64,000 bases of DNA from Octopus vulgaris (Eukaryota). Positions 1 through 64,000 of the stretch are shown one piece after another. How positions within the stretch are numbered: the stretch's first letter is position 1; each line of letters opens with the position of its first letter. Below the pieces are notes generated by a model. The model was not told the DNA's origin and did not search any database. It saw nothing but the letters and a program-made list of their open reading frames with translations. The stretch spans positions 121,086,001 to 121,150,000 of the forward strand of contig OX597820.1 of the NCBI GenBank assembly GCA_951406725.2. The letters are read 5' to 3'. Position numbers and translations under genes: made by a program.

Positions 1-312
1 GTGTATGCGTATAAATATATCGTACGTTATTAAATTATTTCAATCTTTATTCCGTGGCTCGGCTGAAGCATTGCCTTGAAGAATTATAGTCAAGCGAATC
101 GATTCTGGTACTTATTTTCATTCTATCTGTGTCTTTTGGTCCAACTGTTAAGTAACGCACACCAACACCGGTTTTCAGGCAGTAATGGGGGCAACTACAT
201 ATTCACAGGCACACACATGCTTGCATACACACACACACACCCCAACGCACACGTCCAATCACCCTCTAACACACACTCACGCACAAATATAATTATATAT
301 ATATATATATAA

Positions 313-940
313 ATTAATAATAAAATATTAGGGAATAAATCCAAACTTACAGGGAAAAATCAGATTTAGGATTGAATCCAATTTTATAGTAAAATATTAT
401 ATTATATCAAATTAGAGATAAAACCACTATTAGGCAAATCATACAATGAAAAACTTAAGCCAATACATAAGATTAATTAATTTATATTATTTTAAATATA
501 TATCAAAATTATTTAAAAAAGATAATGAGTATAACACTACGATCGTTTCATGGCTGTCCAATTCGTAAAAATTCAAGTTACAGTCAATCTTCAGGTGATT
601 GAAATATCTAAAATATAATCAGAAATATTTAAACAATATTTTAAAGATATAAATAATATATATAATATAATAATTTTACTTATAATAAACTCTATTATCA
701 AACTAGAGACATAGAACTTAACAATTATGATTATATCCAAATCGACTATGACGTTAAATATTAATTTTAATTTATAAGGTAGAAAACCCACACATAATCT
801 AATATCAATATTAGTCTATATCTAATTACATAAATATTTAAAATGACTAATATATATAAATTATCAATGAAAATATATAAATGTATATAAATATTATAAT
901 TAAAATCTAAAATAATCTCTATAAATAATTGTATGTGCAC
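313..940 (-). mobile_element. Non-coding Penelope-like terminal fragment carrying a hammerhead, inserted at (TA)n
   Basis: The terminus at 318-432 is the inverted repeat of 1159-1270 and is homologous to 31479-31570. Contains the HHR at 533-599. Confidence 0.6.
533..599 (-). ncRNA. Type I hammerhead ribozyme motif
   Basis: Minus strand: cac-CTGAAGA-t tgactgt...acagcca t-GAAA-C gatc G-TA-gtg. Stem I is cac/gtg, stem II has one internal mismatch, the stem III loop is palindromic, and the cleavage triplet is GUA. Confidence 0.7.
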
Positions 941-1074
941 ATATATATGACAGACTTCATACAGTTTCCATCTATCAAATCCACTCACAAGATTTTGTTT
1001 GGCCCAAGGCTATTTCAGAGAATTCTTGCCCAAATGCCACCCAGTAAGAGTGAATCCAGAGCTATGTGATTCGA

Positions 1075-1266
1075 TTCCAATAGAACCATACATTCGATTT
1101 TGCAAAACAAACAAGGAAAGACTTGACTATTTATTAAAATTTTATGTATTGATTAACCAAAATAGTGGTTTTGTCTCTAATAATATTTTATAATATTTTA
1201 CTATAAAATTGGATTTAATCCTAAATCTGATTTTTCCCTGTAAATTTGGATTTATTCCCTAATATT

Positions 1267-1270
<4 letters not shown>
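1075..1270 (+). mobile_element. Inverted copy of the 313-432 terminus, ending at (TA)n
   Basis: The reverse complement of 1159-1270 matches 318-432. A (TA)n run follows at 1271-1306. Confidence 0.75.
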
Positions 1271-1310
<40 letters not shown>

Positions 1311-1366
1311 ATGAATTCTCCCATCGAAGACGACGTTTGAGCGTTCAGCTTTTACTTATCTGGCGC

Positions 1367-1427
1367 GATAACTGAAGAGATGGCTGCGTGGATTTCCACT
1401 TCGGCATCCAAATCTCGGAGTTTTATC
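1367..1427 (+). ncRNA. Decayed hammerhead motif (GAAA mutated to CAAA)
   Basis: gataa-CTGAAGA-gatggctg...cggcatc-CAAA-tctcggag-TT-ttatc. Stem I gataa/ttatc and stem II are intact. The element ends at 1506-1577 in a terminus shared with 31330-31402. Confidence 0.5.
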
Positions 1428-1944
1428 ACGGCTACCGAATAATTGTCACATGTTACATTTACACACACACACACATATATACATACATACATACATACAT
1501 ACATGCATATTGCTCTATCCCTGGTATTTGAGTACTCTTTTTACCACCTTGTTTCATATTTATGTGTTTACTCCGGTGTACATATATATATATATATATA
1601 TATACCACTCATTCACAGATATATGTATGTATGTATATGGCTGAAGTGAAATGATTTAGAGAAGAATAGATAGCTGACAAAAAGCAACCCGTGTGTGTAT
1701 GAGAGGGTGAGTGAGAGAGGGAGAGGTGATAAGAGGTGGCAGGAGCGATCGATAAAGAAGGAAAGAAAATCAGTAGGATATATAAACGTGTTTATAGGGG
1801 CTACTATATACAGGGGGTTAGTTTGAAAAAAGTTCGCATAAAGAGATTCTACACACCCATGCACATACACATACAGAAGCGCACGACCACACAAACACAT
1901 ATACGCACACATACACACATGCACGCGTGCATATTCATCCATTA

Positions 1945-3075
1945 ATCTTACCCGCCTACTAACCCTGGCATGGTTGTGAAATCAGAGCTCTCAATCACTT
2001 CCTCAGAAGCAACCATCATTACACTTTTGGGCTGGATTCCCAGGCTTGACCAACTGAAACTATGGACAGTATCCAACCATCTCGTTCTTGGTCAACCACT
2101 CGATCTCCTACCGTTTAGCTCAGCTTCAAGAATCTGTTTGGTGAATGTTTTCTGTGACATTCTAATTACATATCTTTAGTACCGGAGCTGAGACCACTGA
2201 TTGCAGAGAATCAGCGGCTCTATCTAAACATACTCATTGATCTCCGAACTATGCACCTACTGAGTAACTTGAGGTCCTTCAGAGGAATCTCGTTTCGATC
2301 GCTTGTATTCGTGATTGTACTCTTTCGGACATTACCTAATGTTCATGTCCGTAGATGAAGGCAAACACAGAAACCGAATTAACTATAGCAAGTTTGGCTA
2401 TTTAACCAACCTTTCCGCTACTGAAAATCGAATGCTGGATCTGGCGTTTTACATGCGAGCACCTGCAATTATAGCACTCAATTCAGCCTCCTGATTTTCA
2501 TCATTCAGAAGGACGGCCTTGAAATAAACTTCTCCACCTGTTTTAGTGACGTTCCACTAACATATAGAGCATACTGTGAAGACATTCCTGATAGGACAAA
2601 GACCTCAGTTTTCAAAACATTAAAGTCATTTGGGGTCTACTAGAAGTGTTGGGAGAAATAAATATCTGAGATGCTTTCCTCTGCGCAGAAGCTGCAGGGG
2701 CTACTCAGAGGCTTAGCAAGTTCTTCTATATCTATTGCGAGGCTAGAAACCTTTCTGTATTGCCACCAGGTAACTCAGGGTCACAACAATTTCGCCCCTT
2801 AGCCTGTACGGCTTCAAATGAGCGGGGCAGTGAGGAGTGAGTTAACGTTCACCTACGGAAGTGCTCCAGCTATTGTCTCTTGTCAATTATAGCCATCTCG
2901 AGTTAGTTTCAGTTGCTATATCTATTTCCTAGCAGGCTTGTTTCAGTTGTGAGTATTCCAGACTTATCTCCTGCTGGAATTATCGCAGTGATCTTGACAG
3001 GAAGACAGGGCAGCAGACATCAATGGCCAATGGGGCCGCAAGCCAGACCTTGACAAGGGGGCTTGTCGACAAAGC
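1945..3075 (-). pseudogene. Decayed RTE-clade LINE fragments
   Basis: Minus-strand translation gives VMSERVQSRIQAIETRFL and YVIRMSQKTFTKQILEAELNGRRSSG*PRTRWLDTV, matching the RTE C-terminal GxRxRGRPRxRWxD motif. Many stops. Confidence 0.75.
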
Positions 3076-3712
3076 CTGATATTTCGATGCGTATCTATCA
3101 TATACCTTTTCAACATTTATTTTTCCGTTTCGGTTATAAAAAGATTGTGTAGAAGAAACTCTACCAATATATTTGAGTCTCTGCAGAGATATCGACTTTA
3201 GTCTTGATTATTTATTTATTTACTTTAAAAGCATTTACACAACATAAGAAAATAGTAGGGAAGAGAGAGAGAGAGGGAGAGAGAGAGAGATAAAAACAAC
3301 ATAGGACGGGAGATTTGCCAATTCGGGTAGGCATTTTTCTTCATAGGTTGTAGTTCATCAGTTGTTTAGAATGAGAAATGAATTTCATTTCTAAAATTTA
3401 CTTATATCCCCACTTCATTTCCTTCCCATAAGAATATCTCTTGTAGCAACATCAGTTCCACCAATGGCTACTGTTATCTGGTAGGCCATCTTCTCTTCTG
3501 TGCTGCTATAAAGTTTAGTCCTGGCGGTTTGCAGTGGAGTATTGAACCTTTTTTTATTTTTTTGTGCAAATACGTACAAGTTGATTATTTCTATTTTTTC
3601 TCGCCTGCAAGCAACGTCATATATTAGCAGAAAACCAGTTTGAACGGTTAAAATTGTAAGTTCATGTCTCAGTTGATGTTTTTGAGATATATATCTGTGT
3701 GTGTGTGTGTGT

Positions 3713-4097
3713 GGAGGCGCAATGGCCCAGTGGTTAGGGCAGCGGACTCGCGGTCATAGGATCGCGGTTTCGATTCCTTGACCGGGCGTTGTGTGTGTTT
3801 ATTGAGCGAAAACACCTAAAGCTCCACGAGGCTCCGGCAGGGGATAGTGGTGATCCCTGCTATACTCTTTCACCACAACTTTCTCTCACTCTTTCTTCCT
3901 GTTTCTGTTGTACCTGTATTTCAAAAGGCCGGCCTTGTCACTCTCTGTGTCACGCTGAATATCCCCGAGAACTACGTTAAGGGTACACGTGTCTGTGGAG
4001 TGCTCAGCCACTTACACGTTAATTTCACGAGCAGGCTGTTCCGTTGATTCGGATCAACCGGAACCCTCGTCGTCGTAACCGACGGAGTGCTTCCATC
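3713..4097 (+). mobile_element. tRNA-derived SINE family B (tail type 1)
   Basis: A box TGGCCCAGTGG and B-box-like GTTTCGATTCC. Near-identical to 39782-40099. Flanked by duplicated atctgtgtgtgtgtgtgt. Confidence 0.9.
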
Positions 4098-4207
4098 ATC
4101 TGTGTGTGTGTGTGTTTTGCAAACAGCTTGCACATGCAAGTGCCATCAGTCGAGAACTCCGCATACCGGAAGCCAGCAAGTGTATGGGATCATCTATAGA
4201 TAGATAT

Positions 4208-4622
4208 ATTTCTTTACTACCCACAAGGGGCTAAACACAGCGGGGACAAACAAGGAGAGACAAACGGATTAAGTTGATTACATCAACCCCAGTGTGTAAC
4301 TGGTACTTAATTTATCGACCCCGAAAGGATGAAAGGCAAAGTCGACCTCGGCGGAATTTTAACCCCGAACGTAACGACAGACCAAATACCTATTTCTTTA
4401 CTACCCACAAGGGGCTAAACATAGAGGGGACAAATTAAGGACAGACAAACGGATTATGTCGATTACATCAACCCCAGTGTGTAACTGGTACGTAAATTAT
4501 CGACCCCGAAAGGATGAAAGGCAAAGTCGACTTCGGCGGAATTTGAACCCAGAACGTAACGGCAGACGTAATACGGCTATGCATTTCGCCCGGCGTGCTA
4601 ACGATTCTGCCAGCTCACCGCC
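4208..4622 (-). mobile_element. tRNA-derived SINE family C, dimeric form
   Basis: Head ggcggtgagctggcagaatcgttagcacg and core gtcgactttgcctttcatcctttcggggtcga (Meta/MESC-domain-like, from memory). The second unit lacks the head. Confidence 0.9.
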
Positions 4623-5202
4623 AGATAATAAAGTGTGGTATTGCCAATAAGAAAGGAAGAGAGATCAACGCAGAAAGGGAGGTAAGCGTGTAAGAGAGAC
4701 GTCAAGAGAGATAGGGAGATCATCAGATACAGGAGAAATATATAACCTTAGAGAGAAAGAAAGAGAGAGAGAAAGAGAGAGAGAAATATTGACATTTTGT
4801 AAGAGGCAGAGCGAAACAATAGCTGGGTTAAGAGAGAGCGTAGAATAAAAGATCAGAAAAGGGAGACAACGACAGAGAAGGTAGACGGGTGAGCGTGTTA
4901 GAAAGAGATAAAGAGAAATTGATGTGTTGTTACGCATCTGGGCTCTCCGTAACGAACCAACTTACACAAGGAGGGAACTTAAGCACAACAACAACAACCG
5001 GCTTACTTAGCAACGACATAAACTTTTGATTGGTTAAAAACAAATACAAGGATTTTTTAAAAAAGCAGGCAATTGCAGAGAGTGTGGAGTCATATTTATT
5101 TATTTTTATTTGTAATGGATATAAAAAGATAAATATATTCCTATCCTGTTCCCAGCATCCCTAAGACTTGGAATATCGAAAGATTTATTTTATTATTTAG
5201 TA

Positions 5203-5615
5203 GGCGCAGGAGTGGCTGTGTGGTAAGTAGCTTGTTTACCAACCACATGGTTCCGGGTTCAGTCGCACTGCGTGGCACCTTGGGCAAGTGCCTTCTACTA
5301 TAGCCTCGGGCCGACCAAAGCCTTGTGAGTGGATTTGGTAGACGGAAACTGAAAGAAGCCCGTCGTATATATGTATATATATAGATGTATGTGCGTGTAT
5401 GTTTGTGTGTCTGTGTTTGTCCCCCTAGCATTGCTTGACAACCGATGCTGGTGTGCTTATGTCCCCGTCACTTAGCGGTTCGGCAAAAGAGACCGATAGA
5501 ATAAGTACTGTGCTTACAAAGAATAAGTCCCGGGGTCGAGTTGCTCGATGAAAGGCGGTGCACCAGCATGGCCGCAGTCAAAATGACTGAAACAAGTAAA
5601 AAGAGAAAGAGAGAG
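5203..5615 (+). mobile_element. tRNA-derived SINE family A (CORE-like)
   Basis: tggctgtgtggtaag A box, gggttcagtc B box, ccttgggcaagtg CORE-like segment, internal (TA)/(TG) tract and aagtaaaagag-like tail. Many copies in the window. Confidence 0.9.
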
Positions 5616-5933
5616 ATGCGTCCATCCATAAAGGGTTAAAGCAGGCATATTTAAGGGATTTTCAGCAGTTGTAGGGGTCTAGAAATATCCCTCTTCTTTG
5701 TTTCTGCAAATAAGTGCCTCCAACATGTCACAGTGCCCACGTGACTTCTTCTCAAGATCTCTTCCTCTCTGCCTCCTCCTCTCTCTCTCTCACTCTTTCG
5801 ATAAGTTTATTAATATCAGTTTTAGTTTTATGCATGGCAATTCGATCAACAGTCTGTTCAGCATTCGCTTAAATGCACTTTCACATAGAATATGTGCGGC
5901 GTTGGGGTGCGTGTCTGTGTGTAAATAAGTATG

Positions 5934-6273
<340 letters not shown>

Positions 6274-7366
6274 TTGTAGATATATAAAAATACATACATA
6301 TGTAGGCAGAGAGGAGAAAAATAATGCGAGAGAAAGATAGACAGACAGAGGGAAATATAGAGGTAATTAGAGAGAGAGAGAGAGAGAGGTACATAGATAG
6401 AAAGGCAAATAGACATACAGACACAGTTAGGTGTTGAGAGGCGGCTTTCGAATTGCCATCCCTGTCGTGCATATCAGAATGCAGGCAGCTATCACTAAAG
6501 GGCAAACAAGTTTTTATCTGCACTTATTTCTCTCAGCTTCCATATGTAATGAGCTCGGAGAGTGCATTCATTTATGCACAAACACTGTACACACATGATG
6601 TATATACATAGATGTAGAAATATAGGAATGTGTGTGTATATATATATATGTGTTCATGGGTGTACGCTCAGAGCAGCGATCATACTTTTATGTAATGGAT
6701 TCCTTTATTTTTATGATTTTTATAATTTCTGCACACACTGACACACACACACACACGCGTTTGGTTGGGGGTGTTCTTTTACATATTCTTCCTATTGTTT
6801 TAGTTTATACTTTGAGTTAGATCTCTGTATTATACGTGTGTGCACCGACACGCAAATCTATCTATCTATCAATATGCATACATACACATATGTACATATA
6901 TATACATACACACATATTTATATAGTGAGAGACATACATACATGCACACACACATACATGCATGCACACAGCTCTGTGGCGATATTTCTGCACCAAGAAC
7001 GCTTCAAAGGTGAATAAGATGCAAGAACAGGTCTGTAATTAGATGCAGTTCAATACTTCTGCTTCTTCGGAAATCACTTCTGCTTGGATTCTACTTCGTT
7101 CGCTCCAGTTAATTCTGATCCTCCATAACAAATCTACAGTCGGTTCCTCACCCACATAAAATCTGGCACTTCCCACGAACAACAAAATGTCTTCAATCCG
7201 TGCATGATAATATTGAAAGGGGCTGAAAACGATTTTTTTTGTTGTTTTTTTTTTTATTAGGATGAATATTTCGCCCTTTATTTTTTTCTAAATGAAATCT
7301 CAAATAGAGACGAAGTTGCCTTTCAGCCTGTGGATCGGTTAAATTAAGTACAAATCAATTAGTAGC

Positions 7367-8297
7367 GTGAAATTATTCAACACCAGCAAGCCACCAAAAG
7401 TCTTGATCCTATCGCAGTATTATAAATCGTCAAAAGTCCCAGTTATATTTCTGCTCTCACAGTACCACAAAGCGATGTTGAATATAAGTAAATTAATTTG
7501 GGATCTAAAAGACCACAATAAACAGTTTAATTTAGAATGGTTGATTCTCTCAATCTCGATACCTTATGACAAAGGCAAGGAATTCTGTCTTCTCTGTAAT
7601 TTTGAAGTATTTTTCATTATTTTTTTCTAAAAGTCCCCTAGTAAACACGGTTATAGAGCGAGCATACAGATGTAAACATTGGCAAAAACACACCTTTAGT
7701 TTATATAAGTAATATCTATCATTATATATAATTTAAACATTAATTTTCTTTTTATATTTAACATACACTAAAAAAATTTTTTTTTTCCTAGTTTATAAGG
7801 TTTTATTTAATATACATATAGTCATATACTTCTCATTTATTTAACTTTTCCTTAATTTATCCCTCCTTTTTCTATAGGCTACCTCTGACATTATATCATA
7901 TAACGTTTTTTCAAACTGTATTAATAGCGTTCAGTAAATCACTATACACATCCATCATTTTCTGTTAAAATGTCTTATTGACGAGTTTCATTTCTTCACT
8001 TCCCTGAAGAGAAGATTACATTGTTTTACACCATTTTATTCCTTTGGAATAATATCAGTGATATCTTCGAAACGTGAGTAGGAAGTAAAAGAATTTGATT
8101 AACACCTCGTTAAACTCCATTTATATATTATACAAAAAATTTCACGTAAATCCGAAGTTTCTACCTTTAGAAGCAAGGTGTTACAACCTCTTGTGTGATT
8201 TTTTGCTACCCTGGTAACACTTTATCTATTTTTTCCGTGTTAATTGTTAACAAGGAAAAATACACACCGGATTCATTCTTGTTGCTTATTTTTTATT
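7367..8297 (+). mobile_element. Penelope-like element 3' remnant: GIY-YIG endonuclease C-terminus plus HHR-bearing 3' region
   Basis: SKLIWDLKDHNKQFNLEWLIL...PYDKGKEFCLLCNFE, then in a shifted frame SPLVNTVIERAYRCKHWQK. This matches the PLE pattern LSxxIWxLK..W.I...PY....CxLC..E..LN...E..C.H..K. HHR downstream. Confidence 0.75.
7998..8086 (+). ncRNA. Type I hammerhead ribozyme motif
   Basis: acttcc-CTGAAGA(8004-8010)-gaagat...atcttc-GAAA(8069-8072)-C gtga G-TA-ggaagt. Stems I and II are perfect 6-bp helices. Predicted cut after 8080. Confidence 0.88.
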
Positions 8298-8480
8298 ATA
8301 ATCACCCCGCATATTTTTATGGGTAACACCATAAAAAATTCTGGTGCATCTAAATTAAGTACCATTTTCATTTGAATCTAAATTGCTACTGAAAAAAAAT
8401 ATATATATACAGAGAGAGAGAGAGAGAGAAGCAACTTGTCTTATATCTCACAGCGAGAGATATACATTAACAGTACGGAA

Positions 8481-8980
8481 TAGTAAAACTTATTTGCCAA
8501 CAGAATGTGTTGCTCCTCTGAAGGACGATGTTACTTGTGTTTAAGCCCCAGGAAAACATCTTTTCCAGCTAGCTATCGACACACAGTCAGTGTAGTGTTT
8601 CAATGGGAGGCCATCGCTCCTATCTGCAGCCTTACGTGATACTCACGGACCGTGGTTTCTTGGTGTATACTTGTCTTCAGTGTAATACAATCACTGGCTG
8701 TTGATGAGAGCTTTCGCCACTGGTAAACACTATATATACGCTGATCTCGTACAGAGTAAAAAAAAACTTGCTTTAAAAATCTCAGCGAGAGATTTACAGT
8801 AACAGTACGAAATAGTAAAGGCTAGAGATGGGAGCGGTGACCTCCCTTGCAAACGCTATTCGGAGACAGACTGTGTGTCGATAGCCAGCTGGAAAAGATG
8901 TTTTTCTGGGGCTTAAACAATAACAACAATATTGTCCTTTATAGAACCGCCACATTCTGTTTGAAAATAAACTTTACTAT
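8481..8980. mobile_element. Foldback element with ~110-bp imperfect inverted arms
   Basis: 8481-8590 is the reverse complement of 8869-8980. 8432-8489 is directly repeated at 8766-8820. Confidence 0.7.
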
Positions 8981-11277
8981 GTGCGTGTGTGTGTGTGTGT
9001 GTGTGCATGTGTGTGTGCATGTGTGTGTGTATAAGGAATATTTACCCCCGAGGATGGAGGATATCAGGCTTTAATAGTAGGTCCCAACAAATGTTTGTGC
9101 ACACCAGTTTCACGTATATACTAATTATAAAGAATAATCTTGTATAATGGAATATGATTAGAAACTCAGCAACTGAAAGGCGTAGTTCGGTGCTTCATAT
9201 AAAGCCTAATATACTCCTTATGTTATAATACATCCTTATGTTATAATATTACTAATCTTATGCAAAGTGGAGTCCCACAAATGTAACAAGTTCTGGAATA
9301 TACCCTAATGTAGGATAACATGCGATAGCCAAATAATTCCCTACTTTATTTTGTATCTTTTTTGTTATTAAGATGTTCTTGCTTAATAGCTTACGTCATT
9401 TTTTGGTCAATTTCGTTTAAATTTCAATTTCTAATAACTAATTTATGTTTTTCTTCCTCCATCTTCATCACAAATGTCTGTTGACCCAGTCTCTGTTTTA
9501 TATTTGCTCGCTTTCTTGAAAACTGAAAATAATTTTTCTTTCATATTTTTCATGTATTCCTGCTTTTGTCTAACTTTCACTATATTATTTATCAAATATC
9601 ACACGTTAGTTGTTTCATACTAATTTACTAATTGTACAAGGCATTTATCTATCGTAAACATAATAATTATAGGTCGGGTATTAACGAGTGTATTGTACAT
9701 TTATTCATTATTGATCGTCTTTGCCTCTATAATCTTAGCGTCAAATTGACAATTTATCTATAGCCACGAATTCTTTGTGATTTAGCGAGGATCTCTAGTT
9801 TCAGGCGTTCTTTGATTTCGTGAATATATTCTTTTATTTGTTGTGTTCTATTTGTCGCTCCAATTTGTTTCACTTGTGTGTTTTCGTTATCGATTTCATT
9901 AAGACTTGAAAGATTTTTCCCTCGTCTTCCACTACACTTTTTTCTGTAATATTTGTTTTCCATATCGTTTGTTTGGCTTTTGATCTGCCAAAATAAGTAG
10001 AGCAGAGGTATTCTCCATTTTCTTTTACGAACCAGATGGCTGCAACTTACCTTTTACTGTTTATGATAATGATGTTCCGTTTTTTTTTTTATTGTGTTAT
10101 CCACTTTTCTGTATATTTTGCTTTCTTTTTTGCTTGATATTTGATGTTTCAGTTTTATCAAGGCATTGATTTTAATTTTTTTAATTGTTTTCATACTTGA
10201 GATATCCATCTTTCGATTTTCTTCCTAAATTTCCTCCACATTCTCAGAAATATTCATCATATTGTTTCACTTTTGTATTCTGTTCCTCAAAGTTGAGGCG
10301 TTTAATGACTCGGATTTCTTGCTGTCTTCTTATTCACATTGTTTTGTCCGTTGCTACTTTTCATCTTCGTGGTTTTCTGGTTTATGCTACTTTCATTAAT
10401 TCTGTTTTAGTCCTCTTTCTGTTTGGCGATGAATAGTTTCATTTAAGTAGAATATCTCAATTCTTGATATTTTTGCTTTCGTAATGTATGTTCTAAATTT
10501 ATTTAATCTGATGGCGTTCGAGTTACATTTAGTTCAGAATTACATCGCTCAATTTTTATTGGAGAATCTTAGACTAGTTTATTTATTCATTTTTAGATTG
10601 AGTGTGGCTGTGAAATGCACTCAAAACACCAACATTTTGCTCTTCCGAAGATTTACATATTTTCCCTTTTATCTGCCTGCTTTGAGATGTAGTTTGGGGG
10701 CTCTGTCTAAATTGTCATACGTTTTGGTGTCTGCCTTTATAATTATTGGTGGCAATACCAAGGTTTTTTCTCGCTCAGGTTTTCCTATTTTACAATAAAT
10801 TCAAAGTGCGCATTTTTTTTTGATACATAGACCAAGTAAACAATGGCAGATAAACACGGTTGGAATAAAGCATGTATTCGCATGGAAGGCTTCGAACTCA
10901 GATAAACAAAAGGAATGAAATAATCAAATCTTTACAGCTGTTTCGGATGAGCAATGTCTGATGGCATAACAATGCATATTATGTAATAAAAACCTATATT
11001 ATCATGGGTGTATGTAATAGCATTGAATTTTAGAAATCCCTGAACCTAAGTCATGTTATTGTTCCAGAATCCTCTGACTTCGCTACATAGATCTCTAAAA
11101 ATTCGTGCTATCCTAGACACATGCAATATAATGGGTCTTTATTTCATACTATACATGTTTATACCACCAGTCATTGTGCATCAGAAAGCGATGTATGGGT
11201 AAAACTATTAAAATGCTCCTTTTGTGTGCCCATTTTTAATGCCTGTGTGTGTATTTCACCTGGAATCCTCGAATGAC

Positions 11278-11344
<67 letters not shown>

Positions 11345-11384
11345 ATTCCAGGTGAAATTTGTTGCATTAGATGTGATGTAATCT

Positions 11385-11590
11385 TTGCAGTGTGGTGTCG
11401 CGCATTGTCCTTATGAAACATCACTCCTTTTCGAGATTCACTAAAGCAGGTCTTTTTTCTTAAAAGCTTGGTTCAAACGCTCTCATTGCTGACAGTAGAG
11501 CATTGATTGTTGCATTAGATGGTAATAATTCAAAGGGAATTACTCCCTTGCAATCTCACCAGATAGAGAGAAGAACTTTTTTGACATGAA
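11385..11590 (-). pseudogene. Mariner transposase fragment
   Basis: LLSIW*DCKGVIPFELLP...KRPALVN..GVMFHKDNARHHTAKIT, matching the mariner WD..GV...ELL and HDNARPH motifs. Confidence 0.8.
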
Positions 11591-11625
11591 GTCAGGACAA
11601 TGCGCGACCCCACACTGCAAAGATC

Positions 11626-11894
11626 ACATCACATCTAATGCAACAAGATTCACCTGTGCCTCGGAAAATCTAATCTATGCCATTATATGCTTAGGGTGTG
11701 GTAATAATTATATTGGCCAAACGGGAATATCACTCCGTCGAAGTACCACTCTCTCGGAAAATATAATCTATGCCATTACATGCTTTGGGTGTGGTAATAA
11801 TTATATTGGCCAAACAGGAATATCACTCCGTCGAAGTACCACTCTCACGGAAAATATAATCTATGCCATTACATGCTTAGGGTGTGATAAATAA
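11626..11894 (+). pseudogene. Penelope-like GIY-YIG N-terminal motif, tandemly repeated 2.5 times (93-bp unit)
   Basis: FTCASENLIYAIICLGCGNNYIGQTGISLRR. Units at 11661-11753, 11754-11846 and a partial one at 11847-11893. Confidence 0.8.
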
Positions 11895-12272
11895 AGGTAA
11901 AATCGGACAGAACTTATGGGATGACCTGATCGTCATATACCTGTCTCTCCTCCTTGAAGAAGAAAGCTGGATTTACCTAACATTCATATGTTTAGATTAC
12001 TGGCTGCATACCCTTAACTTCTTGCGAACTACATCTCCCAAAGCAGCTGCCTGACCTGTAATACGTTCCCCCACTCGATCATTTCTTGTGTTTCTCTCCA
12101 GTGTAAGCCTGCTGCCTTATTATATAAATATCTATACATTTATGCAGGAATGTTCATCGTGTAAATATTTTCACTCTGTTTTCTCTCTATTTACATAAAC
12201 CAAATGGTTTTATTCGTTTATTTCCATCGTTATCTCTCTCTTTATGTATATATTATGTATGTAGATATAAAC

Positions 12273-12313
<41 letters not shown>

Positions 12314-12328
12314 TGTATATAATATATA

Positions 12329-12690
12329 GGCGTAGACTTGGCTATGTGATAAGAAGCTTGCTTCCCAACCACATGGTTCCGGGTTCAGTCCTGCTGCGTG
12401 ATAACTTTAGGAAGTGTCTTCTACTATAACCTCAAGCCGACCAAAGCCTCAAGGGTTGATTTAGTAGACGGAAACTGAAAGAATTCCTTCGGATGTATGC
12501 ATGTATGTATATATATGCATATAATTGTGTGTTTGTGTGTGTGGTTGTGTGTGCGTGTGTTAGTCTTTTCCCTCATGTTATCGCTTGACGACCAACGCTC
12601 ATGTGTTTGTCCCCGTATGCTGATAGAGTAAGATTGAATAAGTACTAGGCTTAGAAAAAATAAGTCCTGAGATCGAATCCTTGGATTAAA
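12329..12690 (+). mobile_element. SINE family A, diverged
   Basis: Colinear similarity to 5203-5615. Confidence 0.85.
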
Positions 12691-12714
12691 AAAATATCTA
12701 TATATAAAGGGAAA

Positions 12715-13035
12715 GGCGCATAACTCAGTGGTTAGTGCGTCGGGGGTTATGTGAGGTTATGAATTCGATTCCCGGACCGAGCTGTATGTTGTATTCTTGA
12801 ACAAGACACTTTACTTCACGTCACTCCTGTTCACTGAGCTGTAGAAATGACCCCGGGTGAGAAAATGTATTGGCCCTTGCCTTTTCCTTGAATCACATGT
12901 GTGGTGTGGAGAGGGAAGGCTAGTATGCATGGGCGGCTGCTGGTGTTCTGTAAACAGCCTTGCTCGGACGTTTTGCTCGAAGGGGAATTTTCTAGGTGCA
13001 ATCCTCTGGTCATTCAGGACCGAAGTGAGTCTTAC
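12715..13035 (+). mobile_element. tRNA-derived SINE family D, diverged
   Basis: Similar to 34199-34535. Confidence 0.85.
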
Positions 13036-13046
13036 ATATTTACTCT

Positions 13047-13049
<3 letters not shown>

Positions 13050-13111
<62 letters not shown>

Positions 13112-13448
13112 CATATACATATACACACACACACACACACACATATACATACATACATATATGTATGTATATGTATGTATGTATATGTATGTATATGTAT
13201 GTATGTATATGTATGTATGTATGTATATATATATATGTATATATATATGTATAATAGTATATATATATGTATGTATATATGTGTATATATGTGTATATAT
13301 GTGTATATATATGTGTATATATATGTGTAGATATGTATGTATATATGTGTATATATGTGTATATATGTGTATATATATATGTGTATATATGTGTATATAT
13401 ATATATGTGTATATATATGTATATATATATATGTAAATATATATATAT
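13050..13448. repeat. Complex TA/TG microsatellite
   Basis: Directly visible. Confidence 0.95.
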
Positions 13449-13750
13449 GGAAGAAAAACGCAATGGAGGGCATTAAAACGTTCGGACAGATAAACGATGC
13501 AAAAAAGGCGTACAAGAGAAACAATTAGGACAGGTAAAAAAACAAAAAAAAGACAGGTCATTCTTGGCTTTCTTTCATCAGTCAAATACCAGAAGTCACG
13601 ACCATTTCGGATAGTTACACTTGAGATGGTTCGATCTGGTTGTCCCCCCAAAAGTCTAAGCTAAGAGCATTGACCCCTTTGTAAGAAAGCTAGCGAATGT
13701 GTACGGCAACAAAGACGAAAAGAAAGAAACAACTAAAGAAAGGGGGAACA

Positions 13751-13760
13751 TAGATAGATT

Positions 13761-13856
<96 letters not shown>
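13751..13856. repeat. (TAGA)n microsatellite
   Basis: Directly visible. Confidence 0.97.
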
Positions 13857-14235
13857 TACCATTCAATGTAAACATTGTAAAAATACGAGATACTAAGGTT
13901 TTCTTGATATGTGCCCTGAGTCAACTCTTGCTCTGAGTACATCAGGACGCTGGTATTACATGCATCAGTGTCCTGATTTTCAAATGGAACAGACCATGTT
14001 CTCAGAGCCCGGAATTTGCTTCGAGACACAAACCGCGTAATAAAAACCTACCTAGACGCATGTCTCCAAAGTGAGAAACATTTAGTAGCCGGTATCTGTG
14101 TACGTTTCACTATATCAATCACAGTATGGTGTGCGTTTTCCGTTGATCGTGCCCTAACGGAGCAATAAACTATATGAATCTGTGCTTTTGCATCCGCGTG
14201 TGAGTATAACTGTACTTATAGTGTATATGCATGTG

Positions 14236-14645
14236 GGATCTTTTCGGTTTGAACGGCAGTTTTTAACATAATTTCTAGGTAACTAAAAAAGTTTAAACTT
14301 CGTATACTGGTAGAATGTGTTTATAAAACATCTTTTTCTCTTGGCTTTATTGAGAAAATTCTATGGTTTGTAAGATATTTGTTGTTTTTTTTCTTCAATT
14401 TCTGCAATTTCAACCAAGCAATGACATGTATTGAGGTAAAAAGCATTCTGTGTCGTATGAATCTGTCACTCGTTTAAGAAACAGATTGGGTTTATTTACA
14501 TTTGTGAAGAAGAAACGATACCCTCTCCCCACCACTAACCCTAAAACAGATTGAAATGCAATAGATCGATACTAGGGTCATAATTATGGGTGACAATTTC
14601 ATATGACACCGCTAGAAAAAACTGCCGTTCAAACCGAAAAGATCT
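14236..14645. mobile_element. MITE with GGATCTTTTCGGTTTGAACGGCAG TIRs and 8-bp TSD (Merlin-like)
   Basis: TIRs at both ends. TSD tgcatgtg at 14228-14235 and 14646-14653. GG termini plus an 8-bp TSD fit Merlin (inference). Confidence 0.9.
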
Positions 14646-14856
14646 TGCATGTGTATTACTCGTTTTTAGGTTTGTGTTCGTCTTTCGGTAGACTACATAC
14701 GTACAGATAGAACTCAACATTGACAGTAGAGTCAGAATATCATCTTCAAACAGTGACTCTTTACTTTGAAGTTTCGTTAATATTCATTCCTTTGAGAAGA
14801 GAGTAACAGCGAAATTTCTAAGTAAACATGCTATTAACTATTATACACACAGACAC

Positions 14857-14900
<44 letters not shown>

Positions 14901-15475
14901 CGTGATAGAATCCTAAACGTTTCTTGGGAAGCTAGGAAGATATGTAGATCTAAACTCTTATATATGCGTATATAAGTGAAGAAATATCTTCTCAACTTAA
15001 ATAACACGAAGATCGCCTGTAGTTATGGTTAGTTTTGGGTTTGAATCCATTTAAACAACCATTTTTATGATAATGATGCCTTATTTATTGCCATAGGCCT
15101 TACTTGGGTTTGTACACATTTGTAAGATGTTTGTTTTATAGAATAATAAACTTGTAATTTATAGCCGTACACTGTTGCTGTGCTGGAGCGTATTCATAAG
15201 TTACTTTCGCGAGAGGCTGCATCGTATGCTAATAGATATATGTACAGTTGCAGATTCATGTAATAGATTATAATCCCTGAATTCCAGAGAATGCGCATTT
15301 TATTGTAACAATAGTTCCCATTTGTATATATTATATTTGCCTAATATTAAACAGCTACATTAAATAAAACCATAAAACGAACGTATGGAATTTTCGCCAT
15401 ATACACACAACCACTCAGACACAAACACTCATAAACATATACTCACTCACATATACATATAAGTATACACACTAC

Positions 15476-15526
<51 letters not shown>

Positions 15527-15596
15527 TATACAAGTATACGTATCTATGCATATATAGATGTATATATACATATATGTATTCACAGTACACAGATGC

Positions 15597-15696
<100 letters not shown>

Positions 15697-15787
15697 CATA
15701 CACACAGACACGCACACACATACCGATGCAGCATTGAAATACAAGTGAATGCACATTTAAATATACATATGTATACATCGATGTGTG

Positions 15788-15829
<42 letters not shown>

Positions 15830-16687
15830 TGCACACTACAACGCAAATGCCTGTATACACACACACATATCGACATTCACACACACACACACAGAAACAC
15901 ACCGATGCAACATTGAATGCTGCAGAAATATGCATAAAAGATGGAACCAGCCGCGGAAATACAGAGGAGACAAACATGCCTTTTATTGAACGCATGTTTG
16001 CATCTGCTTAAATAACACCAGTAAATATGTCGTGAATGGTTCTGGATGGACATGGATTTCACAATGTGTGATGTAAGTATTGACGCCTGTATTGGCGTTT
16101 GTCCACATGTATGTTTATATATCTGCATACTCGAAATTAAATGGCATCCGGAGCACGAAAAGGCAAACGAATGTCTTTCAATGCCTCTGTGAATGCTTGC
16201 CTGCATTCATATGTGCTTGCATGACTGCTTCTATTTATGCATGTGTAAGTCTGAATTGCAGCCGAAACTGTGTTTGTGGACACCTAAGTACTTTAGTACA
16301 TAACTCGAGTGTTTTCGACCTTTCTGAAGAATCAAGTAGACGTTAATGACCATCGAGATGGTATAAGATGGCCATGAATGACGTCATCAACACACTGATT
16401 TTTCCACGCCACGAGACAAAAATTTTAACGATTGCAAGGTGGACAGTGATGAAGATAGCGATGCTGATGATGCTGATGATGATGATGATGATGATGAAGT
16501 AGAAGGTAATTAACGAAGTTAGCGATAATGACTATTTTAACCATCATTATCAACTCTGACAGTAACTATTGTTACTCTTGCGAGCACAGTAGCAATGGTG
16601 AGCATTGTTGTGCAAGATGATGTTAGGGTGGAATCGCTGAGAACATGAGAACAGGGCTGAAATAATACATTTAAAAAATTTAAAGAG

Positions 16688-16722
<35 letters not shown>

Positions 16723-16848
16723 TTGACGATGTTGACGTTACAGATGATTGTCGTGTTGGATGAAGTGTTAATGACGACTGCAATAAAGACAATTGAATAA
16801 TAAATTATTAGCTTTATTATTGTCATTATTTTGAATTTATTATTACTA

Positions 16849-17014
16849 GGCGCAGGAGTGGCTGTGTGGTAAGTAGCTTTCTAACCAACTGCATGGTTCC
16901 GGGTTCAGTCCCACTGCGTGGCATCTTGGGCAAGTGTCTTCTGCTATAGCCCCGGGCCGACCAATGCCTTTTGAGTGGATTTGGTACACGGAAACTGAAA
17001 GAAGCCTGTCGTAA

Positions 17015-17074
<60 letters not shown>

Positions 17075-17282
17075 TTGTGTGTCTGTGTTTGTCCCCCTAG
17101 CATTGCATGACAACCGATGCTGGTGTGTTTACGTCCCCGTCACTTAGCGGGTCGGCAAAAGAGACCGATAGAATAAGTACTGGGCTTACAAAGAATAAAT
17201 CCCGGGGTCGATTTGCTCGACTAAAGGCGGTGCTCCAGCATGGCCGCAGTCAAATGACTGAAACAAGTAAAAGAGAAAAGAG
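16849..17282 (+). mobile_element. SINE family A, young copy
   Basis: Near-identical to 5203-5615 and 62890-63312. Confidence 0.92.
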
Positions 17283-17379
17283 GACAGTGGAATTACTAAA
17301 TTCCTGTGTTCCTGTGCAAGCTGGGTTCGAGTTTCATCAGGAATCTCTTTGCCTTTCATCAGACTGAGCTTCTTAAAAT

Positions 17380-17720
17380 ATGAACCAGTTCAATATCTGG
17401 AGCAAAATAATTCGACCAGGATCGATGCCATCAACACTCTGGCTTACAACTTTAAAACAGTAAAATGTTCTATCAAAGAAATAAATGAAATTCATATAAA
17501 AATACCCAAGTTTCTTCGAATGCACCGCATGCTTCATCCAAAGGCAGATGTAGGTAGAAAAAAATGGAGGGCATCCATTGATGAAGATGCAAACTGTCTC
17601 CAAAGACAACAGCCATAGGATCTGACATCTCTCTGAAAAAGAACAATGATGAGATGCTTAAATTTGTCTACAAGAATGAATATGTTAAGAAATTTCATTC
17701 AGCCGAAGAAAAGAAGTAAA
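17380..17720 (+). pseudogene. R4/Dong-like non-LTR RT thumb fragment
   Basis: RIDAINTLA...KFLRMHRMLHPKADVGR resembles the R4-clade AINTWA...LHPKSDVDRLY region. Confidence 0.65.
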
Positions 17721-18142
17721 GGAATTAAAGATCATCGAAGCTGGGGTTGGGGGAGCTAAATGAAAGAGGGACTCACTGTAAAAGAATCGTTAATTATTCC
17801 ATAACTGGTTGTGGCAAGCTGCCAGGGATTTTCTATGAATATAAGCCAGCGCCGGACAGCGTGTAAAATATCCATCGACTACGGTGGGATTTGAACTCTG
17901 AAAGGAAGACGCCGGAACAAATAGCAAGAGAATACTCTGGAACTTGAAAAAACATAACTGAGTGGTTAAGAAATTCACTTCCAAATCATACCCATTTCAG
18001 GTTCAATCCTATGACGCTGCTAATCCAGCAAGTGTCTCCCAACGTAACGTGGGGTTACATTTCTAAATTAAAGGTCTTTCACTGATTCAACTTCAGAATT
18101 AAGAAGCGATGCCCACATCTACGGAATACACGGCCTCTAAAA

Positions 18143-18342
18143 CAGAGGTTCTCAACTAGCAAACCCATGACCACATGTGACCCTCAAACAACCTTTCAGC
18201 GAACCACGACGGTCCTCGCTCTATATATAACATGTTTTTCTTTTATTGTTTCGTGTTTTACATATTTTGATGCATTCTCCTAAAAAAAATGTTTGGGATC
18301 TGGTCCGGATAATGGATCTGGTTCGGATGTTGAGAACCAGTT
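18143..18342. mobile_element. hAT (Charlie-like) MITE remnant
   Basis: Ends cagaggttctcaac...gttgagaaccag, with NTCTA-like flanks. Confidence 0.5.
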
Positions 18343-19356
18343 AATCTAACGAAGTAATTTCGTTGTTAAAACTGAACGCTCGTCGTCGAAAGCGGTGGAA
18401 CATCTAACATGACTATGCATTGCACGCCGTGTACGAAGTGTATTTACCTGAAAAAGTGGGTTGTCAGTATTTGCTTTGCGTTGCGTGATCTCATGAAAAA
18501 CGTGGCTGTAGAAGTGGATGACTATTACAGGTGTTGAACAACATTATAGGATAATTAGCATTTACCACAATCTCAGGTGTTTTGCTATTTGCATTATCTC
18601 ACACGTTACCAGAAAATATCTTCGTTCAGCGTTGGCTTAAACGTAAACATCAACAACAACAACAATAAACATACCAACAACCAATCAACCAAGTGTCCTC
18701 TGGCTGATCGGTCATTCTACCTGGCTTAATAGAAGCGTCTCTTTGGAATCGCATCGAATCATCTTGAGAAAACAATGTCACCTTCACTAACGTAGGTGTC
18801 GGAATAAATTAGATCCGGAATAATAGGAAAAAAATCTGGTTGTATACTAAACGAAACACCTGTGATTATTTAGTTGCTCAATCAAAGCTTAACTGTAAGG
18901 TAACAAGAACGGCATCAATCTGTAAGAACCACTGGGGCGGCGATGTGGAAGAATCGTTTGCGCGTCGAACAAAATGCTTAGCAGCATTTCTTTCGAATTC
19001 CAACTACTCTTAAATTTGCTGGCCTTGAGACAACATTGGAGAGTATTGTAAACAACAACAAAAACAATAGCGGCAACAACCGCCACAATTTTTATGTAGT
19101 CGTTCGTACTGCTAGAAATAACAACCAAGAGAAAGTGCAACGCTAAAGGCTCCCGAGGAGGATTAATGGGTTGCAAACGGTTGTTGACAGCTTAGTACCT
19201 CGGTACTTAGTTCATAGATATGATTGATCAAAAATGATCCGAACAGCAGTCAAATAACTCTTTAATCCTATCTAAACCGACTTTAATGTTGAGAGAACAC
19301 GTTGAATAATGCATCGTTTAAAAATACAAAAATGAAAATAAATGCATGAGAGGGGG

Positions 19357-19408
<52 letters not shown>

Positions 19409-19642
19409 GGCTTGGCCACTGCATGGAAAGCCATTGATCATAGATGTGCTCCATCAGGGCTGAACTTAGGTTAAATTACTATAAAAATAGCAACGAAAAC
19501 ATCAGATGTGAATGGCGGCGGGTTATGACAAGAAATATTTGAAGAAAAATTAGTGTAAAAGAGAAAGAAGAGGAAAAAAAAAAAAGACACAATCATTTGT
19601 GAAGGTCGGGTGAAAGAAGAATTATATTAATGCATGTCAAGG

Positions 19643-19743
19643 GAAGAAGAAGAAGAAGAAGAAGAAGAAGAAGAAGAAGAAGAAGAAGAAGAAGAAGAAG
19701 AAGAAGAAGAAGAAGAAGAAGAAGAAGAAGGAGAAGAAGAAGA
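19643..19743. repeat. (GAA)n microsatellite
   Basis: Directly visible. Confidence 0.97.
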
Positions 19744-20317
19744 AAAGGAATAAACGTGAAGAAAGTAGAATGGAAAAACATGAAGGGCAAAAATTAATAA
19801 AAAGAACTAAAAAATAAATAGAAAAATAAGTGTAAAGCAGCGGAAAAACAGGAAATGCTGCCAGATGAAAGAAATTGACAGGCGAATGAAGACAGTGGAA
19901 GGCGGTGGCGGTGTGGTGGGGGCGGTGGTGGGGATGCGGAGGCTGAGGTGGCGATCGTCGTCATGCTGCTGATGTTGTTGGTGATGGTGATGGTGATGGT
20001 TGTGGTGGTGGAGGTGGATTTTGGTGGCAGAGGTGGTTGTTGTTGTTGTTGTTGTAGTTGTGGTGATGCCTATGGTCATGTTTGTCACTGATGGTTCCTC
20101 TTGTTAATGATGATGATGATGATCATGATGATGATGTGGGTTTGTTATGTAGGTAGTAGCGGCGGTGGCGACGGTGGTTGTGTTGGCGGTGGTGGCGGCG
20201 GTGGTGACTGGCATGTCTCTAGTGGGAGGGTGGTGGGGGTGTGATTGTGACGGTATTACATAGTGCTGCTTTGAGATGGTGGATAACGTGGTTCTGGCTG
20301 CTGCTGCTGCTGCTGTG

Positions 20318-20615
20318 TAGCCCCGTATTCCTGATCGACCGAACCTTTGATCAAAGACATTCTAGTCCCATGACTATCTCCCCTTCTCCTTTCTCTCTCT
20401 CTCTCTCTCTTTCTCTCCGCCACTCTTTCTCTTTTTCTCTTCCTCCTACTTTCTCTCCCCTTTCTCTATTTCTCTCCCTCTCTCCCTCCTTCGTGATGTA
20501 TAGAACTGAAAACCGCACTTTCCAAAGCTTTCTTTTCTATGACGGTAAATATGACCCGAGGAAGACTTAGTTGCTATTTCTTGCAGGCTAGTCAACCACA
20601 TAGGAGTTCCGTCAT
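20318..20615 (+). repeat. Old unclassified interspersed repeat family F (fragments also near 19410-19470, 21325-21385, 22195-22310, 22520-22590, 38980-39170, 49625-49795)
   Basis: Recurring degenerate motifs gacct.tgatcaaag.cattc.ag and gctatttctagcagg, on both strands. Confidence 0.6.
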
Positions 20616-20877
20616 TAGAACAAGATGGCGTTGGTGGCGAAGACAGATGCATCGCGGGTGTTGTGCAGTGAACGCAAGTGTATGGGATGACGATGGGGAA
20701 TGGTGTCGGTGTTGGCGGTGAATGAATAAATGGCGTCGGACACAGCGGTAGTGGTGGTCGACGTACAGTTAACTGTTGTAGTAGTTGTGTTGGTGGTGGT
20801 TGTTTTAAATTCATGTCCCTGATTATTTCGAAGTCAACCCAGATTGAGCCTGCCTCTGCCACACCTGGCCACCTCGA

Positions 20878-21033
20878 CGTGGCTGCATGGCAAAAAGCCT
20901 GCTTCCCAACCACATGGTTCTGGTTTCAGTCCCACTGCGTGTCACCTGGGGCAAGTGACTTCTATTCTAGCGTCGGGTCAACTAAAGCATTATGAGTGGA
21001 TTTGGTTGACGTAAACTGAAAGAAGCCTATGTA

Positions 21034-21093
<60 letters not shown>

Positions 21094-21263
21094 ATCACTG
21101 CTTGAAAACCGATGTGTTTGCGTCCCCGTAACTTATCGGTTCGACAAAAGAGACCGATAGGATAAGTATTAGACTTAAAAAATAAATCCTAGGGTGGATT
21201 TGTTCGACTAAAACCCTGTAAGGTGGTGCTCCAGTATGGCCGCAGTCAAATGACTGAAACAAA
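20878..21263 (+). mobile_element. SINE family A, diverged
   Basis: Colinear similarity to the young copies. Confidence 0.85.
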
Positions 21264-22615
21264 AGGTAGAAGCTTGAAAGAAAATATGAGAAACTACGTT
21301 GGAAATATATTTTTTAAATGATGCAGTAAGATTTGAGGGCAGTTGCCTGCTATTTCTAGCAAGCCTAGCAACCACGTTATTGCTCTGACTTCGAAAATGA
21401 TGACGGTTGATGTGGAAGTGGTGGGAGTAGATGCAGTGGTGTAGATGATGATGCTGCTAATGATGATGATTGCCTTGGCGATGCTGATGAGTTTCTTTAC
21501 CGAATGCCTATGAGAATGACAATTATAGAAAGGTATGTGTCTCTGTACGTCTGTGTGTCTGTGCGTTTTTCTTCTGTCGGTGCCATTGCAGGTAATCTAA
21601 TTATAAAGAGAGAACGTACTTGATGACACCTCCTGTTTTTTTTTTTTTGTTAATTATAATGACAATGGTGTTGTTGATATTGTTGTCGATGTTGTTGTTG
21701 TTGTGAGGAGGTAGCGGGGGACGGGAGCATATTATAAGCGGGGGTCGGGTGGAGGCTTAAGAATTTTCCATGGCGGCTGTTGGAGAATGAATATAGTTAG
21801 CGGTTTAATAATACAATGGCCTGTCTAATTTTGTGGCCGAGGTTATCGTCAAATAGGATGACGAGAACGATAATGCTGATTGTTATAATGTCGGTGATAC
21901 GGTTGGCATTAAAGAAACGGATAAACAGATGGGTAGAGGAGGGGGGGCGGAGAACCGGTTTAATCTTGTCACTGCTTCTGTTGCGGCTACAGCTGTTGTT
22001 GTTGTTGGCGTCGTCGTCGTCGTTGTTGTTGTTGTTGTTTGTTGTTCAAACCAGCTCGGCACTATCTGAACAGGCTTATTAATGTCTTTATGGAACCATA
22101 GTGTCCGAAATGTGTTTTCCTCTCTCTCTCTCTCTCTCTCATTTCCTTCTACTCTTTTTTCTTTTTCTCTTTTTGTTTCCCTTTTTTTAATCTTTTTAAA
22201 GACGTTTGGCTGTGATTTAAGAGAGATTTCTTCGCTGCTGTTGCTTAGTCCCAGGTCAGCTTTGGTGGAGACCTACGATCAAAGGCATTCCAGCCGTGAT
22301 ATCAATGTCTTTTTTTTTTTTTTTTTGTAAATTTTGTTATCAGCTTTCTTTCTTTCTTTTTTTATTTATTATTTACTTATTTTGTGTTCTCAGCGACTGC
22401 CATTGTCTAAAATGGCATTTCCTCGCTTTTTGTTTTTCTTTTTAAGCCTCACGATATTTACGAGGAAGAGACTTTACTGCTATATTTATTTGGTTGAGCC
22501 ACCATCTTGTGTCACCTTTGTTGGTTGGAGATTTAACTGTTTTTTCTAGCAGGTCGAACGATTAAATAGAGAACTCCTTGTTGGCTGCAGGTTAACTGTA
22601 CTTGGTGAGTAAAGG

Positions 22616-22726
22616 GGAGAGAGAGAGAGCGCGGAGAGAGAGAGAGCGCGGAGAGAGAGAGAGCGCGGAGAGAGAGAGAGCGCGGAGAGAGAGAGAGCGC
22701 GGAGAGAGAGAGCGCGCGGAGAGAGA
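22616..22726. repeat. Tandem ~15-bp unit gagagagagagcgcg
   Basis: About six units directly visible. Confidence 0.9.
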
Positions 22727-23819
22727 CTGTGTCCTCAAGAATTTGGGACAGCATTTTCGTATTCACCAGCAAAACTGAGGAGGAACTGATAGTGATAAGA
22801 GTGAATTGAGAAAAAAGAAGAGAGAGGTGAGGGGGAGAAGGAGTGGGGGAGAGTGTGTGAAGGGGGAGCGTTGGGGTAAGAAGGGGGAATAAAGGAAATG
22901 ACTTCAGATAAATGGAGGAAAGATGAAAAGGAAATTGAAAGAAAGAGACGTGGTGACTTTATGACAACTTTGATGACTTAAAGAAAACAATTATGAGAAA
23001 GTGTGACAACTTGGAAATGGCATTTCAGATGTCATTAACATACACACGTGCACACATATTTGCGCACGCTAGCCTACACGCGCGTACATAAACACATACG
23101 CACACACTCGCAGACACACGCATACACACATAACAGCAACAACAACAACTAGAACAACGAAAGAACGACGTGAAACAATAATAACAAACAAAACCAGGAG
23201 CGGAATCAGTGTTGATGAAAAGTATTTGTGTGGGAGGGGGGAGGGGAGGGAGTGGTTCTGCCGTGTTTACTGGGTGAAAAAGTAAGAGTAGATATGGACG
23301 GGGAGGAGGGGGTCGACTTGGAGCGCGAGTTCATGGTGTTGTTGTTATTGCTGTCAGTAAAGACATCTAAGAGTCAATAGTCATCACTGCACACCATAAA
23401 GTGCACCCAAGGTAATCGAGAGGCGGAGGTCGTTAGAAGAATGGAATGAACGGCGACTAACTGTTTCTCAGAGCTCTTGTAGCGTATAAACAGAGAAGGA
23501 ATATCGTATAAAGTGGTGACTCGAACTAACTCCGAACGCTTATAAACCCCACACCGGTGGATACTGAAGAGGCCCTCAAAGTTTTATGCCGTGTGACATA
23601 CCAGGAAAAAAAAGACATTAAGATACACTGGAGTTCCTGGACAACATTGAGAAGCAGACGAAGTGTTTCGCCATTAAGTCACACACATCAGAAGAAATAA
23701 GCATCTTTACAACATACATATTGCACTTAACATCCAGGAACACGATGTTGGAGATGGCGCTCCGGTGACCTTACAAATCGATCGATAACGGACGTGAAAG
23801 TGCACGGGGAAGAAATCAC

Positions 23820-25812
23820 CATGATATCTCCCTGCTAAAACTAGTTTGGTTTAATATTTGACATAATACTATAATAATGTCCACACTCGCAAATCTAGCA
23901 ATTTTTCCTACTCTGAAACCACGACTGCGGCCACAATCCTGCGCATAGCAGCAACATTGTAAAGAACCGGGCGCAACAATTTCACCACAGACCAAAAGAT
24001 TGTCAGACGAGTGATTGCCCTCTGCAAAAAAATGTAAATACACAAACATAAAACGATAAAGACCTGACACCTGTAATGTAAAACTCTTAATTTCCTAGGT
24101 ATTCTTTAGTTCTGAGTCCCACAAATCGATTCCTCTCAATACGGATATGGTAGACTCAAAACCCGATTCGAATGCGTTGACTTCAGTAACAATGGCTCGC
24201 GTGCTAAAACTCACTACGGCAGTGACTTTGTGTTTCCAAAGTAAAGGTAGGTACTCTAAGATAAGAGGAAAGAAAAAGAAAAGAGAGTATGGAAGGTAAT
24301 TCAGTAGGTAGCCATTAAGTGGATGCTAGCGTACCTTAAATCGACTCACCTTTGAAAACGAGATCGAAACCAGCCGCAGAGAAGGCAATTGTTTTAAATA
24401 CAAATGTTGCTGCTATAGAAAATTCAAGATTATTATCCATTCTTCACGATGCTTCACTCGAACTAGAAACTGTAGTTGATATATGTGTGTTTTTCTATTG
24501 TTTCGAATATCGGATCGGATGGAGTCAAAGAAAAGAAAGAAACTGCCACAGTTGCACAATACTGAAGGTTTTACTAGAAATCGCCAACTTTGCAGTCAAT
24601 ACCAAAAGAATAATTGTTGTAGAACTAAAACTGAATCAATAATCGGGTGAAATAAAAGTGGAAACCCATGGACACGATGCTATAACAATACACACCACGG
24701 CAGGAAATATAAACCGATAACAGTGAGAAACACGGCTGCAGCAGCAAAAACAACAAAACATGATAATAACAATGACAAAGAACCAACAAATACAACAAGA
24801 ACAGCAGTATTGTCTGTGCTGTAAAGCGTTGCAATGAGGTTGTGCTTATCAAGGTGTGGGTCATTTAAACATGCGAAAGCAAAAACTGTAGGCAGGGAGC
24901 GAATATCATAGACATGGCGTAGAAACCAAACCTTAGTTTTCTTTCAGATGAGAACGACGGGCGCTAAATATTCAATTCCAGACAATCGAGAGCAATTTTT
25001 AATCATCACTTTGTTAATTATATGAGGGGGGGGGGATTCTATTTCAGAGATTTACTGCAATTCTCGGAAAAAAAAAAGATTCAGTATTGCAGAAAGTTGG
25101 TGACAACAACTGAGATATAGCTGGGGCTATGTATTCTGCAAGCGCAACAGACATTATTGACTGTTTTGCTGTACAAGCTTTTTGGAAATGTGTCAGATAT
25201 GGTCTTCTGTCTTTGGCAGACGACTATCTTAATTGGCAGATGATGGAGAGCATTGCCTACAGTAATAATCGGTAACGGTTGGCGACGAAGAGTTCTTGAT
25301 GTTGGAAAATCTGTTATGAAGACGTCGTCATTAGATTCAGGAGTGCAGCCACCACCATCTTGTAGAGTTGCACAATTCCTAACACACACATATCAACTAC
25401 AGTTTCTAGTTCGAGTGAAGCATCGTGAAGAATGGATAATAATCTTGAATTTTCTATAGAAGCAACATTTGTATTTAAAACAAATGCCTTCTCTGCGGCT
25501 GGTTTCGATCTCGTTTTCAAAGGTGAGTCGATTTAAGGTACGCTAGCATCCACTTAATGGCTACCTACTGAATTACCTTCCATACTCTCTTTTCTTTTTC
25601 TTTCCTCTTATCTTAGAGTACCTACCTTTACTTTGGAAACACAAAGTCACTGCCGTAGTGAGTTTTAGCACGCGAGCCATTGTTACTGAAGTCAACGCAT
25701 TCGAATCGGGTTTTGAGTCTACCATATCCGTATTGAGAGGAATCGATTTGTGGGACTCAGAACTAAAGAACACCTAGGAAATTAAGAGTTTCACATTACA
25801 GGTGTCAGGTCT
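23820..25812. pseudogene. Highly decayed Helitron (Pif1-type) helicase remnants arranged around a 430-bp inverted repeat
   Basis: Plus strand: IAATL*RTGR (~23945) and AEKAIVLNTNVAAIENSRLLSIL. Minus strand: ELCNSTR/MVV, TLRRQPLPI and ACRIHSPS. These weakly match the Pif1 motifs GIAATLLxGGRT, LCNGTR, RRQFP and YVACSR. 24060-24491 is the reverse complement of 25381-25812. Confidence 0.45.
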
Positions 25813-26702
25813 CCTGGCACGGTACTGAATAAGAGAATAAATTAAAGTACATATTGAGCGACACCAGTCGATGAATATTCTGCTTAATACCTGAAGAGGA
25901 AACTTTATGCTGAGCAACATCGTTCGTCTTTGATCCGGAAATAAAGATAGCTCAGAACTGATTTAGATCAGGTAGCCACGCGGAGCGAAACAAGAACGAA
26001 TTTGAGTCAAATCAATAATGAAAATAATATTTTTTAAAATTTCATTTTGTAAATGGACATAGAGGTCTAATATTTTAATTTTTAATGGAGTATCAATGTA
26101 TCCAAGGAACAGTTGTCTATAAGCCAAACAATACAATCCACAAATATAGATAAAATCTATACAGCAAATATCCAATAAAATAAACAAGCATCAGCAGGCC
26201 CTTTACCCAATGCATTACACATACTACATAGATTACAAACACTGATGCAATGCACCAAACAAAATGCACTTAACAAAATATACTAACGCAATGCAACATT
26301 AGGAAGTTTTTGCACAGGCCCAACAACAAAAGAGAATACAATGCTGCACACATACACCAGCAACAAGGAGGTGCAGCAGGTGATGCAGTAGAAATTTGCC
26401 TGAAACTACGAAATGTTGAATAACAACAACAACAATAATAAGTGTTAGCATGTACATTGTTTTGTATTTTTTCAGTTGTTGATTTTTTTTTTACCTCTTT
26501 CTTTTAAACCCTGGAATCAGACAGACAGCTATGATGAGTTGATTAGTAACCAACTTCGCTTTCCTTATCTATTATTAAGTCCGATCTATTACTTTCTAAC
26601 TTCTTTTCCGTTTGAATAGAAAAGTCCCACAAAATCTTACATTTCTCCGACTCCAGTACACTTTCGATTCGATTACTTTGCCATGTGTAACCATCGGATC
26701 AT

Positions 26703-27156
26703 TGTTTTGTCTTGGTATAAAAGATGGACTACAACAAATATTCTGCTCAATACCACAGAATTCCTTATCAGTTGTTTGACCTTAACTAGTTGAGTATGTC
26801 CCTTAATGGCTGACGATATGTGCATCTCTGATCACGAGCAGAAGTAATGAGGGAGCATCATAGCCATGTGTTGAGAAGGATTCTTTGGGATTTGAATAAT
26901 TCACTTCTGGAAACATAAGCGTTTCGTTCAACATCCTTGTTCAGGGATCCTTTGAGCGGGATGGGCTACTCAACCTGAAGAAAATTCCTACTGGGCCCCA
27001 CCTGCAAGGTCATGTGCTGTTTATCTTATGAGATCACCATCGCGCAGATATGGTTGTGATACATATGCCTGGTGTACCTTTATCAGGCGGGTAGTCATGA
27101 TGGGTATACTGGGCTTCTTATATTTTACCCCAGTGTCACTTTGATGGCATGCACTG

Positions 27157-27229
<73 letters not shown>

Positions 27230-27238
27230 ACTCATAAT
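26703..27238 (+). mobile_element. Non-coding interspersed repeat family E (TAA-tailed)
   Basis: Homologous to the reverse complement of 40754-41190. Ends ...gcactgctctctc(tc)n actca taata. Confidence 0.85.
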
Positions 27239-27239
27239 A

Positions 27240-28900
27240 GACAACTGGTTAACCCTGTGCGCTTATAGCACCGCCCTGGATACCAACCATGGAAATACAT
27301 CCTAGAATCCGTGTCTTTCGAAAAACGCGTTCATCAGTGACCTCAGGTTCTGACACTAAGCTCGAAAAGTCTTTAAATCGGGACCAACCTCAAGAACCTA
27401 TAGCAAACCAAACCAGGGATATTCCCGAAACTGACGCTCAGGATCAACAACCAAACCTAACTCAAAGAAAAAGGACTAAGGAGGAATTTATGAAAGTTAT
27501 GCATGCTTAGTATTATTCAACACTAAACCAAGAAATATCAAACACAAAAAGAGAACTACAATATCTGGAGATGCAAAATCCCGCTTAGAAGGCTATAGTA
27601 GAAGACACTTGCCCAAGGTACCACGCAGTGGAACTGAACCCAGAACCATGTGGTTCGTAAGCAAGCTACTTACCACCCAGCCACAAAGAGCCTAATTGTA
27701 GTAGCCAAGGATGAAGCAATAAAAACAAACAACTTGAGAAAAATATATTTGCTGAGAATATGTCAGAAAAGTGTAGAGCCTGTGGAACATGGAACGAGAC
27801 ACACATTGAGGCAGAATACCACACGTTGGCACAGGAGCAACATAAGAAATGGGGGAACGACCAGGCTGTAAATGTTTTACACTGGGAATTGAGTTAGAAA
27901 TGGGGATTTGAAGATAATTAGGATCTTTTCGGTTTGAACGGCAGAATTTAACGTAATTTCTATGTAACTAAAAAATTGTAAACTTCGTATGCTGGTAGAA
28001 TGTGTTTATAAAACATCTTTTTCTCTTGGCTTTATTGAGAAAATTCTATAGTTTGTGAGATATTTGTTGTTGTTTTTCTTTAATTTCTGCAATTTCAACC
28101 AATCAATGACGTCTATTGAGGTGAAAATATTCTGTGCAGTATGAATATGTCCCTCGTTTAAGAAACATATTGGGTTTATTTACATTTGTGAAGAAAAAAA
28201 CGATACCCTTCCCCCACCCCTAACCCAAGCCCTAACTAACCCTAACCCTAAAACAGATAGAAATACAATAGATCGATTCCAGGTTCATAATTATGGATGA
28301 CAATTTCATATGACACCGCTTGAAAAATTGCTGTTCAAACCGAAAAGATCCGATGGTTACACATGGCAAAGTAATCGAATCGAAAGTGTACTGGAGTCGG
28401 AGAAATGTAAGATTTTGTGGGACTTTTCTATTCAAACGGAAAAGAAGTTAGACAGTAATAGATCGGACTTAATAACAGATAAAGGAACAGCGAAGTTGCT
28501 TACTAATCGACTCATCATAGCCGTCTGTCTGCTTCCAGGATTCAAAAGAAAGAGGTAAAAAAAATCAACAACTGAAAAAATACAATCCTTTAAAATTTGA
28601 AATAGGAAGAAATCGGAGCAAGCGACCAATGAAGGTTACATCTATAATAATTGGTGCCTTGGGAACAGTAAACCAAGATATAGAAAATGGCTGAGTGTGG
28701 AATAAAATGCATGATAGATCGCCAACAGAAAATTTGTCTCGGAGTCAGCAAGGATTATCAGGAGGGTTCTAAGCACTTGAAAGACATCTGAAAAGTTTTG
28801 GATACCCAAGGTTATAGGTAGCAACCCGGAACCCACATAAATTGTACCAGGAATAAGACTGAACCTGAGTCAAACCTATATAATAATAATATTAATAATA
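27240..28900 (+). mobile_element. Internally deleted R4/Dong-like RLE non-LTR retrotransposon with (TAA)n tail
   Basis: LIVVAKDEAIKTN, RICQKSVEPVEH, KILWDFSIQT..LDSNRSDLI (RLE), IIIGALGTV and SARIIRRVLST*. Tail taataataat at ~28880. Interrupted by a SINE-A piece and a MITE. Confidence 0.8.
27921..28351. mobile_element. Merlin-like MITE copy 2
   Basis: Same TIRs. Imperfect 8-bp TSD gataatta/gatggtta. Internal CCCTAA repeats. Confidence 0.88.
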
Positions 28901-28904
28901 TTTT

Positions 28905-29111
28905 CTACAATAGACACAAGGCCTGAAATTTGTGTGGAAGGGACTAGTCGAGTACGTTGACGCCAGTGTTTTACTGGTACTTAATTGATCGAGCCCGAAA
29001 GGATGAAAGACAATGTCGACCTAGGCGGAATTTGAACTCAAAACTTAAACACGGACGAAATGTCGCTAAAGATTCAACCCAGCGTGCTAACGATTTTGTC
29101 AGTTGGCCGCC
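28905..29111 (-). mobile_element. SINE family C relative, diverged
   Basis: cccgaaaggatgaaagacaatgtcgacctaggcggaatttgaactca core and a tRNA-like head at ~29110. Confidence 0.75.
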
Positions 29112-29112
29112 T

Positions 29113-29378
29113 ATAATAATAATGATAATAATAATGATAATGATAATGATAATAATGATGATGATGATGGCGATGATGATGGCGATGATGATGATGATGA
29201 TGATGGCGATGATGATGGCGATGATGGCGATGATGATGATGGTGATGATGGCGATGATGATGATGGCGATGATGATGGCGATGATGATGATGGCGATGAT
29301 GATGGCGATGATGATGATGGCAATGATGATGATGGCGATGATGATGATGGCGATGGTGATGATGATGATGATGATGAT
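29113..29378. repeat. (GAT)n/(GGC)-interrupted trinucleotide repeat
   Basis: Directly visible. Explains the poly-D, poly-M and poly-I ORFs. Confidence 0.95.
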
Positions 29379-30432
29379 TTCTATCTCAGGCACAGGGCTT
29401 CACATTCTGGAGAAGGGAATTGTCAATAATATCGATCTCAATCTTCGATTAGCATGTTTTACATAGACTCAATTAGAAAAGATTATCTTGGCAGGAGTTG
29501 AACTTAAAAACTAGGAGCCAAAATATGAGTGCAACTATTTCGTTCGACGTTCTTGCGTTTCTTCCAATCCGCTACAATCAATACGACAATAAAAGCATTT
29601 TACTCTTTATTTATTATTTCTTTATTATGGTTATTTTGTTATTATATCCACAAACCCATTTATTATTTTTTATTATTATTATATCGGGATAAGTTTATGG
29701 CGTCGCATAAAATGTATGTCATGTTTGATGAAGGGAGGGGGAGCGTGTGTGTGTATGAATGTATATATATATATATATATATTTATTATAGAATGCACTG
29801 CTCGACCGTCACATCAGACATTTCATATGCCACGTTTCTGTATCTGTGTAATTCATATTTTTAAGAGATATGTTTATTCATATGCAGACGTACTTATTAT
29901 ATACAGGGGGCACACGGCTGGTACACACACACACACACACACACTCACACATTTGAATAACTGTTGTGCAGACGACAATGGCCTACGGTCGCCATAACTG
30001 TCAAAATGAGAGAAGGGTTGGTGGATGTGGTGGTCGTGTGGAGGGGGTTACCGAGCGTAGATGTCATGCCTCTCCATTATAAATCAAATATAAATTAGTT
30101 TGCTATTTATACACAAAGACCTACCTACATAAAAAGAGTGTTAATCTGTATTGTTATCAACCATACCTTTACTTTCTATACCACGCGTTCTCTCTCTCTC
30201 TCTATCCTTCTAATATATGCGTCTACGTGTGCCTGTATCTATTTATCTCGTAACGCACAAGTAAATATACACATACTCAACTACACACACACACGCACAC
30301 ACACGCGTAACTATACACATGCGCGCATGCGTTCTTTACGCGCCCAAAGGCCTTGTACCGTCTCTGTGGCTTACCTCATTACTTACAATACTCCTTTGTT
30401 CGCTAATAAAAATATGATTGACGCTAACAGTA

Positions 30433-30800
30433 CTCTCTCTTCCCCCTCTTTCTCTCTCTTCCCCCCCTCCTCTCTTCCCCCTCTTTCTCTCTCTTCCCCC
30501 TCTTTCTCTCACTTCCCCCTCTTTCTCTCACTTCCCCCTCTTTCTCTCACTTCTCCCTCTCTCTTCCTCCTCTCTATTTCCCCCTCTCTCTCCATTTCCC
30601 CTCTCTCCCCGTTTCCCCTTCTCTCTCCCCATTTCCCTCTCTCTCTCTCCCCATTTCCTCTCTCTCTCTCTCTCCATTTCCCCCTCTCTCTCTCTCTATT
30701 CCCCCTCTCTCTCTCCATGTCCATTCTCTCTCTCTCCATTTCCATTCTCTCTCTCTCTCTCCATTCCCACTCTTTCCCTCTCTCTCTCTCTCTCTCTCCC
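30433..30800. repeat. CT-rich low-complexity tract
   Basis: Directly visible. Similar tracts at 36120-36520 and 37830-38400. Confidence 0.9.
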
Positions 30801-30854
30801 ATTTTTCTATCTCAAATATATTTTCTATTGAACGAATTTAATTTTCGGCATAGA

Positions 30855-31237
30855 CAGTAGCACCTCACTGTACGAGTGCACCATTGTACGAGTAATTTGC
30901 TGTACAAGCCGAGATTCATGCGAATTATTGTCTTGAAGTACGAGCAGAAATCCGCAATACGAGCACACAAATTGTCCCACTTTTAAGATAATTCTCTTAA
31001 TAAAACCAGTTTATTTATTTCTTTTGCATTCTCTTTTTTATAATTGTTATTTTACTTCTAATTACACTTATTTCTGCTTTAAAACCCATAAAAAAGTATT
31101 TATGACTGTTCGGGGGTGGGGCGAACGGATTATTTATATTTTAGTTGATTTCAAGGTGGAAAATTGATTTGTAAAACGAGTAAATCGTAGGAAGAGCTCG
31201 GTCATGGAACAAACTAAACCCGTGCTGCGAGATATCA
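30855..31237. mobile_element. Decayed pogo/Tigger-like MITE
   Basis: Ends cagtagcacctcactgtacgag... and ...cccgtgctgcgagatatca resemble Tigger-type CAGTnnnnCCTCG TIRs. Confidence 0.45.
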
Positions 31238-31256
31238 TATATATATATTCTAGCAA

Positions 31257-31301
31257 AAACTGTCCGATGAACGGCAACGGGAAACTCAGAGTAACCGGTT
31301 T
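31257..31301 (+). ncRNA. Variant minimal hammerhead-like motif (CCGATGA core)
   Basis: aaactgt-CCGATGA-acggcaacgg-GAAA-CTC a GAG-TA-accggttt. It lies in a ~150-bp element between TA runs whose terminus matches 1506-1577. Confidence 0.5.
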
Positions 31302-31399
31302 CGTTGAATTTTCTGCTGCTTTAAATAAAGCATATTACTCTACCACTGGTATTTGAGTACTCTTTTTTCCACCTTGTTTCACATTTATGTGTTTACTCC

Positions 31400-31478
<79 letters not shown>

Positions 31479-31483
<5 letters not shown>

Positions 31484-31855
31484 CTAATATTTGAGGGAAT
31501 AAAATTCAAAACTTACAAGGAAAAAAAATTCAATTTAGAAGTACTAAATCAAATTTCACACAATATAATACATATATATAAAAAATTAGAAAAAAACCTA
31601 CATTTTATCAATTTAAAATGAATAATTAAATTACACCATCCAGAAAATTACATATAATAGAAATATTAACATTAAAATAACAATAAAATGTCAAAGATTA
31701 AGTAAATTGCAAAAAAAAAAATTACTTAATCTTTGACATTTTATTGTTATTTTAATGTTAGTATTTCTATTATATGTAATTTTCTGGATGGTGTAATTTA
31801 ATTGTTCTTTTCGAATTAATAAAAGGTGGGTTTTTTTTCTAATTTTATATATATA
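31479..31855. mobile_element. AT-rich foldback of the 313-family terminus
   Basis: ~135-bp arms at 31573-31706 and 31719-31855. 31479-31570 is homologous to 313-400. TA runs on both sides. Confidence 0.75.
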
Positions 31856-32235
31856 CTAGCAGTATCGCCCGGCGTTGCTCGGGTTTGTAAGGGAAATATC
31901 TATATAAGCATTTTTAGAGATATAAAGTATAATAGCCATCTCAATATGGCTAACCACAAAGGGGGGGAGTGTTACTGTAGCTTTTAACGTTCTGAGATTT
32001 AATAATAAATTTTTAGAGAGTTACTTCTCTTATATATGCCAAAAATGCATTAAAAATGGGAAAAATTGATGGTAATTTTTTTAAAACGTAGACTCATTGT
32101 AGACGCGCGCTAATACCCAGAAGGGCTCGATATGAATCACGACTATAAGACACCCGGTTTTGGTTAAACTGCACCGCAAAATGTGGGAGTAGTTAGGAAT
32201 CTAAATCGTAGGAGACAGACAACACACAACCTCAC
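31856..32235 (-). mobile_element. Non-autonomous Helitron, 3' part
   Basis: The minus strand ends with hairpin cccgagcaacgccggg followed by CTAG|T at 31856-31859, the canonical Helitron 3' end. Confidence 0.75.
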
Positions 32236-32332
32236 CTGTGTGTGTTTCGGTTGAATAAAGTTAAATCTTGGTCTGGTTTTCACATGTTTTATCTTAACAT
32301 TTAAAAAGCATATTTTGTAATGTTCATAAATT

Positions 32333-32374
32333 GAAATTAGCACTTTCATACATTTGTAGTAATCATCAGATTTC
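32333..32374 (-). ncRNA. Minimal type I hammerhead motif
   Basis: Minus strand: gaaat-CTGATGA-ttactacaaatgtat-GAAA-G tg C-TA-atttc. Stem I is perfect. It lies in the left arm of the 32252-32583 foldback. Confidence 0.6.
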
Positions 32375-32456
32375 GAATGTGTTTAACTGACAGTTGAGTT
32401 CTTGACAACTTTAGAATGCTCCAACAAGCTGAATCTTTAAAATACCTTCCTGACTT

Positions 32457-32495
32457 GAAATCTGATGAGTACACTATGTATGAAAGCGTTGATTT
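32457..32495 (+). ncRNA. Mirror hammerhead motif in the right arm of the foldback (cleavage triplet mutated)
   Basis: gaaat-CTGATGA-gtaca cta tgtat-GAAA-gcg ttg-attt. Stem II is intact but the triplet is UUG. Confidence 0.5.
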
Positions 32496-32619
32496 AACTT
32501 TATGAACATTACAAAATAATATTTTAAATGTAAAAATACCAAAATAAAAGGCATGAAAACCAGACCATGTTTTAACTTTATTCTATACACATTCACACAA
32601 ATTCGAATATATTTCTATA

Positions 32620-32665
<46 letters not shown>

Positions 32666-32931
32666 AATAAGATCGTTATTTAAAATACCGATCATATCAA
32701 GTGTTTCGACGGAACGCATTTATCCAAGAATACAGGTATTTGATTATGCAACTGTTTGTTTACATAATGAAATCTAGATGTGTTTCCTCAGGCGATATAC
32801 CAATGTTGTCTCCGTAAGTTTAAAATCGTCTGCGAAAGCGCGTTTGTCGGACTGCTATGAATGGTAGTAAATGGTACAGGCCTGGTGTTTAAATGAGATT
32901 GGTTTTCTCTTTGTTTATATCTCTGGTCTGT

Positions 32932-32978
<47 letters not shown>

Positions 32979-33439
32979 TGCTTTTATTTTATGCCTGTAA
33001 ATGTGTAAACGTGCTAGCCACCTTGTTATTAGCATTAACAACGGTAATAATACTTTTTTTATTTAAAATGTACTGGCTCACGATAGATTTGTTTTAGATG
33101 AGGTGGGTATGCTGAAAGAAAAGAACCCACACGGGGTGATGTTACAAATATTTCAGAAATATATATAAAAAATGTTACAATTTATATTAAAATATACGTT
33201 CCTTACTTATGCATTCCACGCAAGATAAGCCCGTTTCTCCTATGTTCATTACATTGCCCGTACGTAATTTAATAGTGAGTTGCTGGTGGTTTGGGAACGA
33301 TGGCTCCGATTAGAGCAAATAATATTTAAATACCCTATTGAACCTAAATTTAACTTATATTTTGCCTGTAAAGTTGTAAACTTGCTAGTCACCTTGTCAT
33401 TAATAACGGCAATAATACTTCTTATATTTATATTTTTTT

Positions 33440-33613
33440 CTCTTCTTTTTTTCTCTCCTTTCTTCTCTCCTTGTTTTTTCTTTCTCCCTTTCTGTAGAAG
33501 AGTGTAGGCTCGAAACGTAAAAGACTTTTACTATTCATGAGCGTTATACTAATACATCTGTTTGTTTTGTACACCACCTGTCTTCGTCTTTTGTTTTTCC
33601 GTAAACTCTCCCT
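33440..33613 (+). mobile_element. ~170-bp TA-adjacent element with variant hammerhead (CTGTAGAA core), copy 1
   Basis: cttt-CTGTAGAA-gagt gtag gctc-GAAACGTA-aaag at 33488-33523. Homologous to 46755-46912 and 54700-54870. Confidence 0.75.
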
Positions 33614-33863
33614 ATATATATATATATATATAATGTTTGGTAAGTTTAAGGAAAGAAGTCCTATAAAACTCATCAATTTACTTAAAACTGGAGAAGACAA
33701 GTTGTTGAAATATATAAGAGAATTTTAATTCCTGCAGACAATTATAGTTAATATCCAACACGATTTACATCTCATTCTCACAAGGATAAACATATGAATC
33801 TCCTAGATTCAATTCTTCTGGTATATTCTTTCTCAAGTTCATTGAAACGTTGTTTAAACTTCC

Positions 33864-33970
33864 TGCACTGAAGAGTACAATGATATACATAATCGAATTA
33901 ATTTAATCTGATTCAATCCGACCATGGATTTGCATTATTTTTATATCTCTGTACGAAACGATCGTCTGCA
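33864..33970 (+). ncRNA. Type I hammerhead ribozyme motif
   Basis: tgca-CTGAAGA(33868-74)-gtaca...tgtac-GAAA(33955-58)-C gatc G-TC-tgca, with a GUC triplet. It lies inside inverted arms 33632-33743 and 33961-34071. Confidence 0.88.
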
Positions 33971-34198
33971 AGAATTAAAATTCTCTTATATCTTTTAACA
34001 ACTTGTCTTCTCCATTTTAAACCAAATTAATAAGTTTTATGGGACTACATTCCATAAATTCACCATACATCATATACACGTATTACTTTCATATCTTCGC
34101 AAATTTATGCCCGTAAACTGCGAGCAAAATATGAAGAATCAGCATTAGAAATCTGTTTTGGAAACCTCCAAATTAAAGAACGAATCTATGTTCGACCT

Positions 34199-34535
34199 GC
34201 GCATGGCTCAGTGGTTAGAGCGTCGAGCTTACGATCGTGAGGTTGTGAGCTCGAATCCCGGACCGGGCTGCGTGTTGTGTTCTCGAGCAAGGCACTTTAT
34301 TTCACGTTGCTCCAGTTCACTCAGCTGTAGAAATGAGTTGCGACGTCACTGGTGCCAAGCTGTATCGACCTTTGTCTTTCCCTTGGATAACACTGGTGGC
34401 GTGGAGAGGGGAGGCTGGTATGCATGGGCGACTGCTGGCCTTCCATAAACAACCTTGCCCGGACTTGTATCTAGGAAGGTAACTTTCTAGGTGCAATCCC
34501 ATGGTCATTCATGACCGAAGGGGGTCTTTACCCTT
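34199..34535 (+). mobile_element. tRNA-derived SINE family D
   Basis: TGGCTCAGTGG A box, gctcgaatcc B box and CORE-like gagcaaggcacttt...cagctgtagaaatg segment. Confidence 0.9.
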
Positions 34536-34549
34536 TATATATATAAGAA

Positions 34550-35510
34550 AGGAGATCCCAAAAAGTGCGTATGCACATTGGCAGATTATAAAGTCAGTGT
34601 TTATTAAAATACATTTCATTTTCTAAATTTTATTGAACCTATAGACAAATTAATTTTTGTTTGTTTATGAACTGTTCTTGTCCTGACCCTACTGAGTAGA
34701 CAAAGCAATGGAATCGCTTCTGTATTTGTGTTCATTCTCGTTCAATGGCTGCCACATCTAGACATTGTTGTATTCCCATAATATGTCTAGAGGTGTTATA
34801 TCCGATGAACACAGAGGTTATTCTTCTGAATGTCTTGTTTGACAAAATCCAATGAAGGTCGGTCTTACATTATCATAGTACTGTTTGGATGCCCCATCTT
34901 GCGGCAGATATCTCCTCCTCATCATATTCCTCTTAAATGTTTGGCGTAACAGATTGTCGCAACAAGTTAAAATAATGAAATTAATAACGCTACCGCTAAA
35001 AAATAATTAATTAATCCCTTTGATGACAAGCTCCACGCTATTGTAACTCTTCATAAATTAACATGATGTTCTTAGGTAACATACAGATTCTCCTCACTCC
35101 AAGCAATTTTTGTTGGACAGTGTTCATCTTCTACACATCTTGACAAGTACCAGTCGCAAAACACTAATCTTCGTCGGATCATCTCCTTAGAGAGTATGGT
35201 CACTTCTTGGAATGTGACTTTTGCAATGACAACACTTCACAATGTGATGGATGCTTCATCTTGAAATTTCTATCCCACGATTCCCTTCACGCACAGATTT
35301 TCAGGAAATTTGGCAAAAGTTTTTCAATATCATTCGTTGATTTGTGGACCTCACAGCTGTAGGCTGTCTTTCGTAACCTTTTCTGTGGACATTCTAAACA
35401 GTTCCATCTGCTTCAAAATTATCTTCGACTGCCTTTCTAAACTTCCAGTAGCACTTTGTTCAAAGCTTAGTTTGACTTCCTTCATTATTTCTAAGAAATT
35501 GAGTTTAAAA
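34550..35510 (-). pseudogene. Decayed Tc1/mariner-superfamily transposase
   Basis: Minus-strand translation gives [23 protein letters not shown] and PLCSSDITPLDILW, matching the QQDGAPxH and WPPRSPDLTPLD motifs. Confidence 0.7.
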
Positions 35511-35513
35511 AGA

Positions 35514-35840
35514 AATTCCACATGAGTCGTCTTTTCCTCTCTAACTAATTGGTAAAATATAATACTAGAAATACGATCACTCGCACAAACACAATGAGCA
35601 CCATAACAAGAGTGACGATGATACAATCCAGGAGTCTCTATGTGGTCAAACAATCTAATAATTAACAATGAAATTGTCGTCAATTGTCTCATTAACATCT
35701 TTGAACGTAACTGTTAATTAATATTGCTTTAGATTGACAATATCTGAAAATAAGAGATAGCAAGACAATGGTAAGAAATGTCTTTATAGATATTCCCTAT
35801 CAGGGTTAACTCGAAGCTAAACAGCAAGCACGTCGGATTA
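35514..35840. repeat. Unclassified ~330-bp interspersed repeat, copy 1
   Basis: Nearly identical to 39570-40226 once the SINE-B insert is removed. Confidence 0.9.
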
Positions 35841-36199
35841 TCCATTGTTAAACTCTGTATATATACTTTTGGAGGCCTGCTATACACATTCTAACACATA
35901 TTTGTTTTGCACCCCTCCCACCTTGTCTCAGTGTTTGTTTTGCTATCTGAAGGTTGGTCTTGACGTCGGAGGTGTTTCTCCAATCGGGGCCTCATTACAG
36001 CCATTAAATTCTCTTCAGTCGCTTTTAGAAGTTCTCACATTTTAGTTTTCTCTCACAAAACTTCATCAATTACTGATTTAACATACATAAATATTTGCTC
36101 AAACATTGCATATTACATCATTCTTTCTACCTCTCATTCTCTCTCTCTCACTTTCTCACTCTCTCTCTCTCTCTCTCTCTCTCACAAGCACACACTATT

Positions 36200-36247
<48 letters not shown>

Positions 36248-37075
36248 ACTTTCAGCCACACACACTTTTTTATGATCTTCTTTTCTGTCGCCCTCTTTTG
36301 TTCTCTCTCTCTCTCTTCCTCCCTCTTCCTGATTCATTCACTCCCTTTCTCTCTCTCTCTCTCTCTCTTTCATTCTCTCTTTCTGTCTTTCTGCCTATCT
36401 CTCTCTTTCATTCTCTCCATTTTCTCTCACGTTCGTTCTTTCTCTCTCACAGACACCCTCTCCCCCTCTCACTCACTCACCCACTCTTTCTCTCTCTCTC
36501 TCCCACCACACCCTCCTTGATTTTCTAAATAAATACGTTTAATAAATATGTTTTTCTTTTCTGGCTCGACTTTACTCGCTCAGTCTCATCATTTTGCCAT
36601 CTTCGTCTGCTCCTTATTTCCTCCGTATCTCTCACTCTTTATTCTTTCTAATTATTATCTGAGACTTGCTATTCTATTATAATACCATTTATGTCTAGAA
36701 CCCATTATGACAATATTAAATCGGCTCCACCACGAGGCATGCACTTTATTTTCTCAACAACAGACTAATACAGAAAGTTCACTTTGACATCACATCGATG
36801 TGAACTCAAAACGATATTTCTACAGACGTTCGTCCCACATTACTTTACACCCGGTGTGTATGTGTGTGTGTGTGTGTGTGTGCCTGTGAGCGTATATGCA
36901 TATACATGTAGGTCTATATACATAAAAATGCTATATATATATATACACACATAGAAACTTACTTGGAGGATAAGAAACGACGCGAGGCGCTCAGTCATAT
37001 AACAATTTAATAAATAAAACATATGCATACATACATACATATATGTACATACCTACATCTATATGTATATATACA

Positions 37076-37117
<42 letters not shown>

Positions 37118-37858
37118 TACATGACACCACAAATAAACGTAGAACACAACGAGAAACGAAAAGATAAAAGCAAACAAGGAAACGGACTTTTTTTAAAAAC
37201 GAAAAAACAGAGTTGTATATATACTCTTTTACTCTTTTACTTGTTTCAGCCATCCGGCTGAGGCCATGCTGGGGCACCGCCATGTATATAGAGGGTGCCT
37301 TATAAGGAGAATAATTTTATACGCAAATAACTAGAACTAAAACAAGCACATTTATCCAGGTAATATTTAAATGTGTCCCTGTATACACACACGAAAACAC
37401 AAGCAACCCCCACCCCACACACACACACACTCTCTCACTTATACTCAGTCAAAGGTACATATAAACATATATACACTCATTAAAGTATCTCACAACAAGC
37501 AAATCAGAATCTGTGGAAGTATATCATACATGAAACGGAGAAAGCACAAATCGTCGACATGATTGGGAGATGTCATTGGTTTAATATTCAAAACATGTCA
37601 AAGACAGACACATGTAAGGAGAGAATGAAATATGGCAATCGGGCCCTTCGAAAATATTGAAAGTCACACTATACATACATACATACATACGTACATACGT
37701 ACATGCATATATAATCATAATATATATATATATATATACACACATATATATATCTATGCATATTTCATTCACTCTTATTTACTATATACCTCAATTGCAG
37801 CCTCTCTTTAATTACATACCACTTTAACTCAAATTCCTTCTCTCTTTCACTCCCTTTT

Positions 37859-37897
<39 letters not shown>

Positions 37898-38351
37898 CTG
37901 TCTCTTCCTCCTCTTTCCCTTCCCCCACTTTCCCTTTCCCCTCTCTCTTCCCCGCTCTCTCTTCCCCTCTCTCTTCTACCCTCTCTCTCTTCCTCTCTCT
38001 CTCTCTCTTCTACCCTCTCTCTTCTTCTCTCTCTCCCCCTCTCTCTTACCCCTCTCTCCCCCTCTATCTTACCCCTCTATCTTACCCCTCTCTCTTCCCC
38101 TCTCTCTCTTCTACCCTCTCTCTCTTCCCCTCTCTCTCTTCCCCCTCTCACTTCCCCCTTTCTCCCCCTCTTCCCCTCTCTCTGATTGTGTTTGTTCAAC
38201 ATATTTTCCTACATTTATTTCACAACGCTTGTCCCTCATTTTCTTCTCCTTCTCCTCACTACCCCTTCTATTCCGTCTATTTTCTATCTGCGCCTTTCTC
38301 TCTATAACCACCTAAACTTCTCTCTTCCTCCTGCTCCTTCTTCCCCTTTCT

Positions 38352-38396
<45 letters not shown>

Positions 38397-39569
38397 CTCC
38401 ATCATTCTGTCCACCCAGATCCTCTTTGTATTCTAATCACTACTTCAAGTAATGCATTGCTCCTTAATTTAATCTCCTAACCTCACCCCACCCCCTCGCC
38501 ACCAACAACATTTGCACTTCATGCTATTGCACCCTATAACACCTCACACACACACACCTCACACACACTCGCAATTTCTAGAATGCTCCTTTCCCTTGCA
38601 TACCAACTTTCTCCACCCTGCTTTGCACATTTCACTGCATACCTTATGATCATTCAACCGTGACAATTTAACAACAACAGTGATCAGATCGAGCTACAAT
38701 TTACACTCCTTTCACCGATTCTGGATTCTTCACTTGCATTCTTACATACTCACTCTTGCTTTCTCACCCTCTCTCTCTCTCTCACCCCATCACTCTGTCT
38801 CCGTTTTTTTTTCTGTCTGTCTCCTTGTCTCTCCCCCCTCTCGAAATCTCTTCATATATTTCTACCCAAACCCTTGCACTGCTGTTGTCTATAATCATTT
38901 TTCTTCCTTAACTACTCTTTCTCCATATTGTTTTCATACTTTTAACACCAACACCACAAACAACACCCGATCCAAAGGGAGAACTTCTACGTGGTCGTCT
39001 AATCTGTTAAAAATAACAGACACATCTTCTTTCAATCAAATTCTATTGTTTTGAAAACCAGAGCCATTAGATAATGTTTTACTTTTTATATTTCCTTCCA
39101 CATTACAAATAAACGGGATGGCCACATTCGAAATGCTTTTGATCACAGGTCTGCTCCATCAGAGCTCTTCTAGTATTAGACACAACGGCCACAATTGAAA
39201 CTAGCCTCATCTCCGCCACAAACACACACAAAACAACAAACACCATCTCATCAGAGAAACCAACACAGGCAGGAATATTCCAAGAGATGTTACTGTCTAC
39301 ACGACGCAAACAACACAGCGAAATGGCAGAATTATTAGAATATCAGCGGGGTACCTAACTGTGTTCGTTGGAGCACTTTATGTCCTGAAATGTTGGGAGA
39401 TAGACTTCATCTGCCACTGGTTTAACACCTTGGTGACCCCACCTTAGTGCCACCGTTATGGTACTTTTAAGAGATTTCGTTGTCTAGCAAACATTCGGGC
39501 CTGACCTCTCTGTTTCGAGGATAACTTCTATCTTCCTTTTTCCAACAACCTCAGCGGATCTATATGACT

Positions 39570-40226
39570 AATTCCACATGAGTCGTATTTTCCTCTCTAA
39601 CTAATTGGTAAAATATAATACTAGAAATACGATCACACTCACAAACACAATGAGCACCATAACAAGAGTGACGATGATACAATCCAGGAGTCTCTTTGTG
39701 GTCAAACAATCTAATAATTAACAATGAAATTGTCGTCAATTGTCTCATTAACTTCTTTGAACGTAACTGTTAATTAATATTGGAGGCGCAATAGCCCAGT
39801 GGTTAGGGCAGCGGACTCGCGGTCGTACGATCGCGGTTTCGATTCCCAGACCGGGCGTTGTGAGTGTTTATTGAGCGAAAACACCTAAAGCTCCACGAGG
39901 CTCCGGCAGGGATGGTGGTGATCCCTGCTGTACTCTTTCACCACAACTTTCTCTCACTCTTACTTCCTGTTTCTGTTGTACCTGTGTCACGCTGAATATC
40001 CCCGAGAACTACGTTAAGTGTACACGTGTCTGTGGAGTGCTCAGCCACTTACACGTTAATTTCACGAGCAGGCTGTTCCGTTGATCGGAGTGCTTCCATT
40101 TAATTAATATTGCTTTAGATTGACAATATCTGAAAATAAGAAATAGCAAGCCCATGGTAAGAAATGTCTTTATAGATATTCCCTATCAGGGTTAACTCGA
40201 AGCTAAACAGCAAGCACGGCGGATTA
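39570..40226. repeat. Unclassified ~330-bp repeat, copy 2, interrupted by SINE-B
   Basis: See 35514-35840. Confidence 0.9.
39782..40099 (+). mobile_element. SINE family B (tail type 1) with ~12-13-bp TSD
   Basis: TSD ttaattaatatt(g) at 39770-39782 and 40100-40112. The empty site is visible in the 35514 copy. Confidence 0.93.
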
Positions 40227-40753
40227 ATGCTACTACAGTTGATCCAAGAAACATCACAATGAACACCACAGCATCACAGCCATAAGCAATGCCAAAACGT
40301 CTATCATAAGCCCAACGACAAATGTTACTCTGACCCTTATAACAAAATCCCTCATAAACACAACATTCAACAAAGCTCAGCATTTCCCCAAATGCTGCAC
40401 CAGAATTTACAGTCATTCATTGCAACACTGCGGAAGCCATTATCATTTTGATAAGGGAAACTACAAACACACGCTAGAAAAAATATATGGCTGCCAATAT
40501 CCATGTGACGAGTAACGGTCAATCTGAACAGAAGCAAGGATTATCAATGTCCTCCTCGGTGTCTCAAAGATTATAGCAACAATAGTAAAAAAACGGCGAA
40601 ATTATGATGAGATTTGGTCGGCAACGTAAGAGGACTGAGCACGCATGCGTCAATTGTACGTTTTTATGGTCTGGTTTTCGCATTGTTCCTTTGTTGTCAC
40701 TCACGACCACGTTGTTGTGGCTGTCGTCGTCATCATCATCATCAACATCACCT

Positions 40754-41190
40754 TTATTATTATTGAGTGAGAGAGCAGTGCAAGCCATCAAAGTGACACT
40801 GGGGTGAAATGTACGAAGCCCAGTATACACATTATGACTACCCGTCTAAGGGTACATCAGGCACATGCATCACAACCATATGTGCGCGACATGATGATCT
40901 CATTTCAAGATAAACAGCGCATAACCATGCAGGTGGGGCCCAGTTAGAATTTTCTTCAGGTCGAGTAGCCCATCCCGCTGAAATGGTCCTTGAATAAGGG
41001 TTGTTTAAGGATGTTGAACAAACTACGCATGTTTCCAGAGGTGAATTGTCCAAACCCAAAAGAATTCCTCTCAACACATGACTATGATGCTCCCTCATGC
41101 ACGTGATCAAAGGTGCATTTATCGTCGGCCACTAAGAGAATGTAAAACAGTAAAACAACAAGCAAATCTGGTATTGAGCAGAATATTAGT
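40754..41190 (-). mobile_element. Repeat family E, minus strand
   Basis: Reverse complement of 26740-27238, with a (TAA)n tail. Confidence 0.85.
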
Positions 41191-41194
41191 TGGC

Positions 41195-41545
41195 GGCTTT
41201 TGAATATATACCCAAAGATCAGTGGGGACAGGCAGTCCCCTTGGAAAATACCTCTCTTGATTTCTACTGTCCCTAAGCTTCTTCAATATGCTGTAGTTCC
41301 GTCCTCCACTTCGCCATACTTTTTCCAAACAATCGCTCAACATTCGATGCAATATCAAATAGGTTCATACAAACCATAATCCATGAATGTGGGATCATAT
41401 CGCACGCCTTACGACAATCGATCCATGCCATGGCTAAGCTAGTTTTCCTCCTCTTGCAGTCTCTAAGTACAGTCTTGTCTACCAAGAGTTGATACCTCTG
41501 CACTTACGCATGCAACCCTTCTGCTCATGCGGCATCATTCCATTT
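41195..41545 (-). pseudogene. R4/Dong-like reverse transcriptase fragment
   Basis: EQKGC..QLLVDKTVLRDCKRRKTSLAMAWIDCRKACDMIPHSWI..IKRGIFQGDCLSPLIF. Adjoins (TAA)n at 41551. Confidence 0.88.
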
Positions 41546-41974
41546 TTTCCATTATTATTATTAATTTTATTATTATTATTATTATTATCATTATCATCAT
41601 CATTCTCAACGTCAATATTATTATTGTTGTTGTTGTTATTTATAAAGCTAAGCACCTCTCTCCAACTAATAGTCTAGGGCTCACTATTAAGATTATGTGA
41701 TGAAAACACATGACAAGCGTTTGCCTCCCCTACATAACATTATTATCAAACTGACAATTTTTCAGTGTTCTTTAATTACGCATCAAACAATATTTACTGC
41801 CTTAAACCTTGTCTCCACAATCTGATTCATATTTATATAATTGATGCTTACTTCACATTTGTTGACGGTTATGTTGATTTATGGTTGTGTTCAACCCGTA
41901 ACTAACCCCTCATATAGCACACGGCAATACGAATCCTCCTCTGGGTCACAGTCTAATGATATCTCTGGCTATAT

Positions 41975-42495
<521 letters not shown>

Positions 42496-43293
42496 TGTGA
42501 ATCCGCACACATCGGAATCTTTTGTTCGGTTTGTTTACCAAAGAAATCCTCGAATAAAGAATTTTATCTTCTGCCCATTCTAAGTCTGTGAAATAAATCT
42601 CACCCGCATAAAACATTGAAAATATATGATAAATAAGCGAAGCGTTTAGAAGCATTTACTTATCCTATAAACATCGGGAGACAGACTGAGGAAATTTCTT
42701 TTCCAGCATGAAACCAAACCACAACAATGTATCGCCTCATGTAAGTTAGACACAAGAGATAAGATTAGGGCTGAGGCTAATATATGACTCATTTGGACTC
42801 GAAAATATATAAAGGCATCCAATTCTAAAGAAATATTGAGACATTAAAGGACACAATACCCAACAGGATACATTTTGCGCAAAAGACAAATATGGTCACC
42901 GAAAAGAAGCATGACTGCGTGTGTCCTTGTGTAGATATTACCTGTCGAAATAATTGGACCTGGTTACCAAAAAAAATTTAGAAGGTAATTCGACAAAGGA
43001 GTCAGATAATAAAACATTATGAAAAACAATGGGGAACAATGAAGATGATAATCGTCAAGGAATTCTTCGAAGAATTTAACAGAGAAGATAAGTTGGCGCA
43101 CTGAAAGAATTTTTTGTTTTTGATGTTTCTTGACAATATTATTTCTAGACATAAATTGAAAAATATATTCTTTCGCTCGCGCAATTGATGTTAGATATAA
43201 CAGAATTTCTAGCAGGCGGCAAAGGAAAGGTGGAAGTGAAAATGGCATTCGTAGAATAACATTAAAGAAATTTTGATTACAAAATCAATAATA

Positions 43294-43335
<42 letters not shown>

Positions 43336-44133
43336 GGGAGACAGTAAGATGTTTAAAGAGCATTTTTGTTGTTCTTTCATTGGTTAGATTGAATATGAGG
43401 GACAATATATGTTGCCTCTTCTACTCCGCCTATATTGGGAAATAACAAGTGAAGGAAACTATTTGAGAAGTAAATATTTTCTTTGAACTCTTCAAGTCTT
43501 GTAACTGAAATTGAATGTGTGAGAATCACTCATGTGAATTTGCAGTTTAATGCGAATATTAACTACGTTCGACATGAAGAAACACAGCTATTTTATGTTG
43601 GGTTTTGTTTTACCATTGTTAGAGTTTATTAATATCTGCCTGATGTACCGAACAACATTCAAACTTTGACGATTACAACATTTCAAAATGTAGGACAACT
43701 TAATCATCAATGGTGAAGATAGAACAACAACTGGTAATGCTGTTAGTCTCGCGGTCGTTTGGTCGTATAGTTGACTCTCGGTGGAATGGTAACTTCTCTC
43801 CTTCAGCAAGACATTTCCTTCCATATATCCAGTAGCACAGTTAAAACTTAGTTGCGTTTGGTGACAGATCATGCAATAAATTGAAGTCTTGTTCAGGAAA
43901 CGGCCATGCACTGTCACCCTAAAAACCTTCACAATCAAGATAATCCCCACCTTCGGTGCCAATAGACTATATCGATTTACATTCAACGCTGGATAGCAAA
44001 TCAAATATGTCTGCTTTAAAGACTGTGAAAAACGTGGAACATCTCAAGTATACGGTAAATATTTTATTAGAGACTCATAGTTCTGGATCGTTAGAATGAA
44101 AATCGGCTGCTTCTAACAACAACAACAACAAAT

Positions 44134-45600
44134 GGGTAGCAAGTAGCCTGGGAGCAAGGACCCTGCCGCCTTGGCGGACTACCTAGGTAGAGATGATCTA
44201 TCGATAAAAATACCGATTAGTAGTAACCTAAAAACATACTTCATTTGTGATAGTAAATGCCAAGAAAAAATAAATTACGATGACGGTGAGAACAGGACTA
44301 GAACCAATCGTGAAGATGCCACACCCAGCAGGTGCACCATTGTGCAGCAGGGTGGGCCCGTTCGTAATCCAACAACTGCTAACCATACTACAAGACGCAG
44401 TCCTTGTACTGGTCAAATTACGCAACGTGCTTAAAAACGCAAGTGGTCTGTTATATGAACCAAAAGGTGATCCAGTGCCGTGAACAAGCCTTACTAGACA
44501 AGAGCAATGGCAAATGTAAAGATGTCGGAAAAAGATCATTAGAACTTTGGAACCAGTTGGTATGTTCCAGATTCCTGAAAATGGACTCATGAATCAGACA
44601 AGAATAATTCGGAATAGAGGATTTCTTAATGAGATCCAGATGCAGAGAATCAGGAAAAGTTTCTGTAGTGGTGAGAATCTGGAAGAAAGTAACGTAGGTG
44701 AGGATCAGTGAATGTGTAGGCAAGGTGAAATTGTAGTGGAGGAGAGATGGGCCAAACAATGGAATGTAGAAAACCCTGAAATAAGAGAGAATATGACTGA
44801 GAAAGAGAGAAACCTCAGGAAAAGACTCGAGGATAAAAGAATTAGAAGAACAGAGTCCAAGCTGGTGAATCTAAGACGCCCCGACCGTAACAATGTGAAA
44901 CACGTGACCCAAAAGGTTGATGAGATTCTGAAATACATTCTGACAAAAGATCTAACAGAAACAAGGGACTTGATCAGATCCGCTTCAATTTAAGTGGATC
45001 TTTTCGGTTTGAACGGCAGTTTTTAACAATTTCTGAGTAACTAAAAAATTTTAAACTTCGTATACTAGTAGAATGTGTTTATAAAACATCTTTTTTTTCT
45101 TGGTTTTATTGAGAAAATTCTATAGTTTGTAAGATATTTGTTGTTTATTTTTCTTCAATTTTTGCAATTTCAACCAATCACTGACGTCCATTGAGGTAAA
45201 AAAACATTCTGTGCCGTATGAATATGTCCCTCGTTTAAGAAACAGATTGGGTTTATTTACATTTGTGAAGAAAAAAAGATACCTTTCCCCCCACCCCTAA
45301 CCCTAACCCTAAACAACCCTAACTAACCCTAACCCTAAAACAGATTGAAATGCAATAGATCGATACTGGGGTCATAATTATGGGTGACAATTTCATATGA
45401 CACCGCTAGAAAAAACTGCCGTTCAAACCGAAAAGATCCATTTAAGTAGGTGAACTGGTTGGAAAGAAAAAGAGGAAAGTAGACAGACGGAAAGAAGGAG
45501 CCATGGTGGAAGCGGGGAACTGTAGGCGGTATTTTAACTTTGCGTAAAGGCCTGAGTCACATAGAAGAGAGGTCCAAAGAGCAATGGAAACATGGAAAAG
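44134..45600 (+). pseudogene. R4/Dong-like element 5' region, interrupted by a MITE
   Basis: LMNQTRIIRNRGFL, DLTETRDLIRSASI and EPWWKR, matching the R4-clade N-terminal TNxLIYA..PWWKRR pattern. Confidence 0.65.
44996..45439. mobile_element. Merlin-like MITE copy 3
   Basis: TIRs present. Perfect 8-bp TSD atttaagt at 44988-44995 and 45440-45447. CCCTAA array at 45295-45338. Confidence 0.93.
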
Positions 45601-45659
45601 AAAATGGTTTGTTAAAGATGGCACTGACATTTCTAATTCTTCCACTTCCTACACAGGCA

Positions 45660-46055
45660 CAAGTGTGGATGAGTGGTAGGAAGATTGCTTCCTAACTATA
45701 TGGCCCTGGGTTCAGTCCCAACACGTGGCACCTTACCTAATTGTATTCCACTGTATCCACTGGACGAATGAAGCCTTGTAAGTGGATTTGGTAGACAGAA
45801 ACTGAAAGAAGCCCGTCGTATATCTATCTCTGTATGTGTGTTTGTGTGTCTAAGAGTTTTTGTTGGTTACCCTCTATTGCATTTCAACTGAATTTGATTT
45901 GCATACGTACCCGTATCTTAGTGGTTTGGCAAAACAGCCAATAGAATAAGTACTACACGTAACAAACAAAAAGCATTAAGACCGATTTATTCAGCTAAAA
46001 CCGTAAAGGCGTTGCTCCAGTATGACCGAAGTCTAATGACTGATACATGTTAAAG
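45660..46055 (+). mobile_element. SINE family A, old copy
   Basis: Colinear similarity. Lies tail-to-tail with the next copy. Confidence 0.8.
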
Positions 46056-46064
46056 AATATATAT

Positions 46065-46480
46065 ACTCTTTTACTCTTTTACTTGTTTCAGTCATTTGAC
46101 TGAGGCCATGCTGGAGCACCGCCTTTAGTCGAGCAAATCGACCCCGGGACTTATTCTTTGTAAGCCTAGTACTTATTCTATCGGTCTCTTTTGCCGAACC
46201 GCTAAGTGACGGTGACGTAAACACACCACCATCGGTTGTCAAGCAATGCTAGGGGGACAAACACAGACACACAAACACACACATATATACCTATATATAT
46301 ATATATATACATATATACGACAGGCTTCTTTCAGTTTCCGTCTACCAAATCCACTCACAAGGCATTGGTCGGCCCGGGGCTATAGCAGAAGACACTTGGC
46401 CAAGATGCCACGCAGTGGGACTGAACCCGGAACCATGTGGTTGGTAAGCAAGCTACTTACCACACAGCCACTCCTGCGCC
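46065..46480 (-). mobile_element. SINE family A, young copy
   Basis: Reverse complement of 16849-17282. Confidence 0.92.
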
Positions 46481-46754
46481 TATATATATAGTTGTTTTTT
46501 TTTTATCGAAACTCGAGTCGCAAGACAAACTTGCCGGCTCAGTTTCGTAATATAGAAACAAAAAGGGACACAATACCAATCCTTAGTACATGTATTGAGT
46601 ACTCCTTTTTACTTTGCTCGTTATAAACTCCATACATATATATGTATATAAATGTAAATATATGTAAGAATAAGTTTATATATAGGTATATATGTGTGTA
46701 TATAAGTATATAGAAGTTTATATATATATAGATATGTACATATGTATGTATACC

Positions 46755-46909
46755 ACTTTTTTCTCTCCTTGTTTTTTTTTCTGTTTATCTTTCTGTCGAA
46801 GAGCGTAGGATCGAAACGTAAAAGACTTTTTCTATTTCTGAGCGCTATACTAATACATTTGTTTGTACTCCACCTGCCTTCGTCTTTTGTTTATTTTCGT
46901 AAACTTTCC

Positions 46910-46912
<3 letters not shown>
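46755..46912 (+). mobile_element. Variant-hammerhead TA-adjacent element, copy 2
   Basis: tcttt-CTGTCGAA-gagc gtag gatc-GAAACGTA-aaaga at 46788-46825. (TA)n follows. Confidence 0.75.
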
Positions 46913-46960
<48 letters not shown>

Positions 46961-47094
46961 CATATATATGTATATATATGTATGCATATATATGTATGCA
47001 TATATATGTATATATATATATGTGTAAATAAATGTACATATAACTATATGTATATAAGTACTTATATATATATGTACATTTATATACACAGAAA

Positions 47095-47141
<47 letters not shown>

Positions 47142-47521
47142 TTGTACCCCCTCCCCCTTATATGAATGTATAAAGTTGAACGTTTCTCCATACTTATGAC
47201 TTGGAGTCCAGATAATGAATTGGTTTGAAAAATGTCAATTTTGCAAGATTAACATTAATCTCTATTAACAGACCCCCACGTGGCTGCAGATAATTATATC
47301 TATATACAAAACTGACACCAAACACTCTGAATGAATATTTAAACATTTTTTTCCGAAACTGCTGGAGAGACCTGTGGGGAATTAAGCGAAATTTGACTTG
47401 TTATCTTGAATTGGAAGTAACTAGTATTTTGTGTTGCTTTATCATTATTATTATTATTATTATTATTTTCAGATATATGTAAATATGAGCCGATATGAAA
47501 TAAATTATCTATCTTTGTGCG

Positions 47522-47561
<40 letters not shown>

Positions 47562-48415
47562 CACGCACACACATACACACACAACGCACGCGCACATGTG
47601 AATGGTTTTGCAGTTTGTATATATGAGATGCGTATGTATTCGTGTCGCTTCTGTGAATATGTATGTGTTTGAGTATTTGTGTGTTATGACTTTGTGCATA
47701 CATAGATACATACACATGTCTATGCATGTACGTATATATATATATGAGTGTGTGTTGTGTGTCTATATGTATTTATGCACATATATATATATATATATAT
47801 ATACATATATATACATACACACACACATATATATATATATATGCACACACATATATATACATATATATACACACATATATATATATATATACATATATAT
47901 ATATGCATAAATACACATAGACACACAAACACACTCATATATATATATATATATATATACGAATGTTTTTATGTGATTGCAAACGCACGTGTTTTTAAAA
48001 TGAATATATTCAACAACAACAACAACAACAACAACAACAGCAAAAACTTACGTACTTAGGTTTGAAGTGTGAGCGAGTGTATATCTCCTCACGTAGATGT
48101 CTGCTGTGTCTATGTGTAAACTACCATCACAGTTGGTGTAAATACACAGATGTTGCGCCTTCAGCTTTTCGTTAGTAATAATGTAATTACTAAACGCAAG
48201 CCGAATTAGTATTACTTGTTCATATTGGCAGTCTATAGCAAAAGTTTGAATAGGGCATGTTGTACGCACACACACACACACACATACATGCACATACGCA
48301 GACATTACATATATACCTACGCACGAACACACACACACACATACACATACTTACTTATATATATATATATATATATATATATGGACGTTTTCATATACAT
48401 ATTTGGATGTGAATA

Positions 48416-48451
<36 letters not shown>

Positions 48452-49197
48452 CTTGTATTTGTTTATGAAGTTATTTTACCTTCTAGTCACACTCCATCTT
48501 AATGCAGACAAATTAAATGCGTATATATGTATCCGTGTGTGTATGTATGTATATATATGTGATATATTCTTATATTTTCTTGTAAGGTGAAATCTGTATA
48601 TTCACATTTGAAATATGTTCATTGATTAAGTATTTCGTGTAGTGTATGCGTGGTTTCAAGCTCCATTCCTTTCTGTCGCACCTTAGGCCTGCGTCTTTTG
48701 CCCTAGCCTCTTAAGAAATATGAATTATGGTGTTTGTATACATGCATACATATATTATTATTTATGTATTTAATATTATCAAAAACAGTTTGCTTCGGCT
48801 CCATGCGGCTTCAAGCTACGCACGCTTCTAACAGGAACCCCGCTCTTTCAGGCTCAGATTACCGAATGAAGAAACACTGGAAGTTCGAGATAGATACTCG
48901 AAAATGGGCTGTTATTCGTCAAGGCGGGTTACATGTTAGAAATGATATCGGTATTTCAGCGACACCAGATGCATTAGAAAAGAAAATTCCTGTTACAACA
49001 AAAGTTGGGAAAACTTTATAACATCGCTTAATATTAAAGTGATAATCACTGCGAGAAAGCGCCTTCACAACATTGACATTTTAAATGAAGAAGCGTACAC
49101 AGCAGTGATCTGTCAAGACGCATTTCAGTTCTCACAGTTAAATCGTATGACTGTTATTATTCAGAACTTGATGACTTAACTATAATATTCGATACGA

Positions 49198-49614
49198 GGC
49201 AGCGAGCTGGCAGAAACGTTTGCACGCCCGGCGAAATGCATAGCCGTATTTTGTCTGCCGTTACGTTCTGAGTTCAAATTCCGCCGAGGTCGACTTTGCC
49301 TTTCATCCTTTCGGGGTCGAAAAATTAAGTACCAGTTATGCACTGGGGTCGATATAAACGACTTATTCCGTTTGTCTGTCCTTGTTTGTCCTCTCTGTGT
49401 TTAAGCCCCTTGTGGGTAGTAAAGAAATAAGTATTTCGTCTGTCGCTACGTTCTAAGTTTAAATTCCGCCTAGGTCGACTTTGCCTTTCATCCTTTCGGG
49501 GTCGATTAAATAAGTACCAGTTACGCACTGGGGTCGATGTAATCGACTTAATCCGTTTGTCTCTCCTTATTTGTCCCCTCTGTGTGTAGCCCCTTGTGGG
49601 CAGTAAAGAAATAG
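49198..49614 (+). mobile_element. SINE family C, dimeric form
   Basis: Full monomer plus a headless second unit, with the same junction as 4208-4622. Confidence 0.9.
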
Positions 49615-50740
49615 GAATTTGTACGCGATCAGTTGACCCACTAGAAAGAGTAGCCAAATCTTCCTGAAATCACATTCCCATCGTCTTAAAAAGCACCCTC
49701 TGGTTAACGTGTTTCTGAGCTTCTACGGAAATGAGACGGGTGTGATTGGAACACATTTTATCCTAAGTTCTCTCAATTCAGGTCTGATCTAGGACTTCAC
49801 TACATCAATACTTTTTAACTTTCTTCCAGTCGGATTGATTTAGATGGCAGTTATTCAGCATTCACATCAGTATTTATCAAATAGTCTCCCGAAATTAAAG
49901 CTTTAATTCACCTCATCCACCACAGCTTTCCTTTTTGATACAATTCCACAGAAGACATCGAATAAGCCTTTGTTAATTTACAGAGATTTCATGGAAGGTA
50001 TCACATCAATTCTCTTGAATTTACTAAAGTAAAGAATCTTTGAGAATTTGGTGTCCTGCCAACGGAGTGTTGGGAGAATAAAAAGGTTCGCTTCTTTGAT
50101 TCTTTGTCAAATATTTTTCTAAATGTTCTTTAAAGGGAAAAATTTAATGATGCTGAGTAAAAAGGAAGAGTAAAACACAGAGGAAACGGAATTAACTAAA
50201 GGCACAATATATAATATTCAATGGAGGGAAAGGGAGAGAGAGGGCGGAGATATGTGGAGGAATAGAGATGAAGAGAGAGGGAGAACAGAGAGAGAAATGG
50301 AGAAAGACATAGAGGGAAGAGTTAGAGAGAATATGTCTGAGGGAAAAGATATATTGCATGCGAAAGTACAAAAATTGAGTTGACCGAGAAAGACGAGACA
50401 GTGAGAGGAAAAGAATGAAAAAGTGAATAGAATAAACAATTTAATCAAATAAGAAAAACAGAACAAAATTAAGGAGAGAAAAAGATAAGAGAGGAAAGGG
50501 AAGGAAAAACAGAGAGAAAAGAGACAGACGGACAGACAAAGACAGAATGTATGTGTTGCAGGTGAAAATGAAACAAAGAAAATGATGTAAATGGAACACA
50601 AAATATGAACGGCGAAAACAATGAACCGAAATATAGAAACCCCGGCGAGACGGAACCGAAATTATACGTGTGTCTGCGTGCGTGCTTGTGTATACATATT
50701 GGCATATACAGGTGCTTACAGTTATCAAGTATTCACCCTG

Positions 50741-50772
<32 letters not shown>

Positions 50773-50995
50773 GCTTATTGAGCGAAAACAACTAAAGCTC
50801 CACGAGGCTCCGGCAGGGGGCGGTGGCGGTCCCTGTTGTACTCTTTCGCCACAACTTTCTCTCGCTCTTTCTTCCGTTGGCCTGCTCGCTTAGCCAGCGG
50901 GGTGGCGTCATTTGAAGGCTAATACAATGCGAAGCACCATTGTGACCAGCGATGTATAGCAACATCTGATAACCTGGTCGGTCACTGTGATCACG

Positions 50996-50998
<3 letters not shown>
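50773..50998 (+). mobile_element. 5'-truncated SINE family B (tail type 2) between TA runs
   Basis: Body matches 3780-3897. Tail matches 60654-60770. Confidence 0.85.
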
Positions 50999-51059
<61 letters not shown>

Positions 51060-51519
51060 GGGGAGATAGATAGAAGGATTGACAGGTGCTGATATGATGG
51101 GAACAGCAATGTCAGGATAACCTAAAACACCAGAATTGACCGATATTATTACACAGATATTGCAAATATTGCACAAGCATTTGGGTTTTCCAACGAATTC
51201 ATTCGTTAATTTCCGTTTATCTTAATCCTTATTTTTCATTGGTAATTTTAACAAATGAGTTAAGCAAATATTCTCGATTATTGTCCTCGACTTGTTGCCA
51301 ACGTTCCATTAAATTGTGAATGACTTGATGGTAGAAATCATCAGGTTTTTATAAGAAAATTTCATCGAGACACGTTTCCCGCTCTTCATCGTTGCTGAAG
51401 GAAACAGAGAGACTAACAGACAGACAGACAGCTGGCAAGCGACCGAAAATTGTGATGGGGGCATGTGTGTGCGCGTGTGTGCGTGCGTATGCGTGGTTTA
51501 CACTTGGAGAGCTAGAAGG

Positions 51520-52350
51520 CCAAGTGTAACATATCCATGACAAATTTCGTACGTGCTGAGTCGTGTAGTCTGTGTGAGGAAAAGGGTCTTGCTGGACAAC
51601 ATACATTCTGCCCCTGAGCATCTTTCTTGATCCAGGGCGTAACAACAGTTTCCTTTGTCTCGATGTAAGCTACCGCAATGACCCTAAAGCCTTACGGGGG
51701 AAAAGCGAGGGGCCCTCATTGCTCACGGCTACAAAGATCATCACAAACGATGGTAACTTGAGGGGCATAAGATTAGAAACTTCAGTGAAACTGGCACAAA
51801 GCCATATGTCTTTCCTCCTGTTCATGTTTTGATCTTGGACAAACTTCTCATCTGAGAATATCCAGACCAAATCCAACTCTTCGGGGTGCTGCGGTTTATT
51901 CAGCACGCGCTTCGACTGGATCGCATGGAATTCTCGGATTTTATCGGTCACATACTGTCCTCTTCTCATGATATTGGACGTGTGCCTGATATCTTCGTGC
52001 CTCTATGCTTCTAACTGCTGACTCAGATACATAGAGATAATTGACAATGGCCATCATTAACCTGCCAGGTTTTCATCAACGATGCCCAGCACGCTCTGGA
52101 CAAACTTCACTTTTCTGAAAATGTCTGACCTTCGAAAATATTTCTTTTTTTTATGGCTCTGTCTGAAACACGAGATACCTGGCGACATTTGAGGAAGGCT
52201 ACACTCGCAGAATCAATGTGGTTCGCATCTAAAGCAACAAAAATGGTAAGCGTTTGCGCGGTCTGCGTTAGATTCGAAGCTTGTATTTGGGGGCGGAAAA
52301 AGTGAGGATATTTAAAGTTAGGGCCACTTGTAGTTCTTAAAAGATTTGTT
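51520..52350 (-). pseudogene. Decayed Tc1/mariner (DD37D/maT-like) transposase
   Basis: WIFSDEKFVQDQNMNRRKDIWLC..FVMIFVAVSNEG and GRMYVVQQDPFPH. Confidence 0.8.
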
Positions 52351-53119
52351 CTCATATATTATGTATAAGACATGGATAGATAGAGAGATAGTTAGATAGA
52401 GAGATAGACAGAAAGAGACATAGAGAGATACCTAGAGGGACAGATATATAGATAGATCGATAGATGGATAGACAGACAGATTGACAGATAGATCTATAGA
52501 CAGAAATACTGATAGATCGATCGATAGATAGATGGACAAACAGAAAGACTGACAGATTGATGGATCGGTCGATAGATAGATAGATAGAAACAAATAAAAA
52601 AATAGCTAAGATAATATTAAACATATTTAAAGGAATTTGTAACTTAATAAAATATATTTTATTTAAAATTTAAATGGATTCTAAATCATACTATATGTGC
52701 TCGAACGCCTTCTGTGTGTGCGTGTGTGTGTTTGTATATGCGTGTGTGTGTCTGTGTGCGTATAAGATATTGTAAACATCCATATTTTGAGCATCGTAAC
52801 GATATCCTTTTAAATGTATTTATATGTGAATAATCCGAGCTGAATGCAAAATGTTGAAAGCTCCCTCTCCACCCCGCCGCCCTCCTATGTAACCAACGAT
52901 GACTACGAATGTACATTAGGAGATTTAAATGTAAGTAAACTTCTTGTGACACGTAGTAATTTTTTTTCTGAATTTACTAATGCTTTAGTTCTCTGCGATA
53001 GAGTGAAACACCTCTAAATCCACGAACACTCAGGAATATCGGGAGGAAATCACGTGCGAAGAAGGGAACCTGAACATATAAAAACATACATTCATACAGG
53101 CACACACTCACACACACAT

Positions 53120-53166
53120 ATGTGTGTGTGGTATATACAGTTATGTATATATATGGTATATACAGT

Positions 53167-53201
<35 letters not shown>

Positions 53202-53324
53202 TATATACAGTTATGTATGTATATATATGGTATATACAGTTATGTATGTATATATATATATATACATGGTATATACAGTTATCTGTATATATATATGATA
53301 TATATATTTATGTCTATATATATG

Positions 53325-53384
<60 letters not shown>

Positions 53385-53543
53385 ATATATATATATATGT
53401 ATATATATGTGTGCGTGTATATGTATATATATATATGTGTGTGTGTATATATATGTGTGTGTGTATATATATGTGTATATATATATATATGTGTGTGTGT
53501 GTGTATATATATATATGTGTGTATATATATATATGTATATATA

Positions 53544-53590
<47 letters not shown>

Positions 53591-53725
53591 ATATATATAT
53601 GTGTGTATATATATATATGTGTGTATATATATGTGTGTGTGTATATATATGTGTATATATATATATATATGTGTGTGTATATATATATATATATGTGTGT
53701 GTATATACATATATATATGTGTGTG

Positions 53726-53782
<57 letters not shown>

Positions 53783-53788
53783 ATATAC

Positions 53789-53815
<27 letters not shown>
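53120..53815. repeat. Long TA/TG low-complexity array, starting with an atggtatatacagttat minisatellite
   Basis: Directly visible. Confidence 0.95.
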
Positions 53816-53819
<4 letters not shown>

Positions 53820-54129
53820 CAAATACAAAGTCCAAAGATGAATACACATATCTAAACAAAAATAAAATGTCCGAATATGAAAGATTTAATTAATTTAAGT
53901 GGCTACTCCAATTAGTGTATAAGGGGTCCCTGACAGTTCCATTCTTCACGAGGTTGACAGCCTGCATGATGCTTGGAAATGGGTGCAGAGTAGGACATGG
54001 GGTATATTATGGGTAGTGAGTAAAGTATGAAGTCAGGGTAGATGTGGACGTTGTGGAAGCAACTGAGATGATTAATTGCTTTATGAACAACTGTCATAAA
54101 GTATGACAGAGACCGGTTGTATGAAGAAG

Positions 54130-54176
54130 AGAAGTGACTTCGAAATTTCGGTCTCTCGGCCTTCATCAGACAGTCT
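54130..54176 (-). ncRNA. Minimal hammerhead-like motif
   Basis: Minus strand: agactgt-CTGATGA-a ggcc gaga gacc-GAAA-t ttcgaa g-TC-acttct. Stem I is weak. Confidence 0.45.
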
Positions 54177-54324
54177 GATGGATGCTGGCTTGCGGAAACC
54201 TCGACATCCTTGTCACCCTAATTCTACTAAAAGGTATATATTATATATAATATAAATAATATATAAATATATGCATATATACATACATATATGGACATAC
54301 CTACACATGTGTATATATACATGC

Positions 54325-54594
54325 ATATATGGGTACAGGGCATAAAATAAACCTTAAACACAATGAGGAATGAAAACATAAAAACCAATACATAGAAACG
54401 AACTTTTTTTTCAAACAATGAAAAAAACCCAGAAAAACGAGACATACAACAAATATAATATTCCCCTTCTTCACCTGTCCCTGTTTCATCTACTCCGCGC
54501 CCGAAGGCAAGGACGAGACACGACCTCGCCGAAACAGTCCTTCCCGCACAGCGCCCACGCATTTATAGAAATTCTCCATAAATAGACGTAAGTA

Positions 54595-54595
<1 letters not shown>
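54325..54595 (-). repeat. TA-flanked unclassified repeat (related terminus at 37095-37215)
   Basis: aaataaac.t.aacacaa.gag.aa.gaaaa.ata...gaaacg.actttttt is shared with 37128-37195. Confidence 0.55.
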
Positions 54596-54678
<83 letters not shown>

Positions 54679-54699
54679 TACATAGATAGATAGAGGGAG

Positions 54700-54870
54700 A
54701 GAGAGAGTTCCCGAAAAAAACCCAAAAGACGAAGACAGGTCGTGTAGAAAACAAACAGATGTATTAGTATAACGCTCAGGAATTGAAAAGGTCTTTTACG
54801 TTTCGAGCCTACGCTCTTCTACAGAAAGAAACAAGGAGAGAAAAAAATTTGTGTAGTGGCTATCGATCTA
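54700..54870 (-). mobile_element. Variant-hammerhead TA-adjacent element, copy 3
   Basis: Minus strand: tcttt-CTGTAGAA-gagc gtag gctc-GAAACGTA-aaaga at 54792-54829, with perfect stems I and II. TA runs on both sides. Confidence 0.78.
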
Positions 54871-54946
<76 letters not shown>

Positions 54947-56548
54947 TTGATTGGTATAAATATGTGCATGTGTATGTGTGTGTATATATAAACATATATA
55001 TACATACATATGCGCACACATATACACACACATGCCTGTTTGCAATCCTATACGCACATTTATAGTAATTCTCCATAAAACGGTCCGTATATCCTGAAGA
55101 CTGACACTATGGTAAAAGAGTAGTATTCTAGTGGTGCTCTGTCGTCGTTCTTGGCTCATAGAGAGCCAAATATCTGGAGAGTCGATACTCAAACCTCACA
55201 AATAAATAGGTGGAGTGGAGAATAGAAGTCATTCTTCACACCTGTCTCTAGGATTTCCTGCTTAGGAAGCGCAGTAATGTGCATATATGTCTATAAACAT
55301 GTCCGAGAACCTTTTGATACCACCTCGACCGAAATATTTCATAGATATGAACACTCACCGTAAATTCAAAAGGCAATAGACTTTAACCATAGAAGACACT
55401 TCATATATATATAAATACATAAACTCAACTCGGTAGAGGGAGACAGAATAATAGAGTAGACAATACATAGAGGGTCTAGAAGAATAGGACAAAATCAAAA
55501 TTGTGTTAGAAGTGTAGGTCAGGAGGAGCGGAAGGATATATACAAGAAAATTGAGTGTGTTGGAGGCGTATAGAGGAGATATATGGAACTGTGACTGAAC
55601 TATGTATATAATTATCATAATATTTGTAAAATTCACCTATAAGGTTTATATTTCTGCGCTGACCCTTTGGTAAATGCATTAATGGTTTTTACCCATTATT
55701 AGAATTAATATTTGAAAAATTTACTCCTTGATCAAAGTTGCATTCACTGTGGATTTGTTTTGATATACTACACGTGGCTAAAAAAGTGATGGAAATTCTA
55801 CTTTACTGCATATTTTCATGAGTGTGTGGATATGTTGCTGCACGAAGTCGCTGCTGGTATACGCATGTGTAGATATTCATGAATTTATGCTACGGAGCAA
55901 CGTTGCTGAAGATAGCAGTAGGTAGAATTTTTTTTACCTGAAGCTTGAGACGGGATCTTGTACACATTTAACAAAAAAAAAATTAATTCATTATTTCTTT
56001 TGCTTGACTTTCTGCCTGTGTTTTATTTTACGGATTTTTAAGTTGGTACTAGCGTCTTTTGCTGTCTATTTTCGAGCTCGTCGAGAGGCTTATTGCCAAT
56101 CACATATTATAAATATGTATATAATTTTTAAAATATTTGTAAAATTTGCATATTGGGTTTTTATTTCTGCGCTGACCTTTTGGTAAGTCATTAATGATTT
56201 TTAACCTTTATTATAATTAACATATATATATTCCTGAAGGGTAGTTGGTGCTATACGTATCACTTGAATTTTATAAGGCTGCCCGGATTTTTCCTACTCC
56301 ATTCCGTAACACTTGTATTCTTTTTCGCACATTTGGCAACACTGATCGCCTACCGTAGAATAGAAAAAGAATTGTTTTCTATTCATCGGTCTTCGATAAA
56401 GAAGGTTAATCCGCATAATTCCGTCTCAATAAATCAATGTTGTTCCTGAAAGTTACTACGGATTTACTACGGATTGCTCGAACCTAACTTTCTTCCTACA
56501 CCTCGATTTCTCTATCCTACATTTGTGAGTGCATATATATACATATAT

Positions 56549-56611
<63 letters not shown>

Positions 56612-56687
56612 AGAAATTATACAAAATGTATAAGTGGATCATGAGCAAAGCACCAGCACATTTTCGATTATATACATATGTATGTAT

Positions 56688-56780
<93 letters not shown>

Positions 56781-56783
<3 letters not shown>

Positions 56784-58058
56784 TTGAAAGAGTGGTAAGA
56801 TCAAGGGTAGCTACCTTCCTAGAGATCCACAAACTCCTAAATGCAAATCAGCATGGCTTTCGCTGTGGTAGGGACTGTCTAATACACTTCTTACACCTCA
56901 TCGATGATATACTTTGGAACAGGTTCGAACTCTGATGTCATATATCTTGACTGCAGCAAAACGTTCGACATGGTTGAACATAATATCTTACTCTCAAAAT
57001 TGGCAAATTTTGGAATCCGTGGAAAACTCCTATACTAGATCGAGTATTTCTTAGCGAAGAAGATACATGTTGTGTTCGATGGAGTCGACTCAAGCCCAGC
57101 AAAAGTCACCACTGGTGTCCCTCAGAGGACTGTCTTGGGCCCGCTTTGCTTTATAATCTACATAAACGACCTTTCCAGCGTTGTAAAACATTGCAAAGTG
57201 AAAATATTCGCTAATGACTCTAAACTCCAGAAAATCATCAATGAAGAAGACCGAACTCAACTCAAGTCTAATCTACATGCGTCGAGTCAATGGGCAGACA
57301 AAAATAAAATGCAACTAAACGAGGGAAAAATTTGAGCTGATGCGTTTTGGAAAAAATCACTAAGCTAAAACAACCGTACTCTCTTCCTTTAGGGGAACCG
57401 CTCACGGCATCTAATAATATCAGAGACCTGGGTGTAATTGTTGATAATAATCTCAGTTTGAGTGCCCACATCAGCAATAAGGTCGATATAGCTCGTAGGG
57501 TGTGCTCCTGGGTCTTAATCCTCCGTTCCAGAGAACAAGGTGTCATCATTCCACACTTCTTCTCCTTTGTACGGCCACACCTCGAATACTGCTGCCCCTT
57601 GTGGTCTCCCCATACCAAACAAAGCATCTCGAAAATTGAATCACTCTATTCTCTCCAGTGCCGCCGCGAGCGGTACATCATTTATACGATGTGGAGAATG
57701 TACCGCCAGCATTGCTCAAACTACTTGAACATTAGCTTCAAGGTTCATTCAAGGCTGGGACCACGGGCCATAATCCCCTGCCCAATTCAAGATCACAACA
57801 TATAGGTACACTGCGACACAATTTCTTATCCTCAACAGGCCATGCCCTGTTTAACATTGTCCGAAAACTGATCAAAGAGGAAAAGGATCCCATCACCTTT
57901 AAACGGAGTCTGGACAGATTTCTTCAAGGAATGCGAGATAAGCTTCTTATACCTGTATAAAACTCACTCAATAAGACTTGACTTCAAAAGAATTTAGATA
58001 ATCCTATCAGGTGGTTCTATTATGTTAGACATGGCCTCGATCAATCTTTGGCCGAAAC
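56781..58058 (+). pseudogene. 5'-truncated CR1-group LINE reverse transcriptase, flanked by (TA)n
   Basis: QHGFRCGRDC, IYLDCSKTFDMV, GVPQRTVLGPLCFIIYINDL, IFANDSKL, RDLGVIVDNNL and VRPHLEYCCPLWSP. Contains stops and frameshifts. Confidence 0.92.
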
Positions 58059-58102
58059 ATATATATATATATATATAAGTTCAGCAAAAATTTAGATTCA
58101 AA

Positions 58103-58195
58103 TAATTGGCTGATGAGTGCTCAGCATTTTAAAACTGTTGTAATACTTACAACATTTAATAAAATGATGTAGTACGAAACGATCGTACCGAATTA
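58103..58195 (+). ncRNA. Type I hammerhead ribozyme motif
   Basis: taattgg-CTGATGA(58110-16)-gtgct cagcatttta...taaaatgatg t agtac-GAAA(58176-79)-C gatc G-TA-ccgaatta. Predicted cut after 58187. Confidence 0.88.
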
Positions 58196-58342
58196 CCGGA
58201 GTCATTCTTGTTGCTTATTTTGATCATATATATATATATATATATATGGGGGGCTGTGTGGCAACAAGCCCCTTTACCAACCACATGCTTCCGGGTTCAG
58301 TCCCACTGTGAGGCAACTTTGTCAAGTGTCATTTACTATAAC

Positions 58343-59030
58343 CATGCTGTACTTTTTTGCATTCGCGCCAGAAGATCCATTACGACCATTTTCGAGTATT
58401 TGGATATCAATCTGACGACAGTGCAATCTCAGGACATGTACCGAGAATGATAAAAATCAAACATCCGTTCAACATTATGGTGTTTGGAGTGATCACTAGC
58501 GATGGTGATGTTATGCCTCCAGTCATTTTTCCACACGGTCTCACACTCAACACTGAAGCCTAGATCAAGTGCCAAGAGGAGGTAGTGTTGCCCTGTGTCA
58601 AATGGGTGACCGCTGGAAGACCCTATGTCTGCGACACAAACAGGAGAATCCAGTCATAGCAGTCAGACAATTTCTGCGACCACATCGCCCCCAACATCTG
58701 GCCACCTAAATTCCCAGACTGGAATCTGCTTGATGATTATGTGTGGGATGCAGTTGAGCGAGAGACCAACAAAACTTCTTGTAAGACAAAGGAAAGGATT
58801 ACTGTACTCTTTCACCAACTTTAAAAAGGAGACAGTCCAGAAGATTGGGAGGACATTCCGAAGTTGTCTGGAGGCCGTGGTTAAAGCCAATGGCGATTTT
58901 ATTGAATAAATTACGCATTAGTACTTCAAGATATTTCTATGTAATTTTAGTAAATATATCTGTTAAAATGCGATGTCGGTTTTATTTTCATTTTTGCGTA
59001 ATTTAAACTACAATACATTCACCGCACCAT
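58343..59030 (+). pseudogene. Deleted Tc1/mariner (DD37D-like) transposase remnant
   Basis: KHPFNIMVFGVITSDGDVMPP..GLTLNTEA, AGRPYV, DHIAPNIWPP and DYVWDAVERETN. Confidence 0.8.
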
Positions 59031-59725
59031 ATGTTTAAATATAATTTAAAGATCCAGTAGAGGTAGAATCAACAAAAAAGTACTCCATCCAGTGAGAGAT
59101 AAATATCAACTCAAATACATCTATATTTACCCCCTCTTAAGAGTGGAGGCTCTCATATTGACTTGTGGGGCATAAAAGCACTCGTGTTTATATCGCTATC
59201 GGAAGATAATCGTCCATTATTGCCACCGGAACCACTAGATCACGCGATTTCGGGCTGCATTGCTTTGTCAATGGTAGACGTCTGCGGCTAGATATGGCAG
59301 CGATCTTGTCCGTTAGGGATACATATGTATACGCCCAGTGTTAATTCAGGCACTGGCGTCGCAAATAACCAGTCGGCTCATTAAAAAAAAAATAATTAAT
59401 AGCGACAGGTTTAATATTTACCCCCCACTTAGAAGTAGAATGGTTAAACACAAAAACTGCATTTCCACCCCACCCCTCAGGAAGAACTCATATGTCATGA
59501 TATAAATCATATTACACACACACACACACAGTCACACACACTCACATATACACACGCACACGAGCGCACCTTTTTCCCCGAGCTTCAAACTCTATCACCT
59601 GCTTGTTCCCTTACATCTGTCTTTTGTTTTGTATACATTTGAAACATATATACATATCTATTTGTGTGTGTTTCGTTTTTGGATTTGGCTTGCAAGATTC
59701 TTTATATGAGTTCGTGTGTTGAAGC

Positions 59726-59963
59726 ATATTCTGTTGTATCTGGGGAGAGTCATTCTCTTTTAGTGCCTTATTATTTAACACACTCACCGGTAAAATTTCC
59801 ACTTATTTCTTATTTTCTTGAGTCAAAACTATTGAAAAGGTTGCAAGACCGAACGAAAATTTTAGAAAATAAAAAATAAGAAATAAGTGGTAATTTTACC
59901 GGTGAGTGTGTTAAATAATAAGGCACTAAAAGAGAATGACTCTCCCCAGACACAACAGAATAT
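59726..59963. repeat. Near-perfect foldback with ~90-bp arms
   Basis: 59726-59816 is the reverse complement of 59873-59963, with two visible mismatches. Confidence 0.9.
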
Positions 59964-60653
59964 TTGCGTGTGTGCGTGGTTAAATCGAATATTAGAAATA
60001 AATATCAAAACAAAAGGGCGTAACGATCATATAATCCGTTTGGTAGGGGGTAGCACAATATTCCTTCATGCAAGGGCACTTCCATTCACAATGCCCCCGT
60101 CTACCCGACTGAATTACCTCTTGCTGATTGCAATTCTATTGTCATATTAGATTTCCTAATCGGCCGACACTCACAGCGGGGTGAGCCTGTGTGTGCAGGT
60201 GAGTTTATGAAGAATAAACATTAACAAAAGTACGTATGTTTACACTCGTATGTAAGGTAAGGCCTTCCTATGTTTGTGCTGTTTTTAGGCAATGGGATAT
60301 TCACTCATCTTTTTATAATGATATTTTGCAATAATTTATAAAAACAGTGTGTGTCTGCGGATGTATGTATATATGTATGCATTCATGTGTGTGTATGTCT
60401 GTGTGTATGCTTATGTGTATGCCCGCGCACGTGTTTGCGTATGTGTGTGTGTGTTTCTCTGTATACGTCGAATGATTTTTACAACAAAAGATTAATGATA
60501 GCATTTAAATACTGAGAAATATAGAAAACTTGCAACAAAATATAAATTTATATAGTCATATAGATAGATAAATATATACATACATACACACATATTACAT
60601 ATATATCCATACATACACACACACACATATATATATTTTTTTGTCTTTTTTTT

Positions 60654-60944
60654 CCGACTAGGCTATCAGATGTTGCTACACATCGCTGGTCACAATGCGC
60701 TTCGTATTGTTTTAGTCTTCAAATGACGCCACCCCGCTGGGTAAGCGAGCAGGCCAACAGAAGAAAGAGTGAGAGAAAGTTGTGTCGAAAGAGTACTGCA
60801 GGGATCGCCACCACCCCCTGCCGGAGCCTCGTGGAGCTTTTAGGTGTTTTCGCTCAATAAACACTCACAACGCCCGGTCTGTGAATCGAAACCGCGATCC
60901 TACGACCGCGAGTCCGCTGCCCTAACCACTGGGCCATTGCGCCT

Positions 60945-60946
<2 letters not shown>
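60654..60946 (-). mobile_element. SINE family B (tail type 2)
   Basis: Head is near-identical to the copies at 3713 and 39782. The 3' tail is the alternative type. Confidence 0.9.
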
Positions 60947-60983
<37 letters not shown>

Positions 60984-60998
60984 TACATACATACATAC

Positions 60999-61228
60999 AT
61001 TTCTTTACTACCCACAAGGGGCTAAACACAGAGGGGACAAACAAGGACAGACAAAGGGATTAAGTCGATTACATCGACCCTAGTGCGGAACTGGTACTTA
61101 ATTTATCGACCCCGAAAGGATGAAAGGCAAAGTCGACCTCGGCGGAATTTGAACTCAGAACGTAACGGCAGACGAAATACCACTAAGCATTTCGCTTGGC
61201 GTGCTAACGTTTCTGCCAGCTCGCCGCC
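60999..61228 (-). mobile_element. SINE family C monomer
   Basis: Single unit of the 4208/49198 element. Confidence 0.92.
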
Positions 61229-62889
61229 TTAATATATTATATATTATATATATTATATTATATATATACACCCACACACACAGACACCCACACATGTGCG
61301 CGCACACGGGTATATGTAAACAACGTTCATCACACTTGCAGTTTGCATAGAGTTACCTCATCCTGGCGGATGCTCTTAATATCATCCATCAATGATGAAA
61401 TCCAGTCAGTCTCCTCCGCAGAAAATATATTAACAAGCCTTAGCAAGTATTGGCTAATGTGATTCTCTGTTCAAATATTGGCGAGACAAGTAATATTGAA
61501 GACGAGAGAGAGAGAGAGAGAGAGAGAGGCAGACGTAGGGCTGGGAAACATAGAGGCACAGCGGAGCGGCGGGAAAGGAAACCAAATGGACAAAGAATAG
61601 ATTATAGTGTTACAGCTGGAGAAGCGGGGTTGGTTAAGGAGATGAGATGAAATGTGAGCTATGCTGTAAAGGATATGGTGGAGATGGTGTGGGGGAAGGC
61701 CTGTATGAAATGAAAGTTTGGTGGGTATGGGGCGAGAGGGCGGGGGTTGCGGTGAATGTGAAGGGAATGTTGTGTGAGATGGGATGTTGTGTGTATAGTA
61801 ATGAAGGAAGCGATATTTGAGATGATATTGAGAAAGGAGAGGAAAATGGAGAAGATGAGGGGGGAGGGATGTTGTTGGTGGTGCATATGTGGTATGTAAT
61901 GGTAGAAAAGGGGAGTAAGGATATTGTAGTAGAGGAGGAGGAGGAAGTGGTGGTGGTGAGGGTACTCTTAGTGATAGTGGTGTTGTTGATGACGATGTCG
62001 AAGATGATGATGATGATTAGAAGGAGGAGGCTCATGGTGTGCACAGCGGCGATGTCTACGACCATGATGATGTTAGTTCTGGATCGAGGAGCGAAAAGGA
62101 GATTCCTCTTAATGGGGAAAAAACTGAGCGCAGTAAAACCTTGGAAGCATTATTTCACTTCATTTTCTATTCCGGAGACAGTAACAGCTATTTTCATACT
62201 AAATCAGTGAGGCTGGATCTCGATTCAATAACGAAATCTTGTCGGGTTTTGATTAAACGACGACAACTTTCTGCTTCGTTTCCACCCCGCTTCAGGTTTC
62301 TCTTACGAAATCAGATTTTTAAAAGTCCTTAAGTAATGGTAACAGCAGAGTTCTTTCCCCTTTCTGCTGATTTAAAACATCCAACTGGAGTTTTCAGCTA
62401 TAGAGTACAAGTTTGCCCTTTAACCAAAACACACACGCACACCTTATTGTGAAATGAAGCGTTGTCATATCTCTTTTGTGAGTTGGCGAGCTCTCTTCGC
62501 CAAAGACCAAGAATAATCACTCGTTATATATTGTGGAAGTTCTCATAATTTCTCAAAACCTGCTGATGAAATTGCTCCTCACCCTCAAAGTCAAATGATG
62601 ACTCTGTTATTATAGAAGTAATTAAGTACAATGCATCCAATAAAGAGAACAGCAATATAAAGACGAGCGGAGAACTCCACTGATGTTGGACCACGATAAA
62701 TGCCAAAAGCAAGTTCTCTGTCCAAGCTCTCGCCTTCAGCCAACATGGGGTGGCAAAATAAGACCAATTTTCTGGGGTCTCAAACGTTATTTTCACTCAT
62801 AGATCCTTAAACCGGAAAGTTGTCCATCCATTTCCAGTCTCACTTTTCTTTCCATGAAGTAATTAAAAAAACTGAAATCATTCGAAGTA

Positions 62890-63312
62890 GGCGCAGGAGT
62901 GGCTGTGTGGTAAGTAGCTTGTTTACCAACCACATGGTTCCGGGTTCAGTCCCACTGCGTAGCATCTTGGGCAAGTGATTTCTGCTATAGCCTCGGGCCG
63001 ACCAAAGACTTGTGAGTGGATTTGGTAGGCGGAAACTGAAAGAAGCCCGTCGTATATATGCATATATATATGCGTGTGTGTGTTTGTGTGTCTATGTTTG
63101 TCCCCCTAGCATTGCTTAACAACCGATGCTGGTGTGTTTATGTCCCCGTTACTTAGCGGTTCGGCAAAAAGAGACCGATAGAATAAGTACTGGGCTTACA
63201 AAAAAAAAAGAATAAGTCCCGGGGTCGATTTGCTCGATTAAAAAAGGCGGTGCTCCAGCATGGCCGCAGTCAAATGACTGAAACAAGTAAAAGAGTAAAG
63301 AGTAAAAGAGAG
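62890..63312 (+). mobile_element. SINE family A, young copy
   Basis: Near-identical to 16849-17282. Confidence 0.92.
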
Positions 63313-63762
63313 CTGTGAACGTCCGTAGTGATTGCAGCCTAATCCGCCAAATCTTTCGTCACGATTTCAATTCAATTCCATCCAGCTTTTCTTCACCCAC
63401 AGCTGAATGCGGCACCAGCCAGCCGGATTATCCATGGATGGTTATAATCCTATCTGTCCATGCAGCTCAATTGCAGGCTGGAGATTTCGTCTCGCTGCCG
63501 GCAAATGGAGCCAGTGTCATATCCAGCTGAGAGAGTTCTGGAAGACCACTCCAAATTCCCTGGGCTGAAAATCCTCCAGAAGAAGGCAGTTGCTTTCAGC
63601 AGCATTGATGTTCAGAATTTAGCCCAAGGCATCGTTGCCCAGTCTCACAATTTTATCAGTGAGAGAATGCATATGGCGGTATCCAGGATTTTGAATATCC
63701 GACAACGTTTTGTAATTTTCCTTATGATCCTTCATCCGTCATACTATTGAAAATTAAAGATC

Positions 63763-63855
63763 TAATCATCATCCTCATCATCACCATCACCATCACCATC
63801 ACCATCATCATCACCATCATCATCACCATTATCATTATTATTATCATTATTATTA

Positions 63856-63892
<37 letters not shown>

Positions 63893-64000
63893 CATCATTA
63901 TTATTATTATCATCATTATTATTATTATTATTATCATTACCATCACCATCACCATCATCATCACCATCATCATCACCATTATCATTATTATTATCATTAT
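63763..64000. repeat. (ATC)/(ACC)/(ATT)n trinucleotide repeat
   Basis: Directly visible. Confidence 0.95.

What the first reader, a model, noticed from the sequence alone, without database searches (positions are those of the whole stretch)
58077..58226. A ~150-bp ribozyme-only insert between two TA runs, sharing its 3' end with a Penelope-like element
Seen: between (TA)n at 58059-58076 and 58227-58247 there is little except an intact-looking HHR followed by accggagtcattcttgttgcttatttt (58195-58221). This matches accggattcattcttgttgcttatttt (8266-8292), the end of the GIY-YIG-encoding remnant, although the two HHRs have unrelated stems. Inference: a minimal parasite made of a ribozyme plus an RT-recognition tail and mobilised by the PLE, or an extreme 5' truncation of a related PLE.
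Basis: partly seen in the sequence, partly recalled or inferred. Interest (0 to 1): 0.75.

Follow-up and report, generated by a model that had tools for sequence, protein, structure and literature searches.

The report
Two-armed stump of Penelope-like retroelement
This 150-base insert is two back-to-back end fragments of a common Penelope-like jumping gene, not an independent ribozyme parasite; two-armed copies of its family nearly always join one short-ended and one long-ended arm, which likely records both cut DNA strands starting to copy the element's RNA at two fixed points.

Summary
The hammerhead, the TA runs and the 27-bp match are real; the retrozyme reading is refuted. The insert is two arms of one Hydra-type Penelope-like family (A; at least 409-651 exact motif copies): an inverted 27-nt piece of the family's far 3' end (58077-58103) joined by 2 nt of microhomology to a 123-nt forward piece (58102-58224). 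Family 5' ends form a ladder into a GIY-YIG/RT ORF; 3 of 100 end near this copy's boundary, and its junction is unique. The 'shared tail' at 8266 is not the end of the GIY-YIG remnant (family B; 39 of 39 other copies stop at 8264-8267) but a second family-A fragment fused to it once. What remains of interest: family A has two fixed 3' ends 99 nt apart, and 71 of 72 two-armed insertions use one of each (family B: 19 of 19; tail about 150 nt). Arms also often stop just 3' of the predicted ribozyme cut. The one-sided tail is published qualitatively, and this scan has noted the one-tail rule before on other DNA. Interest is low.

The parts
58059..58077 (.). Left (TA)n target run; its last TATA is shared with the family's distal end motif
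   Evidence: junction read against copy L004
58077..58103 (-). Inverted arm, 27 nt: the distal (D) 3' end of family A, family positions about +214 to +188 (0 = first C of the hammerhead core)
   Evidence: 27 of 27 identical to the reverse complement of the end of D-ending copies such as L004, L006, L009
58102..58103 (.). 2-nt microhomology joining the two arms head to head
   Evidence: this junction occurs once in the genome, the only other match has a different, longer arm
58102..58224 (+). Forward arm, 123 nt: 5'-truncated pseudo-LTR of family A from -8 to the proximal (P) 3' end at +114
   Evidence: 38 of 44 matches start at query base 26, at 96-99% identity; nearest held copies differ by 0.8%
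58104..58194 (+). Type I hammerhead ribozyme motif: core 58110-58116, stem II 58117-58175, GAAA 58176-58179, palindromic helix III, predicted cut after 58187
   Evidence: cleavage not tested
58226..58247 (.). Right (TA)n target run
8266..8392 (+). Second family-A fragment: a D-ending arm whose 5' end (+85) lies 7 nt 3' of the predicted ribozyme cut, fused to the end of family B through 2 nt of microhomology
   Evidence: nearest held copies 1.7% divergent versus 6.1% for the family-B body
7343..8267 (+). Family B remnant: broken Hydra-type endonuclease end, 3' UTR, own hammerhead (core at 8004), P site near 8128-8132, D end at 8267
33617..34198 (.). Family C two-armed insertion: inverted P-ending arm (about 33633-33742) plus forward arm with hammerhead (core at 33868) running on almost to the family's D end
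   Evidence: read by eye

Best explanation
The insert is a very short two-armed insertion of a Hydra-type Penelope-like retroelement family into a (TA)n run, likely made when both cut strands of the target primed reverse transcription of the element's RNA, one at each of two fixed sites 99 nt apart. Shown: family membership, the ladder of 5' ends, the coding parent (pseudo-LTR with hammerhead, 99-nt tail, ORF with RT and C-terminal endonuclease, 3' UTR), two fixed 3' ends that each sit on a TTATAAT motif, and the one-P-one-D pairing. Inferred: the endonuclease nicks both strands in (TA)n; each TA-ended 3'-OH pairs with one UUAUA site in the RNA; here the D-primed copy stopped after 27 nt and the P-primed copy after 123 nt; the two ends were joined by microhomology. 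The hammerhead is a passenger of the pseudo-LTR. A lone copy would cleave poorly because helix III is built for dimers (predicted). The 8266-8392 piece is likely a later family-A insertion at the TA-rich end of an older family-B copy.
For: 409 and 651 exact genome matches to two family motifs, reversed controls 0. In the first 100 hits of the hammerhead-half motif, 5' ends spread from +58 to about -2450 with no peak at -8 (3 of 100 within -13..-3). Continuous RT-EN-UTR-HHR in L071 and L072, with L056 similar. HHR/tail directly upstream of the ORF start in 10 of the 10 loci that reach the ORF leader, of 20 fetched. 93 protein relatives of 670-824 aa, one with a sub-threshold RVT_1 hit; endonuclease region aligns to the best relative at E 5e-17. 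3' ends 65 P and 35 D of 100. Two-armed events: 37 of 38 mixed in the sample not selected on end type (binomial against 0.5, p 1.4e-10), 71 of 72 in both samples; family B 21 hits, 19 events, all mixed. Contigs of four other public runs continue at 58102 into family upstream sequence, not into this copy's inverted arm. PAc extends both target strands and starts at two internal RNA sites in vitro (PMC11167929).
Against: No intact ORF was seen in the 20 long regions read, so a currently active parent is not shown. One D-D event exists (L103/L218), and 3 of 53 family-B hits end at neither site. 21 of about 95 P-class ends carry a G where read-through copies have T, which simple pairing at the primer does not explain. 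(TA)n hides any target-site duplication, and no empty site was found. Priming on one RNA versus two, and priming versus endonuclease trimming at P, are not separated by sequence. Clade assignment rests on motifs, not on a tree.
Confidence: 0.88

Rival explanations
1. Independent retrozyme-like minimal parasite (ribozyme plus RT-recognition tail) mobilised by the 8-kb PLE family.
For: Intact-looking hammerhead in a 150-nt insert; hundreds of short near-identical copies; animal retrozymes derive from PLE pseudo-LTRs (bioRxiv 10.64898/2026.07.22.740005).
Against: No constant 5' boundary; junction unique; the only same-strand neighbours were two local duplications that include flanks or TA (L182, L274); family B does not share the tail; the sequence is collinear with a coding element.
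Confidence: 0.02
2. Same identity, other mechanism: one cDNA folds back on a short palindrome and copies itself, and the endonuclease trims one arm to give the one-sided tail.
For: 19 of 41 two-armed events in the tail sample have inner ends within 6 nt of each other (permutation mean 2.9, maximum 10 in 10,000), many centred on 4-6 nt palindromes. Palindromic junctions were read as self-priming in PMC3846280, and EN-mediated resolution was proposed in PMC8557442.
Against: It cannot make this insert: the arms share no sequence (+214..+188 and +114..-8). In 28 of 71 mixed events the P arm runs more than 6 nt deeper than the D arm, and in 5 of those the D arm stops before reaching P.
Confidence: 0.07
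3. The two arms are two separate insertions, or a later deletion, that happened to meet in one TA run.
For: Nested insertion at TA ends does occur (likely origin of the A-on-B fusion at 8266).
Against: No TA between the arms, a 2-nt microhomology join, and strict P+D pairing across 71 of 72 events; independent insertions would give at most half mixed pairs.
Confidence: 0.03

Closest known systems
Hydra clade of C-terminal EN+ Penelope-like elements (Craig et al. 2021, PMC8557442; passages, sections 11 and 15, supplementary file 1 part 2 read), including Hydra-1_Obim
   Same: DKT, CxCx5C linker, CxxC and CxH around the endonuclease end, no CCHH seen, canonical type I hammerhead near the 3' end, (TA)n insertion, heavy 5' truncation, inverted 5' copy.
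   Different: Family A has RWI instead of RWK, an asparagine-rich insert, about 3.6-4 kb (my estimate from L067, L071, L060, L069) rather than under 3 kb, a long hammerhead stem II, and a hammerhead unlike the one listed for Hydra-1_Obim. It has a clear pseudo-LTR and a 99-nt tail.
Inverted pLTR with one-sided 30-40 bp tail of EN+ PLEs (Arkhipova et al. 2013, PMC3846280, passages read; Craig et al. 2021)
   Same: Head-to-head arms, tail on one arm only, palindromes and microhomology at the junction, N-rich ORF inserts.
   Different: Tails here are about 99 (A), 150 (B) and 130 (C) nt; both ends lie in the 5' leader, about 50 nt or more before the ATG in family A; pairing is counted (71 of 72), not described as optional.
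PAc (Poseidon, Anolis) in vitro mechanism (Frangieh et al. 2024, PMC11167929; parts 1-2 of 4 read)
   Same: Two internal initiation sites delimiting the tail; both target strands cut and extended; AT-rich target; predicted dimer.
   Different: PAc starts in an AC-rich loop not homologous to the target and inside the ORF; here both sites are TA-rich motifs able to pair with a (TA)n primer. The parts read do not report one site per arm, and they found no reads ending at the ribozyme cut.
Metazoan non-LTR retrozymes (Cervera and de la Pena 2020, PMC7229834, passages; Li et al. 2026, 10.64898/2026.07.22.740005, parts 1-2 of 5)
   Same: Type I hammerhead with palindromic helix III, small non-coding size, PLE origin.
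   Different: No tandem units, no fixed monomer, collinear with a coding PLE.

Membership tests
Non-LTR retrozyme | Tandem repeats with a hammerhead in each unit | tested here: not met
   No arrays among the first 100 hits of two motifs; two local duplications only
Non-LTR retrozyme | Constant monomer boundaries, independent of a coding element | tested here: not met
   Ladder of 5' ends into the ORF; junction unique
Non-LTR retrozyme | Expressed as linear and circular monomer RNA | not testable with these tools
   Only assembled contigs of runs guessed to be RNA were served
EN+ Penelope-like element | Single ORF with RT and C-terminal GIY-YIG-type endonuclease | tested here: met
   L071 carries both with a stop between; relatives of 670-824 aa hold both regions. 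Pfam itself did not hit the family's own pieces
EN+ Penelope-like element | Pseudo-LTR from partial tandem, with hammerhead | tested here: met
   10 of 10 loci reaching the ORF leader have the end module directly upstream
EN+ Penelope-like element | 5' truncation, inverted 5' copy, one-sided tail | tested here: met
   tail is 99 nt rather than 30-40
Hydra clade | DKT, CxCx5C, CxxC and CxH motifs; no CCHH | tested here: met
   Read in translations of L071, L067, L022, L060
Hydra clade | RWK motif | tested here: inconclusive
   RWI in most family-A translations, RWM and RWK in one divergent copy each; relative P0063 has RWK
Hydra clade | (TA)n insertion and canonical hammerhead | tested here: met
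   Flanks printed
Hydra clade | RT phylogeny groups with named Hydra elements | not tested
   No named reference proteins were available as tool sequences
Type I hammerhead ribozyme | Conserved core and three helices | tested here: met
   below the Rfam gathering score because of the long stem II insert
Type I hammerhead ribozyme | Self-cleavage | not testable with these tools
   Needs in vitro assay; only indirect genomic hint

The most novel reading that the evidence does not exclude
Hydra-type PLEs insert by twin priming on a single RNA: the two nicked (TA)n strands pair with two UUAUA sites 100-150 nt apart, so every two-armed insertion gets one short and one long end, and part of the templates begin at the hammerhead cut, so the genome holds a class of ribozyme-less stumps whose 5' edge is set by in vivo self-cleavage. 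That would give PLE hammerheads a demonstrated role in the copying cycle.
Probability: 0.35. Interest if true: 0.55.

Novelty: new member of a known kind. Interest (0 to 1): 0.22.

Why it matters
The insert itself is ordinary debris. Its family statistics bear on two questions the cited papers call open: how PLEs make inverted ends with a one-sided tail, and what the hammerhead does. The long tails (99-150 nt) make the two sites easy to separate experimentally, and non-overlapping arms such as this one rule out simple fold-back for at least some insertions. It is also a caution: fragments of different PLE families pile up at the same TA runs and can look like shared tails.

Tried and rejected
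Whole-window Rfam scan: the 150 rows shown were microsatellite-driven miRNA hits, no hammerhead among them. RNA: no RNA holder listed; contigs of four runs guessed to be RNA cover only the end module and cannot show strand, ends or circles; no empty site found in four other runs because the repeats were skipped. Pfam gave nothing on the family's own ORF pieces, PDB sequence search gave 0, the protein atlas was not available. An internally deleted non-autonomous subfamily (suggested by L017, L019, L029 sharing a boundary near -453) was rejected: that stretch is part of a long-UTR subfamily, and only L029 shows a deletion. The family-C copy at 33617 first looked like a same-end pair but its forward arm runs on toward the D end. 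The script for family-C partner arms was confounded by other repeats and gave no usable count. Coordinates are off by up to 1 nt for some references; one search recomputed them.

Full report
Observation. The stretch 58077-58226 lies between AT runs at 58059-58077 and 58226-58247. It holds a type I hammerhead motif: core 58110-58116, a 59-nt stem II arm, GAAA 58176-58179, a palindromic helix III and triplet 58185-58187. Rfam Hammerhead_1 matches at E 0.012 but below its gathering score; 2 of 200 shuffles fold as well. Among 53 family copies, pairs are kept by double changes in stem I (GC 32, AT 12), stem II (TA 37, CG 8, TG 8) and the loop-3 palindrome (AT 22, GC 21, 8 others); these are subfamily differences, so few independent events. 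A two-strand fold forms the intermolecular helix III (-48.2 versus -20.7 kcal/mol per monomer), the dimer design described in PMC4209133 (part 1 of 4 read). The 27-nt match to 8266-8292 is real (26 of 27). Family positions below count from the first C of the core.

What the insert is. A genome search gave 1605 first-look candidates; 38 of the 44 listed matches start at query base 26 and only the window and L002 include base 1. Bases 1-27 are the reverse complement of a family end lying 100 nt beyond the 'tail'. So the insert is an inverted 27-nt arm plus a forward 123-nt arm joined by 2 nt of microhomology. A gapped pattern for such a junction found two places, this one and one with a different arm length. 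Contigs of four other public runs continue at 58102 into ordinary family upstream sequence.

The ladder and the parent. Two exact motifs occur 409 and 651 times, reversed controls 0. For the first 100 hits of the hammerhead-half motif, 5' ends fall 13 at +20..+60, 11 at -2..+19, 3 at -14..-3, 12 at -50..-15, 6 at -100..-51, 25 at -250..-101, 14 at -500..-251, 10 at -1000..-501 and 6 beyond (4 cut by the locus edge). Long copies run through a 3' UTR into an endonuclease and an RT region (L071, L072, L056). Ten of the 20 loci fetched with the ORF start reach its leader, and all ten have the hammerhead/tail module directly upstream, a pseudo-LTR. The RT part has 93 relatives of 670-824 aa, one with a sub-threshold RVT_1 hit. 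Motifs DKT, CxCx5C, CxxC, CxH and (TA)n insertion fit the Hydra clade as defined in PMC8557442 section 11; RWK is RWI here. No intact ORF was seen in the 20 regions. The genome is probably a cephalopod's (my inference from its repeats and one label).

The 'shared tail'. The GIY-YIG remnant near 7.3-8.3 kb is another family (B). Its 39 other top matches stop at 8264-8267, and the 19 fetched go on into simple repeats with no family-A sequence. 8266-8392 aligns along its length to family A's tail, and none of 39 other top places bridges the junction. The A piece is 1.7% from its nearest held copy and the B body 6.1% (175 versus 33 copies compared, so only a hint), which favours a later A insertion at B's TA-rich end over a template switch.

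Two fixed ends. Family-A copies end at P (about +113) in 65 and at D (about +212) in 35 of 100 hits. Both sites are followed by TTATAAT in read-through copies. Among two-armed events, 37 of 38 in the sample not selected on end type join one P and one D arm (1 D-D, 0 P-P; independent choice allows at most half mixed; p 1.4e-10), and 71 of 72 when the tail-motif sample (97 distinct hits from the first 100 listed) is added. Family B, 53 of 55 motif hits analysed: 21 hits (19 events) mixed, none alike, 3 ending at neither site, 29 with no partner found within the references' reach. Family C shows two ends by eye (about 12 and 16 of 30 loci). The window's insert is a D arm plus a P arm.

Inner ends. 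D arms stop at +74..+95 at 0.013 per base at risk, against 0.004 at +96..+114, 0.002 at 0..+73 and 0.007 at -45..-1; single D arms end 8 times at +76..+95 and once at 0..+75 (bins chosen after seeing the data). Among 41 distinct places with a TA run just upstream, read by eye, 27 single arms start at +78..+92, 6 at +62..+77 and 8 are two-armed (the gap limit favours the nearer class). The predicted cut is between +77 and +78. This fits run-off from a cleaved RNA, but also stalling at the ribozyme's structure and joining at nearby palindromes or TA steps; several junctions reach 1-12 nt past the cut, so those templates were uncut. I put in vivo cleavage as the cause at about 40%.

Mechanism. 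Likely: the endonuclease nicks both strands of (TA)n; each end pairs with one UUAUA site and primes; the cDNAs stop early and are joined head to head. One RNA has one P and one D site, which would explain the pairing; 19 of 41 events have inner ends within 6 nt (permutation mean 2.9) and 5 of 71 D arms stop just short of P. Two-strand extension and two internal starts are shown for PAc in vitro (PMC11167929). Simple fold-back cannot give this insert, whose arms share no sequence.

Novelty. Inverted arms, one-sided 30-40 bp tails and junction palindromes are in print (PMC3846280, PMC8557442). Five literature searches showed no paper counting one-site-per-arm pairing or reporting 100-150 nt tails, but the library lacks most subscription papers, I read the papers only in part, and I saw no supplements except part of one file of PMC8557442. 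I reached the pairing rule before consulting the scan's notes; those notes report it on other DNA in this and other genomes. Verdict: a new family of a known clade, ordinary insert, interest 0.22.

Noticed in passing
window 33617-34198: Third hammerhead-bearing PLE-type family (C; 500 first-look candidates), two-armed, with two family ends about 130 nt apart
   Followed up: partly
window 7343-8267: Family B (5147 first-look candidates) has its own two ends about 150 nt apart with the same one-of-each pairing
   Followed up: yes
family A, P-class ends: About a quarter of P ends have G where read-through copies have T, one base inside the junction; unexplained
   Followed up: no
L071, L056, L060, L061 (between RT and endonuclease): In-frame asparagine-rich (AAT)n insert, like the N-rich inserts of Adineta PLEs in PMC3846280
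   Followed up: no
G000:C23:35084320-35188428: Nine copies of one short family-A stump spaced kilobases apart, probably a segmental tandem amplification
   Followed up: no
G000:C29:29566000-29690000 (L073, L074, L296-L302): Cluster of at least six near-identical inverted family-A insertions about 9 kb apart
   Followed up: no
L068:5529-6449: ORF of yet another Hydra-type PLE family (32% identical endonuclease) beside a family-A copy
   Followed up: partly
window 57200-58058: Decayed stretch that reads like the 3' end of a LINE-type element; the target TA run is its flank (by eye, not tested)
   Followed up: no
window 11660-11890: 2.5 tandem copies of a 93-bp unit that looks like a GIY-YIG coding fragment
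   Followed up: no
window 4207-4574 and 49246-49620: Head-to-tail dimers of a 185-bp repeat, probably a SINE
   Followed up: no
window 59751-59938: Long near-perfect inverted repeat, MITE-like
   Followed up: no
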